Origin: Rickettsiaceae bacterium
GTDB taxonomy: Bacteria; Pseudomonadota; Alphaproteobacteria; Rickettsiales; Rickettsiaceae
Direction: 5' to 3'
Length of the DNA stretch: 46,044 nt
Assembly (NCBI GenBank): GCA_027485375.1
Contig: JAIXRE010000097.1
Location: 1 to 46,044, forward strand
Positions 1 through 46,044 of the stretch are shown in pieces. The position numbers were made by a program, and so were the translations under genes. The notes beneath the pieces were generated by a model. It made no database searches. It had not been told where the DNA came from and was given only the letters and a program-made list of their open reading frames with translations. How positions within the stretch are numbered: the first letter of the stretch is position 1; every line of letters starts with the position of its first letter.

Positions 1-13
1 ATATTTTTTAAAA

Positions 14-550
14 TTATCCTTCAGTAACCTGATCTTTTAACTGCTTTGTCAATAACTGATTGACTTTCTTGTCCCTACGATCAGCGATAAGTTTAGGTGA
101 CGATAATTTTTGCAAAGCATCAAAAGTAGCCGCAATCATCGAATAAACGTTACTAGAGCCTAATGACTTTGCAACGATATCGTGCACTCCTAAAGAGTCA
201 AAAATAGCACGCATAGGTCCACCTGCAATAACACCAGTACCAGGCTTAGCTCTTCTCAAAATTACTTTTGCAGCACCACTTCTACCAATGACATCATGGT
301 GGATTGTTCTGTTTTGATACAGAGCAACTTTTAACATACGTTTTTTTGCTTCTTGAGTAGCTTTAGCCCTTGCTTCAGTAACTTCTTTAGCTTTACCATG
401 ACCATAGCCAACCTTGCCAGCTTTGTCACCAGTTACTACGCACGCTGAAAAAGAAAACTTTCTACCACCAGTAACTACTTTCGTAACCCGACTAACATCA
501 ACTAAGGTCTCAGTTAATGCTTCGTTTGTATTTTTTTTATCTTTAGCCAT
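14..550 (-). CDS. rpsE: 30S ribosomal protein S5
   Basis: Translation ([16 protein letters not shown]..., [13 protein letters not shown]) is a typical S5. It sits after L18 in spc operon order. Confidence 0.97.
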
Positions 551-567
551 TATTTACAATACCTAGA

Positions 568-924
568 TTAAAATTCTAAACTTTTTCTTGCAGCATCAGC
601 AAGAGCTTTAACCACACCGTGATATTTGTAACCACCTTTGTCAAATACAACCTTAGTCACTCCTATTTTGACAGCTTTATCAGCTAAAAGTGATCCAAGT
701 TTCGCTGCAGCCGCTACATTACAGTTAGACTTTTTTAACGCTCTAATATCTTTATCTAATGTAGAGACAGATGCAATTGTTACCGAATTTTCGTCGTCAA
801 TCATTTGAGCATATATGTGTCTACTAGATTTAAAGACAGATAAACGGATTCTATCAGAAACCCTTGATATTTTTGCCCTTATTCTATTTTTTCTTATTTT
901 AAATCTACACTTAGGAGTACGCAT
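568..924 (-). CDS. rplR: 50S ribosomal protein L18
   Basis: Basic N-terminus RKNRIRAKI, RLSVFKSSRHIYAQ and a GGYKYHG-type C-terminus. It lies between L6 and S5. Confidence 0.96.
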   Translation of the reverse strand: MRTPKCRFKIRKNRIRAKISRVSDRIRLSVFKSSRHIYAQMIDDENSVTIASVSTLDKDIRALKKSNCNVAAAAKLGSLLADKAVKIGVTKVVFDKGGYKYHGVVKALADAARKSLEF

Positions 925-938
925 TTCTAGCTCTTAAT

Positions 939-1472
939 TTAGTTTTTCTTGCCTTCTTTTCTTTGGACATATTGCCCTTGACGCTTAATACCTTTACCTT
1001 TATAAGGCTCTGGTGGTCTTTGCTTTACAATAACGGCAACGAACTGTCCTAATTTTTCTTTATCCGCACTATGTAAAGTTATAGCATTTTGTTTTGGTGC
1101 TGTTACTGTAATATTTTGCGGTATTTCAATTTTGGTATTATGACTTTTACCAAGAGTAAGGTTTAAATACCCAGACTTCACAGCAGCCCTATATCCAACA
1201 CCATTAACTTCTAACTCTTGAGTAAATCCCTCTTGAACACCCTTGACCATGCCATTGATAATGCTTCTCGCAGTACCCCACATTGATCTGGCTTCCTTAC
1301 TTTTACTTAAAGGCTGAACAACAACTTGATTATCTTGCAAGTTAATTGAAATAGCCCCAGCAAAAGTTTTTGACAAAGAACCTTTAGGTCCTTCAACCTT
1401 AACACTCAAACCATCCACTTGCATTTTAACTGTTTCAGGAATGTTTATAGGTAATTTTCCAACACGTGACAT
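939..1472 (-). CDS. rplF: 50S ribosomal protein L6
   Basis: The MSRVGKLPI... start is the canonical L6 N-terminus, and the operon position fits. Confidence 0.97.
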
Positions 1473-1481
1473 CTATTTATC

Positions 1482-1883
1482 CTAAAATACTTTACAAATT
1501 ACTTCACCACCACAACCAAGCTTGTGAGCTTCTCTATCCGACATAACACCCCTAGAAGTGGATAAAATATAAATACCCATATTATTATAATAGCCCTTCA
1601 GGGTGCTAATGGAAGAGTAAATCCTCTTGCCTGGCTTAGAAACTTTATGTATCTCGCATATCGCAGCTTTACCGCTAGAAGAGTACTTTAACCCAACATT
1701 TATTTCAGAGATGTTAGATTTAAGCTCGGTTACTTGATAATCTTTTATATACCCTTCACCTTTTAATACGTCTAAAACCGCACATTTCATTTTTGAATAA
1801 GGAAGCGATACAGTAATCAACTTACTTTTTTGACCATTCCTAATTCTAGTTAGCATATCTGCTATTGTATCTGTCATTGACAT
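1482..1883 (-). CDS. rpsH: 30S ribosomal protein S8
   Basis: Contains the [14 protein letters not shown] motif typical of S8. Confidence 0.97.
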
Positions 1884-1900
1884 AAAATAAACCTAATAAT

Positions 1901-2206
1901 TTACCAACTCGCCTTTATTAAACCAGGGATTACACCCTTGCCACTTAAGTCTCTTAACATATTCCTTGATAACCCAAACTTTCTATACACACCCCTTGGT
2001 CTACCAGTTAGCTCACACCTATTTCTAATGCGGTTACGCGCTGAATTCCTAGGTAATTTTGCTAAAGCCATTACAAGATTAAATCTTTCGTCTAGAGGCA
2101 GATCTTTATCGTAAATCTTAGCTTTTAGCGCTGCTCTCTTATTGTTCAAACTACTTGCTAATTTTTTTCTTCTATTATTTTTTTGAATTGAACTTACTTT
2201 AGCCAT
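1901..2206 (-). CDS. rpsN: 30S ribosomal protein S14 (long form, 101 aa)
   Basis: Ends in ...[25 protein letters not shown]...SW and lies between L5 and S8. Confidence 0.96.
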
Positions 2207-2223
2207 TATATTCTCTAAAAAAA

Positions 2224-2766
2224 TTAATTATAAAAAGGCAAATTGAATCCAGAAAGCAATAACTTCGCTTCAGCATCTGTTTTAGCACTTGTTACAAATG
2301 TTATATCCATACCACGTAGCACGTCTATTTTATCGTAATTAATCTCTGGAAAAACTATTTGCTCCTTAATACCAAATGTAAAGTTACCTCTACCGTCAAA
2401 GCTTTTACTAGAAAGCCCTTTAAATTCCTTAACACGAGGAAGAGCGACAATAACTAGCCTTTCAATAAAGTCGTACATTCTATCTTTACGCAAAGTAACT
2501 TTACAACCAATCTTCATATCTTCACGTAACTTAAATGTCGCAATTGACTTCTTAGCGCTCGTAACAACTGGCTTCTGTCCAGAGATCAAAGTTAAATCAT
2601 TAACGGCATTATTGATAACTTTTGAATCTAGAACAGACTCACCAACACCCATGTTTATAACTATCTTCTCTAACCTAGGAATTTCATGCATGTTTGTATA
2701 CGCGAACTCCTTTTGCAATTCTTGTTTAATCTTTTGCAGATATAATTCTTTAAATCTTAGTAGCAT
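2224..2766 (-). CDS. rplE: 50S ribosomal protein L5
   Basis: Contains [15 protein letters not shown] and ...[13 protein letters not shown], as L5 proteins do. Confidence 0.97.
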
Positions 2767-3092
2767 TATTTAGCCTCACCTATGATTTCTCCAGATTTTT
2801 TTGCAAACCTGACTTTTAAACCATTTTCTAAAATTTTATAACCAACCTTTGTTGCTTCACCTGTTTTCGGGTCAAGATGCGCGATATTGGATATGTTTAT
2901 TGGCAGCTCTTTCTGGATGATACCACCTTCGCTATCTTTACTAGCTTTTGTATGTTTTTTTACTACATTTACACCAGAAACAACAGCTTTATTTTCACTT
3001 GGAAAAACCTTTAAAATCTTTCCTTTTTGCCCCTTATTTTTACCAGTAACGACGATTACTTCGTCTCCCGTTTTTACCTTTAACTTGACCAT
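2766..3092 (-). CDS. rplX: 50S ribosomal protein L24
   Basis: Contains [27 protein letters not shown] trimmed the start to the internal ATG because the ORF-track start at 3122 would overlap rplN by 29 nt. Confidence 0.93.
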
Positions 3093-3093
3093 T

Positions 3094-3462
3094 TTAGAGC
3101 ACCTCTTCAGCAAGCGAAACAATTTTAACGAATTTTTTAGTTCTTAACTCTCTAGTAACTGGACCAAAAACTCTAGTACCAATAGGCTCACCTTGCTTGT
3201 TTAGTAGAACCACAGCATTAGAGTCAAATTTTATAGTACTACCATCTTGCCTTCGCACGCCAGTTCTTGTTCTAACTATTAAAGCTCTGTGAACATCACC
3301 TTTTTTTACTTTGCTGTTAGGAATAGCTTCTCTTATCGAAACAACTATAACATCACCAAGTCCAGCAATCATATGATGCGATCCACCCAACACCTTGATA
3401 CACATCACTTTTTTCGCACCAGAGTTATCTGCAACATTTAAGATGCTTTGCATCTGAATCAT
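3094..3462 (-). CDS. rplN: 50S ribosomal protein L14
   Basis: The [18 protein letters not shown] start is canonical for L14. Confidence 0.97.
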
Positions 3463-3502
3463 AACTTTACTTCCACTTAAATCAGAGAATTAATAACGCA
3501 CT

Positions 3503-3531
3503 AAAATATACAATATAAACTAAAAAGTCAA
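3503..3531 (-). promoter_or_regulatory. Candidate sigma-70 promoter for the spc block (TTGACT-N17-TATTTT on the minus strand)
   Basis: The minus strand reads TTGACTttttagtttatattgtaTATTTT in the 72-nt rpsQ-rplN gap, which is the classical S10/spc operon boundary. This is a pattern match only. Confidence 0.35.
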
Positions 3532-3534
3532 AGG

Positions 3535-3765
3535 TTAATTATCTAAAACTACCCAACTCTTTGTTTTAGATATAGGCTTACTTTCTTCAATCTTTACGCT
3601 ATCGCCTTCTTTATAACTATTTTGAGGATCATGCGCTGCATATTTTTTAGAAACCCTTACTATTTTTTTGTATACAGGATGCATAAACCTACGTTCTACC
3701 TTTACAGTAACAGTTTTGTCTGTTTTTGCGCTTACCACAACACCTTGCAATACTCTTTTTGGCAT
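3535..3765 (-). CDS. rpsQ: 30S ribosomal protein S17
   Basis: Starts [27 protein letters not shown]. Confidence 0.96.
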
Positions 3766-3769
3766 ATGT

Positions 3770-3982
3770 TTAAACTCCTATCTTTGATCTTTTTGTTAGC
3801 TCAGTTTTAACACGAGCAATGTTTTTCTTAACCAAAGAAAATCTGCTAGTATTTTTTAACTCACCAAGCACGGTTTGAAACCTTAGATTAAAAAGCTCTT
3901 TTTTAAGAAACACTAGCTTTTCATGCAGTTGTTCTATAGTTTGGCTTGATAAATCTTTTATCACAAGTTCTGATTTACTCAT
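3770..3982 (-). CDS. rpmC: 50S ribosomal protein L29
   Basis: 70-aa helical protein containing LRFQ...GELKNTSR, located between L16 and S17. Confidence 0.93.
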
Positions 3983-4385
3983 ATCTTTTTACTATCTTTG
4001 TTCTTACAGGTAATTTTGCACTAGCAAGCTCTAAGGCCTGCATAGCAATATTTTCATCCACGCCTTCTACTTCAAACATAATCCTACCAGGAGAGACCCT
4101 AACAGCAAAGAATTCTGGAGACCCTTTACCTTTACCCATCCTAACCTCAGCAGGCTTTTTTGATACAGGTAAATCTGGAAATATCTTAATCCATAATTTA
4201 CCTTGACGTTTCATGCAACGCACCGCCGCTCTTCTTGCAGCTTCAATTTGCCTAGCAGTTACTCTTAAACCATCCAATGATTTCAAACCAAAAGAACCAA
4301 ACGCTAGCATTGTGCCGGCTTTTGCTTTTGGAGCTACTCTACCTTTGTGAGCTTTTCTAAATTTTTGCTTTTTAGGAGCTAACAT
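3975..4385 (-). CDS. rplP: 50S ribosomal protein L16
   Basis: Starts [16 protein letters not shown], the canonical L16 N-terminus. Confidence 0.97.
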
Positions 4386-4399
4386 GACTCAATCTCGAT

Positions 4400-5053
4400 T
4401 TAGTTATATTTTTTCTTAACTTCGGTGACATCACCTTTATACACCCAAACTTTTACGCCTATTACGCCATAAGTTGTATGAGCTTCTGCAAGGGCATATT
4501 CAATGTCAGCCCTTAAAGTATGTAAAGGCACTCTTCCTTCCCTATACCATTCTGTCCTAGCAATTTCAGCGCCACCAAGTCTACCTGAGCAACTAACCTT
4601 GATACCAAGACCACCTTGCTTGAAACAAGCCTGAATTGCTGTTTTCATAGCTTTCCTAAATGACACACGCTTTTCAAGTTGCGCGACTATAGTTTGTCCA
4701 ATGATAGCAGCATCAATGTTTGGCTTCTTAACTTCGTGTATATTGATATATATTTCGCCACTAGAAATTTTTTGGATATCCTTTTTCAATTTCTCTATAT
4801 CAGTGCCGCTCTTACCTATTATTACACCAGGCTTTCTAGCATGAATATTTATTACCACACTCTTATTAGAAGGTCTCTCAATCAATACTCTACTAACCTG
4901 AGACTGAGCATAATCTTTGTTAATTAAAGCTCTGATCTTAAAATCTTCAATCAAAAATTTACTATAGTCTTTTTCAGCATACAATATCGAATCCCAATCC
5001 TTAATTAATGTAGGACCAACTCTAAAACTGTGTGGATTAACCTTTTGCCCCAT
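4400..5053 (-). CDS. rpsC: 30S ribosomal protein S3
   Basis: Starts [13 protein letters not shown] and contains a KH-domain segment [11 protein letters not shown]. Confidence 0.97.
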
Positions 5054-5058
5054 TGTTA

Positions 5059-5418
5059 TTACCTTTTTTCTCCTTCGGTGACTGTAATATATAGATTGCT
5101 AAAAAACTTATTGATTGCCGCAGCCCTTCCTCTTGCTCTAGGCATCACTCTTTTCATCACAAGCGCTTTACCTACTGTAGCAGAAGTAACAAAAAGCGCA
5201 TCAATGTCTAAAGCAAAATTATTTTCAGCATTTGCAACAGCAGACTGCAAACATTTTTTTACATCTTGAGCAATCCTTCTATGAGAAAACTGAAGTTGAA
5301 CTAAAGCATCAGCAACTTTCATATTTCTAATAGAAGCAGCAACTAGATTTAACTTTCTTGGACTAACCCTTAGCGATTTCGCAACAGCATTAGCTGAATT
5401 TTTACTTGTTTGTGCCAT
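5059..5418 (-). CDS. rplV: 50S ribosomal protein L22
   Basis: Contains [12 protein letters not shown]...IRNMKV..A and follows S19 in operon order. Confidence 0.96.
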
Positions 5419-5420
5419 AC

Positions 5421-5699
5421 TTATTTTCTCTTCACTTTTTTGTCTGCGCCATGACCATGATAAGTTCTAGTAGGCGAAAATTCACCTAGTTTCCTACCTA
5501 CCATCTCTTCTGTAACTGCAACAGGTATAAATTTATTTCCGTTATGCACAGCAAAGGTATATCCTACAAAAAATGGTATAATTGTAGATCTTCTAGACCA
5601 AGTCTTAATCATTTCTGACTTACCAGAATCTATAAGTTTTTTAACCTTTTTTATTAAATACCCATCAACAAATGGTCCTTTCCAAACTGAACGCGCCAT
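5421..5699 (-). CDS. rpsS: 30S ribosomal protein S19
   Basis: Contains [12 protein letters not shown]...[10 protein letters not shown]...GHKLGEF-like motifs. Confidence 0.97.
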
Positions 5700-5714
5700 A
5701 ATTATTTACCTAAA

Positions 5715-6542
5715 CTATTTTCTTCTCTTAACAATAAATTTCGCCGTACGCTTATTTTTACGAGTTTTCTTACCCTTAGTTGGGAAACCCCAAGGCGTAA
5801 CAGGATGGCGACCACCAGAAGTTTTACCTTCACCACCACCATGTGGATGATCTACAGGGTTCATCGCAACTCCTCTTACTACCGGTCTGCGCCCTAACCA
5901 TCTACTTCTACCAGCTTTACCTAAGTTAGTATTCTTTTGGTCTGGATTAGATACCACGCCTATAGTAGCATAACACTCAAGCGGCACAAGTCTTAATTCA
6001 CCAGATCTTAATTTGATCTGCGCATAACCAGCATCCTTACCAACTAGATCAACAGAACTACCAGCAGATCTAGCTATTTGACCACCTTTACCAGCTTTCA
6101 TTTCAACATTATGAACTGTAGTTCCAACAGGAATATTTTTCAAAGGTAAGCAATTACCGATTTTAATATCCGTATCAGTAGAGTTGCTAGCAATAATTTT
6201 ATCACCTACCTTAAGCTTTTGAGGAGCAAGTATATAAGAATGTTGTCCATTATCAAACTTTAACAACGCTATAAAAGCAGTTCTGTTTGGATCATACTCA
6301 ATTCTTTCCACAGTAGCCGGTACATCTTGCATAGACCTCTTGAAATCAATTATACGATATAATTTCTTGTGTCCACCACCTCTATGCCAAATAGTAATTC
6401 TACCTAGGTTATTTCTACCACCAGTGCTAATCAAGCCTTTTGTTAAAGGTTTAAAAGGTCTTCCTTTCCAAAGATCAGATCTGTCAACTTGGATTAATTC
6501 TCTAAGTGACGGGGTAACTGGATTAAATTTTTTAAGTGCCAT
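5715..6542 (-). CDS. rplB: 50S ribosomal protein L2
   Basis: Contains [19 protein letters not shown] and [13 protein letters not shown]. Confidence 0.98.
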
Positions 6543-6838
6543 TATTTAACTCCCCCTGCAAAATCTATACTATAACCTTGTTCTAATGTTACAATCGCTT
6601 TTTTCACATCTGATTGTTTGCCAACCCTACCTTTAAAACGCTTTACCTTGCCTTTAATGTTCAGAACATTAACTTTCTTGACTTTAACATCAAAGATTTT
6701 TTCAATAGCAGCTTTTATAAAAGGCTTTTCAGCATCACGAGCTACCTCAAAGGTAAACTTATTAGCCTCACCTAAGATTGTTGTTTTTTCCGTAATAATT
6801 GGTCTTTTTATAAGGTCGTAATGTTTGTAATCTTTCAT
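6542..6838 (-). CDS. rplW: 50S ribosomal protein L23
   Basis: 98-aa protein containing IKRPIITEK..., located between L4 and L2. Confidence 0.95.
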
Positions 6839-7455
6839 ACTAGCCTCTCTTCTAAAGCTTCTACTGCTTGTTTAGATAACAAAACATAGTCATACTTTAT
6901 GATATCATATACATTAGCACCTATTTGCGGTACAGCCACAGCATTAAAGATATTCTGTACAGCTAAAGAAAAATTATTCTCAACTTGGTTGCCGTCTATT
7001 ATAAAAAAGCTTTTACCGTTAAAAGCACCTAACTTTTCAGCTAACACCGAAGTTTTAGGCTCGCTTATGTTTAAAGAATCAACGATAAATAACTTACCTT
7101 CAGCTAATTTAGCCGACAAAGCATGCTTTAAACCTAATTTTCTTACTTTCTTAGGTAATTTAGTAGCATGGCTTCTTGTTACCGGACCATGAGAAACTCC
7201 ACCGCCTCTCATATGAACTGATCTTAAAGAACCTTGACGAGCATTACCAGTGCCTTTTTGTTTAAAAGGCTTCTTAGTTGTACCAGACACTTCAGAAATC
7301 GTCTTAGTCTGATGCGTACCAGTCATAGCTTTAGCTCTTTGCCAATCAACAACAAGCTTAATAATATCAGCTCTCGGCTCTAAATAAAAAATATCTTCAT
7401 TCAGCGCCATTTCGCCAACAACTTGATTTTCAAGATTTAGTATTTTGGCTTTCAT
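6835..7455 (-). CDS. rplD: 50S ribosomal protein L4
   Basis: Contains [32 protein letters not shown]. Confidence 0.97.
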
Positions 7456-7476
7456 AATTTATATACCCTTACCTAT

Positions 7477-8124
7477 CTATACCGCTGCTGTAGTTTTTTT
7501 AACGGCATCCTTAATATAGACGTACGAACCTTTTGAACCAGGAACGTTACCACTAACCATTATAAGTCCTTGCTCTTTATCTACAGCGACAACTTGCAAA
7601 TTCTGGATAGTAACTTTTTCACTACCTAAATGTCCAGCCATTTTCTTATTTTTAAATACTCTACCTGGATCTTGACGTCCACCAGTAGAACCATGAGAAC
7701 GGTGAGATACAGACACACCATGAGAAGCTTCGAGCCCCCTAAAATTATGTCTCTTCATACCACCAGCAAAACCTTTACCAATACTAGTGCCAGTTACATC
7801 AACAAACTGACCAGCTGTAAAATGTTCAGTAGTTACAACTGCACCAATATCTATAAATTGATCAGAAGAAATTCTAAACTCTTTTAGTTTAACCTTAGGC
7901 TCAACCTTAGCATTAACGAATACTTGCTTCATAGGCTTAGTTACTCTTGATGCCTTAGCATTTTTAATACCTAAAACTAAAGCTGCGTATCCATCTTTCT
8001 GCTCAGTCTTATGACCCACTACTTGGCAATCCTCAACCTTAAGGAATGTTAAAGTGTATCGCTCGCCTTTTTCAGTAAACATTGAACTCATACCGACTTT
8101 CTCGGCTATTAAACCAGTTCTCAT
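7477..8124 (-). CDS. rplC: 50S ribosomal protein L3
   Basis: The [12 protein letters not shown] start matches the usual L3 N-terminus. The ORF-track GTG at 8133 would overlap the end of rpsJ, so I used the ATG at 8124. Confidence 0.95.
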
Positions 8125-8125
8125 C

Positions 8126-8443
8126 TTAAGCACTCACTAATTTAATTTCGACATCAATACCAGCAGGCAAATCTACCTTCTTTAGAGCCTCAACAGTTTG
8201 AGGAGTAGGATAGCTTATAATTATAAGCCTTTTCTGAGTCCTAATCTCAAATTGCTCTCTTGATTTTTTATTTACGTGCGGCGACCTGTTAACGGTAAAC
8301 CTTTCGATTGTTCTCGGAAGAGGAATAGGACCACTTATATCAGCACCAGTCCTTTTTACAGCACCAACGATTTCTTTCGTAGCCTGCTCAAGCGAACGAT
8401 GATCAAATGATTTAAGGCGAATTTTAATTTTTTGATTGTTCAT
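8126..8443 (-). CDS. rpsJ: 30S ribosomal protein S10
   Basis: Contains [20 protein letters not shown]...[26 protein letters not shown]. Confidence 0.97.
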
Positions 8444-8522
8444 TAATTAAACCTATATTTTAAACAGCTAACCTTGTAGCAACTTTTAGTCTTGTCACCA
8501 CCACGTCAGTTTAGTCATAATT

Positions 8523-8572
8523 ATTACCCTAAATCTTATATTGCTATATGACAATAAGCAATTTAGGGTAAT
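8523..8572 (-). other. Long imperfect hairpin between tuf and rpsJ (possible attenuator, processing site or weak terminator)
   Basis: The arms attaccctaaat (8523-8534) and atttagggtaat (8561-8572) pair, extended by cttat(at)tg/caataag. That gives about 19-21 bp starting 9 nt after the tuf stop. No clear U-tract follows it. Confidence 0.35.
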
Positions 8573-8580
8573 TTATAATA

Positions 8581-9765
8581 TTACTTCAGAATTTTTGATA
8601 CTACACCAGCACCAACAGTTCTACCACCTTCACGGATAGCAAAACGCAATCCTTCATCCATAGCAACAGGAGCAATCAATTTAACCACTAGGTTTGCATT
8701 ATCCCCTGGCATAATCATCTCTTTACCATCTTTCAATTGTACTTCACCAGTAACGTCTGTTGTTCTGAAGTAAAATTGTGGACGATAGTTATCAAAGAAA
8801 GGAGTATGACGTCCACCTTCTTTTTGAGTCAAAACGTATACTTCAGCTTCAAATTCTGTATGAGGAGTAATACTACCTGGTTTAGCCAAAACTTGACCTC
8901 TGCACACATCTTCTCTTTTTGTACCACGAAGTAGAATACCAACGTTATCACCAGCTTCACCTTGATCCAGTAATTTTTTAAACATTTCAACGCCAGTACA
9001 AGTTGTTTTTTGAGTGTCTCTAATACCAACGATCTCAACTTCCTCACCAACTTTAACCAAGCCTTTTTCAATTCTACCAGTAACTACAGTACCTCTTCCA
9101 GAAATGGAAAATACATCTTCAACTGGCATCAAGAAAGGACGAGCAACATCTCTTTCAGGTTGAGGGATATATTCATCAACAGCTTTCATAAGAGCTTTAA
9201 TCGCTTCTTCACCTTCAGCTTCACCATTTAAAGCTTTTAACGCAGAACCTCTAATTACCGGCACTTCATCACCAGGGAATTTGTACATGCTTAGAAGCTC
9301 TCTTACTTCCATCTCAACAAGATCAAGTAGTTCTGGATCATCAACCATATCAACTTTGTTCAAAAACACTACGATAGAAGGCACACCAACTTGTCTAGCT
9401 AACAGAATATGCTCTCTAGTTTGTGGCATTGGACCATCAGCAGCAGATACTACAAGAATAGCACCATCCATTTGAGCAGCACCAGTGATCATGTTTTTTA
9501 CATAGTCAGCGTGACCTGGGCAATCAACGTGCGCATAGTGCCTTGCTTTTGTTCTATATTCTACGTGCGCTGTAGAAATGGTAATACCCCTTTCTCTCTC
9601 TTCTGGCGCAGCATCAATTTCATCATACTTTGTTGCAGTAGCGCCACCTTCCTTAGATAAAACTAAAGTTATAGCAGCTGTCAAAGAAGTTTTACCATGA
9701 TCAACGTGACCTATAGTACCTATATTACAGTGCGGCAACGATCTATCAAATTTTTCCTTTCCCAT
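8581..9765 (-). CDS. tuf: Elongation factor Tu
   Basis: 394 aa with [16 protein letters not shown] and NKVD GTPase motifs and full-length EF-Tu character. Confidence 0.99.
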
Positions 9766-9846
9766 TATTTTTCTCCGTAAAATTTAAGGTTTAATTAAAC
9801 AATTTATTCAATCCTAAAAAACTCGCAACAAGTCTTACATTTAACT

Positions 9847-9922
<76 letters not shown>

Positions 9923-9955
9923 ATTTTTCTCCGCCAAAACTAAGGCAGTCAAATT

Positions 9956-10041
9956 TGGTGGAGGGAGAAGGATTTGAACCTTCGAACGCATACGCGGGCA
10001 GATTTACAGTCTGCTGCCATTGACCACTCGGCCACCCCTCC
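9956..10041 (-). tRNA. tRNA-Tyr (anticodon GUA), long variable arm
   Basis: The reverse complement GGAGGGGTGGCCGAGTGGTC...CAGACTGTAAATCTG...GGTTCAAATCCTTCTCCCTCCACCA has anticodon loop CTGTAAA. It is 86 nt with a class II variable arm. Confidence 0.9.
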
Positions 10042-10257
10042 TTAGGGTTACGCAGTAAAATAGACTAATTTGATACGAAGCGCAACATATTTATAAGCAA
10101 AGTATCAATAATTTCTGAGGTCTTGCAATTTTTAATCTCGTTTAGGAAGCAGTTAGCTACCAAAACATAATCTTTTGTAATCTTCAAAATGTCTAGTTGT
10201 AAGTTTCTATAATAAATAGTAATTTATGTCAAGAACAAATTACACGGATAAATCAAT

Positions 10258-11001
10258 ATGCAGCATAAAAATTCAAAAAAATCTTCAAGCGATTCCTATT
10301 ATATGTATGGTAAGCATGCGGTATTTGCAGCGATGCAAAACCCCAATCGCTATGTGGAAAAGCTTTTATGTACTCAGGAAATACTAAGTGGTAACCATAA
10401 ATTTTTAAATCAACATAAGCCGGAAGTAGCTACTTCAGAACAGCTAACTAAATTAGCAGGCGCAAATAACCCCCATCAAGGAATTGTCGCTAAAGTAAAA
10501 ACAATTTTTAGCAACGATATTCACGATATAGACTTTAGCAAGGCTAATTGCCGCATTGCAATTCTTGACCAAGTAACAGATACGCAAAATATAGGCGCCA
10601 TAATTCGCAGCGCTGCCGCCTTTGGAATTGAAGCTATAATTCTTCCTCAAGATAATTCTCCAAATGAAAATGCAACCATAGCAAAAGCAGCGTCTGGCAA
10701 CCTAGAAATGGTCAAAATTATCAAGGTAATCAACCTTAAAAGCACTATGGAACTGCTAAAAAAGAAAGGTTTCTGGATTATAGGCTTTGATGGCGAATCT
10801 AAAGAAATTTTAAATAAAAACTTACTTGCAAATAAAGTTGCTATTGTTCTTGGCTCTGAGGAAAAAGGTATGAGAAGACTAACCGCAGAGACTTGCGATC
10901 ATCTAGTTAAGATTCCTATGGTGAGCACAGTAGAAAGCCTGAATGTCTCTAACGCTGCAGCAATTGCTTTTTACCTAACTTACGCTAACACTCTTGTTTA
11001 A
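10258..11001 (+). CDS. rlmB: SpoU/TrmH-family rRNA 2'-O-methyltransferase (RlmB-like)
   Basis: Starts with YGKHAVFAAMQNP, has NIGAIIRSAAAFG, and ends in the knot motifs LGSEEKGMR and ESLNVSNAAAI. Confidence 0.85.
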   Translation: MQHKNSKKSSSDSYYMYGKHAVFAAMQNPNRYVEKLLCTQEILSGNHKFLNQHKPEVATSEQLTKLAGANNPHQGIVAKVKTIFSNDIHDIDFSKANCRIAILDQVTDTQNIGAIIRSAAAFGIEAIILPQDNSPNENATIAKAASGNLEMVKIIKVINLKSTMELLKKKGFWIIGFDGESKEILNKNLLANKVAIVLGSEEKGMRRLTAETCDHLVKIPMVSTVESLNVSNAAAIAFYLTYANTLV

Positions 11002-11007
11002 AACTTA

Positions 11008-11049
11008 GGGGTGTTAGGATAATTATTACTTATCCTAACACCTTTTTTA
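11008..11049. terminator. Bidirectional rho-independent terminator between convergent rlmB and the kinase gene
   Basis: Stem ggtgttaggataa / ttatcctaacacc with a short AT loop, followed by tttttt on the plus strand. It fills the 49-nt convergent gap. Confidence 0.7.
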
Positions 11050-11050
11050 T

Positions 11051-13852
11051 TTAGGATACAGCTTGAGGCAAAGTAAAAACAAATTTTGCTCCCTTTACTC
11101 CATCACTTTCTGCCTCAATTTCTCCACCATGCATTTCAATAGCTTTCTTGCATAAAGCAAGCCCCACGCCGCGACCGCCAGCTGGAGTTTTAGTTTTAGA
11201 GCTAACCGCAAAACTACGGAAAATATCGTACAATTCTGTTTTTGGAATCCCAACACCCTCATCTTTAACGCTAAACTCCACTAGGCTCTCTAAATTATGC
11301 AATTCCAAAGTAATAGTACCCTTTTTACTATATTGAATAGCATTAACTATTAAATTATCTAATGTAGATTGAATGTAATGCCTATCGCATAGAACAACTA
11401 CACCATCCTCTACATTTGTTATAAATTCTAAAAATTTGCCATTTAAATATAACTTTTTGCAATAATCTAACCTTTCATAAACCAACTCACTCAAATTGAC
11501 AGGCTGCTTATTCAAAGGACTATTTGTATTATTAAGCTTAGAGAGACCAATCATATTATTAACTAAGCTACTTAGTCGCTCTGAGCTTTTTGCAATCTCG
11601 CCTAGACCTTGATATATCTGGTCCTTAGAGAGTTTGTCATAATTTTCATAAAGAACTTGCCCCATACTTGTAATACCCGTAATAGGCGTATGAGCCTCAT
11701 GCTCTAAATTACGAATAAACTCGTTTTTTATCTGCAACGACCTCTCCATTTCTTCGTCTTTATCTTCTATCATCTCCCCTAAATGTTCAGCTTTTTGTTC
11801 AGTTAATTCTTGATATTCTTGCTTTGGTTTGATGAAAGCTATTAAGACGCTACTAACTAAGAGCAAAGAATACATTATTTTAAACTGCAAATTTCCTATC
11901 TCTGCTAAGTTATCAATTCCAGCATACCATTTGAAAAAATGAACACTTGCCAGCGCGCCGGTAATAATAATAAACAAGGCAGCTTGCCATCTTAGCAACA
12001 TTGCTATTACTACTAAATTTAGGATAAAAATCATCAATTGGAATTGAGCAAAATTGCTTACCGCAACTAAAAGCCCAGCTACAAATACTAAAATAGAGAA
12101 AATGCCTAAAGTCCAAATTACAGCGATAAACTTTTCACTCCTGAATGTTGGTGGCCAAGCTGGATAAGTCAAAAATATTGTCGAGGAAATTAATACAAAA
12201 TGGTATATGTATTCCAGTAGCACCTCATAATGTTCCCTGATCTCCACGGGCAGTGAATACATAGTAGAGAAAATAGAAACAATACAGAATACGCCAAAGA
12301 AAGAATATGTCGCCTCTTGCCGCGGAATATTACGTTGGCAAAATGCGATAAAACTAAAATCTTTTATCGCTTTTACAAAATTATTAATAGCCCTTTTGCG
12401 ATTCCTTCTAACCTCCTCTAGCGGTTTTTTGTCCTTGATACCAACCCAGCCCCCTGGTTGACGCAGGATATAATGACTACCAAAGAAGAAAATCATATTA
12501 CCAAGGATACCTGGTATCACACTCTCTATATCAGTAATATCCTCAAAATAAGTCTGCCATACTAAAACCGTAACAAAACCACCTATCATGCCTATTAAAA
12601 CTGATTTAACACTGGTACGAAAGCCAAATATAGCAAAAAGCAACGGGACACTCACTATAGGTTCATAAAAGCTAGCAACTATGAATAATAAATCTAATAG
12701 ATTTTTCGTATGAAAAGCCAAAGCAAAAGCTAGAAGACCTATAATAAGGGAGCATATGTACGAAAATGGTAAATCGTATCTTGCATGCCATTTTATACCC
12801 AAAGATTGACGTAAATCGTATGAAAAGTTTATGCTAGCAGCGTTAATATGAGAATCTGCCGTTGACATTACCATAGTCATTATTCCTATAGCAATTAGCC
12901 CCTTAAATCCTACATAAGTATAATTATTAATCATATATGCGAATAAGTTACCCGGCTCAACATTAGGATTGTTAGAAAGCAATAAGATACCTATCCAAGC
13001 AAACATAATGCATATAGATAAGTACACTAAGGTAGCTATAAGGTATGAATTAGATACTTGTGTAGTATCTTTAGCCATAGATATTCTTTGAAATATTGCT
13101 GGACCTATTGAAGGAAATAAAAAATAAAGACATATACTAAACCCTCCCCAAAATTTAGGATGGTCAATGTTAAATAATTGCTGGTAATCAAATATGTTAT
13201 TATTAGATATCGTATTAAATACAATATGAGGGTCGCTAAAAGTACCCCAAATTATTAGAGTAATTATTGGAATTATAGTACCAAAGGTAAAAAACTGAAT
13301 CACATCAGTAAAAGTTACCGCCCTGATGCCGCCAAAAGTCGAGTAAAGTATAACCACTACGGCACTTGCTAGAGTAGCATAAAAGCTCGAAACCCCAAAA
13401 AATATTGATAATATAGTAGCAGAGACTTTAAACTGCGCTGCTACCCTGCCTATAGAATAAATGGTGCTAGATAAAGACGTTATAAATCTTGCTTTTTGAC
13501 CATATAAACTACCCATAGCATCAGCTACAGATAGCATACCTAAAAACTCTCCCATTCTTGGAGAAATAAAATAGCAAATTAGCAGTCCTTCGATCACTCC
13601 GCCCAGCATAACTGGTATTATATAAAACAAGCCATTAGAGTAGACCTGTGATATATCGCTAAAAAACATGCTACCGCTTATCCAAGTAGCAACTAGAGTA
13701 GCGACAATGGTACCAGTAGAGAAATCTCTATTACCTATTGCATATTCACGAATGTTTTTTATACCGCGGCTATAAAATAAACCAATAGCAAGGTTTACTG
13801 CAAGAAATCCAACGAAAATGGACATGTCTATGTTCAAGTTAAAAGGCATCAT
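11051..13852 (-). CDS. Sodium:solute symporter (SSS/SLC5)-like domain fused to extra TM helices and a HisKA/HATPase histidine kinase
   Basis: The N-terminal ~470 aa is polytopic and PutP/SSS-like. About 6 further hydrophobic helices span aa ~515-680. These are followed by a coiled coil, an H-box FIRNLEHEAHTPITGI, an N-box DNLIVNAIQYS, G1 VKDEGVGIP and G2 GGRGVGLALCK. There is no receiver domain. A GGAGGA sequence abuts the start. Confidence 0.8.
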   Translation of the reverse strand: MMPFNLNIDMSIFVGFLAVNLAIGLFYSRGIKNIREYAIGNRDFSTGTIVATLVATWISGSMFFSDISQVYSNGLFYIIPVMLGGVIEGLLICYFISPRMGEFLGMLSVADAMGSLYGQKARFITSLSSTIYSIGRVAAQFKVSATILSIFFGVSSFYATLASAVVVILYSTFGGIRAVTFTDVIQFFTFGTIIPIITLIIWGTFSDPHIVFNTISNNNIFDYQQLFNIDHPKFWGGFSICLYFLFPSIGPAIFQRISMAKDTTQVSNSYLIATLVYLSICIMFAWIGILLLSNNPNVEPGNLFAYMINNYTYVGFKGLIAIGIMTMVMSTADSHINAASINFSYDLRQSLGIKWHARYDLPFSYICSLIIGLLAFALAFHTKNLLDLLFIVASFYEPIVSVPLLFAIFGFRTSVKSVLIGMIGGFVTVLVWQTYFEDITDIESVIPGILGNMIFFFGSHYILRQPGGWVGIKDKKPLEEVRRNRKRAINNFVKAIKDFSFIAFCQRNIPRQEATYSFFGVFCIVSIFSTMYSLPVEIREHYEVLLEYIYHFVLISSTIFLTYPAWPPTFRSEKFIAVIWTLGIFSILVFVAGLLVAVSNFAQFQLMIFILNLVVIAMLLRWQAALFIIITGALASVHFFKWYAGIDNLAEIGNLQFKIMYSLLLVSSVLIAFIKPKQEYQELTEQKAEHLGEMIEDKDEEMERSLQIKNEFIRNLEHEAHTPITGITSMGQVLYENYDKLSKDQIYQGLGEIAKSSERLSSLVNNMIGLSKLNNTNSPLNKQPVNLSELVYERLDYCKKLYLNGKFLEFITNVEDGVVVLCDRHYIQSTLDNLIVNAIQYSKKGTITLELHNLESLVEFSVKDEGVGIPKTELYDIFRSFAVSSKTKTPAGGRGVGLALCKKAIEMHGGEIEAESDGVKGAKFVFTLPQAVS

Positions 13853-14109
13853 TCCTCCGGGTTTTTTAGCTTACATTAACTTATGGTTTAGTATAATAAG
13901 CCTAATATTATGGTAAGATTTTAGAAAAAGCTACAATAAATTTTATGCCTTTGAAGAATAACCTTATCCCTTGGTTATTCTAAACCCCCTAAAATAATGC
14001 AAAAATATTTATATTTCTTCATAAAATTAGTTTTTTATGCTATAAGATAGAGTGAACCTTGAGAAATGCTCGTAATTAAAATTATAGAAAACAAAATAAA
14101 GAACTTGAT

Positions 14110-15096
14110 ATGATTATCAAATTGCTAAAAATCAAATATACCTTTTTAATTATACTTAGTGTTTTAACTATAAGCGCAATAAACATTTGCGGCTTGTATC
14201 TTGTGATGACTGGAAACCTAGAAAGCTCCACTAATGTTTTGATTGAGCAAAGACTCCCTTTGAAAAATATAGCGGATAAACTTGAGCAAAATGATGTTAT
14301 CAAACATCCTAAATTATTTTGGTTTTTAGCTAAATTATACTCATTCAAATACCCACTCAAAAGCGGCGAGTACTTATTTACTGCCAAAATATCCCCCCTG
14401 CAGGTGTTAAATATTTTAGCTACAGGAAAATCAGTAGTGCATAAATTAGTCATCCCTGAAGGCAGCACGGTAAACGAAATTATAAATAAAATTAATGACC
14501 AGCAGCTCTTGCTAGGCGAAATCAAAGGAACAATTCCTGAAGGATTCCTGATGCCTTCAACCTATTTCTTTTCATACGGTGACCAAAGAGAGCAAATTAT
14601 CGACCAAATGCGTAAAAATATGTCTTTAGCGCTAGATGAGATAATGCTCAAACTACCGGCAAATTCTCCTTTAAAAACAAGGCTAGAAGTCCTAACGTTA
14701 GCCTCAATTATTGAAAAAGAAGCTGCTTGCGATGCAGAGCGCCCTATAGTTGCCGCTGTTTTTCTAAACCGCCTTAAAAAAAATATGAAGTTGCAAGCAG
14801 ATCCTACCACAATTTACGCCCTCACTAATGGCAAATTTAAATTAAATCGTCCTTTAACTAAAAAAGATTTAGCCCTAGAGTCGCCTTACAATACTTACTT
14901 TGCCCCTGCCCTGCCTCCAGCGCCAATAGCATGCCCCGGTCTTAAGTCCTTAGAGTCTGTGGCGTCACCAGCGAAAAGTAATGCCTTATATTTTGTCGTT
15001 AATGGTCAAGGTGGACATCACTTTTCCTCAAGCCTAAGTGAACATAATAATCACGTTAAGGCGTATAGAGCGCAGGTCAAAGGTCATGTAGATTAG
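14110..15096 (+). CDS. mltG: Endolytic murein transglycosylase MltG (YceG family)
   Basis: Has an N-terminal TM anchor, then LASIIEKEA, RPIVAAVFLNRLKKNMKLQADPT, SPYNTY and LPPAPIACPG, which are typical YceG motifs. Confidence 0.88.
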   Translation: MIIKLLKIKYTFLIILSVLTISAINICGLYLVMTGNLESSTNVLIEQRLPLKNIADKLEQNDVIKHPKLFWFLAKLYSFKYPLKSGEYLFTAKISPLQVLNILATGKSVVHKLVIPEGSTVNEIINKINDQQLLLGEIKGTIPEGFLMPSTYFFSYGDQREQIIDQMRKNMSLALDEIMLKLPANSPLKTRLEVLTLASIIEKEAACDAERPIVAAVFLNRLKKNMKLQADPTTIYALTNGKFKLNRPLTKKDLALESPYNTYFAPALPPAPIACPGLKSLESVASPAKSNALYFVVNGQGGHHFSSSLSEHNNHVKAYRAQVKGHVD

Positions 15097-15097
15097 C

Positions 15098-18000
15098 CTA
15101 CTTAAGAGTATAATCTATCTGATAAGCGATTCCTCCATATTGAACATTTGCATAATATATTACAAGGGTATTAGTGCCCTGTACTAAATATGGTAAGATA
15201 TTTATGTCAGAAAAACTAAGGATGCCAGGTACAACAGGAAAAGTAGGCACAGTAGATAAACTATTAAAGTTATATGGACCGCTCATTATTTTACGAGAAT
15301 TTAATGTAATGAGCATAAAATCTTTGTACAATAACTGAGAGATTTTAAAAGAAGATAAAGCAGCTATACTTGGAATAGTTATATTGATAATTGCATTATT
15401 TGTACCGTTATATTGTATTTCGCTTAGCCAATATGAATTATTCATATTAAATGATATTCCTCCATTTTTACCATTAATATAGGTGGCTGGAGGAGTTGTT
15501 GGCGTATAGGTATTCGTTACAGAAAATGTTATTGCGCTATAAACACACTGCAACGCTGGATCTAGCGCTTCAAAAGAGGCGTTTCTAGCCTCTGCATTTA
15601 CCAAACAGTAACGTTGTAATGGGCTGTTAGTAGTTAAACTATATCCTGCAGGACAAGTGCCAGTAGCAAGCTCTCCTGCTATAGTTTCTGGCCACAAAGC
15701 ATTACCATTAGCTGTTGCAATAGTAGTGATAGCACTACATACTAGCTGCGGCACGCTAGCACATAGGTTAAGCTCTATAGAAGTTTTGTCTCTAACGCCA
15801 GATGCATATATATCATAACCACCAATCATTGAATAATGTTTATCGTCTGGAATAACATTCCCAAAGCTAGCAGAAGGGTCAAGACGATTATTTGGATCAA
15901 GCTGCATATCACAAACTGCTGCATTTGAACTACTACCATAACAATAATTATGTGGACACCTATAAATATTGATGCCGCCACTACCATTAATACCAGCTAT
16001 GCTGTCAACTTGGTTGCAATCAGCAACACTCGCAGGACAAAGGCTTAAATTTGGATATAGTTGTTGCTTACTCTTAAATAACGAGCAATCAACAATATTG
16101 GCATTTGCCAATCTACTAAGCACACAATTTTCTTTGTTATACCTGCTACAATGAGCCAAATTAGGAAAATTCAAACAAGCATACGTTCCCCCTTTAACAT
16201 ATTTATTATCCTTATACTCTAAACCATATAGGTATACAGCATTAGTGGGTGAGCCTGAACTATTTATTGGCGCAGCATTATTTTTATATACGCCGTACGT
16301 AGTTAGCGGGTTTGTAGAATAGGCTCCAGAAAATGGTGACGTAATAAAAGTATCATCTGTAACAAAAGAGGTAAAATCATAACCAGCTAGGTTGACTAAA
16401 GCGTTATTTGTATTTAGATTGCTTACTGATAAGGCTTCAATTAAGGCACTAGTAGAATGGTTTCTAACAGACATAGAGGCAATAAACCGTGGCGTGAAAT
16501 AATTGTTAGTACATGTTATACCAACTACAGGGCTATTTGGATCGCACTCAAGAATCATTGGTTTAGGCACAGCTTGCCTCGCCTGGCAGCCTACAAGCCT
16601 CGCTCCTTCATAAACGCAAATTTTAGATTGATCTTGGTCTGTGGTAGGTGTGCGAACGATACTTGCTGTAAATGAACGCTGCGTTCCTACCACATCTTTC
16701 ACAGTAACCTGCTGCGTGAGGTCAGCAATATCTGTTGGTTGCTGTATTGATGGAAATTCAATAAATGTATCAACAAAATTACCAGCGTTAATACCCCAAA
16801 TTTTTTGGCAGTTATTATTTACAGCACTAGCGGTGCAATCTGGTACTTTGCAACTATCTGGCACTTGCACTATACATTCTCCGCTAGAATTTGGTACGCA
16901 AGGAGCTATGACCTCGTTGCATGGAGTTTTCATATCGACAAAATAACCTTTTGGTACACTAGTGCTACCAGTATTTGAGGAATATACAACCCTAAAGCCA
17001 TTAATACAACCATCTGGAGGATTCTCTCTGCTACAAAGCATCGTATTATTAACGCAAGGTCCAGTTCCAGTAGATCTTGAACATAGAGGTATAATATCTT
17101 GTCTATTAGTCAATGCATGGAGGTTACGGGCTGAGTTAAAGAGATCAAAATTTGATAAGGTAATGCAAGTATCAGTTTGCGCTGGATTTTCTCCATGCAT
17201 GCAGATAGGAATAAAATTATCAAAAGTTATCCTTATGCTATTATGGATAAAATTATTCACAGTTGTAGAAGAAACTACGCAGTTATTTGTTGATGTAGAA
17301 AGTGCGTAGTCATTACTAGCCTCTTGCTGGCATATTAACTGAGTTGTAGGAGGTGGAGAGAAAGGTCTAATAGTCGGACAAAATTGCGGCGGGTAAGGAC
17401 CAACTGGTATCTCGACACAACCTAAATGATACTTATCGCTTGTTGGGTCAAGTACTACCCTATTAAACTGTCCAAATTCCTCTAAAATCATAACAAACGC
17501 TTCACCAACATACTCAAAAGCATCGCTAATAGTATCGAATATACCCTTAGTAATATCTTGATTTGCGTCAGGAATAGCAGATATTATTGATCCTATCGCA
17601 TCTGATATTGAACCAGCGCCACCAGCCAGCGATTTTATAACGCTTATTAGCAACTTGGCTATTGGATGTATTCCACCTGTATTATGTATAGGTTGCTTGT
17701 CTGGATTGTAATCCATTAGATCGATTACAAATTGATTGCTATCAGAAGCTGCTGACATAGCTGCTGTAACAATAAGATTTATAGGGTTTATTAGAGCAAT
17801 AGTATCCATCAAAGAAGGATCCATATAGGCGCATAATTTTGGTCGATCTAAATAAACTGGTTGTCCGTCTGTGCCCATAAAAGGTTCATCGTCTACCTCT
17901 GCTCCTTCTCTTGTCAAATGTTTACGAAAAGTATAACCAGGATCAGCTGGTATGTCTTGTTCTGCATCTCCTGGCACTGCTAATCTAGCACATACCCTAT

Positions 18001-18640
18001 TAAGTGGTATACCCCAAGGTGACGCCCAATTAATGCACTCACCCTCCCACCCAAGGGTTTCTGAACTAGACCAACAACCAAAAACATTGCAAGTTTGGTT
18101 ACGAACGCGAATTTTTGGTAACGAATAACTAGTTTCAGCAGTGCTTTCAGCACAAGTATGAACCATATCTATACCTATATTAGGATAATTGAATCTATCC
18201 TTAACAAGGCACGTGTAGTTATGTCTTCCATCTGACTTATCCCATGGCGGGCAATATTTATTTTCTAGTCCCCTATTAATAGGAGGCTCACCTTCTCGCC
18301 AATACTCTAGCCTATCTGTAGCGTCTGTTGGATTGCAAAAGCTGCGGATAAAATCAGTAGGAGGAATTTGAGGTTGATATGTATTACCAACTCGACTAGA
18401 CTCAACCCTTGACGAAGCCTCACAGCATAATGGAAGAATTAGCGCAAAACTTATGCTTAATAGACTTCCTGCGAAACTCGCTAAAGAGAAGGAATTTGCA
18501 GGAGGTGCGGAGCGCAAAACCGCAGCGTACTTAAATGTACGTGAGGATTTGAGCACTGGATCGACGCACAAATTACTCTCTATAGTAGAGTTTCGCATGA
18601 GGTCTAATATACAAACTACAAAAGAGCATAGAAACTTCAC
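15098..18640 (-). CDS. Large cysteine-rich secreted protein of unknown family (hypothetical; start codon uncertain)
   Basis: Uninterrupted 1180-codon ORF. It has a signal-like hydrophobic segment ...SLLSISFALILPLCCEASS and about 43 Cys after it by my count. GTG 18640 lies 7 nt after the virB4 stop; ATG 18598 is an alternative start. I recognise no family. Confidence 0.7.
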   Translation of the reverse strand: MKFLCSFVVCILDLMRNSTIESNLCVDPVLKSSRTFKYAAVLRSAPPANSFSLASFAGSLLSISFALILPLCCEASSRVESSRVGNTYQPQIPPTDFIRSFCNPTDATDRLEYWREGEPPINRGLENKYCPPWDKSDGRHNYTCLVKDRFNYPNIGIDMVHTCAESTAETSYSLPKIRVRNQTCNVFGCWSSSETLGWEGECINWASPWGIPLNRVCARLAVPGDAEQDIPADPGYTFRKHLTREGAEVDDEPFMGTDGQPVYLDRPKLCAYMDPSLMDTIALINPINLIVTAAMSAASDSNQFVIDLMDYNPDKQPIHNTGGIHPIAKLLISVIKSLAGGAGSISDAIGSIISAIPDANQDITKGIFDTISDAFEYVGEAFVMILEEFGQFNRVVLDPTSDKYHLGCVEIPVGPYPPQFCPTIRPFSPPPTTQLICQQEASNDYALSTSTNNCVVSSTTVNNFIHNSIRITFDNFIPICMHGENPAQTDTCITLSNFDLFNSARNLHALTNRQDIIPLCSRSTGTGPCVNNTMLCSRENPPDGCINGFRVVYSSNTGSTSVPKGYFVDMKTPCNEVIAPCVPNSSGECIVQVPDSCKVPDCTASAVNNNCQKIWGINAGNFVDTFIEFPSIQQPTDIADLTQQVTVKDVVGTQRSFTASIVRTPTTDQDQSKICVYEGARLVGCQARQAVPKPMILECDPNSPVVGITCTNNYFTPRFIASMSVRNHSTSALIEALSVSNLNTNNALVNLAGYDFTSFVTDDTFITSPFSGAYSTNPLTTYGVYKNNAAPINSSGSPTNAVYLYGLEYKDNKYVKGGTYACLNFPNLAHCSRYNKENCVLSRLANANIVDCSLFKSKQQLYPNLSLCPASVADCNQVDSIAGINGSGGINIYRCPHNYCYGSSSNAAVCDMQLDPNNRLDPSASFGNVIPDDKHYSMIGGYDIYASGVRDKTSIELNLCASVPQLVCSAITTIATANGNALWPETIAGELATGTCPAGYSLTTNSPLQRYCLVNAEARNASFEALDPALQCVYSAITFSVTNTYTPTTPPATYINGKNGGISFNMNNSYWLSEIQYNGTNNAIINITIPSIAALSSFKISQLLYKDFMLITLNSRKIMSGPYNFNSLSTVPTFPVVPGILSFSDINILPYLVQGTNTLVIYYANVQYGGIAYQIDYTLK

Positions 18641-18647
18641 TGTTGAC

Positions 18648-21098
18648 CTATTTTTCTAAAGCTTTATGTAATGGAACAATCCAATTATCAGGGTGTCCTG
18701 GATATTGTTTGAGGATTTCTTGATAAATCTTAAATGTATCAGCATCACTGACTAATATACTTAGCATGCCTGTAAACCCTCCTATACTTAGTTCAGCAAC
18801 AATTGCTTGCTCTCCTTGCTTAACTAAGAAACTCCTTGAAAGTGGCTTTAATTCAGTAAATTTTGCTATTTCTGCTTTAGTAAGCCCCAGTGTCTTTTCT
18901 AATTTTTCAAGTTTTACCTCGGCTGGCATAATAATTTTAGTATCTCCCAGCCTAGACCAACTTTGGCAAATTTTTAACTCTTGCTCTTGAAAATTAGTGA
19001 GGTTAATATTACCCACCACCACGCCGTTATGAGAGCTTAAACTCTTGAAAATTGCTGTTATAGGTTCTGCAAAATAATTTTGGTCAAGTAACTTATCAAT
19101 ATTATCGATAGCAAGTATTTTAGGCTTTTGATCTAGAATGCTAAGCTGCCTTGCTAGTACGTATATTATTGCAAATTTTACGCTATTATTTAAGTTTAGC
19201 TGCTTTGTAAACTTATCAAGTAGTTTTTTATCCTCAGGATAAAACTGCTTTATAAAATCTTCATTAGAGAAATTGCTTAAGTTAACCCCTAAAACTTTGC
19301 TTGGTGATAGATCAAAGCTACTGTTACCATCAAATAGCCCGTGATATAAACCACTTTCTGCAAAAACTACAAGCCTTGCTTTTATAGCCTCTCCAGCTGC
19401 GCCAGTAAAATCATTGCTTTTGATTATTTTTGACAAAGTACGATCTTTAAAATCAATCGCAAAGATAGTTTTTGTTAATTCTTCCAAATATTCTAATTCA
19501 GGCGCAGTAAGCTCCTCGGCATAATGGTTGCAGATTATTTTTAGAAACTCAGAGGCAAATTGCCTATTTTCTTTAGTATCGTCGCATAAAAATGGATTGT
19601 AGGTTGTTTGAGGCTCTTTGACCCAGTGACCTTCTAGCGCTTCAATAAAAATTTGCGACGTATTGTCATTAGCAATATAAACAATAGTTGGATCGTATTT
19701 AGTGGACTCAGAAATTAGAAAATTAGTGACTGCAGTTTTACCTACTCCTTCTATGCCAAAAATCAAACTATTGCCGCTTTCGCTACCTGCGTGGAAATTC
19801 ATAAAATACGGCGTACCTCTTTCACTCCTGAGGATAGTTATCGCTCTGCCCCATTGACTGTTTTGATAGCCTGTAGGAAAATTATGCAAGGACGCTAGGG
19901 CAGCAACATTATTGATGATATTTGGCGTCATCCTGCGCAAATAGCTAAAGTTAGCAGGTAGCTGCGCCCAAAATGTTTGCTCTAGATTTATATCTTCCCT
20001 AACGTGAACAATACCAATTTCTGATAACTTCCTTGAGGCGTACGCAACTTCTTTATCAAGTTTATCTACATCCTCGCTAATTATAGAAATAGAAATTTGC
20101 TGCGTACAAAATTGATTATACGATTCGGTTTGACTCAGGTCATTCCCTAATATTTTATTATACCCCTTAGCCACGCCAAGCGATTTATCTCCACTTACCT
20201 CTATTATATAAGCTTGGTCGCTAAAGCTTGAGGCGATAGTTTCTTCGTCCACGAAATAAAACACCTCTGTTACCACCATTTCTACAGGTATTTGCAAGAA
20301 AATATCCACAGATTCAGTAGAAACTTCTTGGTACTCCTTGATAGACAAGATAGCTATAAAATTTTTACTTTCTCCGCTTACAACCTCTATCTTATCACCA
20401 CCTATAGCATACTCGCATGACGCCAGAGAATCTGAAAGGTCTGCTAGCGGTAATAAGGGCTCGCTGGTATTTAGATGTATTAGTTTGTGATATAAAGCTA
20501 GGAGTTCAGATAGCACCTCGTCTTCTTTGAATTTTATTCCCAGTTTTGTTGCGCCGTACTCAGATAAATCTTCTAGTATTTTATCCACAACAGTATTTAG
20601 ATATTTTGAAGATTCGTCAAAATATTCTTGATGAGAATTTTCGACATGGCTGGCAAAAAGAGAATGTACAAAACTAGTGAGATTATTCATCTTTATATCT
20701 CTTGTGTCATAGACTATCGAAATATACAAAGTATTGACAAATTTATCTGACCAATAATTTTTCTGCCGCCATAACTCATGCAGGTTAGCAGGGAATAATT
20801 TTTTGTATGGCGTCATATCGTCTAAGTTAGTTTTATGACGAATAGTATGCACCCAAAAAGCTAACTGGTTACTATTAACATTTTTTTGGATAGCTTGGCG
20901 TACGACTTCTCGTAAATTAAACAACTTACTGCTAATTTGCTCAGCATTAATGCCATTAATTTGAATTATCTGTAGCATTTGCCCATTTTTTGTAAGCAAA
21001 GTGTTTTCATCATAGTGACAAGCGATAGGTATATAAGCTTCTGCATAGGAGTTAAATAGATCTTTATCTGCTTTGCGTGAATTACTAAGTGTTAGCAC
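18648..21098 (-). CDS. virB4: Type IV secretion ATPase VirB4 paralogue (degenerate Walker B; rvhB4-II-like)
   Basis: 816 aa with a CagE/TrbE/VirB4-type N-terminus (IPIACHYDENTLLTKNGQMLQIIQINGI) and Walker A GIEGVGKT. The Walker B position reads ILAIDNIDKLLD. A strong SD (AAGGAGAGG) precedes GTG 21098. Confidence 0.85.
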   Translation of the reverse strand: MLTLSNSRKADKDLFNSYAEAYIPIACHYDENTLLTKNGQMLQIIQINGINAEQISSKLFNLREVVRQAIQKNVNSNQLAFWVHTIRHKTNLDDMTPYKKLFPANLHELWRQKNYWSDKFVNTLYISIVYDTRDIKMNNLTSFVHSLFASHVENSHQEYFDESSKYLNTVVDKILEDLSEYGATKLGIKFKEDEVLSELLALYHKLIHLNTSEPLLPLADLSDSLASCEYAIGGDKIEVVSGESKNFIAILSIKEYQEVSTESVDIFLQIPVEMVVTEVFYFVDEETIASSFSDQAYIIEVSGDKSLGVAKGYNKILGNDLSQTESYNQFCTQQISISIISEDVDKLDKEVAYASRKLSEIGIVHVREDINLEQTFWAQLPANFSYLRRMTPNIINNVAALASLHNFPTGYQNSQWGRAITILRSERGTPYFMNFHAGSESGNSLIFGIEGVGKTAVTNFLISESTKYDPTIVYIANDNTSQIFIEALEGHWVKEPQTTYNPFLCDDTKENRQFASEFLKIICNHYAEELTAPELEYLEELTKTIFAIDFKDRTLSKIIKSNDFTGAAGEAIKARLVVFAESGLYHGLFDGNSSFDLSPSKVLGVNLSNFSNEDFIKQFYPEDKKLLDKFTKQLNLNNSVKFAIIYVLARQLSILDQKPKILAIDNIDKLLDQNYFAEPITAIFKSLSSHNGVVVGNINLTNFQEQELKICQSWSRLGDTKIIMPAEVKLEKLEKTLGLTKAEIAKFTELKPLSRSFLVKQGEQAIVAELSIGGFTGMLSILVSDADTFKIYQEILKQYPGHPDNWIVPLHKALEK

Positions 21099-21301
21099 TC
21101 TTATCCTCTCCTTACTCCAAGCTTTTAATGTTCTTTAGTCTAAATTACTATAACATTATTATTAAATGATTATACAATTCATCTATTTTTAACTACTAAT
21201 AATAGTATAAATCTTGTTTGCTGTTACGGGAATGCTACTAAAAGAGGAAGTTTGTAAAAAAAGACCTTCTATAACCTTGTGCAAATAAACCTAAACCGCT
21301 T

Positions 21302-21329
21302 TTGCATTAAGAATTTTTTGTGATATACT
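21302..21329 (+). promoter_or_regulatory. Candidate sigma-70 promoter (TTGCAT-N16-TGaTATACT, extended -10) for the ELM1-like gene
   Basis: ttgcat at 21302-21307 and tatact at 21324-21329, preceded by tg, lie about 27 nt upstream of ATG 21356. An AAGGA SD lies in between. This is a pattern match only. Confidence 0.45.
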
Positions 21330-21355
21330 AGCATTAAATCTTCAAGGAAAAGAAC

Positions 21356-22357
21356 ATGAACGCGCAAATTTGGGTACTGGCAGATAGTAGACTAGGTAAT
21401 ACAAAACAGGCTATTGCTTTGGCTGAAGAGCTGGCAAAGGATAAAGGACTAATTTATGAAGTAAAGCAAGTAGGCTATACTCCTTTAGCTGCCTTGCCAA
21501 ACTATCTCTTACATTTTTATCCTATCCATATAAAAAGCAAGAGTTTGCAGTCTTTATTACAAAGCGATGCGCCACGTTTAATTATCTCCTCCGGCAGAAG
21601 GACTGCAACACTTGCTACCTACCTCAAGAAAAAATTTAATTCTAGGCAAGGTAAAGATAAGGTGCATATCATTCAGATAATGAAACCAGATTTATCATTT
21701 GCCGAATTTGACCTTATAGTGCTGCCACAGCATGATGAAATTGGCGAGCCTTCTTCAAATGTGGCTCGTATTATTGGAGCTCTTAGCAGTACAAAAAATA
21801 GTAGTGATAGTAAAAAATCTGAAGCAGCTAGTATGCGTCAATATTACCCAGAACTTAGAAATTTTATCGCTGTAATTATTGGTGGTAACAGTAAAAAATC
21901 TAGATTTAATACAACCGCAACCAAAGAATTTGTTGATATATTGATAAAGCTTTCTAAGCACCATGCTATTCCTTTTGTAATTAGCTTTAGCCGCCGCACA
22001 CCAGAAAAACTTAAAGAGCTTATCAATAAAAATTTTCTGTGGCCAAATATTATATATGACCCTGCCAGCAACAAGCCAAATCCATATCAGGCTATGATTA
22101 CAGAAGCTGAGTACATCATTTCAACAGCCGATTCAATTTCTATGTGCAGTGAAGCTGCCTCTATAGGTAAACCCCTATACATATTTTGGGATAAAGATTT
22201 TAAATTGAAAAAACATCGCTTTTTTGTACAGCAGTTAATAGATTTAGGCATTGCAAAAAAGCTAGATAATTCTGTTGATGTGCTAAAAACTTATTATTAT
22301 GAACCATTGCATGAAGTGCGTAAAATAGCAGATATCATTAGAACAGAAATATTATAA
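21356..22357 (+). CDS. ELM1/DUF1022-family (mitochondrial-fission ELM1-like, GT-B-like fold) protein
   Basis: The N-terminus IWVLADSRLGNTKQAIALAEEL, then RLIISSGRRTA and DLIVLPQHD, are characteristic of the bacterial ELM1-like family. Confidence 0.7.
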   Translation: MNAQIWVLADSRLGNTKQAIALAEELAKDKGLIYEVKQVGYTPLAALPNYLLHFYPIHIKSKSLQSLLQSDAPRLIISSGRRTATLATYLKKKFNSRQGKDKVHIIQIMKPDLSFAEFDLIVLPQHDEIGEPSSNVARIIGALSSTKNSSDSKKSEAASMRQYYPELRNFIAVIIGGNSKKSRFNTTATKEFVDILIKLSKHHAIPFVISFSRRTPEKLKELINKNFLWPNIIYDPASNKPNPYQAMITEAEYIISTADSISMCSEAASIGKPLYIFWDKDFKLKKHRFFVQQLIDLGIAKKLDNSVDVLKTYYYEPLHEVRKIADIIRTEIL

Positions 22358-22489
22358 TCCTAATTCTCATTTTTAAGTGATCCAAACGGATGTGGCAAGA
22401 TTTCGTCTTTGCGCAGTTATTTAATATACCCTTAGGCAGACTAACTTTTAAATCCATTTGCCTTATTTAATATGGCAATTGGTATAAGG
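22352..22489. repeat. Palindromic intergenic element, copy 1 (RPE/MITE-like, ~138 nt)
   Basis: About 85% identical by eye to 30352-30488. It is internally self-complementary, with left arm ...catttttaagtgatccaaacggatgtggcaaga... against right arm ...cttttaaatccatttgccttatttaatatggca.... Its first bases overlap the ELM1-like stop codon. Confidence 0.8.
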
Positions 22490-22538
22490 AGGCAGAAATG
22501 GAGATAATTTTGGATAAAAATTATAATAACAAAAAAGC

Positions 22539-22613
22539 TGGAGCGGGTGAAGGGATTCGAACCCTCGACTTCGACCTTGGCAAGGTAGCGCTCTACCCCT
22601 GAGCTACACCCGC
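22539..22613 (-). tRNA. tRNA-Gly (anticodon GCC)
   Basis: The reverse complement is GCGGGTGTAGCTCAGGGGTAGAGCGCTACCTTGCCAAGGTCGAAGTCGAGGGTTCGAATCCCTTCACCCGCTCCA. The anticodon loop is TTGCCAA and CCA is encoded. Confidence 0.9.
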
Positions 22614-22693
22614 TTTTTTGTTATAACTTTAAGCTTTGATGCATTAAACTGCATACAGAGGAGAATACAAAAAAATTTCAGAACTTCAAGTAT

Positions 22694-22715
22694 AAAAAAA
22701 AAAAAAAAAAAAAAA
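22694..22715. repeat. A22 homopolymer tract in the divergent tRNA-Gly / ubiX intergenic region
   Basis: I counted 22 consecutive A residues directly in the sequence. Confidence 0.95.
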
Positions 22716-22779
22716 TATTTTGCTAAGCTATGTTGTTCCTGTTATTTTGTTTGGATATTTTAATATTATTATATCAAAC

Positions 22780-23349
22780 ATGAACAGCAAGAAGAAGATT
22801 ATAGTTGCCATCTCTGGAGCTTCTGGAGCTATTTATGGTATTAGGCTACTAGAGGTCTTAAAAGAATTAGCTATAGAGACACACCTAATAATTTCTCCAG
22901 CCGCTACTATTACTATTGCGCAAGAAACAGATTATAGTTTAGAAAGTATAAAAGCTATGGCTACTTACCATTATAGCCATTCAGATATAGCAGCTAGGAT
23001 TTCCAGTGGCTCTTGTAATGTGCATGGTATGATTATAGCACCTTGCAGCATGAAAACCATGGCTTCCATAGCGGTTGGCATGGAAGATAAGCTGATTAGT
23101 AGAGCTGCAAGCGTAATGCTGAAAGAGCGTCGCAAGCTAGTACTAATGGTTAGAGAGACACCGCTGCATAGTGGACATTTGGAAAATATGCTTAAACTTT
23201 CAAATTATGGCGCAATCATAGCGCCAGTAGTGCCAGCTTTTTATAATAAGCCTAAAACCTTGGATGATATAGTAAATCACTCAGTCGCTAGGGCACTAAA
23301 CCTCTTTGATATTGAAACAAATTTAATTAAACCTTGGGATGGTTTGTAA
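22780..23349 (+). CDS. ubiX: Flavin prenyltransferase UbiX
   Basis: Contains [25 protein letters not shown]..., APCSMKT and RETPLH motifs. I trimmed the start from the ORF-track TTG 22720 to ATG 22780. Confidence 0.9.
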
Positions 23350-23415
23350 TATGAATAATGAATATATATATATTGCAGTTTCTGGCGTAGGTTTTTTGCG
23401 CTGCTTATTGATTGC

Positions 23416-23913
23416 TTGCTAGCGCTTGGAGTAATAGTATCTATTTTGTTTACAGCATTTTTTGCTATATGGTTTGTAAAATTCATGTTCCCTTCTTCTT
23501 CTTTTGCTTCTTACAAGCCGTATTTTAATATGATAAAGAGATATGCTGATTTGGCTTTAACTTTACTGGGGTTAATAGTTAGTACTCTGTTTAATAGTTC
23601 TAAAATGCAAGCGACTCCAGGAAAATACTTACTGGATATGAAAATAATTACTAAAGATGTGGAACGTATTAGTTTTCTGCGGGCTTTAGTCCGTATCTTA
23701 TCACCCTATATTATTATAATAATACTTACAATGGTATTTACAATATTTGTTCATTCTTGGGCACCTTCCTTAGATGTACAAGTATTAGCAACTATATCAT
23801 ATTACGTAGTAGTCTTATTCACTACTATAATCAGCGCTCTCCTACTTATATTTACCAAAGAAAAAACAGCCTTGCATGATTTGATAGCTGGGACTAGAGT
23901 AGTGAGAAGATAA
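23416..23913 (+). CDS. RDD-family membrane protein (5' end problematic, see findings)
   Basis: The C-terminus ALHDLIAGTRVVRR and the TM pattern are typical of RDD proteins. The conserved N-terminal motif (SFWRRFFALLIDCLL) lies in the same frame upstream of the TTG start (open from 23362), but out of frame with ATG 23351. Confidence 0.7.
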   Translation: MLALGVIVSILFTAFFAIWFVKFMFPSSSFASYKPYFNMIKRYADLALTLLGLIVSTLFNSSKMQATPGKYLLDMKIITKDVERISFLRALVRILSPYIIIIILTMVFTIFVHSWAPSLDVQVLATISYYVVVLFTTIISALLLIFTKEKTALHDLIAGTRVVRR

Positions 23914-23931
23914 TAAAATGGTAAATAATAA

Positions 23932-24660
23932 ATGCGCTTATATTCCTTGCAGGAACATTTGCTAGAACTGAAAACACGAATAATTAGAATACTCTTAGTG
24001 TTCGTCATTTTTTGTGGTATTAGTTATTACTTTAGCAAAGAAATTTATGCTATTGCTCTAAATCCTTTAGTTAGTTTAGAGCAATGGCAGCATAGGAACA
24101 TAATTTATACAGGTCTTACTGAAGCATTTTTTACTTATTTAAAGCTTGCGGCTTTTACTAGCACTTTGGTAATCATACCATTTATTGCGATAGAGGTTTA
24201 CTTGTTTATTAAACCAGCCCTTTATCCAAATGAACAAAAACTTGCTGCTTATATACTGCTTATGGCGCCATTGTTATTCTGGCTTGGCAGTATTTTTGTC
24301 TATTATTTTGTTATGCCAAAAGCTTGGCTGTTTTTTTTAAGCTTTGAAAATAGTGTAGGCAGCTCAGCTATTACTCTAGAACCAAGAATTAGCGAATATT
24401 TAACCTTAGTTATGCAACTTATTATTGCTTTTGGGGTAGCTTTTCAGTTACCAATTGTGATACTAATATTACATATACTTAAGATAATAACTATAGAGCA
24501 ATTAAAAGACAAAAGACGTTTAGCTGTGGTTATTAACTTCATCATTGCTGCCATATTAACGCCGCCAGATGTCATAAGCCAGTTTGCGCTTGCAATCCCT
24601 ATGGTTTTATTATATGAAACTGCTATTATTATGTGTAAATTTACGACAAACAGAGGGTAA
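23932..24660 (+). CDS. tatC: Twin-arginine translocase subunit TatC
   Basis: 242 aa with 6 TM helices. Starts [13 protein letters not shown] and contains TPPDVISQ. Confidence 0.93.
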
Positions 24661-24662
24661 TC

Positions 24663-25940
24663 ATGTTGGATATTAAATGGATAAGAGAAAATCAAGCCGA
24701 ATTCGACAAATTACTGGTTAAACGCGGTATAGAACCAATGTCTGAAGAGATAAGCGCTTTAGACGAAGAAAAACGGCAGCTTACTACTTTAGTACAGCAG
24801 TTCCAGCACGCGAAAAAGAAGAAATCTAAATCTCTTGGCGAAATGAAAACCCGTTCAGGTAAAGAGTTTGATGAAGTAAGACGTGATGTAGAGCACATTA
24901 ATCAAAAACTAGACGAATTAATAGCTAAGTTAGATGAAAGCAACAAGTTACAAGAAATATTAGATACTTTGCCAAACTTATTAGCTCCAGAAGTGCCTTA
25001 TGGCACTGATGAAAGCATGAATAAGATGGTAAGAAGCTGGGGAGAGGCAAAGATTGACCCTTCTGCTAAAGAGCATTTTGAGCTTGGTGAACAGCTTGGT
25101 ATGATGGAGTTCACTCAAACTGCCAAAATTTCAGGCAGTAGGTTTGTGACCCTTAAAGCTGAACTGGCTAAGCTAGAGCGTGCGCTAGTTAGTTTTATGA
25201 TAGATATGCACACAACAGAGCTTGGTTACCAAGAATTATCACCTCCTTATTTAGTAAGACCGCAAGCAGCATATAACGTTGGTCAGTTACCAAAATTCGC
25301 TGATGATTCTTTCTTAACTACAACAGATTATCGCTTAATTTCCACCGGTGAAGTGCCTCTTACTAACATGGTAGCAGATAGCATTCTCGCAAGAGAAGCT
25401 TTGCCTATACGTTACGTTGCGCATACCGCTTGTTTCAGGTCAGAAGCAGGTAGTGCTGGTAGAGATTCTAGGGGCATGATTAGGATGCATCAATTTAGCA
25501 AGGTTGAATTAGTATCTATCACTACTCCAGAAGAGTCAGAAAATGAACATGAGTTTATCACTAACGCTGCAGAAGAGTTGCTAAAAAGGCTAGGTTTGCC
25601 ATACAGGGTAATGTTGCTTTGTAGTGGAGATACTGGTTTTCAGTCTAAAAAGACTTATGACATCGAAGTATGGTTACCTGGTCAAAAGCAATATAGAGAA
25701 ATTTCTAGCTGTTCAAATTGTGGAGATTTCCAAGCAAGACGCCTGAAAGCAAGGTATAAAGAATTTGGCGGCAATGAGAATATTTTTGTTCACACATTAA
25801 ATGGCTCTGCCCTGCCAATAGGTAGAACAATTATTGCTATTTTAGAAAATTATCAAAATGCAGACGGTTCTATTACCGTGCCAGAAGTTTTAGTAAGCTA
25901 TATGGGTGGTATAGATAAAATTTATCCTATAAAGAGCTAA
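24663..25940 (+). CDS. serS: Seryl-tRNA synthetase
   Basis: Starts [10 protein letters not shown], has an N-terminal coiled coil, and carries class II motifs ([30 protein letters not shown]). Confidence 0.97.
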
Positions 25941-25950
25941 AGCTATAGTT

Positions 25951-26985
25951 ATGATAGATAGGCGTTTTTATAAAAATTCTGGTCCTTATAAGCTATCAGA
26001 GATTGCTGCTATAACTGGCTGCGAGCTGCCAAATAGTTATGATGACGCCATAATTAATGAGATAAAGCCATTATCTGAGGCTAGCGCTGGTGATATTAGT
26101 TTTTTTGCTAACCCTAAATATCTTGAGGAATTCAAGCAGACAAATGCATCTGCTTGCATAGTACCTAATGACCTTTCTGATAATCATAAACCACTATCTG
26201 ATAAGGTTATTTTACTAAAAGCAGCTAATCCTTCTTTTGCTTATAGTAAGCTAATTAGTTTATTTTATAGCAGCGCAAAAGAATATCGATCTGTGATTAT
26301 GCCAACAGCTTATGTTTCTCGTTTAGCGAAAATAGGCAAAAACTGCTATATAGGTCATAATGTAGTTATTGAGGATAACGTCGTAATAGGTGACGACTCT
26401 ATCATTGAGGCAGGAAGTTTTGTAGATTTCGGCGTGAAAATAGGTAATAGGGCAAGGATTTATTCTCATGTTTCTTTAAGTTACTGCGAAATAGGCGACG
26501 ACGTAGTAATCTTACCCGGAGCAAGGGTAGGTCAGGATGGTTTTGGCTTTGCCACTGAAAAAGGCGTGCACCATAAAATACTCCATGTTGGCAAAGTTAT
26601 AATAGGTAACAATGTTGAGATAGGTGCAAATGTTACTATAGATCGAGGTTCAGTAAATGATACCATCATTGAAGATTTATGCAGGATTGATAATTTAGTG
26701 CAAATTGCTCATAATGTCCATATAGGGCATGGCTCAATTATTGTTGCGCAGGTTGGTATAGCTGGAAGTTCTAAAATAGGAAAATACTGCGCTTTAGGCG
26801 GACAAGTTGGTATTGCAGGACACTTGCATATAGGTGATAAAGCGCAAATTGCCGCTCAAGGCGGGGTAACAAAAGATATAGAAGCTGGCGTCATTATGGG
26901 CGGAACACCGGCTGTTCCTATTAGAGATTATCATAAACAAGCCATTATTATGAAAAAACTTATACAAAATACAGGAAAACCATGA
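25951..26985 (+). CDS. lpxD: UDP-3-O-acylglucosamine N-acyltransferase LpxD
   Basis: 344 aa with hexapeptide repeats and LpxD-type ends. It lies upstream of fabZ. Confidence 0.92.
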
Positions 26986-27413
26986 CTATACTCAACAGCG
27001 CAGAGATAATGTCTCTGATACCGCATCGCTACCCCTTTTTGCTTATTGATAAAGTGGTAGAATTAAAAGCTAATGACTCCATTATAGCTGTTAAAAATGT
27101 AACAGTTAACGAGCCACAATTCACAGGACATTTTCCTAGCAAGCCTATAATGCCGGGCGTGCTTATTATAGAAGCAATGGCGCAGGCGTCGGCTATTCTT
27201 GTTGCCCGTTCACTTGAACCTAAAGAAGGACGTGAAGTATATTTCATGTCCATTGATTCTGCAAAGTTCCGCAAAGTTGTAGAGCCTGGAGATACAGTTT
27301 ACATACATGCTAAGATAGAACAAAGCAGAGCGCATGTTTGGAAATTTTCTGCTAAAGCAATGGTAGATGGCGCAGTCGTCTCAGAAAGTAATTTTACGGC
27401 AATGGTGAAGTAG
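26982..27413 (+). CDS. fabZ: 3-hydroxyacyl-ACP dehydratase FabZ
   Basis: Contains [34 protein letters not shown]. Confidence 0.96.
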
Positions 27414-27444
27414 TTATTTTGTAAGAAACAATGCGAGAATCCAA

Positions 27445-28650
27445 ATGAACATAGCCAGTAGTATAAAACGAATCATAGTTTTGCTGAGTCTAGTTATATT
27501 GCCTTTTGGGGCAGCTGCTGAAAGCTACTTGGATTATTACGAAAGAGGCAACAGCTTAGCAGCGCAAGGCAAATATCAGGAAGCGATTGATAGCTATAAT
27601 TTAGCAATTAAGTATAAACCTGATTATGCTGATGCTTATCATAATAAAGGCAGTGCTTTAGGTATGTTAGGTCGGTTAGAAGAAGCTATTAGCAACTACG
27701 ACCTAGCAATTAAGTATAAACCTGATGATGCTGAGACTTGTTTTAACAAAGGCACAGTCTTGTATGAATTAGGTAAATTAGAAGAAGCTATTGCTAATTA
27801 TAACTTAGCAATTAAGTATAAACCTGATTATGCTAAGGCTTATTATAACAAAGGCATTGCTTTGGACGATTTAGGCAAATCTGAGGAAGCTATTACTAGT
27901 TACGACCTAGCAATTAAGTATAAAGCTGATTATGCTAGGGCTTATTATAACAAAGGCAGAGTTTTGCATGGACTAGGTAAATATCAGGAAGCTATTACTA
28001 ACTACGACCTAGCAATTAAATATAAGCCTGATGATGCCGAGACTTATTGCAATAAAGGCAGAGTTTTGCATGGACTAGGTAAATATCAGGAAGCTATTAT
28101 TAACTATGACCTAGCAATTAAATATAAGCCTGATAATGCTATGAGTTATAATAATAAGGGCAGTGCTTTACATGAATTAGGTAAATATCAGGAAGCTATT
28201 ATTAACTACGACCTCGCAATCAAATATAAGCTTGATTATGTTATGGCTTATTATAATAAAGGCGTTGCTTTGGAGAAAATAGGCAAGTTAGAGGAAGCTA
28301 TAGCTAATTGGGACTTAGCAATTAAATATGAACCTGATTATGCTGGGGCTTATTATAACAAAGGCAGGGTTTTGCATGGACTAGGTAAATATCAGGAAGC
28401 AATCGATAACTATAATTTAGCAATCACATGTAATCCTTATGATGCTGAGGCTTATTATAGTAAAGGTACTCTTTTAAGCGCTGTAGGTAAATGGGATGCA
28501 GCGATTGATCACTATAATTTAGCAATTAAGTATAAGCCTGATGATGCTAAGGCTTATGCTAATAAAGCTATTACCCTAAATCACTTAGGCAGAAACTCAG
28601 AGGCACAAGAAGCATTGAACAAGGCAAAAAGTCTAACAGAAAAGCGATAA
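27445..28650 (+). CDS. Secreted/periplasmic TPR-repeat protein (11 tandem 34-aa units)
   Basis: Has a signal-like N-terminus (IIVLLSLVILPFGAAAES). The unit YYNKG..L..LGKYQEAI.NYDLAIKYKPD.A.A then repeats with a strict 102-nt period over 27535-28647. Confidence 0.85.
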   Translation: MNIASSIKRIIVLLSLVILPFGAAAESYLDYYERGNSLAAQGKYQEAIDSYNLAIKYKPDYADAYHNKGSALGMLGRLEEAISNYDLAIKYKPDDAETCFNKGTVLYELGKLEEAIANYNLAIKYKPDYAKAYYNKGIALDDLGKSEEAITSYDLAIKYKADYARAYYNKGRVLHGLGKYQEAITNYDLAIKYKPDDAETYCNKGRVLHGLGKYQEAIINYDLAIKYKPDNAMSYNNKGSALHELGKYQEAIINYDLAIKYKLDYVMAYYNKGVALEKIGKLEEAIANWDLAIKYEPDYAGAYYNKGRVLHGLGKYQEAIDNYNLAITCNPYDAEAYYSKGTLLSAVGKWDAAIDHYNLAIKYKPDDAKAYANKAITLNHLGRNSEAQEALNKAKSLTEKR

Positions 28651-28727
28651 TTCATTCATGCTGAATTTGAAGAGTGAAGAACAAGGAGCAATTTACTAGC
28701 TCATTTAATATTTTATAATTAATAAAC

Positions 28728-29543
28728 ATGACAGATAAAGCAGAGCATAACAACGTTACTATTCATCCTACAGCTATTGTTGACCCGATGGCAAAACTTG
28801 GCAAGAATGTTCAGATAGGACCATTTTGCATAGTAGGACCAGAGGTTACCTTAGGCGATAACGTGCAATTAAAATCGCATGTTGTCATAGAAGGGAAAAC
28901 TACTATAGGACATGATAATGTGATATATCCTTTTGCCTCGATAGGACAGCCGCCGCAGATATTGAAATATACCGGTGAGAAGTCTGAGGTAGTTGTTGGA
29001 AGTCATAATACCATAAGGGAATATGTCACGATTCAAGCTGGCAGTTTAGATGGCGGTATGCTTACTTCTGTTGGTAATAATTGCTTATTCATGGTTGGCG
29101 TGCATATAGGGCATGATTGCAAAGTAGGAAATAATGCTGTTTTTGCTAATTACGTAAGCCTAGCGGGACACGTGCATGTTGAGGATTACGTAGTGATAGG
29201 CGGGCTAGCTGCTGTGCACCAACATGTTCGTATAGGTGCGCACGCTATGGTTGGTGGGCTCTCTGCATTAGTCCGTGACCTCATACCTTTTGGACTTGCA
29301 AGTAGTGAACGTGCGGTGCTGGAAGGAATAAATATCGTAGGCATGAAAAGACGTGGCTTTGAAAAACTAGAGACCTTAGAAGTCTCAAAAGCTGTGAAAG
29401 AAATATTTAGCGACCAAGGGCTATTTGCTGATAGAATAGAGCTGGCGCAAAGTAAATATAAGGCTAACATTGCTGTGCAGCAAATAATAGGCTTCTTAAA
29501 ACAAGATAGTTCAAGAGCATTTTGTGGACCACAAAAAACATAA
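28728..29543 (+). CDS. lpxA: Acyl-ACP:UDP-GlcNAc O-acyltransferase LpxA
   Basis: Starts IHPTAIVDP, has hexapeptide repeats, and ends in an LpxA-type helical domain (GLNIVGMKRRGF-like: GINIVGMKRRGF). Confidence 0.94.
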   Translation: MTDKAEHNNVTIHPTAIVDPMAKLGKNVQIGPFCIVGPEVTLGDNVQLKSHVVIEGKTTIGHDNVIYPFASIGQPPQILKYTGEKSEVVVGSHNTIREYVTIQAGSLDGGMLTSVGNNCLFMVGVHIGHDCKVGNNAVFANYVSLAGHVHVEDYVVIGGLAAVHQHVRIGAHAMVGGLSALVRDLIPFGLASSERAVLEGINIVGMKRRGFEKLETLEVSKAVKEIFSDQGLFADRIELAQSKYKANIAVQQIIGFLKQDSSRAFCGPQKT

Positions 29544-30351
29544 TTCTAATAAACCCGTCTTAGGTATTATAGCTGGCAAGGGCGAGTTACCGCTTGAAAT
29601 TGCCAAGCTTTACAGGCAGCAAGGGGGAGAATGTTACATCGTTGCTTTAGAGGGGGCTGCAGAGTTACCTGCTGATTGTGACATACCGCACATTACTACT
29701 AGTATTGGTTACGTCGGCGCTGCTCTAGAATATTTCAAAAAATCCTCTGTAGCAAATATTATGCTTATTGGAGGTATCGAGCGACCAAATCTAAAAGCTT
29801 TAAAGGTAGATTTTGTTGGCTCGCAGCTACTAGCTAGTATTTTAGCGAATAAGTTTTTAGGTGATAATAATACTCTTAAAATTATAGCCAAATTTTTTGA
29901 GGATAAAGGCTTTAAGGTTATTTCACCGCAAGATGTCTTGCTTACTGCAGATTACTCTACTACTACCAAAGCTCCAAGCAAGCAAGATTTAGTTGATATT
30001 GAACTTGGATTTAAAGTCCTTGACGCTATGAGCAAGCTAGATATAGGGCAAGCTGTTATCGTTCAAGATGGCTACGTAATAGGAATAGAGGCGGCAGAAG
30101 GCACAGATAATTTGATTAAACGCTGCGCTGCCTTGCGTAAAAATCCTACTGGCGGAGTGCTAGTGAAAGCTATGAAACACGGGCAGGATGCTAGACTTGA
30201 TATTCCAACGATTGGGCTAGAAACTGCGCGCAACCTTGCTCATTACCAGTATAACGGCGTTGCTATCCAAAAGGACTCTGTTATCATCGCTAATCCTGAG
30301 AAGGTAATTAAATTCGCTAATGACAATAGAATTTTTGTGCTATCAATTTAA
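29524..30351 (+). CDS. lpxI: LpxI-family (DUF1009) UDP-2,3-diacylglucosamine hydrolase
   Basis: Contains LGIIAGKGELPLEIA..., DIGQAVIVQDGYVIGIEAAEGTD and DIPTIG, which match the alphaproteobacterial LpxI pattern. The GTG start overlaps the end of lpxA by 20 nt. Confidence 0.75.
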   Translation: MDHKKHNSNKPVLGIIAGKGELPLEIAKLYRQQGGECYIVALEGAAELPADCDIPHITTSIGYVGAALEYFKKSSVANIMLIGGIERPNLKALKVDFVGSQLLASILANKFLGDNNTLKIIAKFFEDKGFKVISPQDVLLTADYSTTTKAPSKQDLVDIELGFKVLDAMSKLDIGQAVIVQDGYVIGIEAAEGTDNLIKRCAALRKNPTGGVLVKAMKHGQDARLDIPTIGLETARNLAHYQYNGVAIQKDSVIIANPEKVIKFANDNRIFVLSI

Positions 30352-30488
30352 ACCTTATACCAAATCCCATTTTTAAATAATCCAAACGGATTTTGCAAGA
30401 TTCGTCTTTGCGCACGTATTAATATACGCTTACGCAGACTCACCTTAAAATCCATTTGCCTTATTTAATCTGGGATTCGGTATTATAG
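30352..30488. repeat. Palindromic intergenic element, copy 2 (RPE/MITE-like, ~137 nt)
   Basis: Starts immediately after the lpxI stop. The left arm accttataccaaatcccatttttaaataatccaaacggattttgcaaga... is complementary to the right arm ...ccttaaaatccatttgccttatttaatctgggattcggtat. It is homologous to 22352-22489. Confidence 0.8.
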
Positions 30489-30517
30489 TAAATCATACTA
30501 AGACTTGAGTCATCAAC

Positions 30518-31066
30518 TTATTTAATGCAATTTTGGCGTAACATCCTAAGAAGCACGCCGTCTTTACGAATAAAATGGTGGTATAAAGCAGCAAGAAAAT
30601 GCAAAGTAATTAGCCCAACGAAACAAAAAGCAGTGTATCCATGTACCAAAGCAAATAATCTAGCAAGCTCTGTGTTTTTTTCCCAAGCTGCAAAAGAAAA
30701 AAGACCATAAACACTTACTTCATAACCGCTAAGGACGGACATTAAAAAGCCACTCAGTGGCATAGTGAACATTGAAACATATAATGCTATATGAGTAAAA
30801 TACGCCGCCTTTTGCTGCCAATTTGGTAAATCTGCTGGCATTAGCACCGCACTATTCATAAGCCGCCAAAGCAGCCTGAAAGTAACTAGCAAAAGCACTA
30901 TTACGCCAGTTGCCTTATGCGCACCATAGATTTGGAATTTTTCGTTAGAGTTTTCCATATCAGACATTAAAAACCCTACTATTAGCAAAGTAATAATTAG
31001 TATACTAATAATCCAGTGCAGCGACCTACTAACAATGCCATAAGAATCTGCAGTATTTTTAAGCAT
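30518..31066 (-). CDS. Cytochrome b561 family protein (CybB-like)
   Basis: 182 aa with 4 TM helices and conserved His positions (SRSLHWII, YGAHKATG, FTHIALY, LHFLAALYHHF). Confidence 0.8.
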   Translation of the reverse strand: MLKNTADSYGIVSRSLHWIISILIITLLIVGFLMSDMENSNEKFQIYGAHKATGVIVLLLVTFRLLWRLMNSAVLMPADLPNWQQKAAYFTHIALYVSMFTMPLSGFLMSVLSGYEVSVYGLFSFAAWEKNTELARLFALVHGYTAFCFVGLITLHFLAALYHHFIRKDGVLLRMLRQNCIK

Positions 31067-31122
31067 TTTAACCTCTTGTGAGATAAGAAAGAACTCGCTT
31101 TTTGCGTGTTTAGAAAGTTTAG

Positions 31123-32529
31123 CTAGCTATTACGAGCTACCTTCCTAGCATAGGCTATATCTTTAAGATACTCACATACTTTTTCAAATACTGGTCGTGG
31201 TAAAATCTCGGCTGTGCTAATTTCGATATAGTTATCTTTCAGATTAAGCGAAAAAGAAGGAGTATGAAATTCTGGTCCATCAACTTTTCTAGCTATTTTA
31301 ATAAAGTTACCAATTATCTGGCTATTAGCGTAATCAGCTCTGCTAATGGTCTTCTTTGCTAATTTGTTAATGTAGTTATCAGATTTAGCGCTATAAGCAA
31401 ATGACAGAATCAAGCCTAGCATAACACGTTGGCGGTGACTAAATGGTATATCAGAAGAAAGGACAAATTCTACTGCGAAATTAGCCCTCAAGGTCTTATC
31501 AATATTTTTATTAAATTGAGCAAGGCTAAAAGCTAGTTCAATTATATCCGTAATTATCTTATCAGCATTGACTAGCAGCGGCAAGACAGATTGTTTATAC
31601 CTATCAAGCTTACAAACATTTTCATCTAAATGCACTAAAGCTTTGATACGTTCATAAATAGTATCCTTTTTTTGCTCCTCTTCTGGCAAGGAAACAAATC
31701 TTACTCCTTCTTTTAAACCATAATTCGAGATAACTACTTTTTCCGGGGTAAAGACATGCATCATTGCTTTAGCAACTAGTATAGCGTTACTATCAATATT
31801 GCGATTACCTTGATTACTAAAACTAAGTTGAGTTCTGTTTAAGTGATCTAGCTTTTCTAAATATAGTTCAAAATCTCTTCTAGGAATTTCAAGGTTATGC
31901 AAGTTTTTCAGAGGATAATGGATAAAATCCATGTAAAACCTACCAATAAAACGAAAAGCCCCGCCTATCAAGTATAAATTTTGGTAAGTAACTTGACCAA
32001 ACTCTTTCTTAATAATATCAATAATAACATTTACGTCATTTAAATTGTTATCTACTATTACTTTAGTGCCGAGCGGCAATGACTTTAAATTACCAACTTT
32101 TCGATCAGCAATAGAGGCTATTTCTAAACTACCCCCGCCTAAATCTGCAGCGACGCCACAAGCATCAGTTACGCCAGAAATTAAACCAGCAGCAGTAAGA
32201 TAAGCCTCCTTATCGCCAGAAATGACCTCTATATCAAACTTGAATTTTTCTTTAATGATTTGTTGAAATTGCACTGCTTTTGGATGCCCTCTTAAGACAG
32301 CAGTTGCAACGCATCTTATATTAGTAACAGATAATTGCTCGAAAATATGGACTAAATATTTTAACGACAAATAGGTTTGGTGTTTAACGTCCAAATTCTC
32401 CATTTCTAGTAAACTCAGAATATCATTTCTGAATTTATCATTAAAAATTTCTGGACTTCCTATAGTGTCGCGTTCGTAAACCACTGCCCTTATAGCATTA
32501 TAGCCAATGTCGATGATCGCTGAGCGCAT
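31123..32529 (-). CDS. Ppx/GppA-family phosphatase (exopolyphosphatase-like)
   Basis: Has an ASKHA-fold N-terminus (AIIDIGYNAIRAVVYE, DLGGGSLE) and is 468 aa long. Confidence 0.8.
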   Translation of the reverse strand: MRSAIIDIGYNAIRAVVYERDTIGSPEIFNDKFRNDILSLLEMENLDVKHQTYLSLKYLVHIFEQLSVTNIRCVATAVLRGHPKAVQFQQIIKEKFKFDIEVISGDKEAYLTAAGLISGVTDACGVAADLGGGSLEIASIADRKVGNLKSLPLGTKVIVDNNLNDVNVIIDIIKKEFGQVTYQNLYLIGGAFRFIGRFYMDFIHYPLKNLHNLEIPRRDFELYLEKLDHLNRTQLSFSNQGNRNIDSNAILVAKAMMHVFTPEKVVISNYGLKEGVRFVSLPEEEQKKDTIYERIKALVHLDENVCKLDRYKQSVLPLLVNADKIITDIIELAFSLAQFNKNIDKTLRANFAVEFVLSSDIPFSHRQRVMLGLILSFAYSAKSDNYINKLAKKTISRADYANSQIIGNFIKIARKVDGPEFHTPSFSLNLKDNYIEISTAEILPRPVFEKVCEYLKDIAYARKVARNS

Positions 32530-32602
32530 AATAACCTAATTATATTTGTTCTATTTGAGCCCTTATACACCCTGCTAAATGCCCAGAAGTCAATTATAAA
32601 GA

Positions 32603-34387
32603 TTATACCAGCTCCTTGCTAGATTCATCATTAGTATCATTTTCTGCAGATTCTTCTAGTACTTCTGCATTCTTATTCGGATTATAAGGCTCTTGTGTTG
32701 GGATAAATGTAGGGGGTAAAAGCCTTTTTGTAAAGAATTTATCTTGATAATAGGCTATTTTCTTAGATTTAATAGGAGGAAATGATTCAATTAGGACGAT
32801 TTGCTCGTCACGTGGCAGAAGGATAACTTCTTGCGGTAAAAGTAAAGCTCTCTGCACATTAGAGATATTTTTACTTCTGCTTGCAGGGTTAAAGTCAAAT
32901 AATATCGGTTTACTATATGATTCTGCTTCAACTGTTTTATTGCCGCATAATTGCGAAATCAGATTAGCAGTCTCATAGTTATTTGCTGCAAAGGTAATAC
33001 GGAAAGTAGAGTTTGATAGAAACGAGTTCATACCAGCCTCCTCATAAGTTCCTTTTAGCTGCTGGGTATCTTGGATAATGAGGAATAATCGCACTCTATA
33101 TCCTCTAAAATAGGCAATACCTGCTTTAAAGGTTTCCATTTTACCTAAAGTTGGAAACTCATCTAATAAAAACATCACGCCATATGGCTCTTCTTTAAGG
33201 TCTGGCATTTTACGACTTAAAAATTCAGTAGCTTGTTGGTAGAATACTTGCATTAATTTTTGCAAACGAGCAATATTATCTGGTGTTAAGCCTACATATA
33301 CCGTCGTTTTTTCTTTTTTAAACATTTGCACGTTAAAGTCAGAGGTAGCGGTCGCTGAATCGATAAGAGGATTCGCCCAAAGTTCCAAAGAGGAGTTCAG
33401 GGTAGAGACAACGCCTGAACGTTCTTTATCTGCTTTCTGCAGAAAAGCTGCTATATTCATGTAAGCTACTGGATGCATGACTTTGCCTAAAGTATCAAGA
33501 GCCACGGCTAAATTATATACCACGTCATCACTGCGCATTGTCCTTACAACCTCGCCAAAAGATTTGGATTTCGCAGGGTCTGCAAGCAAATAAAGTACAA
33601 CTCCTAAAAATAAGCTACGTGCTTCATTTTCCCAGAAATCTTGTTTAGGCATCAGAAGACTGGAGATTTTTTGCGCATCATCCACCATTTGCCCTGGCTT
33701 GGTGCTAATCCAGTCAATAGGGTTATAGCAATGGGTTATACCATCAGGATTTGAGGGCTCCCATACGAATACTTTTTGCCCTTGTTTTTCTCTCCAGCCA
33801 CTAGTTAAACCGTGATTTTCAAGCTTGATATCATGCACAACTATTGAATGCTCCCAAAATAATAAATTTGGTATTACAAAGCCAACACCCTTACCAGAAC
33901 CAGTAGGGGCAAAAAGCAAAGCATGCTGGAAACCGTCTGCAACATAATATCCTCCTTCATCCTGACCTAGGAGCATTCCATGCGGTGAGCGCAAACCAGC
34001 TTTTTCAATATCGTAAGGAGCCGCCCACCTTGCATCGCCATAAACTGCCTCTTTAGGTTTAAAGAACTCCAAAGTTTTTATACGAACAAAATTTCTATAA
34101 TAGAAATATAGCACAAAAATTGGTGGCACTAAGATAGATATGACTAATTTTAATTTAAGATAGTGGTAAGCCTCAAAAGTTAAATGCGACCAAGCTTTGA
34201 GTAACCAGTATGACCATTTACTTGCTATGAAAATTGCGTTCGAGTTAAACCCTATAGAATTAAATTCGCCAGTAAAAATAGCAATTAAAAAACCACTTGC
34301 CCATATTGTGCAATATAAGACAAAAGGATGTATTATAGCATGTCCTATAATGTTCCTGATAGTCGCTACGGATTTATACCACTGCAT
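32603..34387 (-). CDS. virD4: Type IV secretion coupling protein VirD4
   Basis: Has N-terminal TM helices, Walker A APTGSGKGVG and Walker B MFLLDEFPTLG. I trimmed the start to ATG 34387, which overlaps the end of virB11 by 14 nt; the ORF-track start is 34447. Confidence 0.92.
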   Translation of the reverse strand: MQWYKSVATIRNIIGHAIIHPFVLYCTIWASGFLIAIFTGEFNSIGFNSNAIFIASKWSYWLLKAWSHLTFEAYHYLKLKLVISILVPPIFVLYFYYRNFVRIKTLEFFKPKEAVYGDARWAAPYDIEKAGLRSPHGMLLGQDEGGYYVADGFQHALLFAPTGSGKGVGFVIPNLLFWEHSIVVHDIKLENHGLTSGWREKQGQKVFVWEPSNPDGITHCYNPIDWISTKPGQMVDDAQKISSLLMPKQDFWENEARSLFLGVVLYLLADPAKSKSFGEVVRTMRSDDVVYNLAVALDTLGKVMHPVAYMNIAAFLQKADKERSGVVSTLNSSLELWANPLIDSATATSDFNVQMFKKEKTTVYVGLTPDNIARLQKLMQVFYQQATEFLSRKMPDLKEEPYGVMFLLDEFPTLGKMETFKAGIAYFRGYRVRLFLIIQDTQQLKGTYEEAGMNSFLSNSTFRITFAANNYETANLISQLCGNKTVEAESYSKPILFDFNPASRSKNISNVQRALLLPQEVILLPRDEQIVLIESFPPIKSKKIAYYQDKFFTKRLLPPTFIPTQEPYNPNKNAEVLEESAENDTNDESSKELV

Positions 34388-35372
34388 CCTGCCCTCTAGT
34401 ACCTTTATAATAAATTTCAGAGACGTATCTTTTGCCGCCGCTACCACGTTTTAGCTGCACCACTATGTCAACAACCGCTAAAATATATTTTCTCACTTCT
34501 TCAGGAGGAATACCAAGTCCAGCTTGCATAACCATTAATTTTAGCTGTTCAAGTGCCATTTGCGGGGCGTCAGCGTGCAGGGTAGAAATAGAGCCAGGGT
34601 GACCAGTATTTATAGCCCTCAAGAAACTAAAAGCCTCTACTCCTCTAAGTTCACCAACAATTATTCTATCAGGTCGTAAACGCAAACACGCTTCAATTAA
34701 ATCTTGCGTGGTGACCTTAGCCCTTCCTTGCCCTCCTTTGGAAGCAATTAAATGTACCTTATTATGATGATTAGGCAACATGACTTCTCGTGCATCCTCG
34801 ACGGTTATAAGTCTTTCATCTTTTGGTATCTCGCTAAGCGCTGCATTAGTAAAAGTGGTTTTACCTGTTGAAGTACCGCCGCTAATAATAATGTTCTTTT
34901 TCCTCAGTACAGCTTGCTTAATAAATTCCTTAATTTGTTTTTCCCGCAGTAATTTAGCAAGTATAATATCATCTTCGCTTACTACCATTTCAGTTACAGT
35001 ATTGTCAAAAGCCCCCATTTTAGCATATTCATCAAGCGAAAGATGCATTGTGCTAGCTTTTCTGATAGCATAAGCAACCATACTAGGCTCACAAACTGGA
35101 GGAAAAACTATCTGTATACGATAACCATTTGGCAATGTAGCAGAAAGCAGCGGTCTTTCTTCAGAGATCATTTGATCCGTTGACTGCGCCACAAGTCTAC
35201 CAAGACCTAGTAAATGTTCAAGGTCGAGCTCTGGTAGTAATTCCTTCCTCAGGTCACCCTGTTTCTCAATCCAAACCTCACCGGGCTTGTTAATCATAAT
35301 CTCGTTAACTCCCTCCTCCGCAAATAACTTTTTAAAAGGCAAGAGGTAGGTTTCTAGCGCCGCAAAATTCAT
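34374..35372 (-). CDS. virB11: Type IV secretion ATPase VirB11
   Basis: Contains Walker A SGGTSTGKTT, RIIVGELRG and GHPGSISTLHA. It overlaps virB10 by 4 nt. Confidence 0.95.
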   Translation of the reverse strand: MNFAALETYLLPFKKLFAEEGVNEIMINKPGEVWIEKQGDLRKELLPELDLEHLLGLGRLVAQSTDQMISEERPLLSATLPNGYRIQIVFPPVCEPSMVAYAIRKASTMHLSLDEYAKMGAFDNTVTEMVVSEDDIILAKLLREKQIKEFIKQAVLRKKNIIISGGTSTGKTTFTNAALSEIPKDERLITVEDAREVMLPNHHNKVHLIASKGGQGRAKVTTQDLIEACLRLRPDRIIVGELRGVEAFSFLRAINTGHPGSISTLHADAPQMALEQLKLMVMQAGLGIPPEEVRKYILAVVDIVVQLKRGSGGKRYVSEIYYKGTRGQDAVV

Positions 35373-36823
35373 TGCATTAACCTCGATTTACTAACAGCTG
35401 CTTTTGGAAATCTATAATCCTTATTTACATAAATCTTAATAGGCGTTCCTTGATTTATCGTAATAGTTGGAGTAAATTTCTGCGCAGTTATCATTTCTTT
35501 GGCAGTATTAGTTATATCTGTAAATGCAGTTTTTGAAGCACCTTGCGCTTGAGTAGGCGAGGTGGCGGTAGCTGCAGTAGTTACTAAACTTGTAACAGCG
35601 CCGTTAATCGCAGTTTGCAAACCAAGCAATGCTTGATCAGGATTAGCATTATTTGGTGCAGCAGCACAAGCATTCTGTATTGTAGTATAGGCTGTAGAGC
35701 TTGTATCTGTAATCAATGCAAGCACTTGAGTGCAAATAGCGGTAATTTTTTGAGCAGGCAGAAGGTTAGCATTACTATTTGTTGCAGTTATAACATTTTG
35801 TATGCTAGTTGCAGCTTGTGTTTGAGAGGCTGCTGCTTGCGAGGTAGGCGGGGGCGTTACCAGCATATCAAGACCCTTGGCAACTCCTATATTAAAGGCT
35901 GATAATAAAATAGAGTTAGTCATACGTTCTTTAAACTTGTTATCTACTCTACCTTGTGCCCCTTTCCTGCCTAAATGGTCCACGGCGTCTGATTTAATTT
36001 GCACGCTATAACCATTAGCAAGATTTACCTTTTCCCAAATTACTCCAACTCTACCAGAGTCTTGATTAGCAATATTGAAAGTGCCATATACTCTGGAGCC
36101 CTTTGGTATTAGTATCAGCTTACCATCTTCGGCGTAAACATCACGGCTTACTATTGCTCTTATTTCTCCAATAAAGTCACTATTGATAGCGCTTTCTAGT
36201 ATTGCATCAATAATCTTACCTTGACCAAGCAGTAAGTTTGCATCACCTCGGTACTTAAAGTTGCTTTCTTGTTCTATCTGCTCTGGGCTTTTAGTTTGTT
36301 CCTTACCAGCGATTAAAATCATCGAGGCTTTACGCTTGGCTATTTTGCGTTTCGTCGCTTCATCGCTATCAGATAATTTAGATGGTAAATCTGCAGATTC
36401 TCCTTGATTAAAAGCTTCATCCTGTAATAATGGAGAATTAGGCATAACTGGCATAGCCGGAACTGGTGGAGCACCCGCTGGATTGCTTGGCATTACCGGT
36501 ATTGTAGGAGCAGGTTTTTCTTCTTCCACAGGGTCTTGTAGTTTTGGTGGCTCAGGCAGTTTAGGAATTTCTGGCACTTCATTTTCAACCGCCTGCGGTG
36601 GCGCTGTAACTTGAGTTGGAACCACAACCTCTGGAACTGATGTAGAACTTTTATTATTTATAAACAACGTAAATGCGAAATACCCAAGAGCTCCACCTGC
36701 TATTAGCAAGATTAAAAAGCTCTTTTTAGGACTAGTTGCTACTTTGGAAAGCTCGTTTTGGACTTCTGGTAGTATTACCACTTTCTCAGAAGAACTATTA
36801 TCAGCGTTGTTTTGCTCTGCCAT
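35369..36823 (-). CDS. virB10: Type IV secretion protein VirB10 (TrbI domain)
   Basis: Has an N-terminal TM helix, a Pro-rich linker (PEIPKLPEPPKLQDP...), and a TrbI-type beta-barrel core (GKIIDAILESAINSD..., RVGVIWEKV, TITINQGTPIKIYV). Confidence 0.92.
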   Translation of the reverse strand: MAEQNNADNSSSEKVVILPEVQNELSKVATSPKKSFLILLIAGGALGYFAFTLFINNKSSTSVPEVVVPTQVTAPPQAVENEVPEIPKLPEPPKLQDPVEEEKPAPTIPVMPSNPAGAPPVPAMPVMPNSPLLQDEAFNQGESADLPSKLSDSDEATKRKIAKRKASMILIAGKEQTKSPEQIEQESNFKYRGDANLLLGQGKIIDAILESAINSDFIGEIRAIVSRDVYAEDGKLILIPKGSRVYGTFNIANQDSGRVGVIWEKVNLANGYSVQIKSDAVDHLGRKGAQGRVDNKFKERMTNSILLSAFNIGVAKGLDMLVTPPPTSQAAASQTQAATSIQNVITATNSNANLLPAQKITAICTQVLALITDTSSTAYTTIQNACAAAPNNANPDQALLGLQTAINGAVTSLVTTAATATSPTQAQGASKTAFTDITNTAKEMITAQKFTPTITINQGTPIKIYVNKDYRFPKAAVSKSRLMQ

Positions 36824-36841
36824 TTTATTTCTTCTCTAAAC

Positions 36842-37258
36842 TTACATCGATTTTTTCTTTGGATAATAAAATCTGATTAGATACACCAAATCTTTTTCAT
36901 CACCTTCTTCCAGCTCTTTAGACACAATATCAAACTGATAGGTTCTTTTATTCGTTATAATTGTCATGTTAGTACGAATATTTTTCTCCATAGGTTTAAT
37001 AAAAAGCCTATTAGCGAGCGGCGTAATCTTCCAAGCATATGAATCACCTAAAGTGATAGTTTGGATCTCTTCATATTTCGCAAATTCAATATGCGACTGA
37101 AAGCCAAAATGTAGTACTAAGAGATATACCTCATTAGGGTTATAGATATAGGTTTTAATCCTATTATCAGTAGTGATAGGTACTTCCTCGTCATACGCTA
37201 CCGCGGTGAAAGAATTAAACGTGATTAGAAATAAAATAAGAAGTCTAGCTATTGTCAT
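36842..37258 (-). CDS. virB9: VirB9, N-terminal domain only (138 aa)
   Basis: Has a signal peptide. Then DNRIKTYIYNPNEVY...LFIKP...TNMTIITNKRTYQFDI...DLVYLIRFYYP aligns by eye with the VirB9/CagX N-domain. The ORF stops 18 nt before virB10. Confidence 0.85.
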   Translation of the reverse strand: MTIARLLILFLITFNSFTAVAYDEEVPITTDNRIKTYIYNPNEVYLLVLHFGFQSHIEFAKYEEIQTITLGDSYAWKITPLANRLFIKPMEKNIRTNMTIITNKRTYQFDIVSKELEEGDEKDLVYLIRFYYPKKKSM

Positions 37259-37997
37259 TATCTACCCTATAACCTTTTACTTGAAAACCTATTGGATTAA
37301 TATCCAAATCGTTGTCTGTGAGCTCCATAGCAACGTAATCAAAATCAACCACCGCTATCTTGTTGGTTACTTTTTTGTCGCCAGAAGTTTCGTTTATCGA
37401 AAACCTTAACATATATTTCTTATCTGCAAGTTTAGACCATGATTTTACCACCATAAAAGTTGTATTTTTTTGTCCGTATATTAAAGTTGGATCATAGTCT
37501 TTATTTTTGATATAGCTAAGATACGACCAGTAGACACCACCGCTTGAAAGCAACCTAATTGATTTCCTTGCTTCTGTATCAAAATCAACGGGATTATATG
37601 TTTCTCTTGCGCTTACATATTTTTTAATAAAGTAACGAGCTAAAGAGTCATTGCCTTCTAATATTTTTGAAGTTACTGGAGTAACAATTTTTGCCATTCC
37701 AGTTGACTCATCAATTTGGATAACAAATGGATCGAACTCCTTAGTATTAATCACTACCATAATTCCTATTGCAGCGGTAATAGCTAAAGTAATAAGGAGC
37801 GCCACCAACACTAAAAGCAGATTACGCTGTACTACTAGTTTATCGTAGCGCTCTTCATACCAATTACGTACTACTTTAACGCTACTAGTATTTTGCTTTT
37901 GAGTATCAACTTGCTCTTGATTAACCCCTTCTCCTTGCAAATCCTTAGCAGCAGTGGATGGCTTTAGTTTTGCTAGCCAGCTAGTAAAATTGAACAT
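37245..37997 (-). CDS. virB8: Type IV secretion protein VirB8
   Basis: Contains NWYEERYDKLVVQRN, a single TM helix (LLLVLVALLITLAITAAIGIMVV) and an NTF2-like periplasmic domain (FVIQIDESTGMAKIV). Confidence 0.92.
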   Translation of the reverse strand: MFNFTSWLAKLKPSTAAKDLQGEGVNQEQVDTQKQNTSSVKVVRNWYEERYDKLVVQRNLLLVLVALLITLAITAAIGIMVVINTKEFDPFVIQIDESTGMAKIVTPVTSKILEGNDSLARYFIKKYVSARETYNPVDFDTEARKSIRLLSSGGVYWSYLSYIKNKDYDPTLIYGQKNTTFMVVKSWSKLADKKYMLRFSINETSGDKKVTNKIAVVDFDYVAMELTDNDLDINPIGFQVKGYRVDNDNS

Positions 37998-38179
37998 CTG
38001 ATTTTAAACAAACTTTATATTGCTGGTTTGATTATGTAGTAGCTTTTTGCTCAAGATAAATAAAATTCTATATATTTAGCATTAAAGTAGTAATATTTTT
38101 TTTTGTAGTTGCTTTTCTAACCTGATTTGCAGTTTAAGAGATATATCAAGCTATTTTTTGCAGTATTGCGTATTAGTAC

Positions 38180-38208
38180 TTGACAAGCTAGGTTGTTGAT
38201 TGTAAACT
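38180..38208 (+). promoter_or_regulatory. Candidate sigma-70 promoter for rpmB-rpmE (TTGACA-N17-TAAACT)
   Basis: ttgaca at 38180-38185 and taaact at 38203-38208 have an exact 17-nt spacer and lie about 40 nt upstream of the rpmB ATG. Confidence 0.5.
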
Positions 38209-38248
38209 CTAGTACGATAATTTTAAAACACACGATCTGGTACAAAAG

Positions 38249-38542
38249 ATGTCTCGTAAATGTGAATTAAGTGGCGTAAGCGTAATGTATGGGAATAAAG
38301 TTTCTCATTCACAAAGAAAAACTAGAAGAAGATTTGAACCAAATATGAAACTTGTATCTTTCGCAAGTGATTTAGTTGGTGAAAGTTATAAATTCAGAGT
38401 CAATGCTAAATGTATACGTACAGTAGAAAAGGTTGGCGGTCTTGATGAATATATGATGAAAGCTTCTGAAGAATTTTTGTCAGACAAGGCAAAAGTAGTG
38501 AGAAAGAAAATTCTTGGAAAGAAAAAAGAGGTGTTAGCATGA
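38249..38542 (+). CDS. rpmB: 50S ribosomal protein L28
   Basis: Starts MSRKCELSGVSVMYGNKVSHSQRKTRRRFEPNM. Confidence 0.95.
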   Translation: MSRKCELSGVSVMYGNKVSHSQRKTRRRFEPNMKLVSFASDLVGESYKFRVNAKCIRTVEKVGGLDEYMMKASEEFLSDKAKVVRKKILGKKKEVLA

Positions 38543-38760
38543 AAACTGGTATACACCCTAAATATAATGCCCTAAAAATTACTATCAGTAAGGATGTGTT
38601 TGAAACAAATTCAACACTACAAACTGGTGAAATTCTTATGGACGTTGATTACAGGAAGCACCCAGCTTGGACAAAAGAAGGGGTAAACGTAGTTAATCAA
38701 TCAAATAAAAGTATCAGTAATTTCAATAAGAAATTCGCTGGTCTTAATTTTGGTGCATAA
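38539..38760 (+). CDS. rpmE: 50S ribosomal protein L31 (Cys-less form)
   Basis: Starts MKTGIHPKY and contains ...DVDYRKHPAWT. It has no CxxC motif. It overlaps rpmB by 4 nt (ATGA). Confidence 0.9.
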   Translation: MKTGIHPKYNALKITISKDVFETNSTLQTGEILMDVDYRKHPAWTKEGVNVVNQSNKSISNFNKKFAGLNFGA

Positions 38761-38786
38761 TATTACTTTGCTTTAGATATTTACAA

Positions 38787-38820
38787 AAGGTCGTTTTTGT
38801 ACTAATCCAAAAATGACCTT
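38787..38820 (+). terminator. Hairpin downstream of rpmE (possible terminator, weak U-tract)
   Basis: aaggtcgttttt pairs with aaaaatgacctt as a 12-bp stem with one G-U, and a 10-nt loop. No clear T-run follows on the plus strand. Confidence 0.35.
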
Positions 38821-38876
38821 CTAAATCAGAAAATTTGATTAGTATCCTCACATAACTTATACTACAAGTTTTTTAT

Positions 38877-38953
<77 letters not shown>

Positions 38954-39081
38954 AATTATTTTTAAGCATCTTCTCATTACTATTCAAAAAATCACAATAT
39001 TGCTTTCTTAAAGCCTGCATAGTAAACTATAGAAATTAGATTAGATCTTCTGCGAAACTCTAACGTGTATTTCAGGTTACA

Positions 39082-39633
39082 ATGACTACTGCTATACTAA
39101 ACAGTTCCTATATAAAAACACCATTAGGGTATATGCTAGCTATTGCTAGTGATGCAATACTATACTTGCTAGAATTTACTGACCATCCAAAATTACAGCG
39201 CAGGGTAAAGCGATTACGCACTAAAACTAGCCAAGTCATTATAGAAGGACATAACAACTTAATAAGTTTCGTAGAATCAGAACTTATAGCCTATTTTGAA
39301 GGAAGTTTAAAGGAGTTTAAAACACCTATTAAGCTTTTAGGTAGCACTTTTCAGATTGCGGCATGGCAAGAACTTATGCATATTCCTTACGGGCAGACAA
39401 AAAGCTACTTAGAACAAGCAAGCGCTTTAGGCAAGCCTACTGCATATAGAGCTGTAGCAAATAGTAATGGTGCTAATCAGCTCGCTATTATTATTCCTTG
39501 CCACCGCATAATTAATAGTAGCGGAGAGCTAGGGGGCTATGGCGGTGGTATTGCTCGTAAAAAATGGTTGCTAAATCATGAAAGCCAGACTAATACCAAA
39601 TCTAATTTAAAAATTGGCTTTGGTATTACTTAA
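39082..39633 (+). CDS. ogt: Methylated-DNA-protein-cysteine methyltransferase
   Basis: Contains the active-site motif IIIPCHRII, YGQTKSY and GGYGGGI..KKWLL. Confidence 0.9.
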   Translation: MTTAILNSSYIKTPLGYMLAIASDAILYLLEFTDHPKLQRRVKRLRTKTSQVIIEGHNNLISFVESELIAYFEGSLKEFKTPIKLLGSTFQIAAWQELMHIPYGQTKSYLEQASALGKPTAYRAVANSNGANQLAIIIPCHRIINSSGELGGYGGGIARKKWLLNHESQTNTKSNLKIGFGIT

Positions 39634-39636
39634 GTT

Positions 39637-39924
39637 TTATTTGCTACTAGATTCACCTATTACAGCTAACTGCACCTCATGTTGGTTCGTATCGTTGTTA
39701 CTGCTATAATTGTACTCTTCTTCTTCGTCGTCCTTGTAATTTCCATGAAAATATACCGTTCCAGGGCAAAAATGCGTTCCTGCAGGTAAGTCCATTTTCA
39801 TTTTTGGTGGTTTAATACAGTCCAAAAGGGATTTCGCCCAAAAAACGAGGTTAAATATACACATTGTAGCATGTGTGCTAATCATACACCAAGCTGAAAA
39901 TACCTTTAGTGCGGATAATGTCAT
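39637..39924 (-). CDS. Small hypothetical membrane protein, paralogue A (95 aa)
   Basis: An SD (AAGGGGG) lies 8 nt before the ATG. The N-terminal 44 aa are about 39% identical to the neighbouring ORF (F.AW..I.T...MC.F......K...D..KPPK.K). The tail is acidic. Confidence 0.55.
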   Translation of the reverse strand: MTLSALKVFSAWCMISTHATMCIFNLVFWAKSLLDCIKPPKMKMDLPAGTHFCPGTVYFHGNYKDDEEEEYNYSSNNDTNQHEVQLAVIGESSSK

Positions 39925-39957
39925 TTTTAAACCCCCTTAAAATTTAAAGCAAATTTT

Positions 39958-40263
39958 TTATAATTCGTGATCATGGGCTGTAGCTGTATTACCTGCAAGG
40001 GATGCACCTATATTATGATCTATATGAATCTTTAGTTTAGGTTGACCGCCGCAGTCACCTTCTTGATCGTGATGGTGTTTATTATGGTGTTCTATTTCGT
40101 CAAGCTGCCTAGCAAACTCTTTCGTTGGTTTAATTTTTACCTTTGGAGGTTTAACCCAATCATGAATCATCTTGAAAAATGCTGTCGTGCTAAAGCAACA
40201 CATTGCGCCGTTAGTAAAAATTGTAAACCAAGCTGCAAACCATTGTAAAGATTCTGGACTCAT
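39958..40263 (-). CDS. Small hypothetical membrane protein, paralogue B (101 aa, His-rich tail)
   Basis: Paralogue of 39637-39924. I set the start at ATG 40263; the ORF-track GTG is at 40275. The tail reads HHNKHHHDQEGDC...HIDHN...AHDHEL. Confidence 0.5.
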   Translation of the reverse strand: MSPESLQWFAAWFTIFTNGAMCCFSTTAFFKMIHDWVKPPKVKIKPTKEFARQLDEIEHHNKHHHDQEGDCGGQPKLKIHIDHNIGASLAGNTATAHDHEL

Positions 40264-40422
40264 ATAAATAACCACTAATACTTGACTAATACTGGTATAT
40301 TATATTAAGGAAATTAATGCAGCTATTAAAAAATAAACTAATGATAATTTATTTATATAGCTGCAACATTTTAAGCGCATATATTATTCAGGATAAGGTT
40401 TATTAGCTTAAAGTTTATACCC

Positions 40423-42564
40423 CTATAATTCAGTACCAAAAATTTTAAAAACAAACACTAAATCCTCTGCGGCTTCTTTCAAATAGTCGAATCGACCAGA
40501 GGCGCCTTTGTGCCCGTAATCCATATTAGTTTTAAAGATTATGCTTTCTTGCCCTAGCTTCTTAGCTCTAAGCCTTGCTACCCATTTTGCCGCTTCCCAG
40601 TAGCCAACTCTTGGATCTGATAAACCAGCTGTCACCATTAAGGAAGGGTAGGCTTGAGGTTTAATGTTATCGTATGGCGAGTAAGATAGTATATATTCAA
40701 AATATACAGGCTCTTTTGGATTACCCCATTCTTTAAATTCGCCAGGAGTAAGAGGCAAAGACTCATCAAGCATGGTGTTTAGCGCATCAACAAATGGTAC
40801 GTGCGCAATAGCTGCTTTGAATAATTCTGGTCGCTCGTTGATTACGTTACCAATTAACAAGCCGCCTGCACTACCGCCGCAAATTACTATATTGCCAGCT
40901 TGTGTGTATTTGTGCTCAATTAAATATTCTGTAGATCGAATGAAGTCACTGAAAGTGCGCTTTTTGTTTAGGAATTTGGCAGCTTCATACCATTGATGAC
41001 CAAGCTCTTCACCGCCCCTAATATGCGCTATAGCGAACACAAAGCCTCTATTTACCAGCGAGATAGCGCTATTCCTGAAAGAAGTTGGTATGGCAATTCC
41101 ATATGAACCATAACCGTAGAGGTATAATGGATTAGAGCCGTCCTTCTTAAACAAAGCTTTTTTATACAGCAAGGTTATCGGCACTTTGACGCCATCATGT
41201 TCTGCAAAAACCCTTTCTACCATATATTCTTCAGGGTTAAAGCCGCTAGGTATCTCTTGTACTTTTAACACTGCTAGCTTGTTACTAGGGAAATCATAAC
41301 TATAGACAGTGCTAGGTCTTGCTAGCGAAGAGTAATTAACCCTAATATCGTCTTCTGCAAAGTTAGTAGAAAAGGCGCTGGCTTCAAAGGCTTGGTCTGG
41401 AAAAGTTATGTCTTGTTCTTTTGAGCCTTGAAGTTCCTGAATCCTAACTAAAGGCAAGCCGTTATTAGTATAATTAAGGATTAAATAATTCTTGGTGATG
41501 TCAAAACTAGCAAGATACTTGTCTTTGTCCTCTGGTATATATTTTTGCCAAGCGGCGGCTAAGTCATTTGCTCTTGCCGTCATTAGGCAAAAGTTAGTAG
41601 CATTAAGGTTAGTTCTGATATAAAAATAATCGCCGTTATGATCCACGTCGTAAAAGATAGTATCTTCTTTGGCTCTAAGCAATTGCAGCATCATCTCGTG
41701 ATCCTTCATCGCAATAGCGTAAACCTCATTACTACCATAACCACTAGAATTAATAAAAAGGTAATCTTGGCTAGAGGAGCGGCTAATACCTACTTGTTGC
41801 AAAGTATCAGTCTCATGAAAAATGAGTTTATCGAGTTTGTAGTCACTATTTAGTAAGTGGAATTTTACCTTATCGCTTCTAAGTTGCTCGTTAATAGGTG
41901 TATAAAAAAATCCTGCTATTTCCTGATGCCAAACAATACTACCATTTACATCCAGAATTTCATCAACTAAATGTTCTTTTTCTTGGATATTATATATTTT
42001 AATGGTGTAGCGTTCATCACCAGAAAAATCGACTGAATAAATAAAAAGTTTGTGGTCAGGAGAAATAGCAAACGTGCCAATTTGAGTAAAGCTTTTGCCA
42101 GCGGCTAGCTTATTAACATCAAGTAAAATTTCCTCCGGCGAATCTGTACTGCCATTTTTACGGCAATATATAGGATATTCTTTATCTGCTTCTGTTCTAG
42201 TATAATAGTAATAATTATCTTTCTTAATATATGTAGACTGGTCAGCTAATTTAACCCTGCCTTTTAGTTCTTCAAATATGTTTGTTTTTAGGTCCTGCGT
42301 AGGCGCAAAAAACTGCTCGAAATATTGATTCTCAGCATTTAAATAATCAAGTATTTCAGGATTTTTTACTTCTGGCCAACCTTTGTCACGCAGCCAAGCA
42401 TATTCATCCTGAACAGTGATGTTATGCATCTTGAAAGAATAGGGTATTTGTTTTGCTATAGGTGGTTGCATTTTTTCTCTTTTTGTTATTTTTTTTACAA
42501 TACTAGCAGAAAATAACGTTAGCACTAAGCCAAAAATACAAAAAATTATTAAATTACGTCTCAT
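40423..42564 (-). CDS. ptrB: Oligopeptidase B / prolyl oligopeptidase family S9A protease
   Basis: 713 aa with a signal/anchor N-terminus, a beta-propeller region, the catalytic Ser motif GGSAGGLL, and DPRV...GH near the C-terminus. Confidence 0.88.
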   Translation of the reverse strand: MRRNLIIFCIFGLVLTLFSASIVKKITKREKMQPPIAKQIPYSFKMHNITVQDEYAWLRDKGWPEVKNPEILDYLNAENQYFEQFFAPTQDLKTNIFEELKGRVKLADQSTYIKKDNYYYYTRTEADKEYPIYCRKNGSTDSPEEILLDVNKLAAGKSFTQIGTFAISPDHKLFIYSVDFSGDERYTIKIYNIQEKEHLVDEILDVNGSIVWHQEIAGFFYTPINEQLRSDKVKFHLLNSDYKLDKLIFHETDTLQQVGISRSSSQDYLFINSSGYGSNEVYAIAMKDHEMMLQLLRAKEDTIFYDVDHNGDYFYIRTNLNATNFCLMTARANDLAAAWQKYIPEDKDKYLASFDITKNYLILNYTNNGLPLVRIQELQGSKEQDITFPDQAFEASAFSTNFAEDDIRVNYSSLARPSTVYSYDFPSNKLAVLKVQEIPSGFNPEEYMVERVFAEHDGVKVPITLLYKKALFKKDGSNPLYLYGYGSYGIAIPTSFRNSAISLVNRGFVFAIAHIRGGEELGHQWYEAAKFLNKKRTFSDFIRSTEYLIEHKYTQAGNIVICGGSAGGLLIGNVINERPELFKAAIAHVPFVDALNTMLDESLPLTPGEFKEWGNPKEPVYFEYILSYSPYDNIKPQAYPSLMVTAGLSDPRVGYWEAAKWVARLRAKKLGQESIIFKTNMDYGHKGASGRFDYLKEAAEDLVFVFKIFGTEL

Positions 42565-42581
42565 AACCTACCTGATGACAA

Positions 42582-42614
42582 AAGGCAGTAAAGCCATAAA
42601 TAGCCTACTGCCTT
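42582..42614 (-). terminator. Candidate rho-independent terminator downstream of the desaturase gene
   Basis: aaggcagta (42582-42590) pairs with tactgcctt (42606-42614) as a 9-bp stem with a 15-nt loop. On the minus strand it is followed by ttgtcat, with the T-run partly inside the stem. Confidence 0.4.
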
Positions 42615-42729
42615 ATTATTATGCTACTTCAATTTTAAAAGTTAGAAATTAACTTTCAATTTTAAAGATCCTTGATGGCTTTGGTATTTCTTAACCTCTT
42701 AAGCTACGAGTCCTTTATTAACCTTCAGG

Positions 42730-43977
42730 TTACAATAACGCCTTTTTGCTACTCAGTTTTTCTAGTTTATTATATAAGTCGCTAATCATGCTTTCAGTGC
42801 TAGAGATTTTTTCACTAGCAAGCTTTACTAACTTTTCAGCAGATTTATCTTTTAACTGCATTGCAGTATGCAATTGATCAGCTATGTTTTTTAAACGCTC
42901 TTGAGCTTCTAAAAAGGATTTACCCAACTGATTTTTAATGTTTACTGAAGAATGTTCAAGCTCATTTATTTTAATATAAAGATGCGCAGTTAGTTGTTCA
43001 ATTTTCTCTTGCAATAAACTAACTTCTTGCTGCCGCCCTTCAGCTATTTTTTTTGCTGTTTCGGCTACTTTTGCTTGTATCCTGAAATCAGGAGTACAAT
43101 CCAAATTCCAAGCTAGCCCTACTTTACTCATTAAATAGATAATCCACTTATGCACGTCAAATTGATACCATTTCACGCCGTTACGATAATCTGAAGGAAA
43201 AGCGTGATGATAATTGTGCCAATTTTCACCTAATAAGAAAATAGCCAGCCACCATATATCACCCGCTGTGCTATTAGCATAAGTTTTGGTACCTAAATAG
43301 TGGCAAGCAGAGTTAACACAGAAAGTAGCTTGTTGCTGCAGAGCCCTACCAAGACCTATAAATACAAAGCCAGTATAAGCAGAAAATAGAGTACCGCCAA
43401 CTAAATAACCCACAATAGCAGGAGCGATAGTATTCATAAATATAGCCAAGTGCCAGTAATATTTTAACTGCCATTTTAGCAAGTTATTTCTGCCTAGCTT
43501 TACCATTGTGATACGACTAATAGGCAGATTACTACCTTTACCAACTAGCATCCAGCCGATATGAGACCACATAAAGCCAACAATCCCCTTATTATATTTT
43601 AACGGAGAGTGGGGATCTTGTTCTGTATCTGTAAAAGTGTGGTGATTATAATGGTTTGAAGCCCATGATAATACTGGTCCTTGCAGGGTACCAGCTGACA
43701 TCATGACTAGAATAAATTCGGCTACTTTATGAGCCTTAAAAGCATTATGCGCCCACAGCCTATGCAATCCAACTCCTACCGCTATATTTGAGCCATAATA
43801 TCCAGCAATAGCTAAAATGATTTGCGACCACCTGATATCGTATTGTATACCATAATGAATACCCAAGGTAATTAAAAATAAAGGATAGATAATTAAAGCT
43901 ATGAAAGCGGTCCAATTAATGTTTTGAAGCATAATTACTACTAAAGTTATGTTAGTCATGACGACATTATAGCACAT
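42730..43977 (-). CDS. Membrane acyl-CoA/acyl-lipid Delta-9-type fatty acid desaturase with a C-terminal coiled-coil extension
   Basis: Has three His boxes (HRLWAH, HYNHH followed by DPHSP, and WHNYHHAFPSDYR) and a ~110-aa heptad-like tail. The start is uncertain: TTG 43983, or ATG 43977, 43959 or 43932. Confidence 0.85.
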   Translation of the reverse strand: MCYNVVMTNITLVVIMLQNINWTAFIALIIYPLFLITLGIHYGIQYDIRWSQIILAIAGYYGSNIAVGVGLHRLWAHNAFKAHKVAEFILVMMSAGTLQGPVLSWASNHYNHHTFTDTEQDPHSPLKYNKGIVGFMWSHIGWMLVGKGSNLPISRITMVKLGRNNLLKWQLKYYWHLAIFMNTIAPAIVGYLVGGTLFSAYTGFVFIGLGRALQQQATFCVNSACHYLGTKTYANSTAGDIWWLAIFLLGENWHNYHHAFPSDYRNGVKWYQFDVHKWIIYLMSKVGLAWNLDCTPDFRIQAKVAETAKKIAEGRQQEVSLLQEKIEQLTAHLYIKINELEHSSVNIKNQLGKSFLEAQERLKNIADQLHTAMQLKDKSAEKLVKLASEKISSTESMISDLYNKLEKLSSKKALL

Positions 43978-43986
43978 TAACAAGAA

Positions 43987-44037
43987 TTAAGTAAGTAAAA
44001 TTATGTATGCTTTATAAGATTTTGTGTATTTTTTCAT
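43987..44037 (-). pseudogene. 16-codon remnant of an ankyrin-gene 5' end (MKKYTKSYKAYIILLT*)
   Basis: It lies inside the duplicated 102-bp junction module. The first 12 codons are near-identical to the start of the 44062-45255 gene (MKKYTKSDKAYI...). Confidence 0.6.
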
Positions 44038-44105
44038 TAACCGTAACGTCACTATCTATAGCTATAGCGACTCTCCCATTATTTCTGCAGTATGTTCAGG
44101 CTCTT
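44004..44105. repeat. Duplicated junction module, copy B (102 bp, 2 mismatches to 45222-45323)
   Basis: Direct alignment by eye. The module covers the ankyrin-gene 3' end (..EPEHTAEIMGESL*), a 27-nt spacer (24 nt after the stop codon) and the first 12 codons of the next gene. Confidence 0.9.
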
Positions 44106-45255
44106 GAGTGATATCAGCGCCATCATATTCTAATAGCTTAGATATTTCTCTATACCCTCTATTTGTAGCAATATGCAGCGGGGTATCTTCATTTTCATCC
44201 CTAATGTTAACCTCAGCCTTGTGCTCTAGTAGTAGCTCGCATATTTCTCTATGCCCTCTATCTGCGGCAATATGCAGCGGGGTATCTTCATTTTCATCCC
44301 TAATGTTAACCCTGAACTTAATCTTTTGGTCTAATAGTAGCTTGCATATTGCTACTTCCCTACGGTATTCAGCAGTATGCAAAGAAGCATTCTCCCTTCC
44401 ATCTTTAATACCAAACTCAGCCTTGTGCTCCAGTAGTACCTTACATGTTTCTGTATGCCCTTTATCTACGGCATCATGTAAAGCTGTTCTACCAAATTGA
44501 CCTATTGCATAAAGATCTATTTCATAGTATTCCCCATACACTAATAATACCTTGCATACATCCGCATTCCCATTTTGCGCAGCATTGAGTAAAGGCGTAC
44601 GTAGTTTATTATCTTTATTAGTAGGATTAGCTTGGTGGTATAATAGCATCTTGCATATTTCTGTATACCCTATCAATGCAGCCTTGTGCAAAGGAGTCTG
44701 TTGTGACTTATTGCTAGCGTTAACGTCAGCTTTATACTTTAACAAGGTTTTGCATACCTCTTGACTTCCGTACATTGCAGCAATGTGCAAAGTGGTATCG
44801 TGCCAGGCATCCCTACTATCAACGTCAGCTTTGTGCTTTAATAGCAATTCGCATTTTTCTTTATTCTCCATCCATGCAGTCTTGTATAAAGGGGTCTCTT
44901 GCCACAAATTCTTGGCATTAACCTCAGCATTGCGCTCTAGTAGTAGCTTGCATATTTTTATATGCTCTACCTGCCCAGCCACATGCAAAGCAGTTTGCTG
45001 ACACTTATCTCTAACATTAACATCAGCTTTATACTTTAATAATAGCTTGCATATTTTTACGCGCCCTTCTATTGCAGCTGCGTGCAAAGGAGTTAGTCCA
45101 CTAAAACTTATCAAATTAGCATCCACTCCTTTCTTGCTAAGCAGAAACTTGGCTTCTGCTACGTGACCTTTTTTTACAGCTTCATAGAGCCTAAGAGAGT
45201 TCTCTATACTTCTTTGCTTGATATATGCTTTATCAGATTTTGTGTATTTTTTCAT
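44062..45255 (-). CDS. Ankyrin-repeat protein (~11 repeats, 397 aa from ATG 45255)
   Basis: Contains repeated ..TPLH.AA..G....CK.LL...A.VN motifs. I trimmed the start from the ORF-track GTG 45270 to the ATG (MKKYTKSDK). Confidence 0.9.
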   Translation of the reverse strand: MKKYTKSDKAYIKQRSIENSLRLYEAVKKGHVAEAKFLLSKKGVDANLISFSGLTPLHAAAIEGRVKICKLLLKYKADVNVRDKCQQTALHVAGQVEHIKICKLLLERNAEVNAKNLWQETPLYKTAWMENKEKCELLLKHKADVDSRDAWHDTTLHIAAMYGSQEVCKTLLKYKADVNASNKSQQTPLHKAALIGYTEICKMLLYHQANPTNKDNKLRTPLLNAAQNGNADVCKVLLVYGEYYEIDLYAIGQFGRTALHDAVDKGHTETCKVLLEHKAEFGIKDGRENASLHTAEYRREVAICKLLLDQKIKFRVNIRDENEDTPLHIAADRGHREICELLLEHKAEVNIRDENEDTPLHIATNRGYREISKLLEYDGADITQEPEHTAEIMGESL

Positions 45256-45323
45256 TAACCGTAACGTCACTATCTATAGCTATAGCGACTCTCCCATTAT
45301 TTCTGCAGTATGTTCAGGCTCTT
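45222..45323. repeat. Duplicated junction module, copy A
   Basis: See 44004-44105. The two copies are offset by 1218 bp. Confidence 0.9.
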
Positions 45324-45885
45324 CGTTATGCTCAGGCTCTTGCGTGGTATCGGCACTAGCCTTGCCCCTGCCATTAACAGCCACCATATGCTCGAATAGT
45401 AGCCTGCATGTTTCGTCATGCTCTTCCTTGCTAATACGAGATGTATGTTCTAATAGTAACTTACATATTTTTGTATCTCCGTTTTTTGCAGCAATATGTA
45501 CAGGAAGCTGGTGGAATCCATCCCTAACGTTAATGGCACCTACTCCTCCTCCACTTAATAGTAATTTGCACATCTCTAGATTCCACATTTTTACCGCTAT
45601 AAGCAAAGGGGTATTCAGACCTTCATCTCTATTATATATACTGGCTCCATGCGACAAGAACAGCTTGCACATTGCTAGATCTCCATTTTTTATAACCACA
45701 GGAAAAAGATCTATCCAACACATCGTATTATAAGTATAAGATTTTTCCCTCTCCACTATTGAACGAACTTCCTCTGTATCACCACTCATTACAGCGTTGT
45801 ACAATGCAGGATTTTTATCTTTTACATACTTAATTTTTTCACGCCATTGCATCATTTTATGCGCCTTTTCATTAATATAATTCAT
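45280..45885 (-). CDS. Ankyrin-repeat protein (201 aa from ATG 45885)
   Basis: Contains ankyrin motifs (NTPLLIAVKMWNLEMCKLLL, LPVHIAAKNGDTKICKLLLEH). It has the same C-terminal tail as the downstream gene. Confidence 0.85.
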   Translation of the reverse strand: MNYINEKAHKMMQWREKIKYVKDKNPALYNAVMSGDTEEVRSIVEREKSYTYNTMCWIDLFPVVIKNGDLAMCKLFLSHGASIYNRDEGLNTPLLIAVKMWNLEMCKLLLSGGGVGAINVRDGFHQLPVHIAAKNGDTKICKLLLEHTSRISKEEHDETCRLLFEHMVAVNGRGKASADTTQEPEHNEEPEHTAEIMGESL

Positions 45886-46044
45886 TAGCAAGTAACGATA
45901 TCCTTAATAAATCGAAGATAGAAGATTGTCAAACCTTTTGCAATTAGGTTGCATTCTTTGAGAGCAAATTTATATAATCCTTAAGCTCAAGAATCCACGC
46001 CTACAAATTGCCATGCTTTTTTCTCGTAATAAAAGCGCATAAAA

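Follow-up and report, generated by a model that had tools for sequence, protein, structure and literature searches.

A Cys-rich, predicted Sec-exported protein family of Rickettsiaceae is encoded next to the virB4 paralogue rvhB4-II

The window (the whole stretch of 46 044 nucleotides that was analysed) carries a long gene for a Cys-rich protein on its minus strand (Table 1). The giant Cys-rich ORF of the original prediction was recovered intact with both of its close junctions, to virB4 on one side and to the convergent mltG gene on the other, where the two stop codons are 1 nt apart. In the public protein set the gene starts at ATG 18598 (P0001, 1166 aa). A pattern scan for terminator-like sites on the minus strand found none at either junction, in agreement with the claimed absence of a terminator before mltG. 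The protein contains 46 Cys, 43 of them beyond the signal region, as had been estimated. Its hydrophobicity profile gave a single strong 19-residue window (residues ~50–75). A protein with one such segment is not VirB6-like, and no match to the autotransporter (Sca) domain PF03797 was obtained in profile searches; both exclusions made earlier were thus upheld. Judged from its sequence, the ORF is far beyond chance, since 1180 codons are open at 36–39% G+C, homologues align from end to end and 37 of the 41 Cys columns conserved in the family alignment are kept.

Table 1. Features of the Cys-rich gene and its neighbours in the window
Feature	Position	Strand	Description
mltG	14110–15096	+	PF02618, 260 bits
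Cys-rich ORF	15098–18640	-	1180 codons + stop, intact, GTG start
C-terminal domain, Cys-free, beta-rich, jelly-roll-like	15101–15538	-	variable among homologues
Small disulfide module, sushi/HRM-like	15539–15805	-	core residues 851–939
Cys-rich middle, mostly beta	15806–17440	-	core residues 306–850; pLDDT mostly 85–97
Window-specific 4-Cys insertion (PCNEVIAPCVPNSSGECIVQVPDSCKVPDC)	16835–16924	-	gapped in most aligned homologues
Cys-free amphipathic helical segment	17441–17815	-	core residues 181–305; five predicted helices, pLDDT 51–74
Cys/Trp-rich N-terminal beta domain	17816–18355	-	core residues 1–180; pLDDT 79–93
Signal peptide, likely native second half	18416–18448	-	FALILPLCCEA; part of the sole strongly hydrophobic segment
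RPE-like palindromic element, in frame	18449–18607	-	159 nt, residues 12–64
Signal peptide, likely native first half	18608–18640	-	residues 1–11, (M)KFLCSFVVCI; upstream of the repeat insertion
virB4/Cys-rich gap	18641–18647	-	7 nt, virB4 stop to GTG start
rvhB4-II-type virB4	18648–21098	-	816 aa, upstream partner gene

A classical signal peptide was found in 87 of 95 homologues. Because of the Sec-type signal and the many conserved Cys, the protein is predicted to be Sec-exported and to act outside the cytoplasm. The signal-like hydrophobic stretch noticed earlier does include a signal, but its first part (…SFSLASFAGSLLSIS) is an inserted palindromic repeat and not native. When the DNA of this element is aligned to its own reverse complement, 70% of 156 nt agree, and its fold z-score is -5.5; its length is a multiple of three and the frame stays open. 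A 79% identical peptide is also inserted in the TilS protein P0176, related peptides occur in P0189 and P0191, and partial copies of the element were detected at loci L058, L048 and L010. Inspection of the sequence between the repeat element and the conserved domain revealed no in-frame ATG, GTG or TTG. When residues 1–11 are joined to residues 65–75, a 22-residue signal peptide resembling those of the homologues would be obtained, with predicted cleavage after CEA. The repeat thus appears to be inserted in frame within a cleavable signal peptide, and the mature protein would be left untouched. Like the Rickettsia palindromic elements, it is palindromic, falls in the range of ~100–160 nt and is inserted in frame into unrelated genes (here also TilS). 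It differs from them in lying within a cleavable signal peptide, and it is called RPE-like on the strength of these general features.

The modular layout proposed for the mature protein was broadly recovered, with a helical Cys-free stretch and a beta-rich C-terminus, but the latter measures ~148 aa after C1018 and not ~170 aa. The N-terminal beta domain is the most conserved segment of the family (58% mean pairwise identity) and holds invariant Cys together with the motifs PADPGYT and PKLCxYxDP. The helical segment is flanked by conserved HPIA and GQxNRxV motifs; the Cys-free stretch is bounded by C256 and C394 in P0001 numbering. About 25 conserved Cys columns are located in the middle region, for which no fold match was found in PDB or BFVD. 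The columns of the four extra Cys in the insertion are Cys in just 1% of family members. In the small disulfide module, Pfam HRM matches stayed below threshold (E 0.0015–0.08), with 13.8–15.8 bits against a cut-off of 26.2 in the four members with listed scores; the homologue P0065 has a precomputed PF02793 match. Foldseek gave a weak local match of this module to the IL-15Ralpha sushi domain (probability 0.9, E 0.2–0.5). The C-terminal segment is the least conserved (32% identity), and the tail is at least 100 aa long in 70 of 95 homologues and missing in 22. The jelly-roll resemblance proposed for it was seen as a weak signal: local Foldseek matches to a GH2 sugar-binding domain, PA14, CBM35 and the Eph ligand-binding domain had probabilities up to 0.99, E 0.008–0.07 and target-normalised TM-scores of 0.1–0.4, where the model has a pLDDT of 64–89. 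No Pfam match was obtained for this domain. The 939-residue core was modelled confidently, with a pLDDT of 84, and matched no fold in PDB or BFVD. As modelled, the conserved core is without a detectable relative in sequence or fold.

At E ≤ 1e-3, the homologues fall into 168 representative clusters. The family covers 72 species loci, with a Rickettsiaceae label on nearly all of them. Its members include proteins of Rickettsia typhi, R. canadensis, the spotted-fever group, Tisiphia and Megaera that carry the annotation ‘hypothetical protein’. Full-length orthologues are kept in reduced Rickettsia genomes, R. typhi and R. canadensis among them. Named homologues are R. conorii AAL03756 (which, by accession arithmetic, we take to be locus RC1218), R. 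felis AAY62102 and R. akari A1C_06085; the R. typhi gene RT0772 and the R. parkeri gene MC1_RS06170 are assigned to the family by position. The Rickettsia homologues are 32–40% identical in alignments that cover more than 90% of the length and have the Cys pattern and the place after rvhB4-II in common with the window copy. The latter is divergent, being at most 50% identical to any database entry; it lacks the N-terminal C-x4-C-x-C motif of the family and has its private 4-Cys insertion. Neither sequence nor profile searches revealed similarity to TraN, VirB5, Pfam, NCBIfam, PHROGs, PDB or plasmids, and tblastn found no homologue among 72 556 plasmids. The earlier statement that the protein belongs to no recognisable family therefore holds for curated libraries, but not beyond them, since more than 160 homologue clusters exist. 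This uncharacterised family has so far been found only in Rickettsiaceae, Orientia and the non-Rickettsiaceae Rickettsiales not being explicitly covered.

The partner gene was identified as virB4 by PF03135 (113 bits, cut-off 21) and by TIGR00929 (537 bits, E 1e-160, below the curated cut-off of 643). Its Walker A motif (GIEGVGKT) is intact. Its Walker B motif reads ILAIDN, with D-N compared with the canonical D-E of VirB4; D-N is also present in the partner VirB4s of R. australis, Tisiphia, L001 and L002, and the Walker B Glu is missing from most partner VirB4s. Neither virB3 nor virB6 adjoins the gene in the window, and no vir gene was found within about 10 kb on either side. By its Walker B motif and its synteny with Rickettsia loci (tatC-serS-virB4), the gene is assigned to the RvhB4-II type. 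virB4b/rvhB4-II has been described as ATPase-defective and remote from the other vir genes (PMC2653234, PMC4676284).

The close association with a stand-alone virB4 paralogue, noticed at first in the window, proved strongly conserved when the synteny of the homologues was examined. Of 65 informative species loci, 63 have virB4 directly upstream in the same orientation. It also lies directly upstream in all five other distinct contigs (L001, L003/L004, L006, L080 and L081). In L080 and L081, the most divergent members (29% protein identity), virB4 and the Cys-rich gene overlap. The other neighbours seen in the window recur in just 0–2 of 80 loci. The Cys-rich gene and rvhB4-II are thus a conserved two-gene module while the surroundings change. 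The gene occurs without an adjacent virB4 in two lineages, Sarmatiella (L058) and the Rickettsiaceae MAG SGMAG-19 (L074).

Co-transcription with virB4, considered very probable in the original prediction, is plausible in the window because of the 7-nt gap without terminator, but the operon prediction available for R. parkeri separates the genes. In this RNA-seq-based prediction, MC1_RS06170 (matched by position and size) is a separate unit located 135 nt downstream of rvhB4-II. Its baseMean is about 10 300 and its expression cluster differs from that of rvhB4-II.

The slot right after virB4, filled here by the Cys-rich gene, is held by virB5 in archetypal P-type operons. On pTi, virB4 is immediately followed by a gene annotated virB5. 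The corresponding gene of an IncX4 plasmid (238 aa) is annotated just ‘type IV secretion system protein’; we take it to be the VirB5 equivalent. The rvh system has been reported to be without VirB5 (PMC8035066, PMC10732058). With VirB5/TraC the Cys-rich protein shares this slot, the Sec signal and an extracytoplasmic location, and it has a ~125-residue Cys-free helical segment. VirB5 is a helical bundle of ~220 residues, whereas the Cys-rich protein is five times larger (1100–1180 residues) and mostly beta, with about 41 conserved Cys and a helical insert modelled at low confidence. Its gene pairs with that of a degenerate VirB4 paralogue instead of the virB3-virB4-I-virB6 cluster. Comparison with the VirB5 families, suggested as a check, revealed no similarity: hhalign gave probabilities of 0.04% for pTi VirB5 and 0.43% for the IncX4 gene, and no Pfam match was obtained. 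A VirB5 homologue was rejected on these hhalign probabilities (<0.5%) and on the differences in size and fold.

A relationship to TraN had also been suggested. TraN and the protein studied here are both large and Cys-rich, with a Sec signal and a link to a type IV secretion system (T4SS), and one Rickettsia orthologue belongs to a UniRef cluster named ‘Conjugal transfer protein TraN’. A Sec signal combined with many conserved Cys does not single out TraN. The Cys-rich protein would also agree with the notion of a variable region that specifies contact. The suggestion failed when tested with HMMs and hhalign. PF06986 and all 13 NCBIfam TraN models gave no match, even at E ≤ 10, in the window protein and three Rickettsia orthologues, whereas F-plasmid TraN, used as control, scored 268–1459 bits with the TraN models (PF06986, TIGR02750, PRK12355). 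The hhalign probability was 0.12% for A1 against F-plasmid TraN and 0.17% for A2 (96 family sequences) against A3 (6 TraN), the TraN profile being shallow and made of enterobacterial sequences only. TraN structures were absent among the Foldseek matches of the models. No F-type tra gene was found near the Cys-rich gene, whose neighbours are rvhB4-II and housekeeping genes; unlike TraN, it is chromosomal, vertically inherited and without plasmid copies. Given these HMM, profile–profile, fold and context negatives, a very divergent TraN acting in F-type mating-pair stabilization is extremely improbable.

We tentatively favour, at somewhat less than an even chance, an accessory contact or adhesin protein of the rvh system, exported by Sec and acting as a functional stand-in for the missing VirB5/TraN-type component, not as its homologue. 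After Sec export, the protein would be folded oxidatively in the periplasm. Its conserved N-terminal core would dock onto the rvh apparatus and its variable, lectin-like C-terminal end would then contact a ligand on the host or envelope. On this scheme, the protein would be an adhesin at the surface. VirB4 is cytoplasmic or inner-membrane associated and the Cys-rich protein extracytoplasmic, so direct contact between the two is not obvious. Copies of the virB2 pilin gene are linked to virB4-2 in Neorickettsia (PMC2764437), so that in a second family, too, extracellular T4SS parts are encoded near this paralogue. Observations against an accessory role are the split unit in R. parkeri, the two uncoupled lineages, the absence of VirB5/TraN similarity, the failure to identify an outer-membrane anchor or a known route across that membrane, and the weakness of the domain fold matches (E at least 0.008).

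Alongside its Sec signal, the protein has no outer-membrane beta-signal, lipobox or autotransporter domain. To our knowledge Rickettsia have no type II system, which makes the periplasm the default destination. These points count for a protein that stays in the periplasm as a structural partner or scaffold of the rvh-II set (RvhB4-II, RvhB8-II, RvhB9-II), where it would stabilise or gate the channel and not be exposed at the surface. The conserved rvhB4-II linkage and the linked functions proposed for the Rvh-II proteins (PMC4676284) are in line with this scheme, in which peptidoglycan or LPS glycans could be ligands of the jelly-roll domain. The scheme is nevertheless unlikely: a sushi-like module and a C-terminal domain that is variable and sometimes absent would be more typical of surface proteins that bind ligands, and neither rvhB8-II nor rvhB9-II is linked to the gene. 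The split unit with different expression clusters in R. parkeri and the uncoupled pairs would also be expected if the protein were secreted or belonged to the envelope but had no part in type IV secretion; its adjacency to rvhB4-II would then reflect only an ancient, frozen gene order or shared regulation. The searches revealed no homology to a T4SS component, and the gene was never counted in published rvh inventories (PMC2653234, PMC13203960). We consider this reading quite unlikely, because the pair outlives rearrangements that alter every other neighbour and is kept even at 29% protein identity in L080 and L081, where the stop and start codons overlap; passive synteny does not predict this.

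The original alternative of a very large secreted effector was not sustained in its classical form, a Sec-signal, disulfide-rich protein being an unlikely T4SS effector. A two-step substrate would be delivered by Sec to the periplasm, folded there with disulfides and released through the rvh channel as a toxin or host-binding factor; the release of pertussis toxin by the Ptl system is a precedent. The signal peptide and conserved Cys, the linkage to a T4SS gene and the lectin-like C-terminal domain agree with such a route. It is very unlikely, as profile searches detected no enzymatic or toxin domain, strict vertical conservation that includes non-pathogenic symbionts better fits a structural role, and the gene is absent from the published RvhD4 interactors in PMC11077975.

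The accessory contact protein favoured here has a bolder, rather doubtful extension, in which the family would be the missing extracellular rvh component: a non-homologous VirB5 replacement that, with the catalytically dead RvhB4-II and perhaps RvhB8-II/RvhB9-II, builds a host-contact structure with a fold unseen in solved structures. The Cys-rich protein is not an orphan, but a member of a conserved and still unnamed Rickettsiaceae family, and its conserved linkage to rvhB4-II makes it a testable candidate for the missing outer part of the secretion machine.

The giant minus-strand reading frame of the original prediction was recovered as a single ORF, lying 7 nt from the virB4 gene and ending 1 nt from the stop codon of the convergent mltG gene (see table). 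In the public protein set, the gene is called from the ATG at 18598, which gives a protein of 1166 aa (database entry P0001). A pattern scan for terminator-like hairpins on the minus strand gave none at the virB4 junction or at the mltG junction, where their absence had been claimed. The protein contains 46 Cys, 43 of them beyond the signal region, in agreement with the earlier count of about 43, and has only one strongly hydrophobic segment. The four-part layout was broadly confirmed by secondary-structure prediction: a Cys/Trp-rich N-terminus, a Cys-free helical segment, a Cys-rich middle and a Cys-free beta-rich end. Self-comparison revealed no internal repeats. Two antisense ORFs inside the gene are probably chance ORFs. 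The Rfam matches of the window at gathering threshold were limited to four tRNA genes.

Features of the window around and including the Cys-rich gene
Feature	Position	Strand	Remarks
tRNA gene	9850-9920	-	Rfam, gathering threshold
tRNA gene	9959-10041	-	Rfam, gathering threshold
Sodium:solute symporter-histidine kinase fusion	11051-13852	-	933 aa
MltG/YceG gene	14110-15096	+	Convergent with Cys-rich gene; stop codons 1 base apart
Cys-rich protein ORF	15098-18640	-	1180 codons, start GTG 18640
Antisense ORF	16641-16946	+	101 aa
Private insertion	16835-16924	-	Four additional Cys
Antisense ORF	16962-17309	+	115 aa
Missing N-terminal C-x4-C-x-C motif	18320-18355	-	CLxNPCNCG replaced by SFCNPTDA
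RPE-like palindromic element, in frame in signal-peptide coding region	18449-18607	-	159 nt, multiple of three
VirB4-family ORF (rvhB4-II), upstream of Cys-rich gene	18648-21098	-	PF03135, 113 bits; TIGR00929, 537 bits, E 1e-160
tRNA gene	22542-22613	-	Rfam, gathering threshold
tatC-serS	23932-25940	+
tRNA gene	38877-38950	+	Rfam, gathering threshold

Homologues of the Cys-rich protein were collected with a word-indexed search (16 homologues), with an exhaustive search (168 representative clusters at E<=1e-3) and with the R. australis orthologue as seed (86 proteins). A gene of the family was located at 72 loci in species-representative genomes. Named sources were almost all Rickettsiaceae, with a few short contigs under other bin names; they comprised Rickettsia (typhus, canadensis, transitional and spotted-fever groups), 'Ca. 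Tisiphia', 'Ca. Megaera', 'Ca. Sarmatiella' and many MAGs. The family is vertically inherited, including in the smallest Rickettsia genomes, and the window protein is a true member of it, as is R. conorii AAL03756. Against Pfam and NCBIfam, HRM matches below threshold were the only result, whether the query was the window protein, any of 16 family members or one of several long or Rickettsia members. PHROGs gave no match, nothing meaningful was retrieved by a PDB sequence search with two profiles, and tblastn against plasmids found no member. The claim that the protein is of no recognisable family therefore holds for these databases, but not for a conserved, unnamed family of 168 clusters. Its members are annotated as 'hypothetical protein' throughout, except in two UniRef cluster names (orthologues P0050 and P0052): 'Conjugal transfer protein TraN' and the LpxA-type 'Acyl-ACP-UDP-N-acetylglucosamine O-acyltransferase'. 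The latter name, borne by the R. conorii orthologue, was rejected as lacking domain support. No description of the protein or of its link to rvhB4-II was found in the open-access literature.

The protein is exported and rich in Cys: 87 of 95 family members have a classical signal peptide (MLKKYLL…A|SxW), and 41 Cys columns are conserved, of which the window protein retains 37. It lacks the N-terminal motif listed in the table and carries a private Cys-bearing insertion. The C-terminal tail, present in 70 of the 95 homologues and absent from 22, is the least conserved segment (32% mean identity versus 44-58% for the segments of the core, the 939-residue conserved part from which the tail is excluded).

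The signal-peptide coding region of the window gene is interrupted by a palindromic element. In the exhaustive protein search, three unrelated proteins matched ORF residues ~10-64 alone, at 61-79% identity. The same peptide of ~53 residues is carried as an insertion by P0176, which by its sequence motifs resembles a TilS enzyme, and is also contained in two short proteins. Over 156 nt, the DNA of the element is 70% identical to its own reverse complement, and it folds much more stably than shuffled sequence (z = -5.5); partial copies are present in Sarmatiella and Tisiphia loci. It behaves like the Rickettsia palindromic elements (RPE) and is here termed RPE-like. The possibility that translation starts beyond the repeat was rejected on reading the sequence: from the end of the repeat to the conserved domain the frame contains no ATG, GTG or TTG, and the repeat is therefore translated within the precursor. 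Joining residues 1-11 ((M)KFLCSFVVCI) to residues 65-75 (FALILPLCCEA) would restore an ordinary, homologue-like signal peptide of 22 residues. Because the repeat sits in the cleavable signal region, upstream of the predicted cleavage site, the mature protein would be unaffected by it.

To count linkage, loci were fetched using motifs of the large protein alone, and 65 species loci had sufficient upstream DNA. In 63 of these, virB4 lay directly upstream on the same strand; the same arrangement was seen in five additional distinct contigs. Among these five are the two most divergent members (loci L080 and L081; 29% identity; 1562 and 1860 aa), in which the two genes overlap. The tight tie to a virB4 paralogue that had been claimed is thus real when homologues are checked for synteny: the Cys-rich gene is genetically coupled to rvhB4-II, and the conserved unit is the virB4 / Cys-rich gene pair. 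Near the gene, mltG was found at 0/80 loci, and an Elm1-like gene and the symporter-kinase at 2/80 each; L001 has one similar symporter-kinase gene close to the module. The exceptions to virB4 linkage are 'Ca. Sarmatiella mevalonica' (L058, 5896-9021), with a HAD hydrolase and a TLC transporter upstream in place of virB4, and Rickettsiaceae MAG SGMAG-19 (L074, 5851-11250), whose 1799-aa version is flanked by trcR, metG and a Kdo transferase gene. MAG Tobar2m-G10 contains two copies of the Cys-rich gene (L069, L075). The three small genes upstream of the L080 virB4 were not recognisable as virB2 or virB3. In 21 Rickettsia and Tisiphia loci, rvhB4-II is immediately preceded by tatC-serS in the same orientation. 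The window has tatC-serS on the other strand, 3-5 kb from rvhB4-II, with an Elm1-like gene, a tRNA, a flavoprotein gene and an RDD-family gene in between. This points to a local inversion in which the pair was nonetheless kept together.

The partner is of the RvhB4-II type, the ATPase-degenerate VirB4 paralogue. Its gene does not adjoin virB3 or virB6, and in Rickettsia it follows tatC-serS, as does R. parkeri MC1_RS06165. The other R. parkeri VirB4 gene, MC1_RS00740, stands at the head of a series of type IV secretion genes numbered in sequence, MC1_RS00745-00765, taken to be the rvhB6 cluster. The Walker B Glu, part of D-E in the Agrobacterium, IncX4 and Sphingomonas VirB4 proteins, is replaced (D-N, D-S or N-P) in the partners of the window, Rickettsia, Tisiphia, L001, L002 and L080 (1409-3901). 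The L081 partner (134-2470) retains the canonical D-E and may represent a stage preceding decay of the ATPase site. Neorickettsia has copies of the virB2 pilin gene linked to this paralogue (virB4-2; PMC2764437).

A full-length AlphaFold model made from 16 sequences was mediocre (pLDDT 67). Only its C-terminal domain gave local matches, to jelly-roll sugar-binding folds (GH2 N-terminal domain, PA14, CBM35 and Eph ligand-binding domain; probability up to 0.99, E 0.008-0.07). The core, modelled from 96 sequences, was confident (pLDDT 84.3, pTM 0.65) and had no match at E<=1e-3 in PDB or BFVD. Its sole recurrent local match was a sushi domain over the last ~60 residues (probability 0.9, E 0.2-0.5), which agrees with the sub-threshold HRM matches in Pfam.

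The slot corresponding to the Cys-rich gene is annotated virB5 in pTi, and in IncX4 encodes a 238-aa 'type IV secretion system protein'; the rvh system, the Rickettsiales vir homologue type IV secretion system, has no VirB5 equivalent (PMC8035066, PMC10732058). The Cys-rich protein is like VirB5 in gene position and like TraN in chemistry, but the defining sequence features of neither were found. Profile comparison gave VirB5 a probability below 0.5%, and the suggested kinship with TraN (PF06986) failed in HMM tests and in profile-profile comparison (probability 0.1-0.2%). Membership of both families is denied for this reason, and a divergent TraN is very improbable. We rate the protein as a putative accessory or contact protein of type IV secretion, with an unrelated fold for which no match has yet been found.

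On the reading that we tentatively favour, the protein would serve the rvh machine as an extracytoplasmic accessory, docked through its conserved N-terminal core and contacting a ligand with its variable end, which is sushi-like and lectin-like. Against this, VirB4 and the Cys-rich protein occupy different compartments, and two lineages have the two genes uncoupled. Rickettsia is not known to possess a type II secretion system, so that a Sec-exported soluble protein would stay periplasmic unless the type IV system handles it. A strictly periplasmic scaffold of the rvh-II set is a lesser possibility, and a substrate secreted in two steps in the manner of pertussis toxin is improbable.

Operon prediction in R. 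parkeri also weighs against the accessory model. The R. parkeri gene matching by position and size, MC1_RS06170, is expressed (baseMean ~10,300). Rockhopper assigns it to a distinct operon of two genes that begins 135 nt past rvhB4-II, and rvhB4-II itself to one shared with serS and two transporter genes; MC1_RS06165 and MC1_RS06170 fall into different temporal expression clusters, 5 and 4 (PMC13203960). Frozen synteny with no functional tie to rvhB4-II would accommodate such a split as well as the uncoupled lineages; set beside the conservation of the pair, it is rather unlikely. The original interpretation, a surface contact protein associated with the type IV system or a very large secreted effector, is partly supported: the virB4 link stands, and the function is putative.

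The rvh system is central to the dealings of Rickettsia and its relatives with host cells. It has posed two puzzles since 2009: the role of the degenerate duplicates RvhB4-II, RvhB8-II and RvhB9-II, and how a system without VirB5 contacts its target. A large exported protein is retained beside rvhB4-II family-wide, including in the human pathogens R. typhi, R. rickettsii and R. conorii. With its confident model and no known fold matched, its core is of structural interest in itself. The Cys-rich protein is a concrete candidate on both puzzles, testable by existing R. parkeri genetics, and, should it prove to be exposed on the surface, a candidate conserved antigen as well.
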